Assembly (NCBI GenBank): GCA_965112735.1
Contig: OZ218959.1
Location: 2,232,001-2,296,000, forward strand
Origin: Phaeosaccion multiseriatum
Lineage: Eukaryota > Protista > Ochrophyta, other classes
Direction of reading: 5' to 3'
Length of the DNA stretch: 64,000 nucleotides
Below, piece by piece: positions 1 to 64,000 of the stretch; the stretch's first letter is position 1; the number at the start of each line of letters is the position of its first letter. The notes under the pieces are model-generated. The model saw nothing but the letters and a program-made list of their open reading frames with translations, did no database searches and was not told the origin of the DNA. Both the position numbers and the translations under genes were made by a program.

Positions 1-215
1 CTTCTGGGCCGTAGCCCCCTCCAGGCTTCGGGCTTCTGGCCGCAGGCCAGCGCAGGCTTCTGGCCGCAGCCAGGCCAGTGGTCAGGCTTCAGGCTTCTCA
101 GGCTGGGAGAAAAATGGGGGACTTGGCAGGCTTTTCGCTACTTTCTGCAGGCTTCTGGCCGCAGGCCAACCGTAGGCTTCTTACTTTCGGCCGCAGGCCG
201 CCGCAGGCTTCTGCT
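1..215. repeat. Degenerate GC-rich tandem repeat (core CAGGCTTC/TGGCCG), truncated by window edge
   Basis: (C)AGGCTTC and GGCCGCAG recur many times in 1-212. Confidence 0.7.
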
Positions 216-558
216 TTATCGGGGGCCCGAGAAACCTCGCCTGGAGCCGACAGACACAAAATCGAACAAAAGTCAGCCATCCAGTCAATGGCGACCGCCC
301 TCCATACAACCAACTCGTTACTCTGGCGTTTTCAATTCCTGCTTTGCCCCCTCCTTTTGTGTGTTGATTTCCCGGACCAACTTTTTTCGTGGGTAATTAT
401 CAAGGACAGGGACACGCTTGTTGAGGAGTGTAGCGCCACTGCAAGGCTCACGAGGAAAGTTGGGCGTTTCTCTGGAAGGCTTAAGGGGCAAGAGAGGTAG
501 AAGGGTGAGAGGAGAGAACACGAGCGGCGCAGCACGTTTGTTTGTTTGCTTGTTTGAT

Positions 559-1286
559 ATGTGTCGATCTCCGTCTGTGCCGCAAGTCGGGGCGGCATCT
601 GCTCGAGTAATGTCTGTGATAGGTCTTATGTGGGCGTCCGCGGCAGCATTGCCCAACGTCCAAGTAGAAGCAGCAGTAGTGGCAGCAGTGGGTGAGGCAA
701 AGCCTTGGAGGCAAGAGAACAGAGGGACTGTGCAAGCTTGGCAGAGGAGTGGGCGGGGTAAGAGCGAGCGAGTCTTTCCTGTATGGGGTGGGCGGCGGGT
801 ATATCCTGGTCGGGGTGCAGCAAGGAAAGATCAGCGGCAACAGCAGCAGCAACAGTCGCGAGCAAGTTCGGGAGCGACGAAGCGGAGGAGGACGAGAGCG
901 AGGAGCGTGGTCTCGGAGGGCGAAGCAACGAGGGAGACGGGGAACGATCAACCGCAGGGGCAGCCACAGGGGGTCCAAGAAGAAGAGCAACAAGAAGGAC
1001 AAGAGCAGAGCCGCCGAGTAGTACAACAGCCTAGTGACCATGCCTACACCCTGGCTCAAAGCCTCCGGGGGGGGAAGAGTGATTTCTTGTGGTTCTGGCG
1101 GAGCAGCAACCCCAAGAGCTCCGTGGCCACCTCCATTTTCAACCTCGTCAACAATGTGGCGGGGGCAGGCATGCTCACTCTCTCTGCAGGTGCGAAGCTT
1201 GCTGCTTGTGGCAAGGGGAGAGAAGAGCAGAACAGAACGTATACACAGATATAGGTGGAAGTGAGTTGGGCGGGCGGGCGGGCGGG

Positions 1287-1345
<59 letters not shown>

Positions 1346-4300
1346 GATGTTTTCGTTGTTTGTTGTTGTTGTTGTTCGTGTGGGGTGATGGTGGTGGTGT
1401 TCCACACTCTCATCTGCTGTCGTCTCTCGGGCCGTCCGTTTTTTTCAAAGCCCTCGCAAGCCAAATGCATGTCGTACATGCTCAACCAAAACCCACACTG
1501 ACCCTCCAGCCCACTCACCCATCATCAACCCCCCATCCTCCTTACTCCCTCTGTACTGCCTACCACCCACTCACCAGGCATGGCGGCAGGCACCGGCCCT
1601 CTTGCTGCACTTTGCATCTGCGTGTTCCTCGGCGTCGCCAGTGCGTACACATTCAGCCTAGTGGGGTACACCTGCCACGCCACAGGGCACAAGTCCTTCC
1701 AGAGGATGTGGGCACACGCGTTGGGCCGCAGGTACGGGGGGGTCGCAAGCAGGATGGCAGTGGATGGGGTGTCTGTGTGTGTGTGTGGGGGGGGGGGGGG
1801 GGGGGGTAAAGCGACGAATCAATGAAGAGGGGCCCCTGTCTGTCTTGGGATGACAACGTCGAGCGGATCAACCAACCAGCCACCAAACCAACTAACCAAC
1901 CAAGCAACCAACCAAGCCAACTCTCCCTCCCTTCCTCCCTCCCTCCCTCCCTCCCTCCCTCCCTGCCCTCAGGTCTGCCTGGGCCCTGGAGCTGGGCATA
2001 ACGGTGTTGTGCTTCCTAGCGGCGGTCATCTACTCGGGCATCATCGGAGACGTGTTCACGCCTCTCCTGCAGGTGAGTGAGTAGGCGGGTTGGTGGTACG
2101 TACATCTGTTCTTTGTCCACAGAAGGGCAATACTCGATATTCGGCATTCGATATTCCATGCATCCACCTCGACCCCTTGATTGATTGACAATCATGCATC
2201 ATCAATCCATTAATGTCATCATCAATCCATTAATGGGCTGGGATAATCTTGCTCGTACACATTGGACAGTGTCGACTCTTTCTATCTTATGCACTGAAAC
2301 TGAAAACGACAACCCTCCGCCTCCTTTCTGACTGTCCCCTGTCCTCTGGCCTCTGTCCACTGTCCCTCTGCACGCCCTTTGTCCTGCCCTTGTCCTGGTC
2401 AGGCGGCGGGCCTGCCGGACCGTTTCAACTACCGCAAGGTGAACATCATCACCGTAACCGTCGCGGTGCTCGCCCCACTCTCGTTCCTGCAGGACCTCAG
2501 CAGGCTTAAGGTCAGGGGGGTGGGATGGCAGTGGATGGGCTGGGTGGGATGGACGTGTTGCTGGTGCTGTTGCTGGTGGTGATGGTTGTGGTGATGGTTG
2601 TGTGGCTGTTGCTCGTGATGGTGATGGTGATGATGATCGTAATGGTGATGGTAATGGTGATGGTGGTGGTGGTGTAATGATCGTAATGGTGATGGTGATG
2701 GTGATGGTGATGATGATCGTAATGGTGATGGTAATGGTGATGGTGGTGGTGGTGGTAATGGTGGTGGTGGTGCTGCTGCTGCTGGTGACGGTGATGGTGG
2801 TGGGGGGGGTGGGGGTGGTGACGGTGGTGGTGGTGGTGGGGGGGGGGGGGGGGGGGGGTGGTGGGCCACCGCCGTGACGTGACTGGTGTCGAAGCATTGT
2901 GCTCACTTCTCTCGCCTCGTCTCTCTCTCTCTCTCTCCTCGTCTGGCCTTACTCGTTCACCCCTTCTCTTCTCTCCCCTCGTCTCCCCTCCTCTGCCCTT
3001 GCTCAGGTCACCAGCATGTTGGGCTTCGCCAGCGTGTGCTACACCGCATGCTTCATGGCACTCCGAGCCTTCGACGGAAGTTACAAACCTGGTGAGGAGG
3101 AGGACGAGGCACCCCTTCACTGCCATCCACTCTCAAGACCAGCACTTGTCCCCCCCCCCCTTCCTCCTCCTCCTCCTCCTCCTCCTCCTCCTCCTCCTCC
3201 TCCTCCTCCTCCTCCTCCTCCTCCTCCTCCTCCCCGCTCCTCCTCCTCCTCCTCCTCCTCCTCCTCCTCCTCCTCCTCCTTGCTGCCCTCCTCGACACGC
3301 AATTAAGTCGCCCATCTCATTGAACTCACCCTCCTCTCCCTTCCTCCCTGCCCGGCCTCTCCCCCCCTCATCACCTCAATCCAATCCGATTTACAGGTGG
3401 CGCATATTACCACCTCGTGGACGCAAGTTCGCAGCCTCTCTTCAGCCCGAGGTCGCTTTTTCACGTCGACAAGACAGCCCTGGTGCGTCCTTAGGTTTTT
3501 AGCACGAGTCTGGTCACTTGAGTCCTTAGCACCAGTCTGGTGACTGAAGTGGTCACACTTTCGTACACCCTTACGTAGGCAGTAAACCCCCTTATACCCA
3601 CCCTTACGTAAGCCGTAAACCCCCCGCAGATCCTGTTCAGCAACCTCGGCCTCGCCTTCATCGCGCACTACAACGCCCCCAAGTACTACAGCGAGCTCAA
3701 GGTAAGTCAACAAGTCGCCTCGTAAGTCAGTAAGTAAGTACTTAGTAAGTCAGTAAGTAAGGGGGCCTTTAAAGAAGAGTGATGAGACACCGAGAAGGTA
3801 GAGAGAGAGGGCACACGTATACAACAACCCTCGCAAGACGGGGAGGGAGGAACAAGTGGACAGACAGTAAGTCAGTGAAGTGGACAGACAGTAAGTCAGT
3901 GAAGTGGACAGACAGTAAGTCAGTGAAGTGGACAGACAGTAAGTCAGTGAAGTGGACAGACTGTAAGTCAGTGAAGTGGACAGACACACTAAGTCAGTGA
4001 AGTGTCTGAGCAGCCAGGACTAACAAATGCCACCCTCTTCGGCGTACTCTCCCATCTCTCCCATCTCTCTCCCTCCCCCTCTCTTCCCGCCTCTCTCCCC
4101 CCCTCCCTCTGTCCTTCTCCCCCCCTCTCTTCTCTCTCTCTCTCTCGTCTCTCTTCCTTCAGGAGGCGAGCACGAAACGCTTCAACCTGGTTGTGGCCTT
4201 CTCCTTCTCCATCCTCACCCTCATCTACGGAAGCGTCATGCTGTTGGGGTACCTCACCTTCGGCACCAACACGCAGGGAAACGTGCTTATGAACTACTAC

Positions 4301-6650
4301 AGGTTAGAGGAAGGGAAGGAGAGAAGGAAGGAAGGAAGGGAGGGAGGGAGGGAGGGAGAGAGGAACGGACGGAGGGAGGGGGGGGAAGGCAGGGAGGGAG
4401 GGACGGAGGGAGGGAGGGAGGTGGGGGAGGCAGGGAGGCAGGGAGTGAGCGAGTGAGTGAGTGAGTGAGGGAGGAAGGAAGGAAGGAAGGAAGAGTCACT
4501 CCATCACTTTCACTCACTCACTCACTCACTCACTCACGCACTCACTCACTCACACACTCACTCACTCACACACTCACTCAGAAAGCCAAGCTGACGCCTC
4601 TCATGTGTCACCTCTCACCCCCCCCCCCCCCATTCGCCCCCCCTCTCGCCCCTCTCTCAGCCACGACCCCCTTGCCGTGCTTGGGCGCTTCGCAACGGGC
4701 CTGTCCATCATCTTCGGCTTTCCCCTCACCTTCATCGGACTCCGGGACGGCTTCTCAGGTGAGTGAGTGAGTGAGTGAGTGAGTGAGTGAGTGAGTGAGT
4801 GAGTGAGTGAGTGGGTGAGTGGGTGAGTGAGTGGGTGAGTGGGTAAGTGGGTGAGTGAGTGAGTGAGTGAGTGAGTGAGTAGTGAGTGAGTGAGTGAGTG
4901 AGTGAGTGAGTGAGTGAGTGAGTGAGTGGGTGAGTGAGTGAGTGAGTGAGTGAGTGAGTGAGTGAGTGGGTGGGTGAGTGAGTGAGTGAGTGAGTGAGTG
5001 AGTGAGTGAGTGAGTGAGTGGGTGAGTGAGGGAGTGATTGAGTGAGTGAGTGAGGGAGTGATTGAGTCAGTCAGTGAGTGGGTGAGTGAGTGAGTGAGTG
5101 ATGAGAATCCCTCCCTCCAGTGTCACGAGTGTTTGGAGTGTCACGAGAACCAAAGCAAGTACTACCTAGTATTAAGTAAGTATTCGATAACAGCAGTCAG
5201 CAGTGACCACAAGCCACCTGTGCGCTCATCATCCCCCCTCTCTAGTGTCTGTCTTTCTCTCCACTTCTCTCACACTCTTTCTTCTTGCTCGCTCTCCTCT
5301 TCTCTTCTCTCATCTCTCTCTCTCCCTCTCCCCCTCCCCATCTCTCTCTCTCCCCTCCCTCCCCTCGCTTCCCCCCCCCCCCCCCCCTCCGGAATTGCTA
5401 GGCACCGCCAAGAGTATCCTTGCGTGGCGCAAGGGGTTCAACGAAGATGAGGACACCATCGAAGGTACGTACAGCCCAAGCTCCTTCAAGGCGTTAGAAC
5501 AAGGGTTGTGTAGGGCCCTTACTAAAGCCTTACTTACGGCGTTAGGGGTTGTGGTGGGCCCTTACTTAAGTCTACTTAAGGCGATAGTAGGGCCCTTACT
5601 TAAGGCGTTAGGGTTGTGTAGGGCCCTTACTAAGCCTTACTTAAGGGGTTAGGGATTGTGTGGGGCGCTTACTACCTGGATGCGACAATACCTTCTCCCT
5701 CCCTCCCTCCCTCCGTCCGTCCCTCCCTCCCTCCCTCCCTCTCTGCCTTCCTCAACACCCTCCCTCCCTCCCTCCCCCCCCCCCTCCTTTACAGGCATGT
5801 ACAACAGTTTCGTGGCTCGTTTCCTGCGGCGCTGCGGCGATGGCACTAAACGCGTGTCCCTGCTGCTGCTCGCTGCCGTGACGGTACTGGCGGTGTCTGT
5901 GGATGACATCGGATTCGTTGTGGGCCTGCAAGGTGTGGGTGTATATGTATGCGTGTGTGTATGTATGTGTGTGTGTATGTGTGTGTACGCGCCTGAGTGA
6001 GTACGTAAGTGTGCGTGTGTGTGCGTGTGTGTGGTTGTGTGTGTGCGTGTGTCAGTGTGTGCGCGTGTGTGCGTGCGTGCGTGTGTGTATGAGTGTGTGT
6101 GTATACACGCAGACTAGAGGGGCCCCAGTGTTGTGTTTTGAGGGGATGTATGTGATGTTCTTTTCCTTCTTGTAACCCACGCCTCCCCTTCCCACCACGC
6201 TTTTCTCTTACCACAACGCCCACGCACACACCCACACCCACACACACCCAAACCCACACACACACACACACACACCCACACCCACACACACACACACACA
6301 TACACACACACACCCACACACACACACACAAACACACACATACACACACACACCACGCAATCACACACACACACACACACACACACCACGCAATCACACA
6401 CACACACACAGGCTCTCTCCTCGGTGCGAGCATCTGTTACATCATCCCCTCCCTCGTGTACGTGAGGACCATGATCAAGAGGAGACGCGCCACCCGACTC
6501 ACGCGACTGAACTATGTGTTCGTCGCTTTGGGTCTATTCTTGGCGGTGTTGGGCGTCGCCATGACGGTGCACCACCATGCGAACATCCCGGACATTTTGG
6601 CGGGGTTGGGCTTTCATGGGGAGGCTGAGAAGCTCAATCTTGGGCACTAG
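559..6650 (+). CDS. Amino acid/auxin permease (AAAP, Aa_trans / SLC38-like) transporter, 12 exons
   Basis: Phase-consistent exons 559-1189, 1578-1731, 1973-2072, 2403-2510, 3007-3091, 3397-3483, 3630-3701, 4163-4302, 4661-4758, 5402-5464, 5795-5932, 6412-6650. Motifs [71 protein letters not shown]. Start codon uncertain (559 or 610). Confidence 0.9.
3860..4003. repeat. 24-bp intronic minisatellite (AGACAGTAAGTCAGTGAAGTGGAC) x~6
   Basis: Near-perfect tandem units read directly from the sequence. Confidence 0.9.
4759..5100. repeat. (GAGT)n intronic microsatellite starting at the 5' splice site
   Basis: The GTGAGT donor runs directly into about 340 bp of GAGT repeats. Confidence 0.95.
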
Positions 6651-8242
6651 GGCATTAGGGTACAAGGAGGGAGTGGAGGAAGGAGGGAGGGAGGGAGGGG
6701 GGGAGGGAGTGGAAGGAAGGAAGGAGGGGGCGAGGGGGGGAGTGGAAGGAGGGAAGGAGGGAGGGGGGGAGGGAGGGAGGGAGTGGAAGGAAGGAGGGAG
6801 GGAGGAAGGGAGTGGAAGGAGGGAAGGAGGGAGGGGGGGGGGGAGGGAGGGAGGGAGGGATGGAGGGAGGGAGGGAGGGAAGGAGGGAGGGAGGGTGGGA
6901 AGGAGGGAGGGAGGGAGGCAGTGAAGGGAGGGAGGGAGGGAGTGTATGTGCATGAGTGCGTGTGTGTGCATGAGTGAGTGAGCTCGTGAGGGACTTAAAG
7001 AGTTTGTGAGCGAGTGAGTTGAGTTAGTCGGTGAGTCAATGAGTGAGTGAGTGCGTGAGTGAGTGAGTGAATGGGTGCGTAAATCAGTATGTCAAGTGAG
7101 TCAATGAGAATGAGTGGGCGGCGAGTGAGCATGTGTGTGTGTGTGTGTGTGGCGGCTCTACCACACACACACAAAGCAGCCCTCCCTCCCTCCCTCCCTC
7201 CCTCCCTCCCTCCCTCCCTCGTGCTCCTCCACTTCCACTCCACACAACACTCTCTGCACATGTGGGTACATAAGTAATGCTACGTACTCATGTATCAAAT
7301 CATTGAGTGTTTTCATCTCTCTCATACATCGCATAAATTGGAAAGGGCACCGTCCGCCTCCGCCTGGCCTGTGATTCTTTCAATTCCGTTTTCGTAAATC
7401 AATTAATTATCGTACACATAATTAAAAGTAAAAGTAAAGCCCCCCCCTCCCCCTCCCCCCCCTCCCCCTCCTGTAGTGAGAGGGTAGCGCTGAGACAGGC
7501 ACCAGCCAACGCCTTGCTGGCTTGATGGAATGAATGAATGAATGAATGAATGATGGATGAATGAGTGAATGAATGAATGATGGATGAATGAATGAATGAA
7601 TGAATGATGGATCGATTGAGAAGGAAGGGAGCATGCTTGCCGCCTTCCCTCCCTCTCGCCATCTTCCCACCACTTGTCTACAAGTGGTGCCACTGAACAA
7701 CCGCCCATACGCCTCTGTATCTCTCCCTCTGCCCAACGTGTAGCCTTCTTCCTCACTGTAATAAACCACCCCCGTGCCCCTGTCTGTCCTTCTCCTCCCT
7801 TCTACCCTCCCTCTCCTCTCCCCCTCCCCCCCCCCTCTTACACCACCTAACCTGTGGCGGAAGTAACGGTTCTCTCCACATTGCTTCCTTCCAAGCTCTA
7901 CTTGCACGATATACTCTACCTCTACTAGGTCCAAGGGGAAACACAAAATGTCCCTCATACACAAGGGATGGTTCAACCGCACGCACGCATTCACCCATCC
8001 ATATGCCTCTGTATATGCCTCTTTACTCGGCTCCTCCTCCGAAAAGCAAGCCGCAACCTCTGACACAACAACCAACCCAACAACAAGACCCAATGACATC
8101 ATCCTCCTCCTCCTCCTCCTCTTGTTTTTTTCTTTTTTTTTCTTCTTCTCCTCCTCCTCCTCCTCCTCATCCTCATCCTCCCTATCATCACCCTCCCCCT
8201 CCTCCTCTTCCTCCTCCCTCTTCCTCCTCCTCCTCGTCACCA

Positions 8243-19530
<11,288 letters not shown>

Positions 19531-19881
19531 TGCAGTGGCCCACTACCAACGTCTGTTCGCCCCCCTTTTGGTGAGGGATCTTTCAAAATTGAAAACCAGG
19601 GCTTCTTGTGGTGGCGCCGCCTCGCTCCTCCCGTCAGCCGCAGCAGGCAATATCCCCCGCAGCAGGCTCCCCGCTTCACTGCGCAGCAGAGCAGGGTAGT
19701 CCACGCCCTCTGGCGGCACGCCGTAGTCCCTCTGTTCTCCGGCCCAGTCAAAGCAATATTGCTTAGGACTGGGGAGCGTTACAGAATACAGAAATGTGTT
19801 AAGGGGGGGCGACTAGAAAAGCCTCTGCACTCACACTGCACGGGAGTGGCAGCTTTTGGTTCCATCGACTGACGGCCCAAG
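19531..19881. promoter_or_regulatory. Putative bidirectional promoter (NUP155 / coiled-coil gene)
   Basis: 351 bp between divergent ATGs, free of microsatellites. Confidence 0.55.
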
Positions 19882-21491
19882 ATGCCGATGCTAGTGGCGG
19901 CGCCGAATGAATTCCCCTTCGAGGAGCGGCCGGAGGTCGATGATATCGACCACATTATGGATAACCTCGTGACCGAGTTGGACGGGCGGAAGGTGCTGGA
20001 GAAGCCCAGGGTGAGCAAGAAGGCGATGGTGTATGCGCTCCGGCAGCAAACCACCATGTTCGGGACCCTGAAGCGAGCACAGGTGGCAAATTTTACGCTT
20101 CTCGACGACCGCAGCAGGGGCACCCAGGAAGTGGTGGAGGGGCTGCTGGAGCGCACGGCAAGGGCTGAGGTGGCAATGACCACGGCCACGGCCAAGGTTT
20201 CGAGCATGGAGAAGATCATTGGCAGACTGCAGGGTAAGCTGACGGAGATGGAGAAGGTGATCGACCTAGCGGCCGTTCTCAAGGAGCAAGTGGCGGAGTT
20301 GCAAGAGACGACAAAGGTGCAGTCAGACAATATCCGGAGCCTCCGAGCCGCAGATGCGAAGCTCGGGGACCGGGCGGGCGTACTGGAGGAGGGTATTCAG
20401 CATATTCCAGGGAGTGCTGTCTTTGTCTCGGCGAATGAGGAATCTCTTCCGGTGAGTTGGTTGGATGGAGAGGCCTACATGGATGGATTGCATCCACGCA
20501 CCTACCTCCCTCAGCGGCTCTGTAATGTCGATTGGATGCATGGTGCTGCAGTGGGCGTTTCGAGAGCACAGTAAAGTGACTCAGATAGCTGTGTCTAACC
20601 GCCCTGGATACAGTCTGTGGTTGTCGCGAAGACGAGGACGAGGGTTGGGTGAGGAATACCTCCTTCTTCTCTTTGGGCGATGGATGGCCTTCTCGCTCCA
20701 TGTCCTCCGCATCAACATTCATGTTCTGTCCAGAGTTTCTTTCCTTGCGTGTGTGTGTCCTTGTATAGGCCTGCTGATGCGCTATCTTCTTCCACCCCCT
20801 TCTGCGTCTTCCCCACACCTCCACTGAGCCTTCTTTCCCCGTCTTTCACACGCGCGCACGCTCATGAAACACGAACGAACGCGACACAGCTTCCTCTAGA
20901 CCAGATTGTCAAGGACATCAATGCGAAGGCGGACAGCACGGGTGCGACAGTAAAGAAACACACACAGACCATTCGCCTGCACACGGAGCAGATCGAGACC
21001 AAAGCAGACGAGTCTCTCAGGGGTGACGTGGTCGTCAACCGAGAGGACATTGACGAGCTCAAGGTCAAGGTAAGTGGACGGGAGGGGGGCGTGGGAAGGT
21101 GGATCATACCTTCGGCCTTGACAAGCCTGGGCACGCCTTGGCACCGCGCCAGCGGTAGCATAGGGAGAGATAGGCGCTGGCAAGCGGCGAAGGAGCATGG
21201 TCCCCACCCTGGCCTCGACACTGACCCTGGTCCGGACCCTTGAATCTACAGATGGCGGCCCAGGAGGAGGTGGACGTGCAAGAGATCAGGCGCAGTCAGC
21301 TTGACATTAGCGAGCGTCTCGATACGGCAACCGAGGAGCTCGTGTCTAAGATTGATAAGGTGTATGTGGACGAGCACGTCGAGGCCAAGTACGAGGAGAT
21401 TATCGCACACCTCCAGAAGGCACTGGTGAGTGGCGAAGGAGGGACAGAGAGAGAGAGAGCACGTACGCACACACCACACATACATACACAC

Positions 21492-21568
<77 letters not shown>

Positions 21569-22371
21569 ATCCTGCGCCGACCCCCAAATTCGTTGAATAC
21601 TACGCCGTATCATCCGTTTCGGTACGATCCACTGCCATCCCATCCCATCCCATCCCATCCCATCCCATCCCATCCCCCGCCCCCCGTCCCCAGTCCGCTA
21701 CCGAAGAGGACGAGGAGGACTTCAAACAAAGCACAAAGACGCTGCAAGATCTTGTGGAGCAGCTCAGCACCACCAAAGCCGACCGAAGAGAGTTGCTGGA
21801 ACTTCGGCAGATCATTCTTTCGCTCGACTCGAGCTCTGGAGACGGGGCGGGTTCGGGGCGGCGGAGCAGGAGCAACAGCATTGGGGGCGGCTCCATGGGA
21901 GGAGACAAGAGCGGGCTTGCCGGAGGTGAGGTTCGGGTCAGACTTGTTGGGTTTGACCCTCGTTTGTCTTCCTTGGTTTGACCCTCGCTTCTCTTCCTTG
22001 GTTTGACCCTCGCTTCTCTTCCTTGGTTTGACCCTCGCTTCCCTTCCCTTCCCTTCCCTCCCCTCTCATCCATCCCCTCCCTCTTCGCCCCGTATACCCC
22101 CAAAAATCAACCACCCCCAACCAACCCCAATCACATTCAAACCACCCCCCAACCACACCGCCAACCACCCCACCATAGCGGTCACCAGGGATGAGCTCTT
22201 CAATCTTCTGGAGGAGAAGGCCGACAAGAAGGAGTTAGAGCGACGCCTCCTCAGCATGGTCAAGTCCATGCACAGCTCGTCGGCGCCAGGGGGGACGCCG
22301 GCCACCCGAGGAGGTGAGTTGGGAGGGAACACGCACGCACACACACACGCACGCACACACACACACATACA

Positions 22372-22405
<34 letters not shown>

Positions 22406-24998
22406 CATACATACATACATACATACATACATACATACATACATACATACACACAAGTCCAACAACTCCGAGAGAAGAGCTATCTATCCTCCTCCTCCTC
22501 CTCCTCCTGCTCCTCCTGCTCCTCCTCCTGCTCCTCCTGCTCCTTCTCCTCCTCCTCCTCCTCCTCCTCCTCCTCCTCCTCCTCCTCCTCCTCCTCCTCC
22601 TCCTCCTCCTCCTCCTCCTCCTCCTCCTCCTCCTCCTCCTCCTCCTCCTCCTCCTCCTCCTCCTCCTCCTCCTCCTCCTCCTCCTCCTCCTCCTCCTCCT
22701 CCTCCTCCTCCTCCTCCTCCTCCTCCTCCTCCTCCTCCTCCTCCTCCTCCTCCTCCTCCTCCTCCTCCTCCTCCTCCTCCTCCTCCTCCTGCTCCTCCTC
22801 CTCCTCCTCCTCCTCCTCCTCCTCCTCCTCCTCCTCCTCCTCCTCCTCCTGCTGCTCCTCCTCTCCTCCTCCTCCTCCTCCTCCTCCTCCTCCTCCTCCT
22901 CCTCCTCCTCCTCCTCCTCTCTTCCTCCTCCTCCTCCTCCTCCTCTAGCCCATGCATCCAAACTGTATGGGCTTACCTTCCCCCCCCGCTCTGTCCTCAC
23001 CTACCCCCCCGCCCGCTACCTTCAACACACGTCCCTCCCTCCCTCTCCTCCCCTCCCTCCATCCCTCTCTCCCTCCTCCTTCCCTCCTCAACCAACTCCC
23101 TTCCCCACACAGGGGCAGGAACACCCGCCCAGCGAGGCGGTGCCAGCAACCAAGACGAGTGCCACTCACCACCGTTCGACGGCCCCCTCGGGGCCCTCGC
23201 TCTCGCCAAACACCTCCCCGGCAGAGAGGAGCACCGTTACCAACAACAACAACAACAACAACAGCAGCAGCAGCAGCAGCATGGACAGTCTAGTATGGGC
23301 GTGCCCGTTCCCCCAGCGGGGCCAGCAATGGGGACTTGCCTGTCCTGCAAGGCGCCCATCGTACATCCGGATCGGATTGATCTTTGGCCGGGGAGTGCCA
23401 AGGGGGGGGGGTACCAAGTGTGGGCCACGAGTGCGAAGGTGAGGAGGGAGGGGAGGAGGAAGGGCGAGGGCGGAGAGAGAGAAGAGGCGAGGGAGGAAGA
23501 GCGAGGGGTGGAAAGAGAGGGGAGGGAGGGTGGGTGGGTGGGAGGGAGGGAGGGAGGGAGGGAGGGAGGGAGGGAGGGAGGGAGGGAGGGAGGGAGGGAG
23601 GGAGGGAGGGAGGGAGGGAGGGAGGGAGGGAGGGAGGGAGGGAGGGAGAGAGGGAGGGAGGGGGGGAGGGAGGGAGGGAGGGAGGGAGAGAGGAAGGGAG
23701 AGAGAGGGGGAGGGAGGGAGGGAGGGAGGGAGGAAGGGAGAGAGGGGGGAGGGAGGGAGGGAGGGAGGGAGGGAGGGAGGGAGGGGGGGAGCAAGTTTTG
23801 GTGGTAGAGGGAGCCTAGCGAGAAGAGCACACCTCCAAGGGAGGACCTTGCGGGGGGCACCGAGGGGCTTGGGCGTTGGCTCGTAGTGCGTTGGTGAAGC
23901 CCTGCTGCTGCCGTTGTATCACCAACCCCTACTCCTCCACCGCGCCGCCGCGAGGAGAGTGGGAGTGTCGGAGTGTTCAGTGGAGTCTCATCGTGCTCTC
24001 TTCACAACCACCCCCCTCCGCGTATTTCCTTCCTTCCTTCCTTCCTTCCCTCCCTCCCTCCCTCCCTCCCTCCCTCCCTCCCTCCCTCCCTCCCTCCCTC
24101 CCTCCCTCCCTCCCTCCCTCCCTCCCTCCCTCCCTCCCTCCCTCCCTCCCTCCCTCCCTCCCTCCCTCCCTCCCTCCCTCCCTCCCTCCCTCCCTCCCTC
24201 CCTCCCTCCCTCCCTCCCTCCCTCCCTCCCTCCCTCCCTCCCTCCCTCCCTCCCTCCCTCCCTCCCTCCCTCCCTCCCTCCCTCCCTCCCTCCCTCCCTC
24301 CCTCCCTCCCTCCCTCCCTCCCTCCCTCCCTCCCTCCCTCCCTCCCTCCCTCCCTCCCTCCCTCCCTCCCTCCCTCCCTCCCTCCCTCCCTCCCTCCCTC
24401 CCTCCCTCCCTCCCTCCCTCCCTCCCTCCCTCCCTCCCTCCCTCCCTCCCTCCCTCCCTCCCTCCCTCCCTCCCTCCCTCCCTCCCTCCCTCCCTCCCTC
24501 CCTCCCTCCCTCCCTCCCTCCCTCCCTCCCTCCCTCCCTCCCTCCCTCCCTCCCTCCCTCCCTCCCTCCCTCCCTCCCTCCCTCCCTCCCTCCCTCCCTC
24601 CCTCCCTCCCTCCCTCCCTCCCTCCCTCCCTCCCTCCCTACCTCCCTCCCTCCCTCCCTCCCTACCTCCCTCCCTCCCTCCCTCCCTCCCTCCCTCCCTC
24701 CCTCCCTCCCAACCCTCCCCCCACCAAGCAGGGCCCACCATTACGACCCTTACCCTCTGCAGAGAGCCTCTTACCAGAGCTTGAACCCTCTGGTGCCAAC
24801 GGCCGGCACATTATAGGCAGAGACGGAAACCTCTACCTTGCGGCAATGAGCCAGTTGAGCGGAGTGAACTTCTCCCCGAACAGCAGCAGCGGCCTTCTTG
24901 AGAGCACGAGTGTGCAGGAGCTGAAGGGTGCCAACATTCTAAGTCACAACCCACCGCCTGTGGAGCTACTGAACTCGCGACCGTCCACAGCGGGCTAA
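19882..24998 (+). CDS. Coiled-coil protein, QRICH2/C16orf96 (DUF4795)-like, 7 exons
   Basis: Exons 19882-20451, 20890-21069, 21252-21425, 21694-21925, 22179-22313, 23113-23438, 24732-24998, phase-consistent. Long heptad-rich region, repeated KAD motifs (KADESL, KADRRE, KADKKE), CLSC and C-terminal IIGRDGNLY, resembling the CxSCDR...GxDGxxY pattern of DUF4795 proteins. Confidence 0.7.
21950..22045. repeat. 25-bp intronic minisatellite (GGTTTGACCCTCGCTTCTCTTCCTT) x~4
   Basis: Tandem units visible directly. Confidence 0.85.
22487..22944. repeat. (CTC)n intronic microsatellite, ~450 bp
   Basis: Nearly pure CCT repeat. Confidence 0.95.
24028..24710. repeat. (TCCC)n intronic microsatellite, ~680 bp
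   Basis: Nearly pure CCCT repeat; its complement (GGGA)n lies at 23520-23790 in the same intron. Confidence 0.95.
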
Positions 24999-25295
24999 AC
25001 TGAATTGAGGTTGGAGCATTTGGATCAACTGAATGCGTGAACTTTGAATCCACTGAATTAGGAGGAGCTGGAGGAGAAGTCGATTCAGATGCGTTCAAGC
25101 GCAATGCGGGCGCGCTTGGGTTAGCTTGTAGGTACTTGCCTTTTCTGTTGCTTAGTGTGTAGCTTAAACGTATCATCTCTTGTTACTCGTTAATTAAAAA
25201 TATATACTTCGGAGTAATAAATACGAATACTCTTTGCTTATGGATATATTCGCGTGGGTTGGGGCAGTGCAGCTTGCCGAGCCCATTAGCTGCCA

Positions 25296-25327
<32 letters not shown>

Positions 25328-25981
25328 CTGAGCCAGCTCTGAAATCCCTTCAGTTCACACCCCTGACTCTTGCCATTGCCCCCCGTGTGTCGCTCCACGA
25401 CGCACCCCCCCGTCAAGCAAAAACCCAGATGCATCACAAATGGCTGCGCTGCGCTGCTTCGTAAACGGTGAGGTGAGCCCTCTCGCCAGCCCAAAACCCT
25501 TCAACCCTCCTGTGCCCCCGTCCTCTATGGACCAGCTGCCATAGATGAGCTACAAGAGACCAGCAGCGGGCATGCCCGCATGGCATGAGTGGTACTGACT
25601 GGCCTTCCAGAGCTGTGCATCTTGAAGTACGATACTTGTACCATAGACGAGAAGCAAGGGGCAAGATCCGAAAGTCAGAATCCGAGAGGAATCCGAGAGG
25701 AATCCCTCCCATTAAAAGAGCTTCACCACCTCAAGCCCCTCGGGCAGCTGAGAGGGAGGTGTGGTCATCGAGCAAGTAAGCTCCGAAGCTGTTGGATGTA
25801 TACGTCCAGCTCGAGGCTGCGCCGAAGCCCCAAAGGACGGCACGGAGCGCGGAGCGTACTTGATGAAAGCAAAAGCCCGCAGCACACTCGCGCTCTTCAT
25901 CTTCCTCTTCCTCCTCCTGCTCTTGCTCCTGCTCCTCCTCCTCCTCCTCCTCCTGCTGCTGCTGCTGCTCCCTCATGCTGC

Positions 25982-26920
25982 TCAGAGAAACATGACAATG
26001 CACCTGAAAGCGTCTTCATCGGGGAGGTAAGCCGTGAGAGCGAGGACAGACGCGGCCTCGCACTCGCCTTCACTTCCACTCTCCGCTCTTGCGACAGCCG
26101 TGCTAGCAGCAGTTGGTGCTACAGCATCGATGGCGCTCTCTTGCCAAGACGAGGTCCGTGGGCGTGAGAGCTGCTGCCTAGCACCCCCCCTCCCCTCTGC
26201 TGACTCCTCTACTGACGCTGCTACAGCTGCTACCGCGTCTCCTCCCCCCCCCGACGGAAGGTCAGGGTTGTCAGGGTTGGAAGCGAGAATGGGCGATGTG
26301 GTGGAAGCAGCAGCCACAGCAACTGAAGCAGCAGTGGTCCTGTGAATCGCCCGACGCAGGACGACAAGTAAGCCCCTCCGCTGCCATCTCTCTTCTCGCC
26401 GCAGTTCCTTCGCCCTCCCGAGCGCGAGCCGCACCGCATCTGCTGGCAGCTTCAGCCGAGCCACCAACTTGGCCCTGTGTACAGAGGATCCAATGACGTC
26501 ACATGGTAAAAGCTCGTTCGTGGTCCCGCCTTTGGCTCTCTCGTCCGCTCCGTGCCTCAGCAGGAGCTCCACAAGAGCTGGACGTACGAGACCGCACGCC
26601 TGATGCAGAGGTGTAAAGTTTGACGTAGAATTGCGGGCCATGGCGTCGGCTCCTCGCCTCAGCAGGACGGACACCAGTTTGGGGGAGTCTTTGCGTATTG
26701 CAGCTTCTAGTGGGCTTAGACAGCCTGCCTCCTCATCAACCTCTGCGTTGGGGTCTGCCCCGTGATTCAGCAGCTCTTTGACCACGCCCACATGATTGCG
26801 GGTGCACGCCAACGCCAGAGCTGAAAAGCCCCATCTATTGCGCGCATTGGGATCTCCCTCTTCTACCAAGTGCTTCACAAGACGGCAGTCTCCTGCCTCA
26901 GCAGCTTCGTGTAGATCCAT
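25982..26920 (-). CDS. Intronless ankyrin-repeat protein (312 aa) with C-terminal F-box-like motif
   Basis: About 4 ANK repeats (LHEAAEAGD, GFSALALAC...LLNHGADPN, SPLEAAI...LLRRGAD, TPLHQAC...LLRHGAD); C-terminus YLPDEDAFRCIVMFL. Confidence 0.9.
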   Translation of the reverse strand: MDLHEAAEAGDCRLVKHLVEEGDPNARNRWGFSALALACTRNHVGVVKELLNHGADPNAEVDEEAGCLSPLEAAIRKDSPKLVSVLLRRGADAMARNSTSNFTPLHQACGLVRPALVELLLRHGADERAKGGTTNELLPCDVIGSSVHRAKLVARLKLPADAVRLALGRAKELRREERWQRRGLLVVLRRAIHRTTAASVAVAAASTTSPILASNPDNPDLPSGGGGDAVAAVAASVEESAEGRGGARQQLSRPRTSSWQESAIDAVAPTAASTAVARAESGSEGECEAASVLALTAYLPDEDAFRCIVMFL

Positions 26921-26950
26921 GTCTTGGGGGGCCCCCGTGGATCGACGTGG

Positions 26951-26996
26951 CAGCTGCTGCTGCTGCTGCTGTTGCTGCTGTTGCTGCTGCTACTGC

Positions 26997-27027
<31 letters not shown>

Positions 27028-27075
27028 ACTGCTGCTGCTGCTGCTGCTGCTGCCGCTGCTGCTGCTGCCGCTGCT
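26951..27075. repeat. (CTG/CAG)n tract upstream of the ankyrin ATG (probable 5' UTR)
   Basis: Imperfect GCT trinucleotide tract. Confidence 0.85.
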
Positions 27076-27326
27076 GTTTTTATCTTTCGTGATTTTCTCA
27101 AAAAAGTGGCTCTCTTTGACATCGATCGCCCAACCAAGGAAAGGAAGTTCAACAACTGGAACGGAAACTGGATTTCCCAAAATCCGCCTTGCCATTCTCG
27201 ATCCCCAAGGAATGGTATTAATGCAAATAGAGGACACATAGGGTCAACGCGAGGCGGGAGAGAAGGGACTGCCGTGGGGGGGGGGGTCAGGAGGAGCAAG
27301 TGAGCTTGGGAGGGAGGTAGGCAAGG

Positions 27327-28716
27327 ATGCGGGAGCAGCGTTTCGAAGGAGAGGGGCAGGAGGAGGAGGAGGAGGAGGGAGACGAGGAGAACGGGGATGG
27401 GGGGCAGGAGGAGGAGGAGGAGGCACCCGTTGGAGAGGGGGTGAGCCGCGACGACGAGCACGTGGAGGGAGGAGAGGAGGATGATGGGGAGGAGGATGAG
27501 GAGGAGCAGGTGGGTGGGGGAGATGGAGATGATGAGGAGATGGACGAGGAGGAGGGCGATGAGGAGGAGGAGGTATCGGACGAGGGTGATGGGTATCTTC
27601 CAGCTGCAGTTGTTCTACCATCGACCGGCCATGAGAGCAGAAGTAGCAGAGACGAGAGCCCTGTGCAGGGACAAGAATATGCTGAAGACTCTGAGGGTGA
27701 CACCGAGAGCATGAGCAGCGAAGGGTTGCCCGTTGCGCAGGTTATCAGGTGAGGCGAGTGGTCGTTCCGTGTACGTTAGAGTCGAGCGTCTTTCCCAGCT
27801 CTTTTTCTTTGGAACCCCCCCCCCCTCTTTTCTGAGGCGCTCTCTCTTGCCCCCCTTGTTCGGGCTGTGCTCGCTCTCGCTCAGGTCCGGTGTGGAGGAG
27901 GAGGATGAGGAGGAAGAGGAGGAGGAGGAGGATGAGGATGACAGGGAAGATGAGGAAGAGGGGGAGGAGCAAGAGGATCAACAAGACGAAGGGGAGGAGG
28001 GGGGGGACAGCGCTGGCGACGACCTCGCGCAGCGCGTGGATGACGAAGATCAGCGCAGGGAGATGCAAGGGCAAGATGAAGACGAAGATGGAGCAGTCAG
28101 GAGCGGTGAAGACAGGGGCGATTGGGGAGTTTCGGCCGAGCAGCAGGAGGAGGAGGAGGATGGACGGGCAGCAGCAGGGGCGCCAAAGAAGAGGCAAAAG
28201 ACGGCCTTGGAGGGTGGGGAGGAGGCGAGCAGCAGCAGCATGCGAGGCAAGAAGAGGAAGGCAGCCGACGAGAGAGAGGGCGAGGGCGGGCAACAAGGGC
28301 CTGGTACATCTTCTGCTGCCTATGGTGGTGCTCCAGCCTCTGCCGCGGAGTCCGCCAAGAAGGTCAGGAAGGCTGCCGCGGAAGAATCGAAATCGGAATC
28401 GGAATCGGAATTGGCTCGAAGGGGCGGACCCGGGGGACGGCCGCATCATCTCACGCCTCTCGACACGGCCCTACCCCCGCCTGCTCGAGAAGGCCTTGGC
28501 ACTGGCACTGGCACAGGAGGAGGGAGGCGCTGGGCGTCGTCGTCGTCGCCGTCGCCTTCGTCGCGTTTCGGAGATGAGCACCCCTCCCACCAGCAGCAGC
28601 AGCACGACCCGACGCTGGCGACTACCGCTGGCACCAGGTGTGTTGTTTATGCCCCCAACACAACACCATGGAATTTTACTAGTGCCCCCTAGTTGTTGTC
28701 GTTGTTGTTGTTGTGG

Positions 28717-28759
<43 letters not shown>

Positions 28760-31134
28760 CGTTGTTGTTTGTTGTTGCGGTCTTGCTACACCGCTAAGCT
28801 TTTTTCACCTCGGAGGACCCAATCGCCTGTTCTCGTCTCCTTATGTGCCATCCATACCACACACCCTTACCCCCTCTCTCCCGCCCTCCCCCTCTCCCTC
28901 CATCTCTCCCTCCCTGTAATCCGACATGCAAACACACAACACACGCGCACACACACACACACGCACGCACGCCCTTCCAGTCCCTCCGTTGGCCCGAACG
29001 GTCGGATGAGGCCCAGTCCAGGAGAGATCCGAAGGGTGGCCAACGCCGCCAGGAACGCGCTCAATCGGAATTTGGCACACCGTTCCCTCCCCATGCGGTT
29101 GGGTACCGTGCTCCTGATCAGCTTGGGTACCCAATACGAGGAGGCACAAAGGACAGGAAGCCCGCAGGTCGACGACGGTGGCGAGAAGGACCATGGCGAT
29201 ACAGCAACAGGAGCTGGAGCTGGCTCTGTCACTGCCCCTCTGCATCACACGTAGGCAAAGTCCCCTTGCTTCTGGCTGTGGCCTGCCAGCTCGCTTTCCT
29301 TCCTTCCTTCCTTCCTTCCTTCCTTCCTCCCTTCCCCCCTTCCTTCCTTCCTTCCTTCCTCCCTTCCTCCCTTCCTCCCTTCCTCCCTCCCTTCCTTCCT
29401 TCCTTCCTTCCTCCCATAAGATGCTTACTCGTCTTTCCCCCCCTGCAAGCAAATGTGACCCCCCTAACGTCGATACCCCTCCGCCCCTCCCCTCGCCACA
29501 TCACACTCCCGTCCACTGCCACCCCCTCCCCTCACCCTCATCCCATCCACTGCCATCCCCTCGCCACACCACACTCCCGTCCACTGCCACCCCTCCCCTC
29601 CCCCTCATCCCATCCACTGCCATCCCATCCCATCCCCTCCCCTCACCCTCATCCCATCCACTGCCATCCCACACCATCCCCTCCCCTCCCCCTCATCCCA
29701 TCCACTGCCATCCCACCCCATCCCCTCCCCTCCCCCTCATCCCATCCACTGCCATCCCACCCCATCCCCTCCCCTCCCCCTCATCCCATCCACTGCCATC
29801 CCACCCCCTCCCCTCCCCTCCCCCTCATCCCATCCACTGCCATCCCACCCCATCCCCTCCCCTCCCCCTCATCCCATCCACTGCCATCCCATCCCATCCC
29901 CTCCCCTCCCCCTCATCCCATCCACTGCCATCCCACCCCCTCCCCTCCCCCTCATCCCATCCACTGCCATCCCACCGCAGCGCCTCGCACCTGTACCCAG
30001 TGGGTTTCAAGTGCAGCCGCCTAGAGGTGAGCAACTCCTTCCCTTCCGGGACTGGACAGACAAGTCTGAGCCTCACTGACTTACTTACGCTAATTTATTC
30101 TGTTGTGAACTTACTTACTTGATCACTCATCCCTCTTACCTAATAAACTGAAATTGTAGGTGGCGAGGCGCTTCGGATGCGTGGTGAACTGCGTGCTCAC
30201 CGTCTTGTCCGCGTTGAAGGCAGTGAAAGTGGGCCTCTATGGGGCAAGGCAGGCCATGGAGGAGACCTATGGCGTGAGTAGAAGGGGGAGGGGGAGGGGG
30301 AGGGGGAGGAGGGGCGCTCACTACGCACACATACTCACGTATACTTACTCACACACACAACACACTCACACGCACACGCACGCACACCTACACACGCGTA
30401 CTCGCACACATACACACCCAGGTGGGAGGCTTCATCGAACGAGACGTAGTGCTGTTTCAAATTGACGTGGAGGGGCTGGCCAAGGGGGAGCGATTCTTGG
30501 GTACCAACTTGGCCCAAGTGTGGGCAGATGTGCTGGAGTTCATCGGCGCCCAAATATATGACGAGGCTGGCAACCCGGGCGGACGACCACCGGCAATATC
30601 CTGGGGGAAGGAGTATTGGAAGGAGGGGAAGGGAGCCTGGATACGCGGCTTTTGTGGTGCCAAGAGGAGTGAGGGAGGGGAGAAGGAGAAGGGACAGAGT
30701 ACTGAAGGAGGAGAGGGCGGGCGCAAAGATCAAGAAGCAGAGGGAGGGGGAGGGGGAGGGGGAGGAGGAGGAGGGGGAGGAGGAGGAGGAGGTGGCGCAG
30801 AAGGTGGGGCAGTCGGTGTAGAGGGCCATGTGGAACAAGAGGAGGCAGCGGAGGAGGGAGAAAAGGTCGACCCGGAGCTCGAGTACCACGAGCAAAGGGG
30901 GCGAGGAGTGGGGCGCTGGGGCTGGGAGGGAGAGGATGAGGACTTTGGACAGGGACCGAGCCACAGGGAGGTCGAAGACGCCGATGAGGTATAGGACGCG
31001 GCGGCTGTACACGTGGGAGTAACGTAAAACACCACCCTGCTCTTACGTTCGTGAAAACCCCCCTTCCTTTTCCCATCCCCTGTCTCTCTCTCTCCATCTG
31101 TCTGTCTGTCTGTCTGTGTGCCTGTCTGTGTGCC

Positions 31135-31169
<35 letters not shown>

Positions 31170-32037
31170 ACAGTATGCGTTGCGGGCATCGCTGGCCAAG
31201 GTGCTTGAGAAGAGAGCCGCTCTCCGCAAACGCGTCACCAAGAACGCCGACGCGCTCTCGGTAAGCAAGAGACGGTGGTTAACCTCTCCACAGATGGTAC
31301 TAGATGGCGTAGCCATAGCAGAAGCGGCAGTAGTAGTAGCTGCTCTCGTACTGCAGCTCTCTTACTCATTCACATGAGCAAGGAGAGCCCTTTCCCCCCC
31401 TTCCCCCCTTCCCCCCTCTACCTCGACCCACTCCTGTCGGGTCCATGCACACGTGGCGTGTACGGATGCTCACTCACGCACCCACGCCCCTCCCCTCCCC
31501 TCCCCTTCCATCCCACAACCAGGCCACTGGTTATGAGTCTCGTCGCCCCCTTTTCTCCACCGTTGCGGTGGACCGGCACATCGCGATGGGACATCGCATC
31601 GCAGCAGCGAGAAGGGCGTGTGCCACCATCAACACCGTCACGCTCAGCGAGGAGGAGAAGACCGCACATGCTGCTCTTGGGGCAGACGCTCCTGTCATCC
31701 CGCCGGCTGAGTGGGTGGGGGTGGGCAACGGTATACGGCAGGGGCCGCTGAAGGTAAGGAGGGAGGGAGGGAGGGAGGGAGGGAGGGGAGGGAGGGATGG
31801 AGGGAGGGAGGGAGGGAGGGAGGGAGGGAGGGGAGGGAGGAAGGGAGGGAGGGAGGGAGGGAGGGAGGGAGGGGAGGGGAGGGGAGGGGAGGGAGGGGAG
31901 GGAGGGAGGGAGGGAGGGAGGGGAGGGAGGGGAGGGAGGGGAGGGAGGAGAGGGGGTTAGGGGCGGATGGAGGTCTAAAGGGTTTGTGATTGCCTGCCGT
32001 TGTTTGGCGTTTAATCCTCTCCCTTCCTCCCGGCCAC

Positions 32038-32087
<50 letters not shown>

Positions 32088-34494
32088 GCTGCTGCTCTTG
32101 GTGCTCTGCTGGGCTCTCTCCTTGGCAGCCTGCCACGGCGGTGAGCAGGAGGCACTTTACCAACGGGGCCGTGGAGCGCATGATCGAAGGATTGGACGGG
32201 GTAGAGCTGTGCCAGAGGTGCGCCCGGGAGACATGGGGGGAGGGGAGGGAGAGGGCAGGACCCACACCCACCCACATGCACACCCACCCACATCCACACA
32301 CACCCACTTACCCCCTCGTTCACCCACTCACCGTCCCGCTCACCCACCCCCTTGCACGCACCCACCCACCCACCCACACCCGCACCCATACACTCACCCA
32401 CACGCCAGATACGACTTCTGGGAACATCGCGACAACACGTCTTTCCACGGGCCGGACAAGAGAAAGCTGTGGCAGCAAAGGGGTCTGTATGCAGAGGGGT
32501 GTAGCCATGTACCGATAGAGCAGCTCTCTAGGAGCGATCGCAAGGGAGATCCGGATGTGGACCGGAAGGAGAAGGCGTGGGCGGGCCGGAGAAGCCAGGT
32601 GGGTTGGTGGGTGGGTGGATCAGTGGGTTGGTATGGATGGGTGGGTGGATGGATGGATGGGTGGGTGGCTCAGTATCACCATCTGCTGCTGCTGTCTCAC
32701 CATCTGCTTTCGCTGTCCCATCCATCCCAGGCGTTAAAGGAGCACAAGGCGAAGGAGTCAGTGAAGCGGAGGCTGCAGCAGGAGGCGGACAGGCTTACCA
32801 AGAAGCATGAGGTGAGGAGAGAGAGAGGGGGAGAGAGGCAGAAGAAGAGAGAGAACGAGAGAGAGGGAGAGAGAGGGGGAGCTGAGCAAGCACAACGCAC
32901 ACCACGGTCCCCCGAAAGTTGGTTTGTTGCTGGTCCTCTCCCTCTCCTATTTGGCGACTGCGCCGGTCCTGTAGCTCTTTGACTGACACCTCTCTCTCTC
33001 TCTCTCTTCATTACATCTTCCTCTCTCCATTCCTCTCTTACCTCTCTTCATTATATCTTCCTCTCCCCCTCTCTTCCTCCTTTCTTGTTGTCCTTCGTGT
33101 TCATTTTGTCGCTCCAGAGGGCGCAAATGGCCCAATCGCGGCGCGTGGCCCGAGAGGACCAAAGGGTTAAGCGTCTCAACAACAAGATCCTGGAGAGGGT
33201 CGTCAAGGACCAGGTACGGTAACCATAACGGTAACGGTAACGGTAACGGTAACGGTAACCGCTTTGTGAGATGCCCACTTTGCAGGGCAGAGCGCATGGC
33301 ATGGCATTCGCCCATTGGACTTTAACGTTTACTGCGATGCCGTCTTTTAACCCCTCGCTCACTCACTCTCTCACTCACTCACTCACTCAGGCCAAGGAGA
33401 AGGAGAAGGTCGCCAAAGCAATCCGAAAGACGTTAGAGGCCGAGCTCACAAAGCGGCGAGCAGCGGCAAGGCAAATGGTGCAGGTCCTCTCGGATGCGGA
33501 GGAGCTTCATTGCGAGGATCAGACGGAGGCGGACGCGGTTGGAGGGGGGCTCCGGGCTGAGGTGGGGAGGCAGCTCCAACTTCAGCAGGTGCAGCGCAAC
33601 AGCAGCAGTTGTATTGGTGAGCAGCAGCAGCAGCAGGAGGAGGAGGAGGAGCTGAAGGAGGACAACAACAGAATGGAGGTGGAGGAGGGGGATGAGGACC
33701 AAAGGAGGGGAGACTGGCGAGGTGGGGTCAGAAGCAGAGCAGCGAACGCGGCGGTGGCCACGTCGGCGAGAGAAGGAGGAGAAGCAGCAGCTGCAGCAAA
33801 GGTGCAGGCGGACCTACGCGAGCAGGTGTCTGACTTGGGGGCCCTCGGTTTGCAGCTGCCCTGCCTGCCCCGATTAAAGCTGGACAGCAAGCACACGGCC
33901 CTCCTACTGCAGCTCTGGGATTTTGTTCATACTTTCCAAGAGGCGCTTGACTTGGAGGACGCTTCCTCGGGGGATGTACCGAGTCTGCAGCAGCTCAGCG
34001 CAGCACTCGTTCGGGCGCAGGACATGACCTCGCCGCTGCTGCTGCTCGAAGGGCCCGCGAGGGGGGGGGAGGACATCGACGCTGCCGCTGCCTCTACCTC
34101 TACCTCACCTGCCTCGGCTTCTGTACCACCAACTGCTGCTGCTGCTGGTGGTGGTGGTGCTGCTAGGGTGGGGGCGAGAGTGGGAAGAGTCGGTGGTGGC
34201 GGTAGGCTGCCTCGACGGCTCCTTCGGCTGGGCAAGTCCATGACCTCTCAACTCAGCCCTGCTCTCCTTCGAACCCTCGGCTTAAACCTCGAGCAGACTT
34301 GTCCAGAGGTGTTCGACCTCGGCATGCGGTGTGGAGGGATCATGTGTTGGCGAGAGGTGACAAGGATGGCACTCGTGGCCAATGGCTTGAGCGACTTGGG
34401 CTTTGACGAGAAGGAGATGCCCACTCTGCTCAAGGGCTCGCCGTCGGAGGAGGTGGGCAAGACGCTTGCTTTGGTCAGGCGCCGCTTGGAGTTC

Positions 34495-34541
<47 letters not shown>

Positions 34542-37500
34542 CGGGTGCGTGTGTGTATGTGTGTGTATGTGGGTATGGGTATGCGTATGTCTTTGAGTGT
34601 GTGTGCATTGGGGGGTGGGCGGGGGATGCTGAGATTATTAGGCCGTATACAGTTACAATGTCAATGATTGTCAATCCTTGTCCATCCTGACCACCCCTCC
34701 CTCCCTCCCTCCCTCCCTCCCTCCCTCCCTCCCTCCCTCCCTCCCTCCCTCCCTCCCTCCCTCCCTCCCTCCCTGCCTCCCTCCCTCCGTGAATAGATGG
34801 GGCTCTAACGGAGGGCACAGCGCCTCTGCTGTATCACCAACTGCTGCCCATGCTGCGACTTCTCCTGCTGCTGCTTCTTCGGCCGCTTCCGGTCCTGTTT
34901 CTTCTTCTCCGACGCCGGCCGCGGCTGCCCAGGGGATTGGAGGGGACGGCACACACCCCACTCTGACCAGCGCCATCTCCTCTGCCGATGGGAGCAACAA
35001 TAGTAACAATAACAGCAGCACAGAGAAGAGCGTCGGCCCCTGGGATAATCGCCCCGCTGCCAGCCCTGTGGGTAGCAGCAGAGGCAGTAGCAGTGGCGGC
35101 TGGGCGGAAGCAGTGGAAGCAGGGGAAGAGGTAATGGGGGGGGGCGAGCAGAGGGGAGGCTTCCTCGTGAGGCTGAGCGTGCCTTCCCTGCCATGCACGG
35201 GCTATCGTAGGTGAGCAGATCTTTGACTCACTCACTCACTGAGTCATTCACTGGCTCACTCACTCACTCACTCACTCACTCACTCACTCACTCACGTACT
35301 CACCCATTAACTCATTCATTTACTTGCTGACTCACTGACTCACTCACTCACTCACTCACTCATTCACTCACTCCATAACTCCCTCACTTACTCACACACT
35401 CACGAACTCACTCATTCATTCACTCACCCACTCACTCACTCACTCACTCACCCACTCACTCACTCACTCACCGACTGACTCACTCACTTATCTTATGACT
35501 CTCACCCGTCTCTCTCCTGTCCCAACTTCTGTAATGTGTACGCCCATCCACTACCATCCCCTGGCATCCCCAGGCTGAGTTGGCAGTTCTTCTTATCGCA
35601 GCTTCACACGCTGGAGCCAGACGCTAACGCTGGGGAGGTAAGGCTCGTGGAGCTCAACGTGAGGAAGGCCATCGCAGCCCTCCAACAAGAGCAGCAGTTG
35701 GTGATACAGCAACAAGAGCACTTGGTGATACAACGGCAGGCATCGATAGGGGGCGTCTCCTCCACCTCTACAGGGAGCGAAGGAGGTGGCGGCGGCGGCG
35801 GCGGCGGCGGAGGAGGAGACGGAGATGGCGGAGACATCGGAGGCGGAGGAGGCGGAGGAGGAGTGATTGCCCCGCCTACTCCTCCCCCACCGCCCTCGAA
35901 TATGCAGCGCATGTACAGAAAAGTGGCACAGGCCCTGCAGGACGCCCTCGGCTTGATGGCTGCGCAAGGCACTGCGCATGGTGGTGGTACGAGTACGGGT
36001 CCCAGTCCCATGTCGCCATCTGGGGGAGGAGGAGGAGGAGGTGCGGCGGAGCCGCCCGTGAGGAGGCCGTCCCTTGGTGATTCTGCAGTTCGTGATACAG
36101 CAGCAGCAGGCGAGGCCCGAGGGGTGAAGGCCTGCCGTGCGGCTGCTCTCAGTGTGTTGGAGCGTTTCGGAACGGGTCTTCACGTGACACAGGAGCTGCA
36201 GGGGGAGGAGGAGGAGGAGGAGGAGGAGAAGGAAGGGGAAGGCAGGGAGCAGGGGGAGGACAAGGGTGAACAACAGATGTGGCAGGCGACTCCGCCAACA
36301 CCTGCAGAGGCAGCAGCAGCATCAACTGCTACTGTTGCTGTGTCACCAACAGCTGCTGTTACTGCTGGAGCTGCATTAAGTCCGGTTTGCCTGCTGCTGT
36401 CCAACTCTGTGGCGGAGGCGGAGGGGGCCCAACGCGCCTACCAACTCACACTGGAGAAGAGGCGCAGCCAAGACGCGCTCAGGTGGGGTGCGGGTATTTG
36501 CTTTGTAGGCGGAGCGAGGGCTTAGGGTGTGTTCTATCTCGCTCTCGCTCTCGCTCTCTTCCTCTCTTCTCTCTACTCTCTACTCTCTCTGCCTCTCTCT
36601 CGCTCTCTTCCTCTCTTCTCTCTACTCTCTACTCCCTCTGCCTCTCTCTATCTTCTTCTCTTATCTCTACTCTCTCTGCCTCTCTCTCTCTCCCTCGTCT
36701 CTTTCTCTTCTCTCTCATCTCTCCCTCCTTTCTCTCCGTGTCCCTCTTTCGTCTCTTGCCGCTCTGTTTCAACACCCCTTGAATGCCGCCTGGGGTGTGC
36801 TGTGTGTACTCTCGCCCACAAACTCAACAACCTTGCATGTCCGATGCAACCCCTTTGCCCTTTGCAGAAAGAAGCAGCGCCGTCGTGCAGCGGCTGCTCT
36901 CAAGGCGGATGCCGAAGAAGAGGACGAGGACGAGGAGGAAGAAGACGACGATGTGTTGATGGGCGAGAGGGATAGGGGGGGAGAGGGAGGAGGAGGAGGA
37001 GGAGGAGGAGGAGGAGGAGGAGGAGGAGGAGACAACAACACCAATGGCTTCAGTTCGGATGAGCTCCCTCTACCTGAGTGGGCGCCCGAGGCTCTACGGC
37101 GGTGTGGTAGCGTGCTGTTCGCTCTGATGCAGTCCCCTCTAGCGCAGGCGTACTGCAATAGCCCACTGGACCCAGAGCTGCACGAGGCTTACTATGAAAC
37201 CGTCAAGCACCCTCTGGCACTGCGGGATGTGGCCATTTTGCTCAAGGAGGAGGTGGAGGCGTTGGCAGCAGCGGGACCAAAAGGAGTTACATCGACAACC
37301 GGGGGAAGTGGCATTGGTCCTAACAGCAGTAGTAGCAGCATCAGCAGCAGCAGCGGCAGCGGCAGCGGCAGCGGCATTGCGACCCCCTCCTCCCCCCCCC
37401 ACCCTCCCTTACCACAGGAGGTGGAGCACTCCTTCTCTCGCTGGAGGGGGGCGGTGACGAACTTCGTACAGCAGGTTCGCCTCGTGTTCGCCAATGTTGC

Positions 37501-38801
37501 GTGTTACGGAAGGCACGCGGGGTCTGGCGGCGGCGCCTGGACCACCAACACGACCACTTCCGCGGTCCAGCAGCCTACCCTCCCGCCTACGGAGGCCTCT
37601 GAGAAGCTGAGCGGGCTGTTTGAGAGGCTGCTGCTGGACTGGGTTGTCGACAAGGGCGCCGCTGCCGTGGATCGGCTTGACGATGACGTCTGTGCTGTGT
37701 GCAGGTGAGTGGGGTGGGTGGGGGTATGGGGGGGGGGGGTTGGGGGTTCAGTTCCGTGCAGTTCCTTTCCCTTCCACCCTCTCACCCACACTCACACCCA
37801 CCCACATCCACCCACACCTACCCACACCTACCCACACCTACCCACACCTACCCACACCTACCCACACCTACCCACACCTACCCACACCTACCCACACCTA
37901 CCCACACCTACCCACACCCACCCCCCTACAGATGTGGCGTGCATGCGGATGAGGAGCACAGCGTCGTCATCTTCTGTGATCGCTGCGACGCCAAGCAGCA
38001 CACACGCTGCGCGATGCTCGATCAGGTTTGTCCTCACCCCTTCCTTCCTTAACTGTCGTGCTAGTGTTAACATTTCCCTCGCGATGCTGGATCAGGTTTT
38101 TGTCCTCACCCCTTCCTTAACTGTCGTGCTGACCTTAACCCAAGTCTTGACATTTCCCTTAACCAGAGGCTTAAGGAACATTTACCCTCAACCTAAGCTG
38201 ACTCCGAGCCTTCACCCTAGCCTAACATTACCCTTAACCTGAGGCTGAACGTTACCCGCAACCTAAGCTGACCCTGAGCCTTAAAACCTTAACCCGAGCC
38301 TTAACCCGAACGTTGACCTTCACTTGAACCTCAACCGTAACCTACCACCCTGACCTAAAGGTACCCTTCGGAGAGTGGTACTGCAGAGCTTGTCTCAGCG
38401 GCCGCAGCCTCCGAGATATCGATCCCTTGGTGGGGGGCAGGCTTAGGCTAAAGGAGGATAGAGGCAGGGACAGGGACAGGGGCAGGGTCAGGCCGCGGGT
38501 GCCTTCTTCTGATGAGGGAGGGGACACCGCATCAGCAGTTGGTGATACAGCAGGAGGAGGAGGCTGGGTGTCGGGTAGTGGTTGTGGTGGTGATGGTGGT
38601 TGGTTGGGGGTGCTGGAAGATGTGCGGTGGAGCAAGGAGAACAGAGACTGGCGTTACACAGTGCGCTTGCAAGGCAAAGGAAGAGCCAAAGGTAGAGGGA
38701 AAGGCAGGGGCATGGGCTGGGAGGTGGCCCCAGGGATTCGGAGCGCCGGGGGGGGGGAGGAGAGAGCAGAGATCTCCGCGACAGAGCTCCACTCGAACGG
38801 C

Positions 38802-38840
<39 letters not shown>

Positions 38841-41800
38841 TATGTGTGTTATGCGTTGCGTGGTTGCGTACGTGTATGGGTGGGGTGGTTGCGGGTGTGC
38901 TTGGTCTTCCTTCGTGTGTGCCTTCTTCTGTCTAGACCTTTGACAAGTGAGTGGGTGCATGTATGCATGTCCTTTGGTAAAGCGTGGCGTCAATCCAATC
39001 GGGGAGGGTGTTTCAGGATGTGTGGTCTGTCCTCTTTTCAAGTTGGTCTGCTTTGCTTACGATGAACCGCAGGATACCGAGCGTTCACATCCACATCCGT
39101 GTGCCCATAGTTTTGGTGTGAGCATTGTTTGGTTTGAAACTTCAAAAGTGAGAGAACACTGACACCTGACACCCCGAAAACACTACACCTAAAACACTTA
39201 AAAAACCCAATACCCGAAACCGCAACACAACGCCCGCACTCACTGCTTCAGATACGAGGTGAGGCGGTGCCCTGCGAGGGAGACCTGGCCTACCCCCAAC
39301 GTCCCTCTGACCTCTGTCCCGGGCTACTCGGGCTACGGCCTGGGGGATGTAGGCATTCATCTCAACGACTCGGCGTTCGCAACGCTCTCCGCTGACTTAT
39401 GCCTGGACCCTGCCGTATCCATGCGGGCGGCAAGGTTGTTAGAGGCCAATCCGGACTTTGGGGTCCTGCTCAGGTGCGTTGTGTGTGTGCGTGCGTGCAT
39501 GTGCGTACGTGTGTGTATGTATGGGTGTGTGTGTATGGGTGCGTGTGTGTGTGTTTTTGTATGTACGTGTGTCTGAGTGTGTGAGCGTGCGTTTGTTTTT
39601 GTGTGTGAGTGTATGAGTTTGTGTGTGTGTGCGTGCATCCTGCGGACGTTTGGATGATTCGAAGTGTAAAGTTTGGGGATGGGGTCCTCTCTCGCTGATG
39701 CTTTTGAAACATGTCCATTCTGCCTAGTATTTTTTTGCTTTCCTGCTTTCTTTTGTGTCTCCGCTTATATTGCCATGCGCCTCTCCCTTTTCCCTCCCTC
39801 ATGCTTATCCCTCCCTCCCTCCCTCCCCCTCCCTCCCTCCCTCCCTCCCTCCCTCTCTCCCTCCCTCCCTCCCCCCCCCTCCCTCCCTCCCTCCCTCCCT
39901 CCCTCCCTCCCTCCCTCCCTCCCTCCATCCATCCATCCCCTCTCCCTCAGATCCGTCAAGGCTCTGGAGGACGGCCTACGCACCGGAGAGGAGTGGCTGG
40001 AGACCCTCTACTCGATGGCTCAGCTTGTGGGGCTGACGAGTGAGAGGGTGCAGCAGATCGTCTTGTTCAGGTGCGTGCGTGAGAGGGACTCCGCGCCGCA
40101 ATGCACACACACACACACACACACGCACATTCTCTTCCGTCTCTGTCTCTCTCCCTCACACACATCGTGTACAGAGACACATACACGCGCATCGTTTCTC
40201 AGCACGCACGCGCACACTGTGTCCCACTCACCTCCTCCTCCTCCTCCTCCTCCTCCTCCTCCTCCCCCTCCTCCCCACCCCCCTCTTCCCAACCCTTGCT
40301 TTGCCTTCGCCACAACCACTGCATGTACGATGCGGCATCTCTCGCAACCCTTGGTACGGCTGGATGGGCGTCTGACTTGACTTATTATCATCACCTTACC
40401 CACCCCGATTGTCAGAGACTCGTGGGCGATCGATCAGGCGAAGGAGGTGGCGGCAGGGCCCGAGTTTAGCAAAGTGGACCAGCTCACTCTACCCCCTTCG
40501 ATGGTGCTGCTTAGTGCGACGGATCAAGGGGAGGGGATGGATGGGAGCGGACTGGCGAAGGAGGAGGCGGAAGAGGAGAAAGAGGTGGGGGTGGAGGTGG
40601 ACGAGGAGGAGGACGATGAAGAGGCTATTAAAGGTGACGAGGAGCTCATGATGATAGCACAGGCAGGGGCTGCCAGCGGCTCGAGGTACTATGGATTTGA
40701 GAGGGATTGGGAGGAGGGGAGAGGAGGGGCAGGAGGTCGAGGAGGAGGAGGAGGAGGAGGAGGAGGAGGCGAGGAGGAATATGAGGAAGAGAGGGAGGAG
40801 TCAGGGGAAGGAGAGTACGATGGAGGAAGAGGAGGAGGAGGAGGAGGAGGGGAGGGAGAGGGGGAGTGGGACAGGAGTGACACAGGGTCCGTGGCGGCAT
40901 CGTCGGCGCGAGGGACTGAGGTCGGGCGGCGCAGCAGCGGCAGCGGTGGTGTGCGGAGAGCAGGAGGGTCTCCCAACACTACGACTCCCACGGGCACGGG
41001 ACCCTCTGCTGCCATCGGTAGGTCTGTGTCCATAGCAAGCAGTGGCGGTGCCAGTGTCGGTAGCTGCGCCAGCCCGACGGCCATGTTACGCCTGGCTGCA
41101 GAGTCCGAAGACGGAGTGGGAGGAGGAGCACGCGGGGGGGGAGGAGGGGCGGGAGGAGGGGCGGGAGGAGGAGGAGGAGGAGGAGGAGGAGGGGGGGGGG
41201 GGGCTGGATGGGGCCTACACCCGGTGGAGAGCAGCCAAGATGGCGAGGAGGAGTCACCGCGAGGGTAACCTCTTCTCGCGTATGTTTTACCTTGAGCTGA
41301 AGTCGGCCATTACACCCCCGGTGCTGAGCGGATTGGCGGACTATATTGCGAAGGATGGGTTGGCGAGCATACCCGAGGCCGCTGGTGTGGCGGTGCGGTT
41401 GGCGGCGGCGTCGGAGAAGAAGAAGACGACGAAGAGTACCACGGGCGAGAATGGCAAGAAGAAGGTGGTTAAGAAGAAGGGCAGCAAGATGAAAGAGGGT
41501 GGAGCCGCCTCGGAGGAGGAGGATGATGAGGACGAGGACGACGAGGAAGACGACGACGCGGAGGAGGAGGATACGGCAAAGGGTGGCATAGGCACGGGCA
41601 GAGAGAGCAGCAGCGAGCACGTGGACCCAGCCATATCTGCTGCCGTTACCGCAGCAGAGGAGGAGGCGGCGGCGACAGTGGCGTCGGGCGAGCGCGTGTG
41701 CGACTATTGCGGCTCCAGCGAGATTGAGCTTTGCAGCACTTTGGTGCAGGGGCAGACGTGGGACGAGTCGAGGGAGCTCCTCGCTAAGCTTGTCGTTGAC

Positions 41801-44800
41801 TCTGCGGGGCCCCTCTGTTGTCATCCTACTGCTGCTGGTGTATCATCAACTCGTGGTGTTGGCGCTGTTGCAGCGGGTGACGCAAGAGCACGTGAAGGCG
41901 CCTCCTCCTCCCCGTCTCCTTCAGTGAATGTGGTAACGCCGGTCCCACTTCGCCCGAGTGCCGCTGGTGGTAAAGGAGGAGCAGCAACAGGAGGAGGAGG
42001 AGGAGAAGGTTCTTGGAGTAGTAGAGCGGGCAAGGGCGAGAGCAACAACGACGGTGCCGGTGCCGCAGCAGGGGGAGGGGGGGGGGACGCCCGATGGAGC
42101 GGGACCATCCTTGCCGCATCTATGGTGTCCTCTCCGGCAGGGCAGGTGCAGCCCTTCGCTCGTCCTCAGCAGTTGGTGACACAGCAGGCCGTGCCTGGTA
42201 TCCGAACGCACAGGAGTGAGAGCGGGGCGGCCCGTGAGGAGGCCCGTCGACAGCGACTGAAGGCCATGACTCACAAATGGCTGGTGCAGGTGGGGCTGAC
42301 CAGCGACTACGAGGAGGGCACGGGTGCTGCTGCGGTCGCTGCGGCTGCCTGTGTGAGTGAAGCGGTGGACGCGGCGAACTGTGACACCACCAACTGTGTG
42401 TGGCGGCCCATTGATGCCGCTGTACGGGAGGAGGAGGAGAGGCTCAGCAGTGTTGGAGGAGGAGAGGGCGGACTTGCTGTGAGCGGCGGTCTCCGTCTCA
42501 CGTCCATGACGCCACCGGGCTATGATGCTGCTGCAACGACACCATTGGCAGGTGGTGGGTGGGCGGCACCGCACGCACCGGCTGCAGCAGGAGGGGGGAG
42601 GAGGGGGAGGCAGGAAGAGCAAAGGCGGGCGAGACGGAGAAGGAGACACCGCTGTATCTCCAACTGGAGCAGCTGCTGGTGGAGGTGGAGGTGGGGGGGT
42701 TGTGCATCCCCCAAAGATCGAAACGAGCTTGCCTGGCTTGGCTGGCACCAAGAGAGGGACGCTCTCCTTCTCGCCCGTGATACCCGCCGCCGGAGCAGCA
42801 GCAGCAGCAGCAGCAGCAGGTGCCTCGCCGCCGCCGGGGGTGGGGAGTGCTGGTGGTGGAACTCCCCGAGGAGGAGGAGGAGGAGGAGGAGGAGGAGGGA
42901 CTCCTCTGCCGATAGCGGCGCCCCCCGGAGCCTTGCTGATGCACGGCTCTCTGCAGGTGCACGAGTTTTGTGCAGAGGCCATGGCGACCCTTCGAGGCAC
43001 TCGCAGGACGCGTTTGCAGGCCAAGGCAAGGAAGGCTTTGCTCGAAGATGCGGCGATGCGAAAGGCAGGGGGCCGCAACAGGCCGCTGGGCAAGGATCGA
43101 CTCGGTCGCCTTTTTTGGCAGTTCACAGCGGACCCTAAGAAGCTGCTCATCCAGCCACCACCACCGCCCGGGGGGGGGGGTGATGGGATGATGGGTGTTA
43201 CGGGTGTTAAGGGTGAAGGTACCGACCTTGGTCATGTCGTAAGTCGGCAGCAGCAGCAGCCGGAGCAGCAGCAGTGGCAGTGCTTTGAGCACGTGGGCGA
43301 CTTGGCGGCAGTGTGCCTCGGGCTGAGCGCTCTCATTCCCCAGGAGAGAGCCCTGCAGTGCGCCATTCTTCGCTTCTTCCCTCAGGTAGGACCACCACTG
43401 AGTGTCAGCCTGTGCATTGCTTTGCTTTACTCTTTGCTTTTGCGTTTCGCTTTGCTCGACGTCTGACCACGAAACTTGTCTGTCTGCGCCCTGTCTGTCC
43501 ATCTGTCTCCACCATCCGTGACTCGGATGCCCGCCCACCCCTACTCCTCTGCTTCCATCTTTGTCCTCATCCCTGTCCTTCCCCGTATTGCGCTCCCTTT
43601 CGTGCCTTTCCTTGGCGGTGGTGCCTCCTCTCCCTTCCTTCTCCTCCTCCTCCTCCTCCTCCTCCTCCTCCTCCTCCTCCTCCCAGGTGCAAGCCCGGAT
43701 GCGCAGTGAGAACTTTACCGAATCTTTCGCACACCACGCCTTGCATCTCCCCTCACGAGCCCTCACAAGACGCAAGCAAGCGCTTCGAGCCCTGCAGATT
43801 CAACCCACACGCCCCCTTCCACTGCCACTAGCGGCAGCGCGAACAAACAGTAGCAGCAGCCGGGGATCGAACTCACGCTCGGGTACGCCTTCGCCGCGAC
43901 GGCGTGATGGTGGTGGTGGTGGCGCGGCATCGGCTGGAGCTGTCAGCCCTGAGCAGGCCTCTGTTGGGGTGTCGACGGCTGACACCACTGAAGCTGTGGC
44001 GAAGGCCGTGTTGCTCTTGTCCAAGACCGACAATGGAGATGGAAACGTGGCAGGAGAAGAAGGACATGGGCAAGCAGGCCAAGGAGACCAAGGGCAAGTA
44101 ACGGAAGCAGTTGGTGATACAGAACGAGCAGCAGCAGCAGCAGCGGAAGGCCCCTTCAAGAAGGGTGACATGGTGGTTGTTCGGAGAGGTCTGGGTCTGG
44201 CGTACTCTGCCGAAGTGTTGGAAGTCGATGGAGATACGGCGGCGGCGGGTGGAGTTTGCCGTTACAAAGTGCACTTTGCAGGGTGGGGCAGGGCCTACGA
44301 CTGCTGGGTGGCAAAGACCCAAGTCATCGGTCTTTGCTCTTCCCCCGGAGTCGCAGCTGCCCAGTCTGAGCTCAATGCTCTTTGGACGGAGGAGCAGCTG
44401 AGGAGAGGAAAGGTGAGGGAGGTCCTTCCTTGCTTCCTTCCTTCCTTCCTTCCATCCTTCCTTCCTTGCTTCCTTCCACCCTTCCTTCCTTCCACCCTTC
44501 CTTCCTTCCACCCTTCCTTCCTTCCTTCCTTCCTTCCTTCCTTCCTTCCTTCCTTCCCTCCTTCCTTCCTTCCTTCCTTCCTTCCTCCCCCCCTTCCTTC
44601 CTTCCTTCCTTCCTTCCCTCCTTCCTTGCTTCCTTCCTTCCTTCCTTCCTTCCTTCCTTCCTTCCTTCCTTCCTTCCTTCCTTCCTTCCTTCCTTCCTTC
44701 CTTCCTTCCATTCCTTCCTTCATTCCTTCCCTCCTTGCTTCCTTCCAAGGCCGTCGGGGCCCAGATGGATGGGCGGAAAAGGGAGCGTTGCCGTCTATTT

Positions 44801-46488
44801 CTCGTCTTTCTGTCTGTTTCCCGAACGCCTTCCTGCTCTCGGCGCTCTATTCGTCTCGCCCCCCTCCCTGTGGGCCCCCATCTACGGACGGAACCCCTCA
44901 CCTGTGCATCCCCCTACCCACCCACGCCTCCCACCCACTCACCACTCTCCCACCCACGCCTCCCACCCGCTCCTCCCACTCATACCTCCCAACCCACCCC
45001 ACCCACCCACCCACCCACCCACCCCCTAGCTGGAGTCTCCTAGCCTCCTGCCCTGGCTGCGAGCGAGCGCCTCGATGGACAAGGAGGGCCGTGCCCGAGG
45101 CTCCCGGCCGCACCCCGTGTTTGTGGTGGAGGAGGTGCTGGCCGACGTCGCTCTGGCGGCTCGGGCGGGACTGCTGTCGCTGGAGGCGGCCCTTCCCCAG
45201 GGGGCCCTTGTGTACGGACAGACGAGATGGAGCCCTGACATGACGCAAGTGTGGCTCAAGCAGGTGGGTGGGGGGCTCGTATATATATATATGTGTGTAT
45301 GTGTGTGTGTGTGTGCTTGTGGGTGTGTATATATGTTTTTGGTGAGTGTGCGTGTGTGTGTTTGTGTGGCTGTGTGCATATTTTGTGTGTGTGTACGTCT
45401 TATCTTTGTGGGTGTGCGTGTGTGCAGTAGCGTGTGTGCCGCCCAACCAACCAACCAACCAACCAACCAACCAACCAACCACCCAAACCCAACCAAACCA
45501 AACCAACCAACCAACAGGTGTACAACGCGGACTCTGCTCTCTCTCTGATGGAGGCGTGCGTGTTGCTCGAATCGTGTATCAACCCCCAGTGGCTCCGGTC
45601 AAGAGCCAAGGCCTTTACCCAAACCGTGCTGCCCGGGTACTGCCACGCCCTCCGCAATGCGTCCTACAACGCCGTGTGTTTCCGAGTGTGGGTGTTGGAT
45701 CGCACCCTACAGTACGATCGTGTCTCCTCCGTCAACAAGAGCCACAAGAAGAGAGGGGAGGGAGGAGGAGGCATGAACAGCACCGAACGCAAGAGCCACA
45801 AAAAGAGGACCTACCCCAAGACCAAGACTTTCTACAGCGCCGCCGCCTCGTCCTCGTCTTCGCCTCGTCCTCCTCCTCCCCCTCCTTCTTGTTCACCTCC
45901 TCCGCCTCTTTCTGCTGCTACTGCTGCTGCTGGGGCTGGCGCCGGCATGGTGGCTACTGCTACTGCAGGTGGAGCGGCAAAGTGAGTGTTGTAGAAGTGA
46001 CGGAGCATGCATGGCCTATCAGTCAGTCCGTTTGTTCGCTCGTTCGTTCAGGAAAGGGAGAGGAGGGGAGGGGAGAGGCGAAGGCTCGTCTTCAACCAAA
46101 GCCATCCATTCATTCATTCTATCATCTAGTAGCTCGTTCCTTCTTTCCTTCGTGATGCGCGTCTGCCCAAGTTGGTTATACAGCCCCTCACTGCGCTGCT
46201 GTGGTTGCGCGTTGTTATGTGGAGTGACAAGGTAGTGCCTTTCCTTTTCCTTTTTGATGTTTGCATGCGTTGTGTCCCCTGTCTCCAGTCTGTCTCCTTT
46301 CGCCAGCTTATCGCCCCTTCTCGCTTCTCTGGACCTTTCTGTCTCCCGCATTCCTCCTTTCGCCCCCTCGTCTGTTTGCTGCTCATCGCATTTGCGTAAT
46401 GTCTATTCGAACAGGGGCCGAGGTTCACCCGCCCTCCCTGCAGGCCGCAAGCTCACCAAGACCAAGTGCAAGACCAAGAAGACGTAAA
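27327..46488 (+). CDS. Giant multidomain chromatin reader, MBD9/BAZ-like (FYRN-FYRC, DDT, bromodomain, PHD, WHIM/WSD, Tudor-knot/chromobarrel), ~25 exons
   Basis: FYRN (LGTVLLISLG; HLYPVGFKCSR), FYRC (FQIDVEG..FLGTNLAQVWADVL; AVERMIEGLDGVELCQRY), DDT (LLQLWDFVHTFQEAL), bromodomain (CGSVLFALM..YYETVKHPLAL..VRLVFANVACY), PHD (CAVC..IFCDRCDAKQHTRC..VPFGEWYCRAC), WHIM2 (PLGKDRLGRLFW), Tudor-knot (YSAEVL..YKVHFAGWGRAYDCWV), MBD9-like C-terminus (LLSLEAALPQGAL..LLESCINPQWL..RVWVLDRTLQY). Two apparent 1-nt frameshifts in G-runs (~41200, ~42595). Last exon 46444-46488 is tentative. Confidence 0.85.
29505..29975. repeat. Intronic minisatellite, ~40-45 bp unit (CCCCTCCCCTCCCCCTCATCCCATCCACTGCCATCCCA) x~10
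   Basis: Repeated CATCCACTGCCATCCC core up to the 3' splice site at 29980. Confidence 0.9.
37810..37920. repeat. 10-bp intronic minisatellite (CCCACACCTA) x~11
   Basis: Perfect tandem units inside the intron splitting the PHD finger. Confidence 0.95.
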
Positions 46489-46568
46489 GAGAGCGAGCGA
46501 AGGGCAGAGAAGGCTTTTGGAGACATGCGATAGCCAAAGTGAAAGGAAAAAGAGGGAAAGTAAAGAAA

Positions 46569-46622
<54 letters not shown>

Positions 46623-47003
46623 GGACGGAAGGGAAGCAAATACATACAAACACACACACATATATGTATATAATATATAATATATGTGTTTAGTAGTAAT
46701 CCCCATTCTTCCAAAACTCAAGCCGTGGAGCAGGAGACGCCATCCACCCCACCCCACACGTGTCCAGCAGCCTCACACAGCACCACCGAGACCATCAAAG
46801 AGAGCAAAGTCTTCTTTCGTAAAGAATGGTTTCAGTATATTGTATACAGGTTTAAAAAGGTGTGTGCAGGGCAGGTCTCGACCAGGCGACTGCTCCGGCA
46901 ACTGCTCCACCCCGACTATCTATTCTACAATTGTCTGTACAAATTTTGTGAGTTACCCTTTCCCCTCCAAATTCTTTCCTGGCCGAGGGGAACGCTGTCT
47001 TCC

Positions 47004-48099
47004 TCACGTCCCTCTGGCGGGCAGCGTGGCCCCCTTTTTCTTTTTGGGGAAGGAGATGCGTAGCACGGAGTCCCTGAGCGTCGAGGACGACGCAGCACCG
47101 CCAGGGACGGGATCGAGCATCGCATGGCGCAGGGGGACGCAAGCAGGAAAGAAGGGGGGGGCGAGGGCGTAGGATTATGTTAAAAACGTGGTCGCCTGAA
47201 GCACCCCTTGCTCCTCCAACTTTTCTCTCTCTATACCCAAATCAACTCACTCCTTGAACTCCACCGTCGCCCCGGTAGCGGTGATGAAGTCCGGCAGCAC
47301 GTAGGTCCTGGACATGCAGCCGTACTTCCGCTCATGTAGGCAGAAAACCTCTCCCTCCCGCATCGGCTCGTGATCACTCCTCGATGAGATGACTAGCTCT
47401 CGAGTCTGCTGATTGAAGGTGACGCTGCGGGGCGGGAGGTCGGGCGAACAAGGCAGCGAAGCAAGCAAGAGGAGAGATTGGTTTGAGTGTTGGAAGAGCA
47501 GAGGCGATGTCGCGCAAGGGCACTTAACTGGACGTCATCCCTCTTCACATTTGGCATCTCGATGGAGATAAAGATGGCGTTGGTGCTTTCCGAGCAGTTC
47601 GTGGGCATGGAGGGGGGAGTTCCAGGAGGCGGAGGCCGCACCTTGCCCGGTGGAGAGCTCGAAAGCAGCTCGATGAGCTTTCCAACCCCCGTGTCCTTTC
47701 GGCCCTGGAAGAGGTTATCAGATTACTGATTACGGCCGGCGCAGCCGGCCTGATTACTGATTACTGCCGGCGCCAGCCGGCCTGATTACTGATTATGGCG
47801 CCAGCCGGGCCTGATTACTGATTATGGCCGGCGCCAGCCGGGTCTGATTACTGATTATGACCGGCGCCAGCCGGCCTGATTACTGATTATGACGGGCGCT
47901 AGCCGGCCTGATTACTGATTATTGGCGCCAGCCGGCCTGATTACTGATTATGACCGGCGCATACTGTAACCTCTTCCAGGGCCGAGTCCTTGTCTTCTCC
48001 AGGAAGCGGAGGCCGCACCTTGCCCGGTGGAGAGCTCGAAAGCAGGTCGATGAGCTTTCCCACCCCCGTGTCCTTGTCTTCGCTACTGCTGGTGTCCAT
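47004..48099 (-). CDS. Small heat-shock protein (HSP20/alpha-crystallin domain), copy A, carrying a MITE in exon 1
   Basis: Segments 48099-47971, 47704-47529, 47424-47251, 47073-47004 give ...ESTNAIFISIEMPNVKRDDVHV...ERKYGCMSRTYVLP...AT VEFKEDSVLRISFPK. Same two intron positions as copies B and C. Intact only if the MITE is spliced; its donor GTTAAG is weaker than the GTGAGT of the paralogues. Confidence 0.75.
47699..47985. mobile_element. 287-bp non-autonomous DNA transposon (MITE), Introner-like
   Basis: Perfect 19-bp TIRs TCGGCCCTGGAAGAGGTTA (47699-47717 / 47967-47985); 6-bp TSD GTCCTT (47693-47698, 47986-47991); interior is about 7.5 copies of a 29-33 bp unit. Removing the element plus one TSD restores the HSP20 frame (PGEDKDTGVGKL). 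Confidence 0.92.
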
Positions 48100-48218
48100 C
48101 ACAAAAACAATGGCAAAGAGCAAAACAAAAGAGTCCGACACCCCTCGGGAAAAAGGTGTATGGTCGAGAAATGCCCCCTTTTTCTCATTTCTCTATTCCC
48201 TCCCCTGTGGACGCGACC

Positions 48219-49132
48219 ATGGACGAGAGAGCGAGTTTGAGTGACAGCAGCGCGAGCGGAGCAAGTACCGCGTGCGAGGGCTGGGAGGTGGAGCGGCTGG
48301 CTTTGGACGAGGGAGAGACTTTGTATGACAGTCGGGAGAGCGGAGCAAGCTCTGCCTGCGAGGCCTGGGAAGCTGAGCCTCTGGATTGGGCGGAACTGAG
48401 CCTCCACACTCCCCATCACGAAGTGCCGTTCCGCCTCGAGTCCCCTCAGATGCTGACCAACTGCTCAGAGAGCGATGAGGCCGTGTACGTTAGTTGTGAG
48501 CTTCCAAATGTGAAGATCGAGGACATCAAGTGAGTGGGGCTTGGCTTGGCTTGTCTTTCGTCATCCTTCCTCGAGCCGCCGGGGCCCATCGCTCTCACAC
48601 CCTCGCCCTCGCCTACCTCGTTTGGCCACCCAGACTTTTTGTGCCTTCGGTTTGGTTGATGTAGAGGTCGCGGTTTGTCCCTCTGTTGACTACACCAACC
48701 TCCGCCCCCCCACCCCCCAGCGTCGACTTTAACGAGAGGACTCGAGAGCTACGCATCACCGCGGAATCACGGCCGGAGCCGCTGCGAGCTGGGGAAGTGT
48801 TCTGCAGACAAGAGAGACTGTATGGGCCCATGAGCAGAACCTATGCTCTGCCTGGCATGGTCACCTCGGACGGGGCCACCGTCCACTTTGATAATACGTG
48901 AGTAGTTGGGGGAGGGAAGTACACTGAGATCGGTCGTAGAGACTTGCTGCGTCGCTATGGCTCCTCAACTCAGGCTGGGTTTGACGTACGCAGCGAAAAG
49001 GATGCCTCCCTCCTTTCTTTTGAAAGTGTCCCTCCACTGCTTGTCTCCGCGCTCCATCTTTCTTGCTTTGCGCTCTCCATCGGCAGCGACGGTATCCTTC
49101 GCGTCGCCTTTCGCAAGAACTTGACTGGGTAA
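48219..49132 (+). CDS. Small heat-shock protein (HSP20), copy B, 3 exons
   Basis: Exons 48219-48529, 48721-48897, 49087-49132: ESDEAVYVSCELPNVKIEDINV...ERLYGPMSRTYALP...ATVHFDNTDGILRVAFRK. Confidence 0.88.
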
Positions 49133-50048
49133 TGACTTTGAACTCCAAGTCATACCCCGCGGCAGCGGACTCACATTCTTTCAATCATTTTTAATACGCG
49201 CCGACATCCCCCGACGGACGAGGATGCGTCGCTCCTGCCCCCCTCTTTCCAGCGAGGCGAGCGAATTAATTCACGCTCAAGGGGCATCGCGAGCGACTCT
49301 CCGCCAGCCGTCGCGCCGAAAGGGAACAAAGTCCAAGCCGTCAGTTGCAGCGCTGAGCGAACGAAGCGGCGAGGAGCGGCACGAGGGTAGAGTGAGAGAG
49401 CGAGCGGGATGGGTATGCCTGGACGGGCGCCTCGGTCATCGACTAGTCAGCGTGTCGGATTTCACGCCCTCACGCACGCCCTCACGCACGCACGCACACA
49501 CGCACGTCGGTGAGGCGCTCCAGGTGCCCCTCCTGAGTTGACAGGATACGTTCAAGAGTCAAGTCACGTGGTTTGCTTGCTTTTCTCATTTCCTTTAAGT
49601 TAGATATATACAATGCGATATATAATGAGTGAACTATACACATTGCACATATTCAGTGTTCGTGATGAAGGAGCAGGCTCACGCTCACAGCGAAAGCGGC
49701 TGTCGATATCGCTCCGTTGGCTCTCCTTGGCGCGCTCCGACTCCGCCTCACCCTTCGTGAACCTGCAGGGAGCTTGCATGCTTCTCCTCTACCCCTCTTT
49801 CGCGCCCTCTCCCCCTACCACTTTTCAGACAGCTTGGCGAGACGGCACCGAGAGTCCCCTCCCTCGCTTTTGTCTCGGGGCTTATTACGACGCGGCCCGT
49901 GCAAGTCGATGGTTTAGCCTTACTCCCCAATGGGAAGAAAGTTTCTCGCGTGGAATGCGGTTTGTCGCGGAGGTCTCTGGCAAGCTGAGGCCTTTAAAAG
50001 CCTTTGCGTTCCCAGTGCCTCCGGAAGAGCCCCCCCTTCTCCCTCCCC

Positions 50049-51023
50049 TTACACAAGTGTACTGTGATGAGGCCGAGCCACTCGAACAGCCTCTGCGTGC
50101 AGGGCCATCGCTTCATGATGCCCCTTCCCTCTTTCCCGCGGGGCAATTGACGTGGAGGGTCCTTGTCCTCTTCTTCTTGCGGAAAGAGATGCGCAGCACG
50201 GAGTCCCTGAGCGTCAAGGAGCGAGGGTTGAGGACACGAGCATCCCATGACGCAGGCGACGGGGGGGGGGGTGAGGGCTGGATTAGTGCTTGCGTGGAAC
50301 ATGTTCTTGGCTCCTAGTCTCTATATAAGCTGGCCTTGCACAACTCACTCCTTGAACTCAGCCGTCGCCCCGTCCGACGTGACGAAGTCGGGCAGAACGA
50401 AGGTCCTGCTCATTTTTCCGTATCGCCTCTCGCATTTGAGGAAGACTTCCCCCTCGCGTAGTGGCTCGAGTCTGCTCGTCGCGGTGATGCATAGCTCTCG
50501 GGTCCGCTCGTCGAACGTGACGCTGTGGGGGGGAGGTCGAGCGAGCAAGGCCGAAAGTAAGCAAGCAAGGAGGTCGGGCAGCTCGGTGGTGTGAGTATCG
50601 GAAGAGCGGAGACGGGCGTGACAAGCTAAGCTCAGTGGAAGTGCGGTGCGGCGGCAGGGGGGACGGAGTGGAGGAGAAGAACGGAGTCACGAAAGGTGTA
50701 GGTCTCAAGCGAACCCGCTCTATTCGAGCTCTATATCCCCTCTCCCCAACCACTCACTGGATGTCCTCCTGCTTCACGTTCGGCAGCTCCACGGTGATAT
50801 AAATCGCCTTTGTACCCTCAGAGCAGTTGGTGAGCATGTGTGGCTCCTTTAAAGCAGGTCCACGCCATTGCTGCTGTTGGTGCGGCTTCTTTTCCGGCTG
50901 CGTTTCGAGCTTCGGTTGCTGCTGCTGCTGCTCCAGCGGAGGGCTCGAAAGCACTTTGATTAGCTGCTCCACGGACGACGGCGGCATCGTACACCACTCT
51001 CTCTCTTCTCCCCGAGGGATCAT
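50049..51023 (-). CDS. Small heat-shock protein (HSP20), copy C, 3 exons
   Basis: Exons 51023 (or 50987)-50758, 50522-50349, 50206-50049: AIYITVELPNVKQEDIHV...ERRYGKMSRTFVLP...AEFKEDSVLRISFRK. Confidence 0.85.
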
Positions 51024-51240
51024 CGCGCACCCTTGCACCCTTTCGGCTCGAAGAGTCCAACAGCAGCGTGTGGGATCGGAAACCCTTGCCGATATAATTC
51101 CACTTTCGCGGCTGAATACGCCAACTCCAACATGTTTTGAAGAGTTTATTCAATACAATTAAATTAATTTTAAAAATAAAAAAAAAGCAGCAGAGTTTGG
51201 GAGGAAAGCATAGAAAGCCGCAGATTTAGGAACAATCATA

Positions 51241-53717
51241 TCACAAATTCATGCCTACAGTAATGACCTTGTCGTATACGTCTCGAAAGCCCGACTGCCC
51301 TCCGTAGCGCCGCCGCAGCTCCCCGTATGCTTCCATATCGTACAGCTGCGCAAAGTGCTCTCTGGTGTAGTAGGCGTGGCTGTAAAACACCTTCCTGCCC
51401 CCCGCTGCGGTGAGCACGCCTTCCATCTCTATATTGTCTCTCTGAAACGCATACGTGCTGCTCTTCCTTGGGAGACCGTAGGCACCCACATTGCAGTACA
51501 TGCCCCTGTCGCCAGGCACGGAGAGTATGTTCTCCTTGAGCTGTTGGTTGTGCATGGGAAGCAGCCAAAGTGGCCAGAGCTCCACCTTGTCTTGCAGGTA
51601 CGAGACAAAGCCAGGCATTTCATCCACAGGGAGCATAAAGTCCTGAAGGCATTGTTGTGTGAGTGCGTGTCGGTGTGTGTGTGTGTGTACGTACGAGTAT
51701 GTACGTGTGGGTGGGTGGGTGGGTGGGTGGGTGGGTGTAGATGGGTGTACGGATGTGTGTGTGAATTGGTAAGGGGGAGGTGTCCGAGCAGTAGCAGCAG
51801 TAGGGATACGTGAGACTCGTCGTGGCTCACTCTCGCCATGAAGGTCAAACAACTCAACTTTTTTCACTCACCCAGTTCATGGCACATACGCACACGACTT
51901 CCCCCCTCCCACTCACGCGCCAGGCACTCACTCACGTACTCACCCACCCGCCCACCTACCCACTTACCCACTCACCCACCCACTCACGCACCAAGCACTC
52001 ACTCAACTAACCACCCACCTGCCCACCCACCCACCCACCCACCCACCCACACACACACTCACCCACCCGCCCACCCATCCACCCACCCACCCACTCCCTC
52101 ACTCACCTGCAGCACGAGCTGATGCGTGGGAAAAGCCCACGGGAGCGCCTTGGACAAGGCGAAGAGGCTCGCGCTGGAGAGACCGTCCCCGAACAGGCGG
52201 CCCACGGAATGCGGCACCTTGAAGCTCGCCATCCAAAAGGCGCCGCGGTCGTGTCGGAAGAGGTAGTCCTCGGTGGAGAGAAAGAAGCTCCTGGTGCTAC
52301 CATTCGACCTCGAGGGGTTCGCTGAAGCAGCAGCAGATGCTGGTGAGGGGTCTTGATTTGTGGTGGTGGCGCTTGGCTGGCTCCACTCCACAAGCTTGTA
52401 GAACCACGGCGAGTAGAAGGAGCTCAAACTGTGCGTAGGGTGTTCGGCAGCTTCGGCGTCGTCCCGGCTCGAAAAACTCCCCTCCACCGACACAAACGAC
52501 GTCGGACCAAAGCCAAAGCCCTCCAAAAATGCCACGTTCTCTCCTCCTTCGCCTGCCGTTCCTTTCCCTCCGTCACCGTCGCTCTCTCCACCTCTGCTAT
52601 TCGTTGCGTCCCCCTTCCCTTTGAGCATCTTAAACACTTCTGCCGCTTCGAGAGCCGACTCGTACCATGTAGTCGTGACCTTCACAAATGGCAACGCCTT
52701 ACACAACCGAATTTCAGCCGCAGTGATGATGGCTAGCGAGCCGTAACTGCCCGCTATACCGTGGAACAGGTCAGCACCACCTGCCTCGTCCTCCTGTGCA
52801 GAGACCATCATTACTTCCCCGGTCCCCAGGACCACCTCGTATCTGAGGGCCGTGTCGTGAAAGAAACCTTGCCTAAAGCTAGAGCTCTCTGCAGCGAGGC
52901 CCTGCACACTACCACCCACGGTGATGCCTCGAAACTCTGGCCAAGAGGAGCAGCGGCAGTAGAGAGCATTCGCGGGTGGAGGGAGGGTGGGATTAAACGC
53001 TGCAACGGGGAGAAAGCGAAGGCCAATACTGCGTAAAATGAATTACTTTGCACAAAACAATGTGAAGGAGACCCAAGACCGGGGCAGGGTCTCCCCCCGG
53101 AGGTGTGTAGCTGGACACGTGGGACTGCCCGTTTGTAAAACTTGACCCCCCCCCCCCCCCCGGAGGAAAGAGGAGCAAGAAGAAGTTGGGATACATTTGC
53201 ATACGACTCATCACCCACCCGGAACTACACACGGTATCAAGCCCATAGGAAGCAGCTCTTGAACCAGCTTCTCCATAGACGCCAAGGGCTCCACCCACGC
53301 GGAGCCGCCGGGCTGCAGCCCCACATGGTCTCCGTCAACAGCCTCCTCTGCATCTTCTGCGTCTCGGGTCTTGACACTGACTATTCTGTCCAGCTCTGAA
53401 ATGTCCACCATGAGAGTGTCTTTCTTGTAGGCCTCCGAGCGCATGGTGTGCCCTGATCTCTTCCTCTTGCGGAGGGTGATTAGCTGGTCCGGAGGCTGTC
53501 GCTCTTGGATGGTGCTTCTGATGGCGGATACGGCCCGATGGTGGGCCTCGTCTAAGCCGTAGAAGGTACCGCTGCTGCTGGTGCTGGCATCTTCGCAGCT
53601 TCCACTACCACCACTACTGCTGCTGTCCTCTACTCCTCCTGTTGCTGCTGCTCCCCTCTGCGAGGATGCGGCTAAGAGGAATATCAGGACCACAGTTTCC
53701 GTAGCTGTGACCCGCAT
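51241..53717 (-). CDS. FAD-binding (PCMH/VAO-type) oxidoreductase, delta(24)-sterol reductase (DHCR24/DWF1)-like, 3 exons
   Basis: Exons 53717-53219, 52936-52107, 51642-51241. Motifs VEPLASM, VVPEFRGITVGG...AESSSFRQGFF, DLFHGIAGSYGSL, DYLFRHDRGAFW, LQDFMLP, WPLWLLP, YGELRRRY...DVYDKV; hydrophobic N-terminus. Confidence 0.88.
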
Positions 53718-53885
53718 GGCTCAACAAGGGAGCTTCTCGTAGAGAGAGAGAGGAGGTGAGGGAGAAAGGAAGACCAAAAAGAGAGGGTGCGATCCATTTG
53801 TGAACCTTTTAGGAGCACAACACCCGAGCCTTCTCGCGATTTTGTTCCCGCCGATCAGACGATATCACTTTAAGAAAGGAAAGCT

Positions 53886-54524
53886 ATGGCATCAGCGAAA
53901 GAGAATACCGCCAAGGCCAACACTACTACAGAAGCAGGGACTGGGGAAGCGTCAGGGGGGGGGGGAGAGGGGACAGACATCCCTGACGCCCGAAACGCCT
54001 GCGCGGACCCAGCGCGGGGAGCACCCAACTCCTCCCCGCTTAGGGTCGTAGTCAACCGAAGATGGAGGTACAAAGGCCCAAACCTCAAGGCCGCCATCAA
54101 AAATAAGAGAAAGCGGCCGGAGCCGATCGTGGAGGTGGAGAAAGACGCGACGAGAAGTGGACTTGGCCTGCTGAGAGGTGAGGGGAAGGACGCGAGAAAG
54201 CGACGGAAGGCCGCGACAAAGGTAGACGAAAACAAAATGGGCGAGGAGGGGTGGGTGAGGCCCCTGTATGCTGCAGCAGCAGCTCTTCAGCAGCAGATAG
54301 ACGAGAGCGCGACAGCGTCCAGCGGGACGGAGGGGGGCGCGCCAATGAGAGTGGTGGGCCCTCGAGGGGTAATAAAAGGACCCAGTATCCGCATCGCTTC
54401 GATCGACCTCCCCATTGGGCCGGTGTCTCCCACCTACTCCAGAGCGTTTGTCGCGCCAGCCAGAACTACACCCAGACCTGCACAGAGAACGGGAGCGACC
54501 CGACACTACAAGGGGGGGAGCTAG
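53886..54524 (+). CDS. Hypothetical basic protein (212 aa), possibly nuclear
   Basis: ATG-initiated non-repetitive ORF divergent from the DHCR24-like gene; basic clusters KNKRKR and RKRRK; no recognisable domain. Confidence 0.45.
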   Translation: MASAKENTAKANTTTEAGTGEASGGGGEGTDIPDARNACADPARGAPNSSPLRVVVNRRWRYKGPNLKAAIKNKRKRPEPIVEVEKDATRSGLGLLRGEGKDARKRRKAATKVDENKMGEEGWVRPLYAAAAALQQQIDESATASSGTEGGAPMRVVGPRGVIKGPSIRIASIDLPIGPVSPTYSRAFVAPARTTPRPAQRTGATRHYKGGS

Positions 54525-55300
54525 GTCGAGCAGCAGCAATGGCGGCGGCGGCGGCGGCGGTGGCAGGAGGAGGACGAGGAAGGGAGACGTGCTGAGTGAG
54601 CTCACGGGATTGCAGTAGCTGCAAGAGCGAGTTCGTGGGAGATCAGAAGAGAGAATCAGGACACCAAGGCCGCTGATACTCTAGCGTCAAGCGCGGCACT
54701 CGCTGGAATTGCAGGGCGGAGGGAGAACGGAATTGCCTCGCTCTTCTAGCGACCAAGTCAACCACTATACTAGCTTAGCGTCGAAGACGGGCCGGGGGGG
54801 GGGGGGGGGGGCACAGGTTGGCGTAGGAATAGCGTCGAGTCGTGGGCGTGTATACACGATACGTATTGAAGGAAGTTACGCCACCTTGTCTGTGTTCTCG
54901 GTCTCTCGCTTTGCTAGCCCGACATACTGATTGGCAGAGAGGTTGAACAAGCAGAGTGACCAGGGAGCTTCAACGGGTGGTGAGGGGCACCACAAGCCCA
55001 AGGCACACCACGCAGAAGAGAAGGGAATGAAGGGAACCGTACCGCACTGCAAACATGGCGGGAGTCGTTATCGTTATTGCTCCTTCACAATACCAAAAAC
55101 ATGCATGAATAGCCATCCCCAAAAGCAACAACAGAGGGATAGTAAAGTCTGATGTCGCTCCACCCTGTTGTGATACTAGCTAGGCCATCATACTAGTCAG
55201 GCCATCATCGTTTCGCTGAATCCGTAGAGCAAGCAACGCAAACAAATCGAGCGCCCAGTTTTTCACCATCCCGACGGGCCGACCTACTGAGCCTCACCCC

Positions 55301-58034
55301 TCAGCCCAGCAGCGACTGCAAAGAGTCCATCGTCATCATCTCCTGCACTGCGAGAGACGCTGCCGTGGCCGAGTCAGCCGCGGCGATGGTGAAGAGCCGT
55401 TCTTCCGCAGCTGGCTCGATCGGCGAGTTGTGTGGCCTGCTAAAAGCATCGTCCGCAGGGGCTCGCAAGTACTTGGCGCGAAGGACACTGAAGGGCACGA
55501 CATCGCGGAGTGGCGGCTCTCGATCTTTGCTGGCCGTGTGCTGGGCCTTATTGCCAGCCATTCGGGCGGCAAGACTCCCTGCAGCAGCAGGAGGAGGAGC
55601 CTTCTCCCCTTGCTCTTGCTTCCGTCCTTGTTCTTTTTGGGCCGCCCCCAGCACGATATCGCGTACCTCGGCGTCCTCCCAATCGTGCCCATCGTCATCA
55701 TCATTATCATCATCGTCATCATCCCTCTCGCCGCCATTTGTAAGGGTATTGGTTGCGCCAGCTCCTGCCCCCTCTTCTGCTGCTCTTCTCATCGCTCTGT
55801 CGGTCCCACCACCGCCGGTGCCGATGCGCACTCTTCGACACCGCGCATCGATCCGGGAACCTTCCCCGCCCCGGACACGCATGCCCTCTCTCCAACCGGG
55901 CTTCTGACTCTCTGTGGCCATGAAGCGAGCGTACTTCTCTGCCTGCCCCCTCTTGTAGTCTTCCGCCAGTCCATCGTACATGACCTGAACAAGCTCTCGG
56001 TTGTCCGCCTTCTGACGGGCTCGAAACTGGTCTCTCTTTCCCTGAAAGAAGATTGGGCTGTGCCAGTGGGCCTCGGGAAGCTCTCCCTTGGGCAGCTGCC
56101 GGACTTTGCTGCCCTGGCGCTCGAGCTCGGCGTTTACAATGGCCTTCGCCAGCTCCACACGCCCTCGGAATTCGGCAACCTGTCGAGGGTATGGATTGGA
56201 GTCAGGAAGAGAGGGGAAAGATGATGGTCGACCACGATAAGAAGACCCTCGTTAATGACACGATGATGAACCTCATTAGCGACACTATAGGGACCCTCAT
56301 GAACGACATGACGACGACCCTCATTATCAACATTATAACGACCCTCATTAACGACACTATAACGACAGTCAATGAACTATAGCGACCCTCACTAACGACA
56401 TTATAACGACCCTCATTATCGACACTATAACGACAGTCAATGAACTATAGCGACCCTCACTAACGACATTATAACGACCCTCATTAACGACACATAAATG
56501 ACCCGCTTAAATGACACTAAAGTGGCCCTCAATAGCGACACTGTGATGACCCTCATTAACTACACGAGCCCAACAGGGTGTCAGTGTCTCGGTACCGTCG
56601 ACTGCCGGAGACTGGGCTTGAGATTGACCTCACTCCTGGAAGACGGTAGCGGGACACGCCCCTTGACATACGTACACCCCCTCTATCCTCTTGGACACCC
56701 CATATCATACAGACATCCCCTTCTCTGACTGCCATGGAGACAAGCCATCTCCTTGTCGGTATCGGCACCATTCATACCTGTCTCGGTACCCATCCGTCGT
56801 TATCCACGGGGTCTACGTCACACTTGCTCTCTAGCAGCAGCTGAGCCACCTCCATGGCACCAACCTCTGCCGCGAGGTGCAGTGGAGTCCGCCCGAGCAC
56901 ATCGCGGGGGCTTGGAGCGGCCTTGAAGTGGTGTAGGAGCAAGTACACTACCTCGGCACTGCCGCTCTGTGTGGTTGGGTTGGGTTTGGGTTCGTGCACC
57001 GGTCGTCCAGGGAGAGAGAGAATCGAAAAAAGAAGGGGGTGAGAGAGAGGGAGAGCGTGCGTGGAAAGAGAGAGGGAGGAGAGAGGGGAGAGAGAGAAGG
57101 GAGAGAGAGAGAAGGGGGGTGACAGAAAAGAGAGCAGGGTAGGGCCGCGTTGAGGCCCATCGAGAGATACGTGGATGGTCAAGATGATGCGAGACAAAGA
57201 ACGCAGCCTGTCCACGGAGCTCGCTCGCTACTTTAGTGAAGTATGTACAATGTGCTACCCCTCTGAGCAGCCAGACATACCGCTGCCGCCAAATGCAGAG
57301 GCGTCTCCTGCATGCTTCCTGTGGTCGGGGTGGGGGAGGCCTTGTGCTTGAGGAGCACCTGCACACACTTGCGGTGGCGGTTCTTGCAGGCCAGATGCAG
57401 CGGTCTCCACCCCTTGCTGGTCTGTCCCTCCACGAGGGCGTTATTCTCGAGCAGGACGCGGACCAGCTCAACATTGCCCGCTTGACACGCGAGATGCAGG
57501 GGAGTCCAGCCCCCCTTCATGAAAAATATCATTACAGAAGCAGAAGAAAGGAGGGAGGGGACGAGTTTCACTCGGACGTATGTGCCTATGGGGGTCGCTT
57601 GCCCGCTTGCCTTGTTGCGAGGAGAGACCATCCCGGCGAGGCGAAATAGGACTGCCGCAGATGAATAGGACACTGTACCGTTCACTTACCTCATCAGCTG
57701 CGTTAACATTGTATCCCTCCTCGATGGCTTTGCGCAGCTGCGTTGCTCTCATGGAAACTGCAGCCCTCCCGAAAAAGGGCCTGTACAGCTTCTGCCTCTC
57801 TGTCGAAGGCCTCCCACAGATCTGGCAATTCGAGGTGCACCGAGCGTTGATCTTCCCACATGTGTGGCAGTACCAATTGGATGCTTCTCCCTCATCAGAA
57901 CTGCTCACAGGACCGCTCTCTTCTCGTTCAACCATGGCGCCTACTGTTGATGCCTCTCCTGATCTGCGCCCCTCCATCCCTGATAGAAGCGGTGGAAAGG
58001 TCCGATCCGAGGACCATGCAACAGAGTCTGCCAT
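55301..58034 (-). CDS. RanBP2-type zinc finger + ankyrin-repeat protein, 4 exons
   Basis: Exons 58034-57690, 57514-57281, 56966-56778, 56179-55301, all phase 0. WYCHTCGKIN...CQICG zinc finger; GWTPLHLAC, GWRPLHLAC, ETPLHLAA, RTPLHLAA ANK repeats. Confidence 0.88.
56240..56560. repeat. Degenerate ~24-bp intronic minisatellite (ACGACCCTCATTAACGACACTATA)
   Basis: About 12 degenerate units with a higher-order duplication (GACAGTCAATGAACTATAGCG twice). Confidence 0.85.
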
Positions 58035-58045
58035 CTTGTGCTTCC

Positions 58046-58262
<217 letters not shown>

Positions 58263-58353
58263 TAATGTCACTCCTCTCCCGCCGCCGGATCGATGCACCA
58301 GGCGTTACAATTTCAACTTCTCCCTCCCCAACTTCCTCCCACATCAGGTCAAC

Positions 58354-59514
58354 ATGAGCGCCACTGGCTTCGGTGTCTGCGGGCATAAGAACTCTTACAA
58401 TACAAGGGTCAAATGTGGGAACTGGATAGAGGACAGGTGGGTGTTCATCAGACAACGAAAGAGAGCGGGGAAGATCCATTCCTTTTCAGGGAGGCCTTCT
58501 CCCCCTTTCCTCTGCTATCATGGGAAGAGTATATCCATCCAAACCTTATCTCTCCACGCTCCCGGACTTTACGTGATGCGCATGTTGCCTTCCTCCCTCC
58601 TCCCCCCACCGCCCCCCGCTCTTCGCTCTACTCACCATCTCAGGGCGGGAATCGAGCTAAAGGCCGGACTCATCCCACAGCCGCACCTACCTGTGCCCTC
58701 CAGCACAGTACGGTCTGATTTCATCGACCCAAGATGCGTAGTAGACACGCGGCCTGCAGTAGATCAGAATCTTCCCTCGGTGCTGGTAAGTCTATCCATG
58801 GGTGGTGGACTGAGCACGCCGGCTATAATCCTTCCAGGCCCTAGTTCCTAATGTCTGCAGTGCGTGGCATGTTTCGCCTGGGGATTGCGGCCTGAGAGTG
58901 ATCAGACGCTCAGTGTAGTCGAAGCTGTTTCCAACCCCTGCTTCCTCCTCCGCACCCTTTCTCAGGAAGTGAAAGACAAGAACAGGAATGGGACTCCGGT
59001 GGAATTGCTCTTTGGGCACATGGAGAGTGCCGGAAGGACAGCAAGGCAAGACGCAAACGAGCGTTTCATGACGGTCTCTCGAACCGCGTTTCAGAACTCA
59101 TTCCCGTCGTACTCACCGTGTCTAGTCCCAGGTAGGTGTAGCTGATGCGAGTATGGAGGGCGTGGGGGGCATGCCAGCGAGTGCGCCTTGTTATGCTTTT
59201 GGCTTTCCTTTTGGCGTATTCCTTCGTTACCTCCCGCTCCTCCTGCTCTCCCTCACTTTCTTCCTTTCTCTCTCTCTCTCTCTCTCTCACCCCTATATAT
59301 ACCCCACTCTACTCCACTATTTTCATCAGGCGAGGTGTCGCCCCAGACTGAGCCCCCCCGCGAGAAGATGCAAGCGCGGCAGGCGAAGATCGCCCGGGAG
59401 CGTCTGGCGTGCACATCGTTCGCCACCACCAATCAGCTCATGTCCCAAAGGGCACAGGCCAAGGTCGATCACCAGCGGATGAACCGGCAGCTGAGTCTAC
59501 AGACGAACCAGTAG
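58354..59514 (+). CDS. Ciliary microtubule inner protein, CFAP107-like (GNWxE family), 4 exons
   Basis: Exons 58354-58436, 58644-58785, 58966-59131, 59330-59514, phase-consistent. Motifs YNTRVKCGNWIEDR, STVRSDF, ELLFGH, RFMTVSRTAF. Confidence 0.72.
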
Positions 59515-59711
59515 ACGAGCTGCCAGGAGGAACCAAGCTCAGTCAGAAGCTGAGCCAAGAGCAGACGAGCTGCCAGTCCGAAGAAGAGGGCAGACACGCG
59601 GCGCCGGTCTTTGCGAAGGCTGACTTGACTGACCCTCGAGGTTGACGCTGAGCTTCATGGCAAAGGAGCCCTCGCAAAAGTAAGGCACCGCGCCGTTCGC
59701 GGGGCCACCAG

Positions 59712-59843
59712 CGCCACTCTTCCGTGCCTTCCTTCACTACTCGGCGTCACTCTTCCGTGCCTTCCTTCACTACTCGGCGTCACTCTTCCGTGCCTTCCTT
59801 CACTACTCGGCGCCACTCTTCCGTGCCTTCCTTCACTACTCGG
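59712..59843. repeat. 33-bp minisatellite (CGTCACTCTTCCGTGCCTTCCTTCACTACTCGG) x4
   Basis: Near-identical tandem units, followed by a 30-bp unit x2 at about 59863-59922. Confidence 0.9.
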
Positions 59844-60189
59844 GGGGCGTCACGAGTCGCGCTCCAGCCTCCCCCCGTGAGGTACTGGGGGGTCCAGCCT
59901 CCCCCCGCGAGGTACTGGGGGGGGGGGGAGATATGGGTCACACTTTGAAGTCCTACGCTAAAGTAACATGTTAATAGAGTGCGGAAAAAAATAACATGCC
60001 GCGAGGGAAACGGGGCACGCACGCAGTCCCACCCGCCAGTCCAGTGTACAGGCCAAACACCACTCCACCCGGTCTTGAGCGGGCAGAACATGGGAAAGAG
60101 TGACACAGATGCTCAAATGAACAAGGGGAGGCAGGACCAGGAGCTTTATTCTCTCTTACTGGATTCGGTATGGTGCGATACCCAAGGTT

Positions 60190-60263
60190 TACGTCACACT
60201 TGCTCTCTAGCAGCAGCTGAGCCACCTCCATGGCACCAACCTCTGCCGCGAGGTGCAGTGGAG
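60190..60263 (-). pseudogene. 74-bp exact copy of ankyrin-gene exon 3 segment (56814-56887)
   Basis: TACGTCACACTTG...GTGCAGTGGAG is identical in both places, same orientation; flanks unrelated. Confidence 0.9.
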
Positions 60264-60362
60264 CTCGGAGCGGGATACGCAAAGTATGATGCTGCCCACT
60301 TCATTCCAGGTGTTGCACCATTTCAGGAGTGGATGGATCGAGGGATCGATGACTCAATTGAT

Positions 60363-63038
60363 TCACTTTTTTTTTGGTCTGGCCTTTGGCTTGGGCCGGA
60401 TCTTGCCGGTCGGCTTTGCCCTCTTGGTGCTCGGCTTCGCTTCGAGAGGAGCCATGGCCGCCATTGCCCCTAAGGACGACCCTCCTACTACTCCCCCTGG
60501 TAGTGCTACTGCTGCTGCTGCAGCTGCTGCTGGTGCAGAGGACGCCCCACTCGGTGCATCATCATCGTTGTCGCCATCAGCGGCTGCATGAACACCCCCC
60601 CCGCCCCCTCCATCCTCCTCCTCGTCGTCGTTGTCAGAGAGGTCCATCCGGTCGTCGTCTTGTGGTCCCTTCTTGCCAGCGCTGGCGCCGGCCTTGGCCT
60701 TGCGCTGCTTCTTCGCCTTGCCCTTCCCTGCTGCAGAAGGAGCAGCAGCTCCATCATCATCCTCATAATAGTCAACACCACCACCCCAATCATAATCCGC
60801 AGCTGCTGCAGCCCCCCCTCCAACATCCAGAAACACCCCCTCCCCCTCCAAGGCCTGCAAGTACGTCTCTCTCATGTGAGAGCAGGAAGGGGCATCAAAG
60901 GTTCCGTCTCCAAAACGTTCCTCCAACTCCTCCTGCCTTACTCTCCACGCCTCCTCTTGTCGCTGCACCACGTCGGGGAAATCCTGCGCAAAGGCAAAGT
61001 CGTCCACCAGCTTCAACACCCACCGCCGCTGCGAGGCATGCAGGAGCGCCACCCCTTCCAGTATGCGTTTCAGTTCGTTCGGAGTGACGCTGAGTCGCTC
61101 CTGCAGCTGGACTCTGTTCACGGCGCCATACCGATGAAGCAGCAGCAGCACGGCATCGCGGGCGTCCCGGAAGCGTTTCTCCTCCTTCCTGCGGCTATTA
61201 CTCCCCTCTCCTCCGCCGCCTTCCCCACTCCCCCCCCCCCCTCCTCTTCCTCCTCCTCCTCGCTTCGTCCTCTCCAGCACTATCATGTCACTGCTCTTTA
61301 GCACCCAATTCCCTCGCAGTAGCCGTGCGTGTTTCTCGAGATAGTTCACCATGGCCTGCTGTGGAATGTTACTCGCCACGTCTAGGAGCATTCGGAAGCA
61401 AAGCACCGTAGCGCGTTTAAGAAAACCCAACACCACCTCCTCCTTCTCCTCCAGTATAGGCAGATTCACGTCGATGGCATTGTTGCTGCTGCCCCCCCCC
61501 ATACCCTGACCACCCCCACCCTGTCCTCCTGCGTCCCCCTCCCCTCCTGCCTCTCCCTCCCCCTTCATGGCCAGTGACGCCAACTCTCTGCCCCCGAGGT
61601 AGTTGAGTGTATCGAGATAGGTGAGCTCGTCCCCTGCAAAGTCGAGGGGGTCGACTATCTTGTCGTCGTCCTCGGACTGAAGCGTCATTCTTGAGAAGGC
61701 TTGTCTGCGGGGTGGAAGAAAAGTCAAAGTGAAAAGGTGCAGGTTTTAGAAGGTGAATGACATTGAAGTACACAAATCGTCGTCTTTTGTGTGTGCTGTT
61801 GTTGTCTGTTGTTGTTGTTGTTGTTGCTGTTGTTTGGGGGCGGGCGAGCAAACAGTAGTCAGTAAGAGAAGAGGGGAAAATTGCTGAGAGGGCAAAAGGG
61901 AGCACAGCCACCAGTCCACCCATTAGTCGAGAGCAGCAGTCAAAGTCAAAGTACAGCCCCCCCCGAGCAGCAGTTGGCTCCTTTGCTCCAAGCGAACCAG
62001 CAAAGGCATCGGATACCCCTCTCCTTGCAGAAGCCTCTCGCTGCCCTGCCGTACTCACTTGCACTCATGGTCATCCACGTCTTGCACATTCAGCTCCACC
62101 CAGAGCTCTTGCTCCTCCTGTTGGCGCTTGTAGGCATAGCTGTTCTTCCGAGCCGCCATCGCACGCTCCGATTCCTTCTTCTTGTATCCTACCTGCAGGG
62201 TTGTTGTGTGTGCGTTGCAAGACGAGCACGAGAGCGGACAGAGAGAGGGACAGAGAGGGAGAGAGTGTGTGTGAGAGAGAGAGGTTGTCAAGAACGAGGG
62301 CGAGAGTGACACACAGGCGCGCACGGCGTGGGACCTAGCTCTACACGTGCTGGAAGGTTTAGGCGTTAGGCCTCACTCTCGCACCCACCCAACCATCTAC
62401 CCACCCACCCACCTGCTGTACAACTGGAGCGGTCTTGGCCTTCTCCTTCTCCTCCTCCTCGTCCAGGTCAACTTCCACCTCTACGTCTCTAGCGTCATCC
62501 ACGTGCTGAAAGGTCGGCCTCATTTGCATGATGGAATGTACAGGGGTGAGGAAGAGCTTATTGTCCTCCACAACACCCACTGCATAGTTGGTCACGGGCT
62601 TCAGGGCGACTCCCGACGACTTGACAGTCGCCAGGCGTAAGTGTGCCGGGGCCTGGTTGTCGTAGTTCTTGCCATAGTCCATGATGGAGTGCTCGACCTA
62701 GAGAGACAGAGAGGTACAGAGAGAGAGAGAGAGGCGGGGGAGGCAGGGCTGAGTGTCCACCACTTGCTTCCTTCCTCAGTGCAGGTAGCTAGCCTGCTTA
62801 GGATAGATACACATGGTAGGATAGTGTACGTCTTGCGGCCTACCCTCCCTGCAGCTACCTCTCTACTGACCTCGAGGAGCGCGTTCTTCGGCTTAGCTCT
62901 CGCCTTAACTGGGGGCTCCAGCGCCCGGTCCCTGGGCCTCAATGGATACTGCAGCAGATACAGGCGCTCTCGCATGCCTTGTGAGATCACCACATCCATC
63001 TCCCGCACCACGGGGTCGTCGTCCTCCGTGGAAGGCAT
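60363..63038 (-). CDS. RPC5: DNA-directed RNA polymerase III subunit RPC5 (Sin-like / POLR3E), 4 exons
   Basis: EDDDPVVREMDV...LYLLQYPLRP, NYAVGV...LFLTPVHSIMQMRPTFQHVD, LLRGNWVLKS. Exons 63038-62871, 62697-62413, 62192-62059, 61704-60363, phase-consistent. Confidence 0.93.
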
Positions 63039-63170
63039 CCCCGACCTGCGACTACAAGATTAAAAAAACCCTTCTGGATCCTGCTTTTACAGCGCCATAC
63101 GAGGAAACTTTCGAGCCCCCGCTGCAAGAAGAAGAGCCTAGGAAAGAGGGGCTGCTGCTGCGATGGCTGC

Positions 63171-63945
63171 TTGACCCCTGATGTCGATGTCGAAACATTG
63201 TCGAGTACTCGTATTGCTTGGGCCCAGGCCCGATCGTTAACCGTCGACAAATACTTGTACTTATCCCAGGTGAGGTATACCGCGTCCATTCTTGCCCGTC
63301 AATCAGAGGTGCGGCAGCATATTGTTGTGCTTACACTTGGCTCATGCTGGGCGTTTTCTCGCGGGTTGGTTGGGCGCTTTGCTGTCTGGATGAAGAATTT
63401 TCTTCTCTCTTTCATTTGCCTTTTTTCTGTCTCACCTATACTGCTGCCAGCCTGATGCGTGGACTATTGAATGTCTTTGTCCCCGGATGAGTCATGGGAA
63501 TGGGGAAGCTGGTGCCGTGGAATACGCACTTGCCACGGCGCCTGGGATAGCAGCAAGACACTGGCAGCTATTCCCACCGGTCGTGACCTCCGCCTGTGCA
63601 ATCCTGTTGCAGACTCATATGCGTGTAGGCAATAGGCAGGAACTGGTCTTTATAGAAAAGGAAAGGTTCTCGCCGTGCCTCGATCTAGCATGCAGGACTT
63701 TTCTCCGTGGGAAGGAAGGAAGGCGCTGTGAAGACAGAGCCACATGTGCCTGTGAGTCCTTCCTTGCTGTCCTTCTGACCCCCGCTGCGCTCCTTGCCCC
63801 CTTCTTTCTCTCTCTCTCTCGTGGTCTCCCATATGCACACACCGATGCTCTCGATCGCTTGATGTTCTCCTCCAGAAGCCGTAGCTTAGGCATACTGAAA
63901 AGACAAAGACGAGGAGCCGGAGAAGTTTCTCATACACACAGTTAG
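63171..63945 (+). other. Possible 5' part of an uncharacterised gene divergent from RPC5
   Basis: Plausible donor CAG|GTGAGG at 63269 and acceptor CCAG at 63450 join in frame to the 63487-63945 ORF; no clear ATG or domain. Confidence 0.25.
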
Positions 63946-64000
63946 TCACAGCAACCGTTAGTAAATCAATCCACCATGGGGCTTCTCACACTGCTCCGGA

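Follow-up and report, generated by a model that had tools for sequence, protein, structure and literature searches.

A young transposon with splice-like inverted ends in exon 1 of a clustered sHSP gene

Introduction

Exonic insertions of the maize elements Ds and dSpm and of the nematode element Tc1 are spliced out via cryptic sites in or near the element ends, giving in-frame altered proteins. This removal is usually inefficient and accidental, and is not a property of the whole family.

Introners derive mostly from DNA transposons, and the ways in which they recruit splice sites are varied (PMC9860276, PMC12130899, PMC11282704). An earlier, sequence-only reading of the locus described here had presented introners as transposons that create introns in Micromonas and Aureococcus, and the literature agrees (PMC9860276, PMC11282704). 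The introners of Aureococcus anophagefferens have both splice sites within the element and lengthen the message by 12 nt, four from the element and eight from the target duplication (Gozashti et al. 2022, PMC9860276, Fig. 2F); they are cited as giving rise to introns whichever way round they insert (10.1101/2020.10.14.339549). Some classes of Polarella also make introns in either orientation (10.1101/2020.10.14.339549), and among the introner-like classes of Polarella glacialis and Symbiodinium some are bidirectional and several families can occur together in one genome (10.1101/2020.10.14.339549). The introners of Micromonas pusilla resemble MITEs in having inverted ends and a target duplication. 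One of their splice sites comes from an element end and the other from the 3-bp duplication; their removal is exact, and thousands of intronic copies are documented (PMC11282704).

Here we describe an element that interrupts exon 1 of an sHSP gene within a 64-kb window (the whole stretch of DNA analysed, 64,000 nt). By its anatomy it resembles the Aureococcus introners: both are short DNA transposons flanked by a target duplication, and the present element has two candidate splice sites and a predicted in-frame scar. Removal in either orientation, predicted for the present element, would be a further likeness. The predicted scar, however, consists of 21 (or 27) nt of the element plus 6 nt of a 6-bp duplication, as against 12 nt and an 8-bp duplication in Aureococcus, where splicing and the coincidence of elements with introns have been demonstrated. 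With maize Ds and dSpm and with Tc1 it shares an exonic insertion, candidate splice sites at the ends and in-frame predicted products. As in classes of Polarella glacialis and Symbiodinium, the inverted repeats end at the (here candidate) 3' splice site (10.1101/2020.10.14.339549), but in those classes at least one splice site comes from the target duplication and no extra codons are added, while both candidate sites of the present element are internal. The MITE-like form, the inverted ends, the target duplication and an end that could supply a splice site are shared with Micromonas pusilla (PMC11282704).

Three clustered sHSP paralogues

Three sHSP paralogues lie within about 4 kb of each other: A (48099-47004, minus strand), B (48219-49132, plus strand) and C (50987-50113, minus strand). 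Each has three exons, and the intron positions are identical. The second exons of the three genes are 59-64% identical to one another, and a profile built from them matches the solved sHSPs 3gla, 3gt6, 5j7n and 5ds1 at E values of 2.6e-6 to 7e-4; the best of these values bears out the earlier assignment of the host to an HSP20-type gene. Single exons compared with Pfam HSP20 gave E values of 0.07-0.12, which fall under the Pfam cut-off.

Exon 1 of gene A starts with the ATG at 48099, ends at the donor CA/GTTAAGT and, with the insertion included, occupies 47529-48099 (delimited by sequence and paralogue comparison; a slash marks a splice junction throughout). Exon 2, the alpha-crystallin core, lies at 47251-47424 (profile and paralogue comparison) and exon 3, which begins with DSVLRISFPKKKK and extends to the stop, at 47004-47073 (sequence). 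Outside the insertion gene A is undamaged, with exons 2 and 3 and their splice sites intact. The donor of its first intron (47522-47528) reads GTTAAGT, compared with GTGAGTG in B and C; a single bulged base might let this site function, or the change may mark the onset of decay.

Length and sequence vary widely among the first exons of B and C, and both exons run uninterrupted through the insertion site, as had been noted before for these two paralogues. In the A protein the insertion falls within the N-terminal arm, which is under loose constraint. The N-terminal arm of B has an internal repeat that is visible by eye (SGASTACEGWE.. / SGASSACEAWE..). Genes A and B are divergent, with start codons 119 bp apart, and a search of the A-B intergenic region for heat-shock promoter elements found none.

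Protein searches were nearly blank, and public collections contain no protein or transcript for this locus and no close relatives. Exon 1b gave no candidate among public proteins (in a search sized for 59-187 aa), exon 2 gave only two repetitive, unrelated matches among 1.84 billion representative proteins, and an RPC5-like open reading frame of the window had no match in public protein collections. This proteome is apparently absent from the collections, so that these blank searches are uninformative on expression.

A non-autonomous, high-copy element in exon 1

The transposon is 287 bp long (47699-47985). Its inverted ends, at 47699-47717 and 47967-47985, are complementary at 19 of 19 positions and separated by 249 nt. 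The hexamer AAGGAC in gene sense (GTCCTT on the plus strand) directly abuts both ends and forms a 6-bp target-site duplication, with the upstream copy at 47986-47991 and the downstream copy at 47693-47698 (sequence reading and window-wide search). The outermost bases of the element are TCGGCCC, and its ends begin TCGGCCCTGGAAGAGG. The interior is a minisatellite (47721-47960) of 7.7 direct units of about 32 bp that match at 87% (unit GATTACTGATTA..GGCGCCAGCCGGCC, from repeat analysis). Six to eight stop codons fall in each of the six frames, and the longest open stretch is 28 codons. Recomputation from the letters confirmed all of the structure given in the sequence-only reading, namely perfect 19-bp inverted repeats, a 6-bp duplication and a minisatellite within the coding sequence of HSP20-A.

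Four sequencing runs, all of one sample and none on record as RNA, contain the locus; their contigs cross introns and intergenic DNA and are thus genomic. In one run (X1) the summed word depth is about 350,000-480,000 over 47636-47969 and about 500 in the flanks, and the ratio of element to flank is hundreds-fold in all four runs. The bin containing 16 nt of the inverted end stands at roughly 90-180 times single-copy depth, a depth that does not equal a copy number. Contigs whose flanks are unlike break off at precisely 47699, where the inverted end has its outermost base, and this shared break indicates that other copies of the element end at the same base. Genomic word depth and the lack of coding capacity also bear out the earlier description of a non-autonomous, multi-copy family. 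The element is a young, non-autonomous, high-copy cut-and-paste transposon in exon 1 of gene A, and the inverted ends, the 6-bp duplication, the lack of coding capacity and the contigs that break off at 47699 mark the whole of 47699-47985 as a MITE.

Within the 64-kb window the 19-nt ends have no further match at up to three mismatches (0.02 expected), and we found neither a second TCGRCC-ended element with a 6-bp duplication nor an autonomous partner, that is, a transposase element with the same ends. Some contigs match the 32-bp core as far out as 47717, diverge at 47716 and have another terminus, ..GGCCTAGGCCTCGACC, which points to a sister family alike in its interior and different at its ends. 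A contig of about single-copy depth, present in all four runs, omits 43 nt within 47922-47966 and has AC instead. This contig, whose shorter side is only 20 nt, may come from a different copy or from this locus with an array of another length. The 19-mer end also occurs once in each of three metagenome contigs, none of which holds the core repeat, and these single matches were dropped as chance rather than taken as further copies; among viral contigs neither the inverted end nor the core found a match.

A tandem duplication around the insertion site

Exon 1 of gene A contains an 84-nt (28-codon) tandem duplication, and the insertion begins 12 nt into its second copy. On the minus strand, copy 1 occupies 47998-48081 and copy 2 occupies 47621-47997, where the element and the duplicated target split it into 47997-47986 and 47692-47621 (both delimited by sequence comparison). 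The copies differ at three of 84 positions (3.6%), and paralogue C carries the duplicated motif (..QLIKVLSSPP..) once. A divergence of 3.6% falls in the allelic range, as it would if the assembly had joined two haplotypes and so produced the duplication or the insertion, but the copy-specific letters lie in unitigs (46692-47658 and 48016-49503) that are continuous with unique flanks, have the same depth as these flanks and, in three of the four runs, are free of alternative letters. Run X4 has shorter pieces and a 1-nt deletion at 47612. In addition, no contig of the four runs bridges the empty site. An assembly artefact is thus scarcely credible, and the 84-nt duplication is genuine rather than two joined haplotypes.

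The position of the element within copy 2, 12 nt away from the junction, leads us to read the duplication as a separate event, probably older than the insertion. An origin of the duplication together with the insertion was set aside, since the element is not at the junction of the copies. The numbers of mismatches, three in 84 nt between the copies and none in 50 nt of inverted ends plus target duplication, are compatible with equal age.

Candidate splice sites in the inverted ends

In the sense of gene A (minus strand), the inverted end toward the 5' side of the gene (47967-47985) reads TCGGCCCTGGAAGAG/GTTA, with a candidate donor GT at 47970, and the end toward the 3' side (47699-47717) reads TAACCTCTTCCAG/GGCCGA, with a candidate acceptor AG that ends at 47705. 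These letters were verified on the minus strand and are those that had been proposed before, GTTA inward as donor and GGCCGA outward as acceptor. The donor side continues as GAG/GTTACA/GTATGC, so that a second candidate donor, GTATGC (47959-47964, with its GT at 47964), lies 6 nt inward of the first and in frame; the closely similar GTATGT is the inferred donor of an intron in an ankyrin gene at 57280. The candidate 3' splice region, CTGATAACCTCTTCCAG/GGCCGA (47705-47721), comprises a branch-like CTGAT, an 8-nt pyrimidine run and CAG. A third candidate donor is an exonic GT upstream of the element, AAG/GTGCGG (48013-48018), also in frame with the element acceptor.

For comparison we used nine local introns, inferred from conserved motifs and by comparing the paralogues: genes A, B and C contribute two apiece, a sterol-reductase-like gene another two and the ankyrin gene one. 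Their donors are GTGAGT (six introns), GTGGGT, GTATGT and GTTAAG, and the acceptor is CAG in all nine. They are 104-464 nt long, and the element would give an intron of 260-314 nt, depending on the donor. The element acceptor is near consensus and looks strong as a predicted site. By a hand count of matched donor-consensus positions, both element donors appear weaker than all nine local donors, with about five positions for GTTACA, which lacks a G at +5, and about four for GTATGC, compared with at least six for the weakest local donor. The exonic AAG/GTGCGG matches six positions in the same hand count, more than either element donor.

Splice sites are compared only qualitatively here, because a weight matrix built from the nine introns was overfitted (leave-one-out scores of -9.6 to 14 for real sites, with the element acceptor not positive). 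A donor consensus from hexamer counts was also dropped: GTGAGT occurs 291 times against 55 expected, mostly in simple repeats, with 46 occurrences in complex sequence. In the predicted RNA fold the two 19-nt ends pair, and the stem covers both donor and acceptor (-145 kcal/mol, z -5.5). Pairing of inverted repeats at introner splice sites need not block splicing (10.1101/2020.10.14.339549).

When joined in silico, 47971^47704 and 47965^47704 give open products of 182 and 184 aa with scars of 27 and 33 nt, and 48019^47704, which uses the donor at 48018, gives an open product of 166 aa. The crystallin domain is intact in all three. Without splicing, translation would reach a stop at 47941-47943, inside the element, after 52 aa. 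The translations agree with the 27-nt in-frame scar and the peptide EDKDSALEE/GRKDTGVGK predicted in the sequence-only reading, and with its statement that the donor at 47964 is in frame. Its further proposal, that the symmetry of the ends leaves an equal 27-nt residue in either orientation, follows from the complementarity at 19 of 19 positions. The scars are in frame and stop-free in all three codon phases.

As a chance control, the outer 7 nt of the inverted end were fixed and the inner 12 nt shuffled. An acceptor with a pyrimidine run arises in 2.7% of the shuffles, and the combination of this acceptor, a GT and an in-frame, stop-free scar in 0.1% of the shuffles, which preserve composition, and in 0.01% of random sequences. 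This is suggestive of a splice-like end beyond chance, although the feature was chosen post hoc and may be a single coincidence in the genome.

Splicing, disruption and other outcomes

Of the possible outcomes, removal of the element by splicing into its own acceptor seems the likeliest, with a probability of about 45%. A young transposon copy has inserted into exon 1 of one of three clustered sHSP genes, and the spliceosome would use the near-consensus acceptor in the 3' inverted end, so that the element would leave the message as a new intron of about 260-314 nt. The donor could be any of three in frame, GTTACA (47970, 27-nt scar), GTATGC (47964, 33-nt scar) or the exonic AAG/GTGCGG (48018), and each choice would leave the crystallin domain intact in a protein of 166-184 aa; removal through the donor at 48018, taken by itself, seems improbable. 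Splicing of this kind is favoured by the 8-nt pyrimidine run before CAG, the ending of all nine local introns, by candidate intron lengths within the local range, by three open splice models and by the undamaged exons 2 and 3 with their splice sites. The joint splice-like properties of the end are rare in shuffled and random sequences, and the N-terminal arm tolerates changes of length, as seen in the 28-codon duplication in A and the diverse first exons of B and C. Word depth and the contig breaks at 47699 further point to a high-copy family with a shared end, and precedents have been published in Aureococcus (PMC9860276) and Polarella (10.1101/2020.10.14.339549). On the other side, both element donors match fewer consensus positions than the weakest local donor, and the predicted fold buries donor and acceptor. 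Gene decay cannot discriminate between outcomes after so recent an insertion, and the splice-like reading was picked post hoc from one inspected copy. Two intact paralogues lie within 3 kb, so that a null allele would be cheap and loss of gene A affordable.

Plain disruption is a substantial possibility, short of even odds. Here the element would be retained, translation would end after 52 residues at the stop at 47941-47943, gene A would be a very young pseudogene and the splice-like letters would be coincidental. The weakness of the element donors beside the nine local ones fits such a coincidence, as does the predicted stem of the inverted ends over both candidate sites; the adjoining intact B and C would make the loss tolerable, and intron 1 of gene A is already off consensus (GTTAAGT, compared with GTGAGTG in B and C). 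Disruption is less easily reconciled with a near-consensus acceptor and with end properties that recur together in 0.1% of shuffles; that the rest of the gene is undamaged is a weak point against it for so young an insertion. Splicing into the element acceptor has a narrower form, which we consider doubtful, in which the family would be an introner whose palindromic 19-mer has become adapted to give donor and acceptor in any orientation and phase with a 27-nt scar, and in which the junction 47971^47704 or 47965^47704 would be used. The arithmetic and the stop-free scars hold in three phases, the perfect inverted ends give the symmetry, and the family is abundant by word depth, but GTTACA has no G at +5, GTATGC lies outside the inverted end and would be absent in the opposite orientation, and the exonic donor at 48018 is closer to the donor consensus by hand count. 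It is rather unlikely that the element is a true introner from an undescribed P/Dada-like group that makes 6-bp target duplications, with the 19-mer as a two-way splice cassette, a fixed, stop-free scar of nine codons, an intron caught at birth and the paralogues as the empty state. Finally, AAG/GT of duplication copy 1 (48018) could be joined to copy 2 (47641), which would remove the element and one duplicate and yield a protein of 145 aa, following the classic model in which duplication of an AGGT gives rise to an intron. The sequence GGCAAG/GTGCGG is present in both copies and the join is open and in frame; however, the acceptor, ccaccgggcaag, has no pyrimidine tract and ends in AAG where all nine local introns end in CAG, and the element offers a much better one 63 nt upstream. 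We consider this restoration very improbable. Outcomes other than splicing into the element acceptor or plain disruption share the remaining probability.

The proposed mechanism, with both sites carried, an in-frame scar and removal in either orientation, is already published. New, if confirmed, would be the family, the 6-bp duplication, the larger scar from the inverted end and possibly a transposon lineage. If splicing into the element acceptor does occur, the locus would show a dated, single-event birth of an intron, with the element, the duplication and the uninterrupted paralogues still visible, and if the element is retained, it would be an ordinary knockout in a redundant gene cluster; either outcome would add a new case and no new principle.

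Other features of the window

An Rfam scan of the 64-kb window returned no RNA family. Several simple repeats lie around the cluster. A (CACG)n / 12-mer microsatellite at 49463-49506 has a word depth of about 250,000, compared with about 500, and a (GA)24 tract occupies 46572-46619. The low-complexity tract at 43561-45243 translates as PSFLPSFL.. in one direction and as KEGRKEGR.. from the opposite strand, and then passes into repeats of the THPPTHPP type. Local introns are often simple repeats of the GGGT/CCCA type, for example at 51643-52106. This last example falls within a sterol delta-24-reductase-like (FAD-binding) gene of at least three exons (51244-53720, minus strand), an exon of which has its best public matches in the ochrophytes Chrysoparadoxa and Phaeothamnion, at only 33-39% identity; public sampling around the source organism appears to be sparse. 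The motif GTTGGTGATAC has 19 matches in the window at up to one mismatch, compared with 0.65 expected (for example at 10114, 23916, 34831, 35697, 38538 and 44110). Its usual context is ..GCA-GTTGGTGATAC-AGCA.. within CAG/GCA-rich tracts, where together with the next AG it reads as a 13-nt GT..AG unit.
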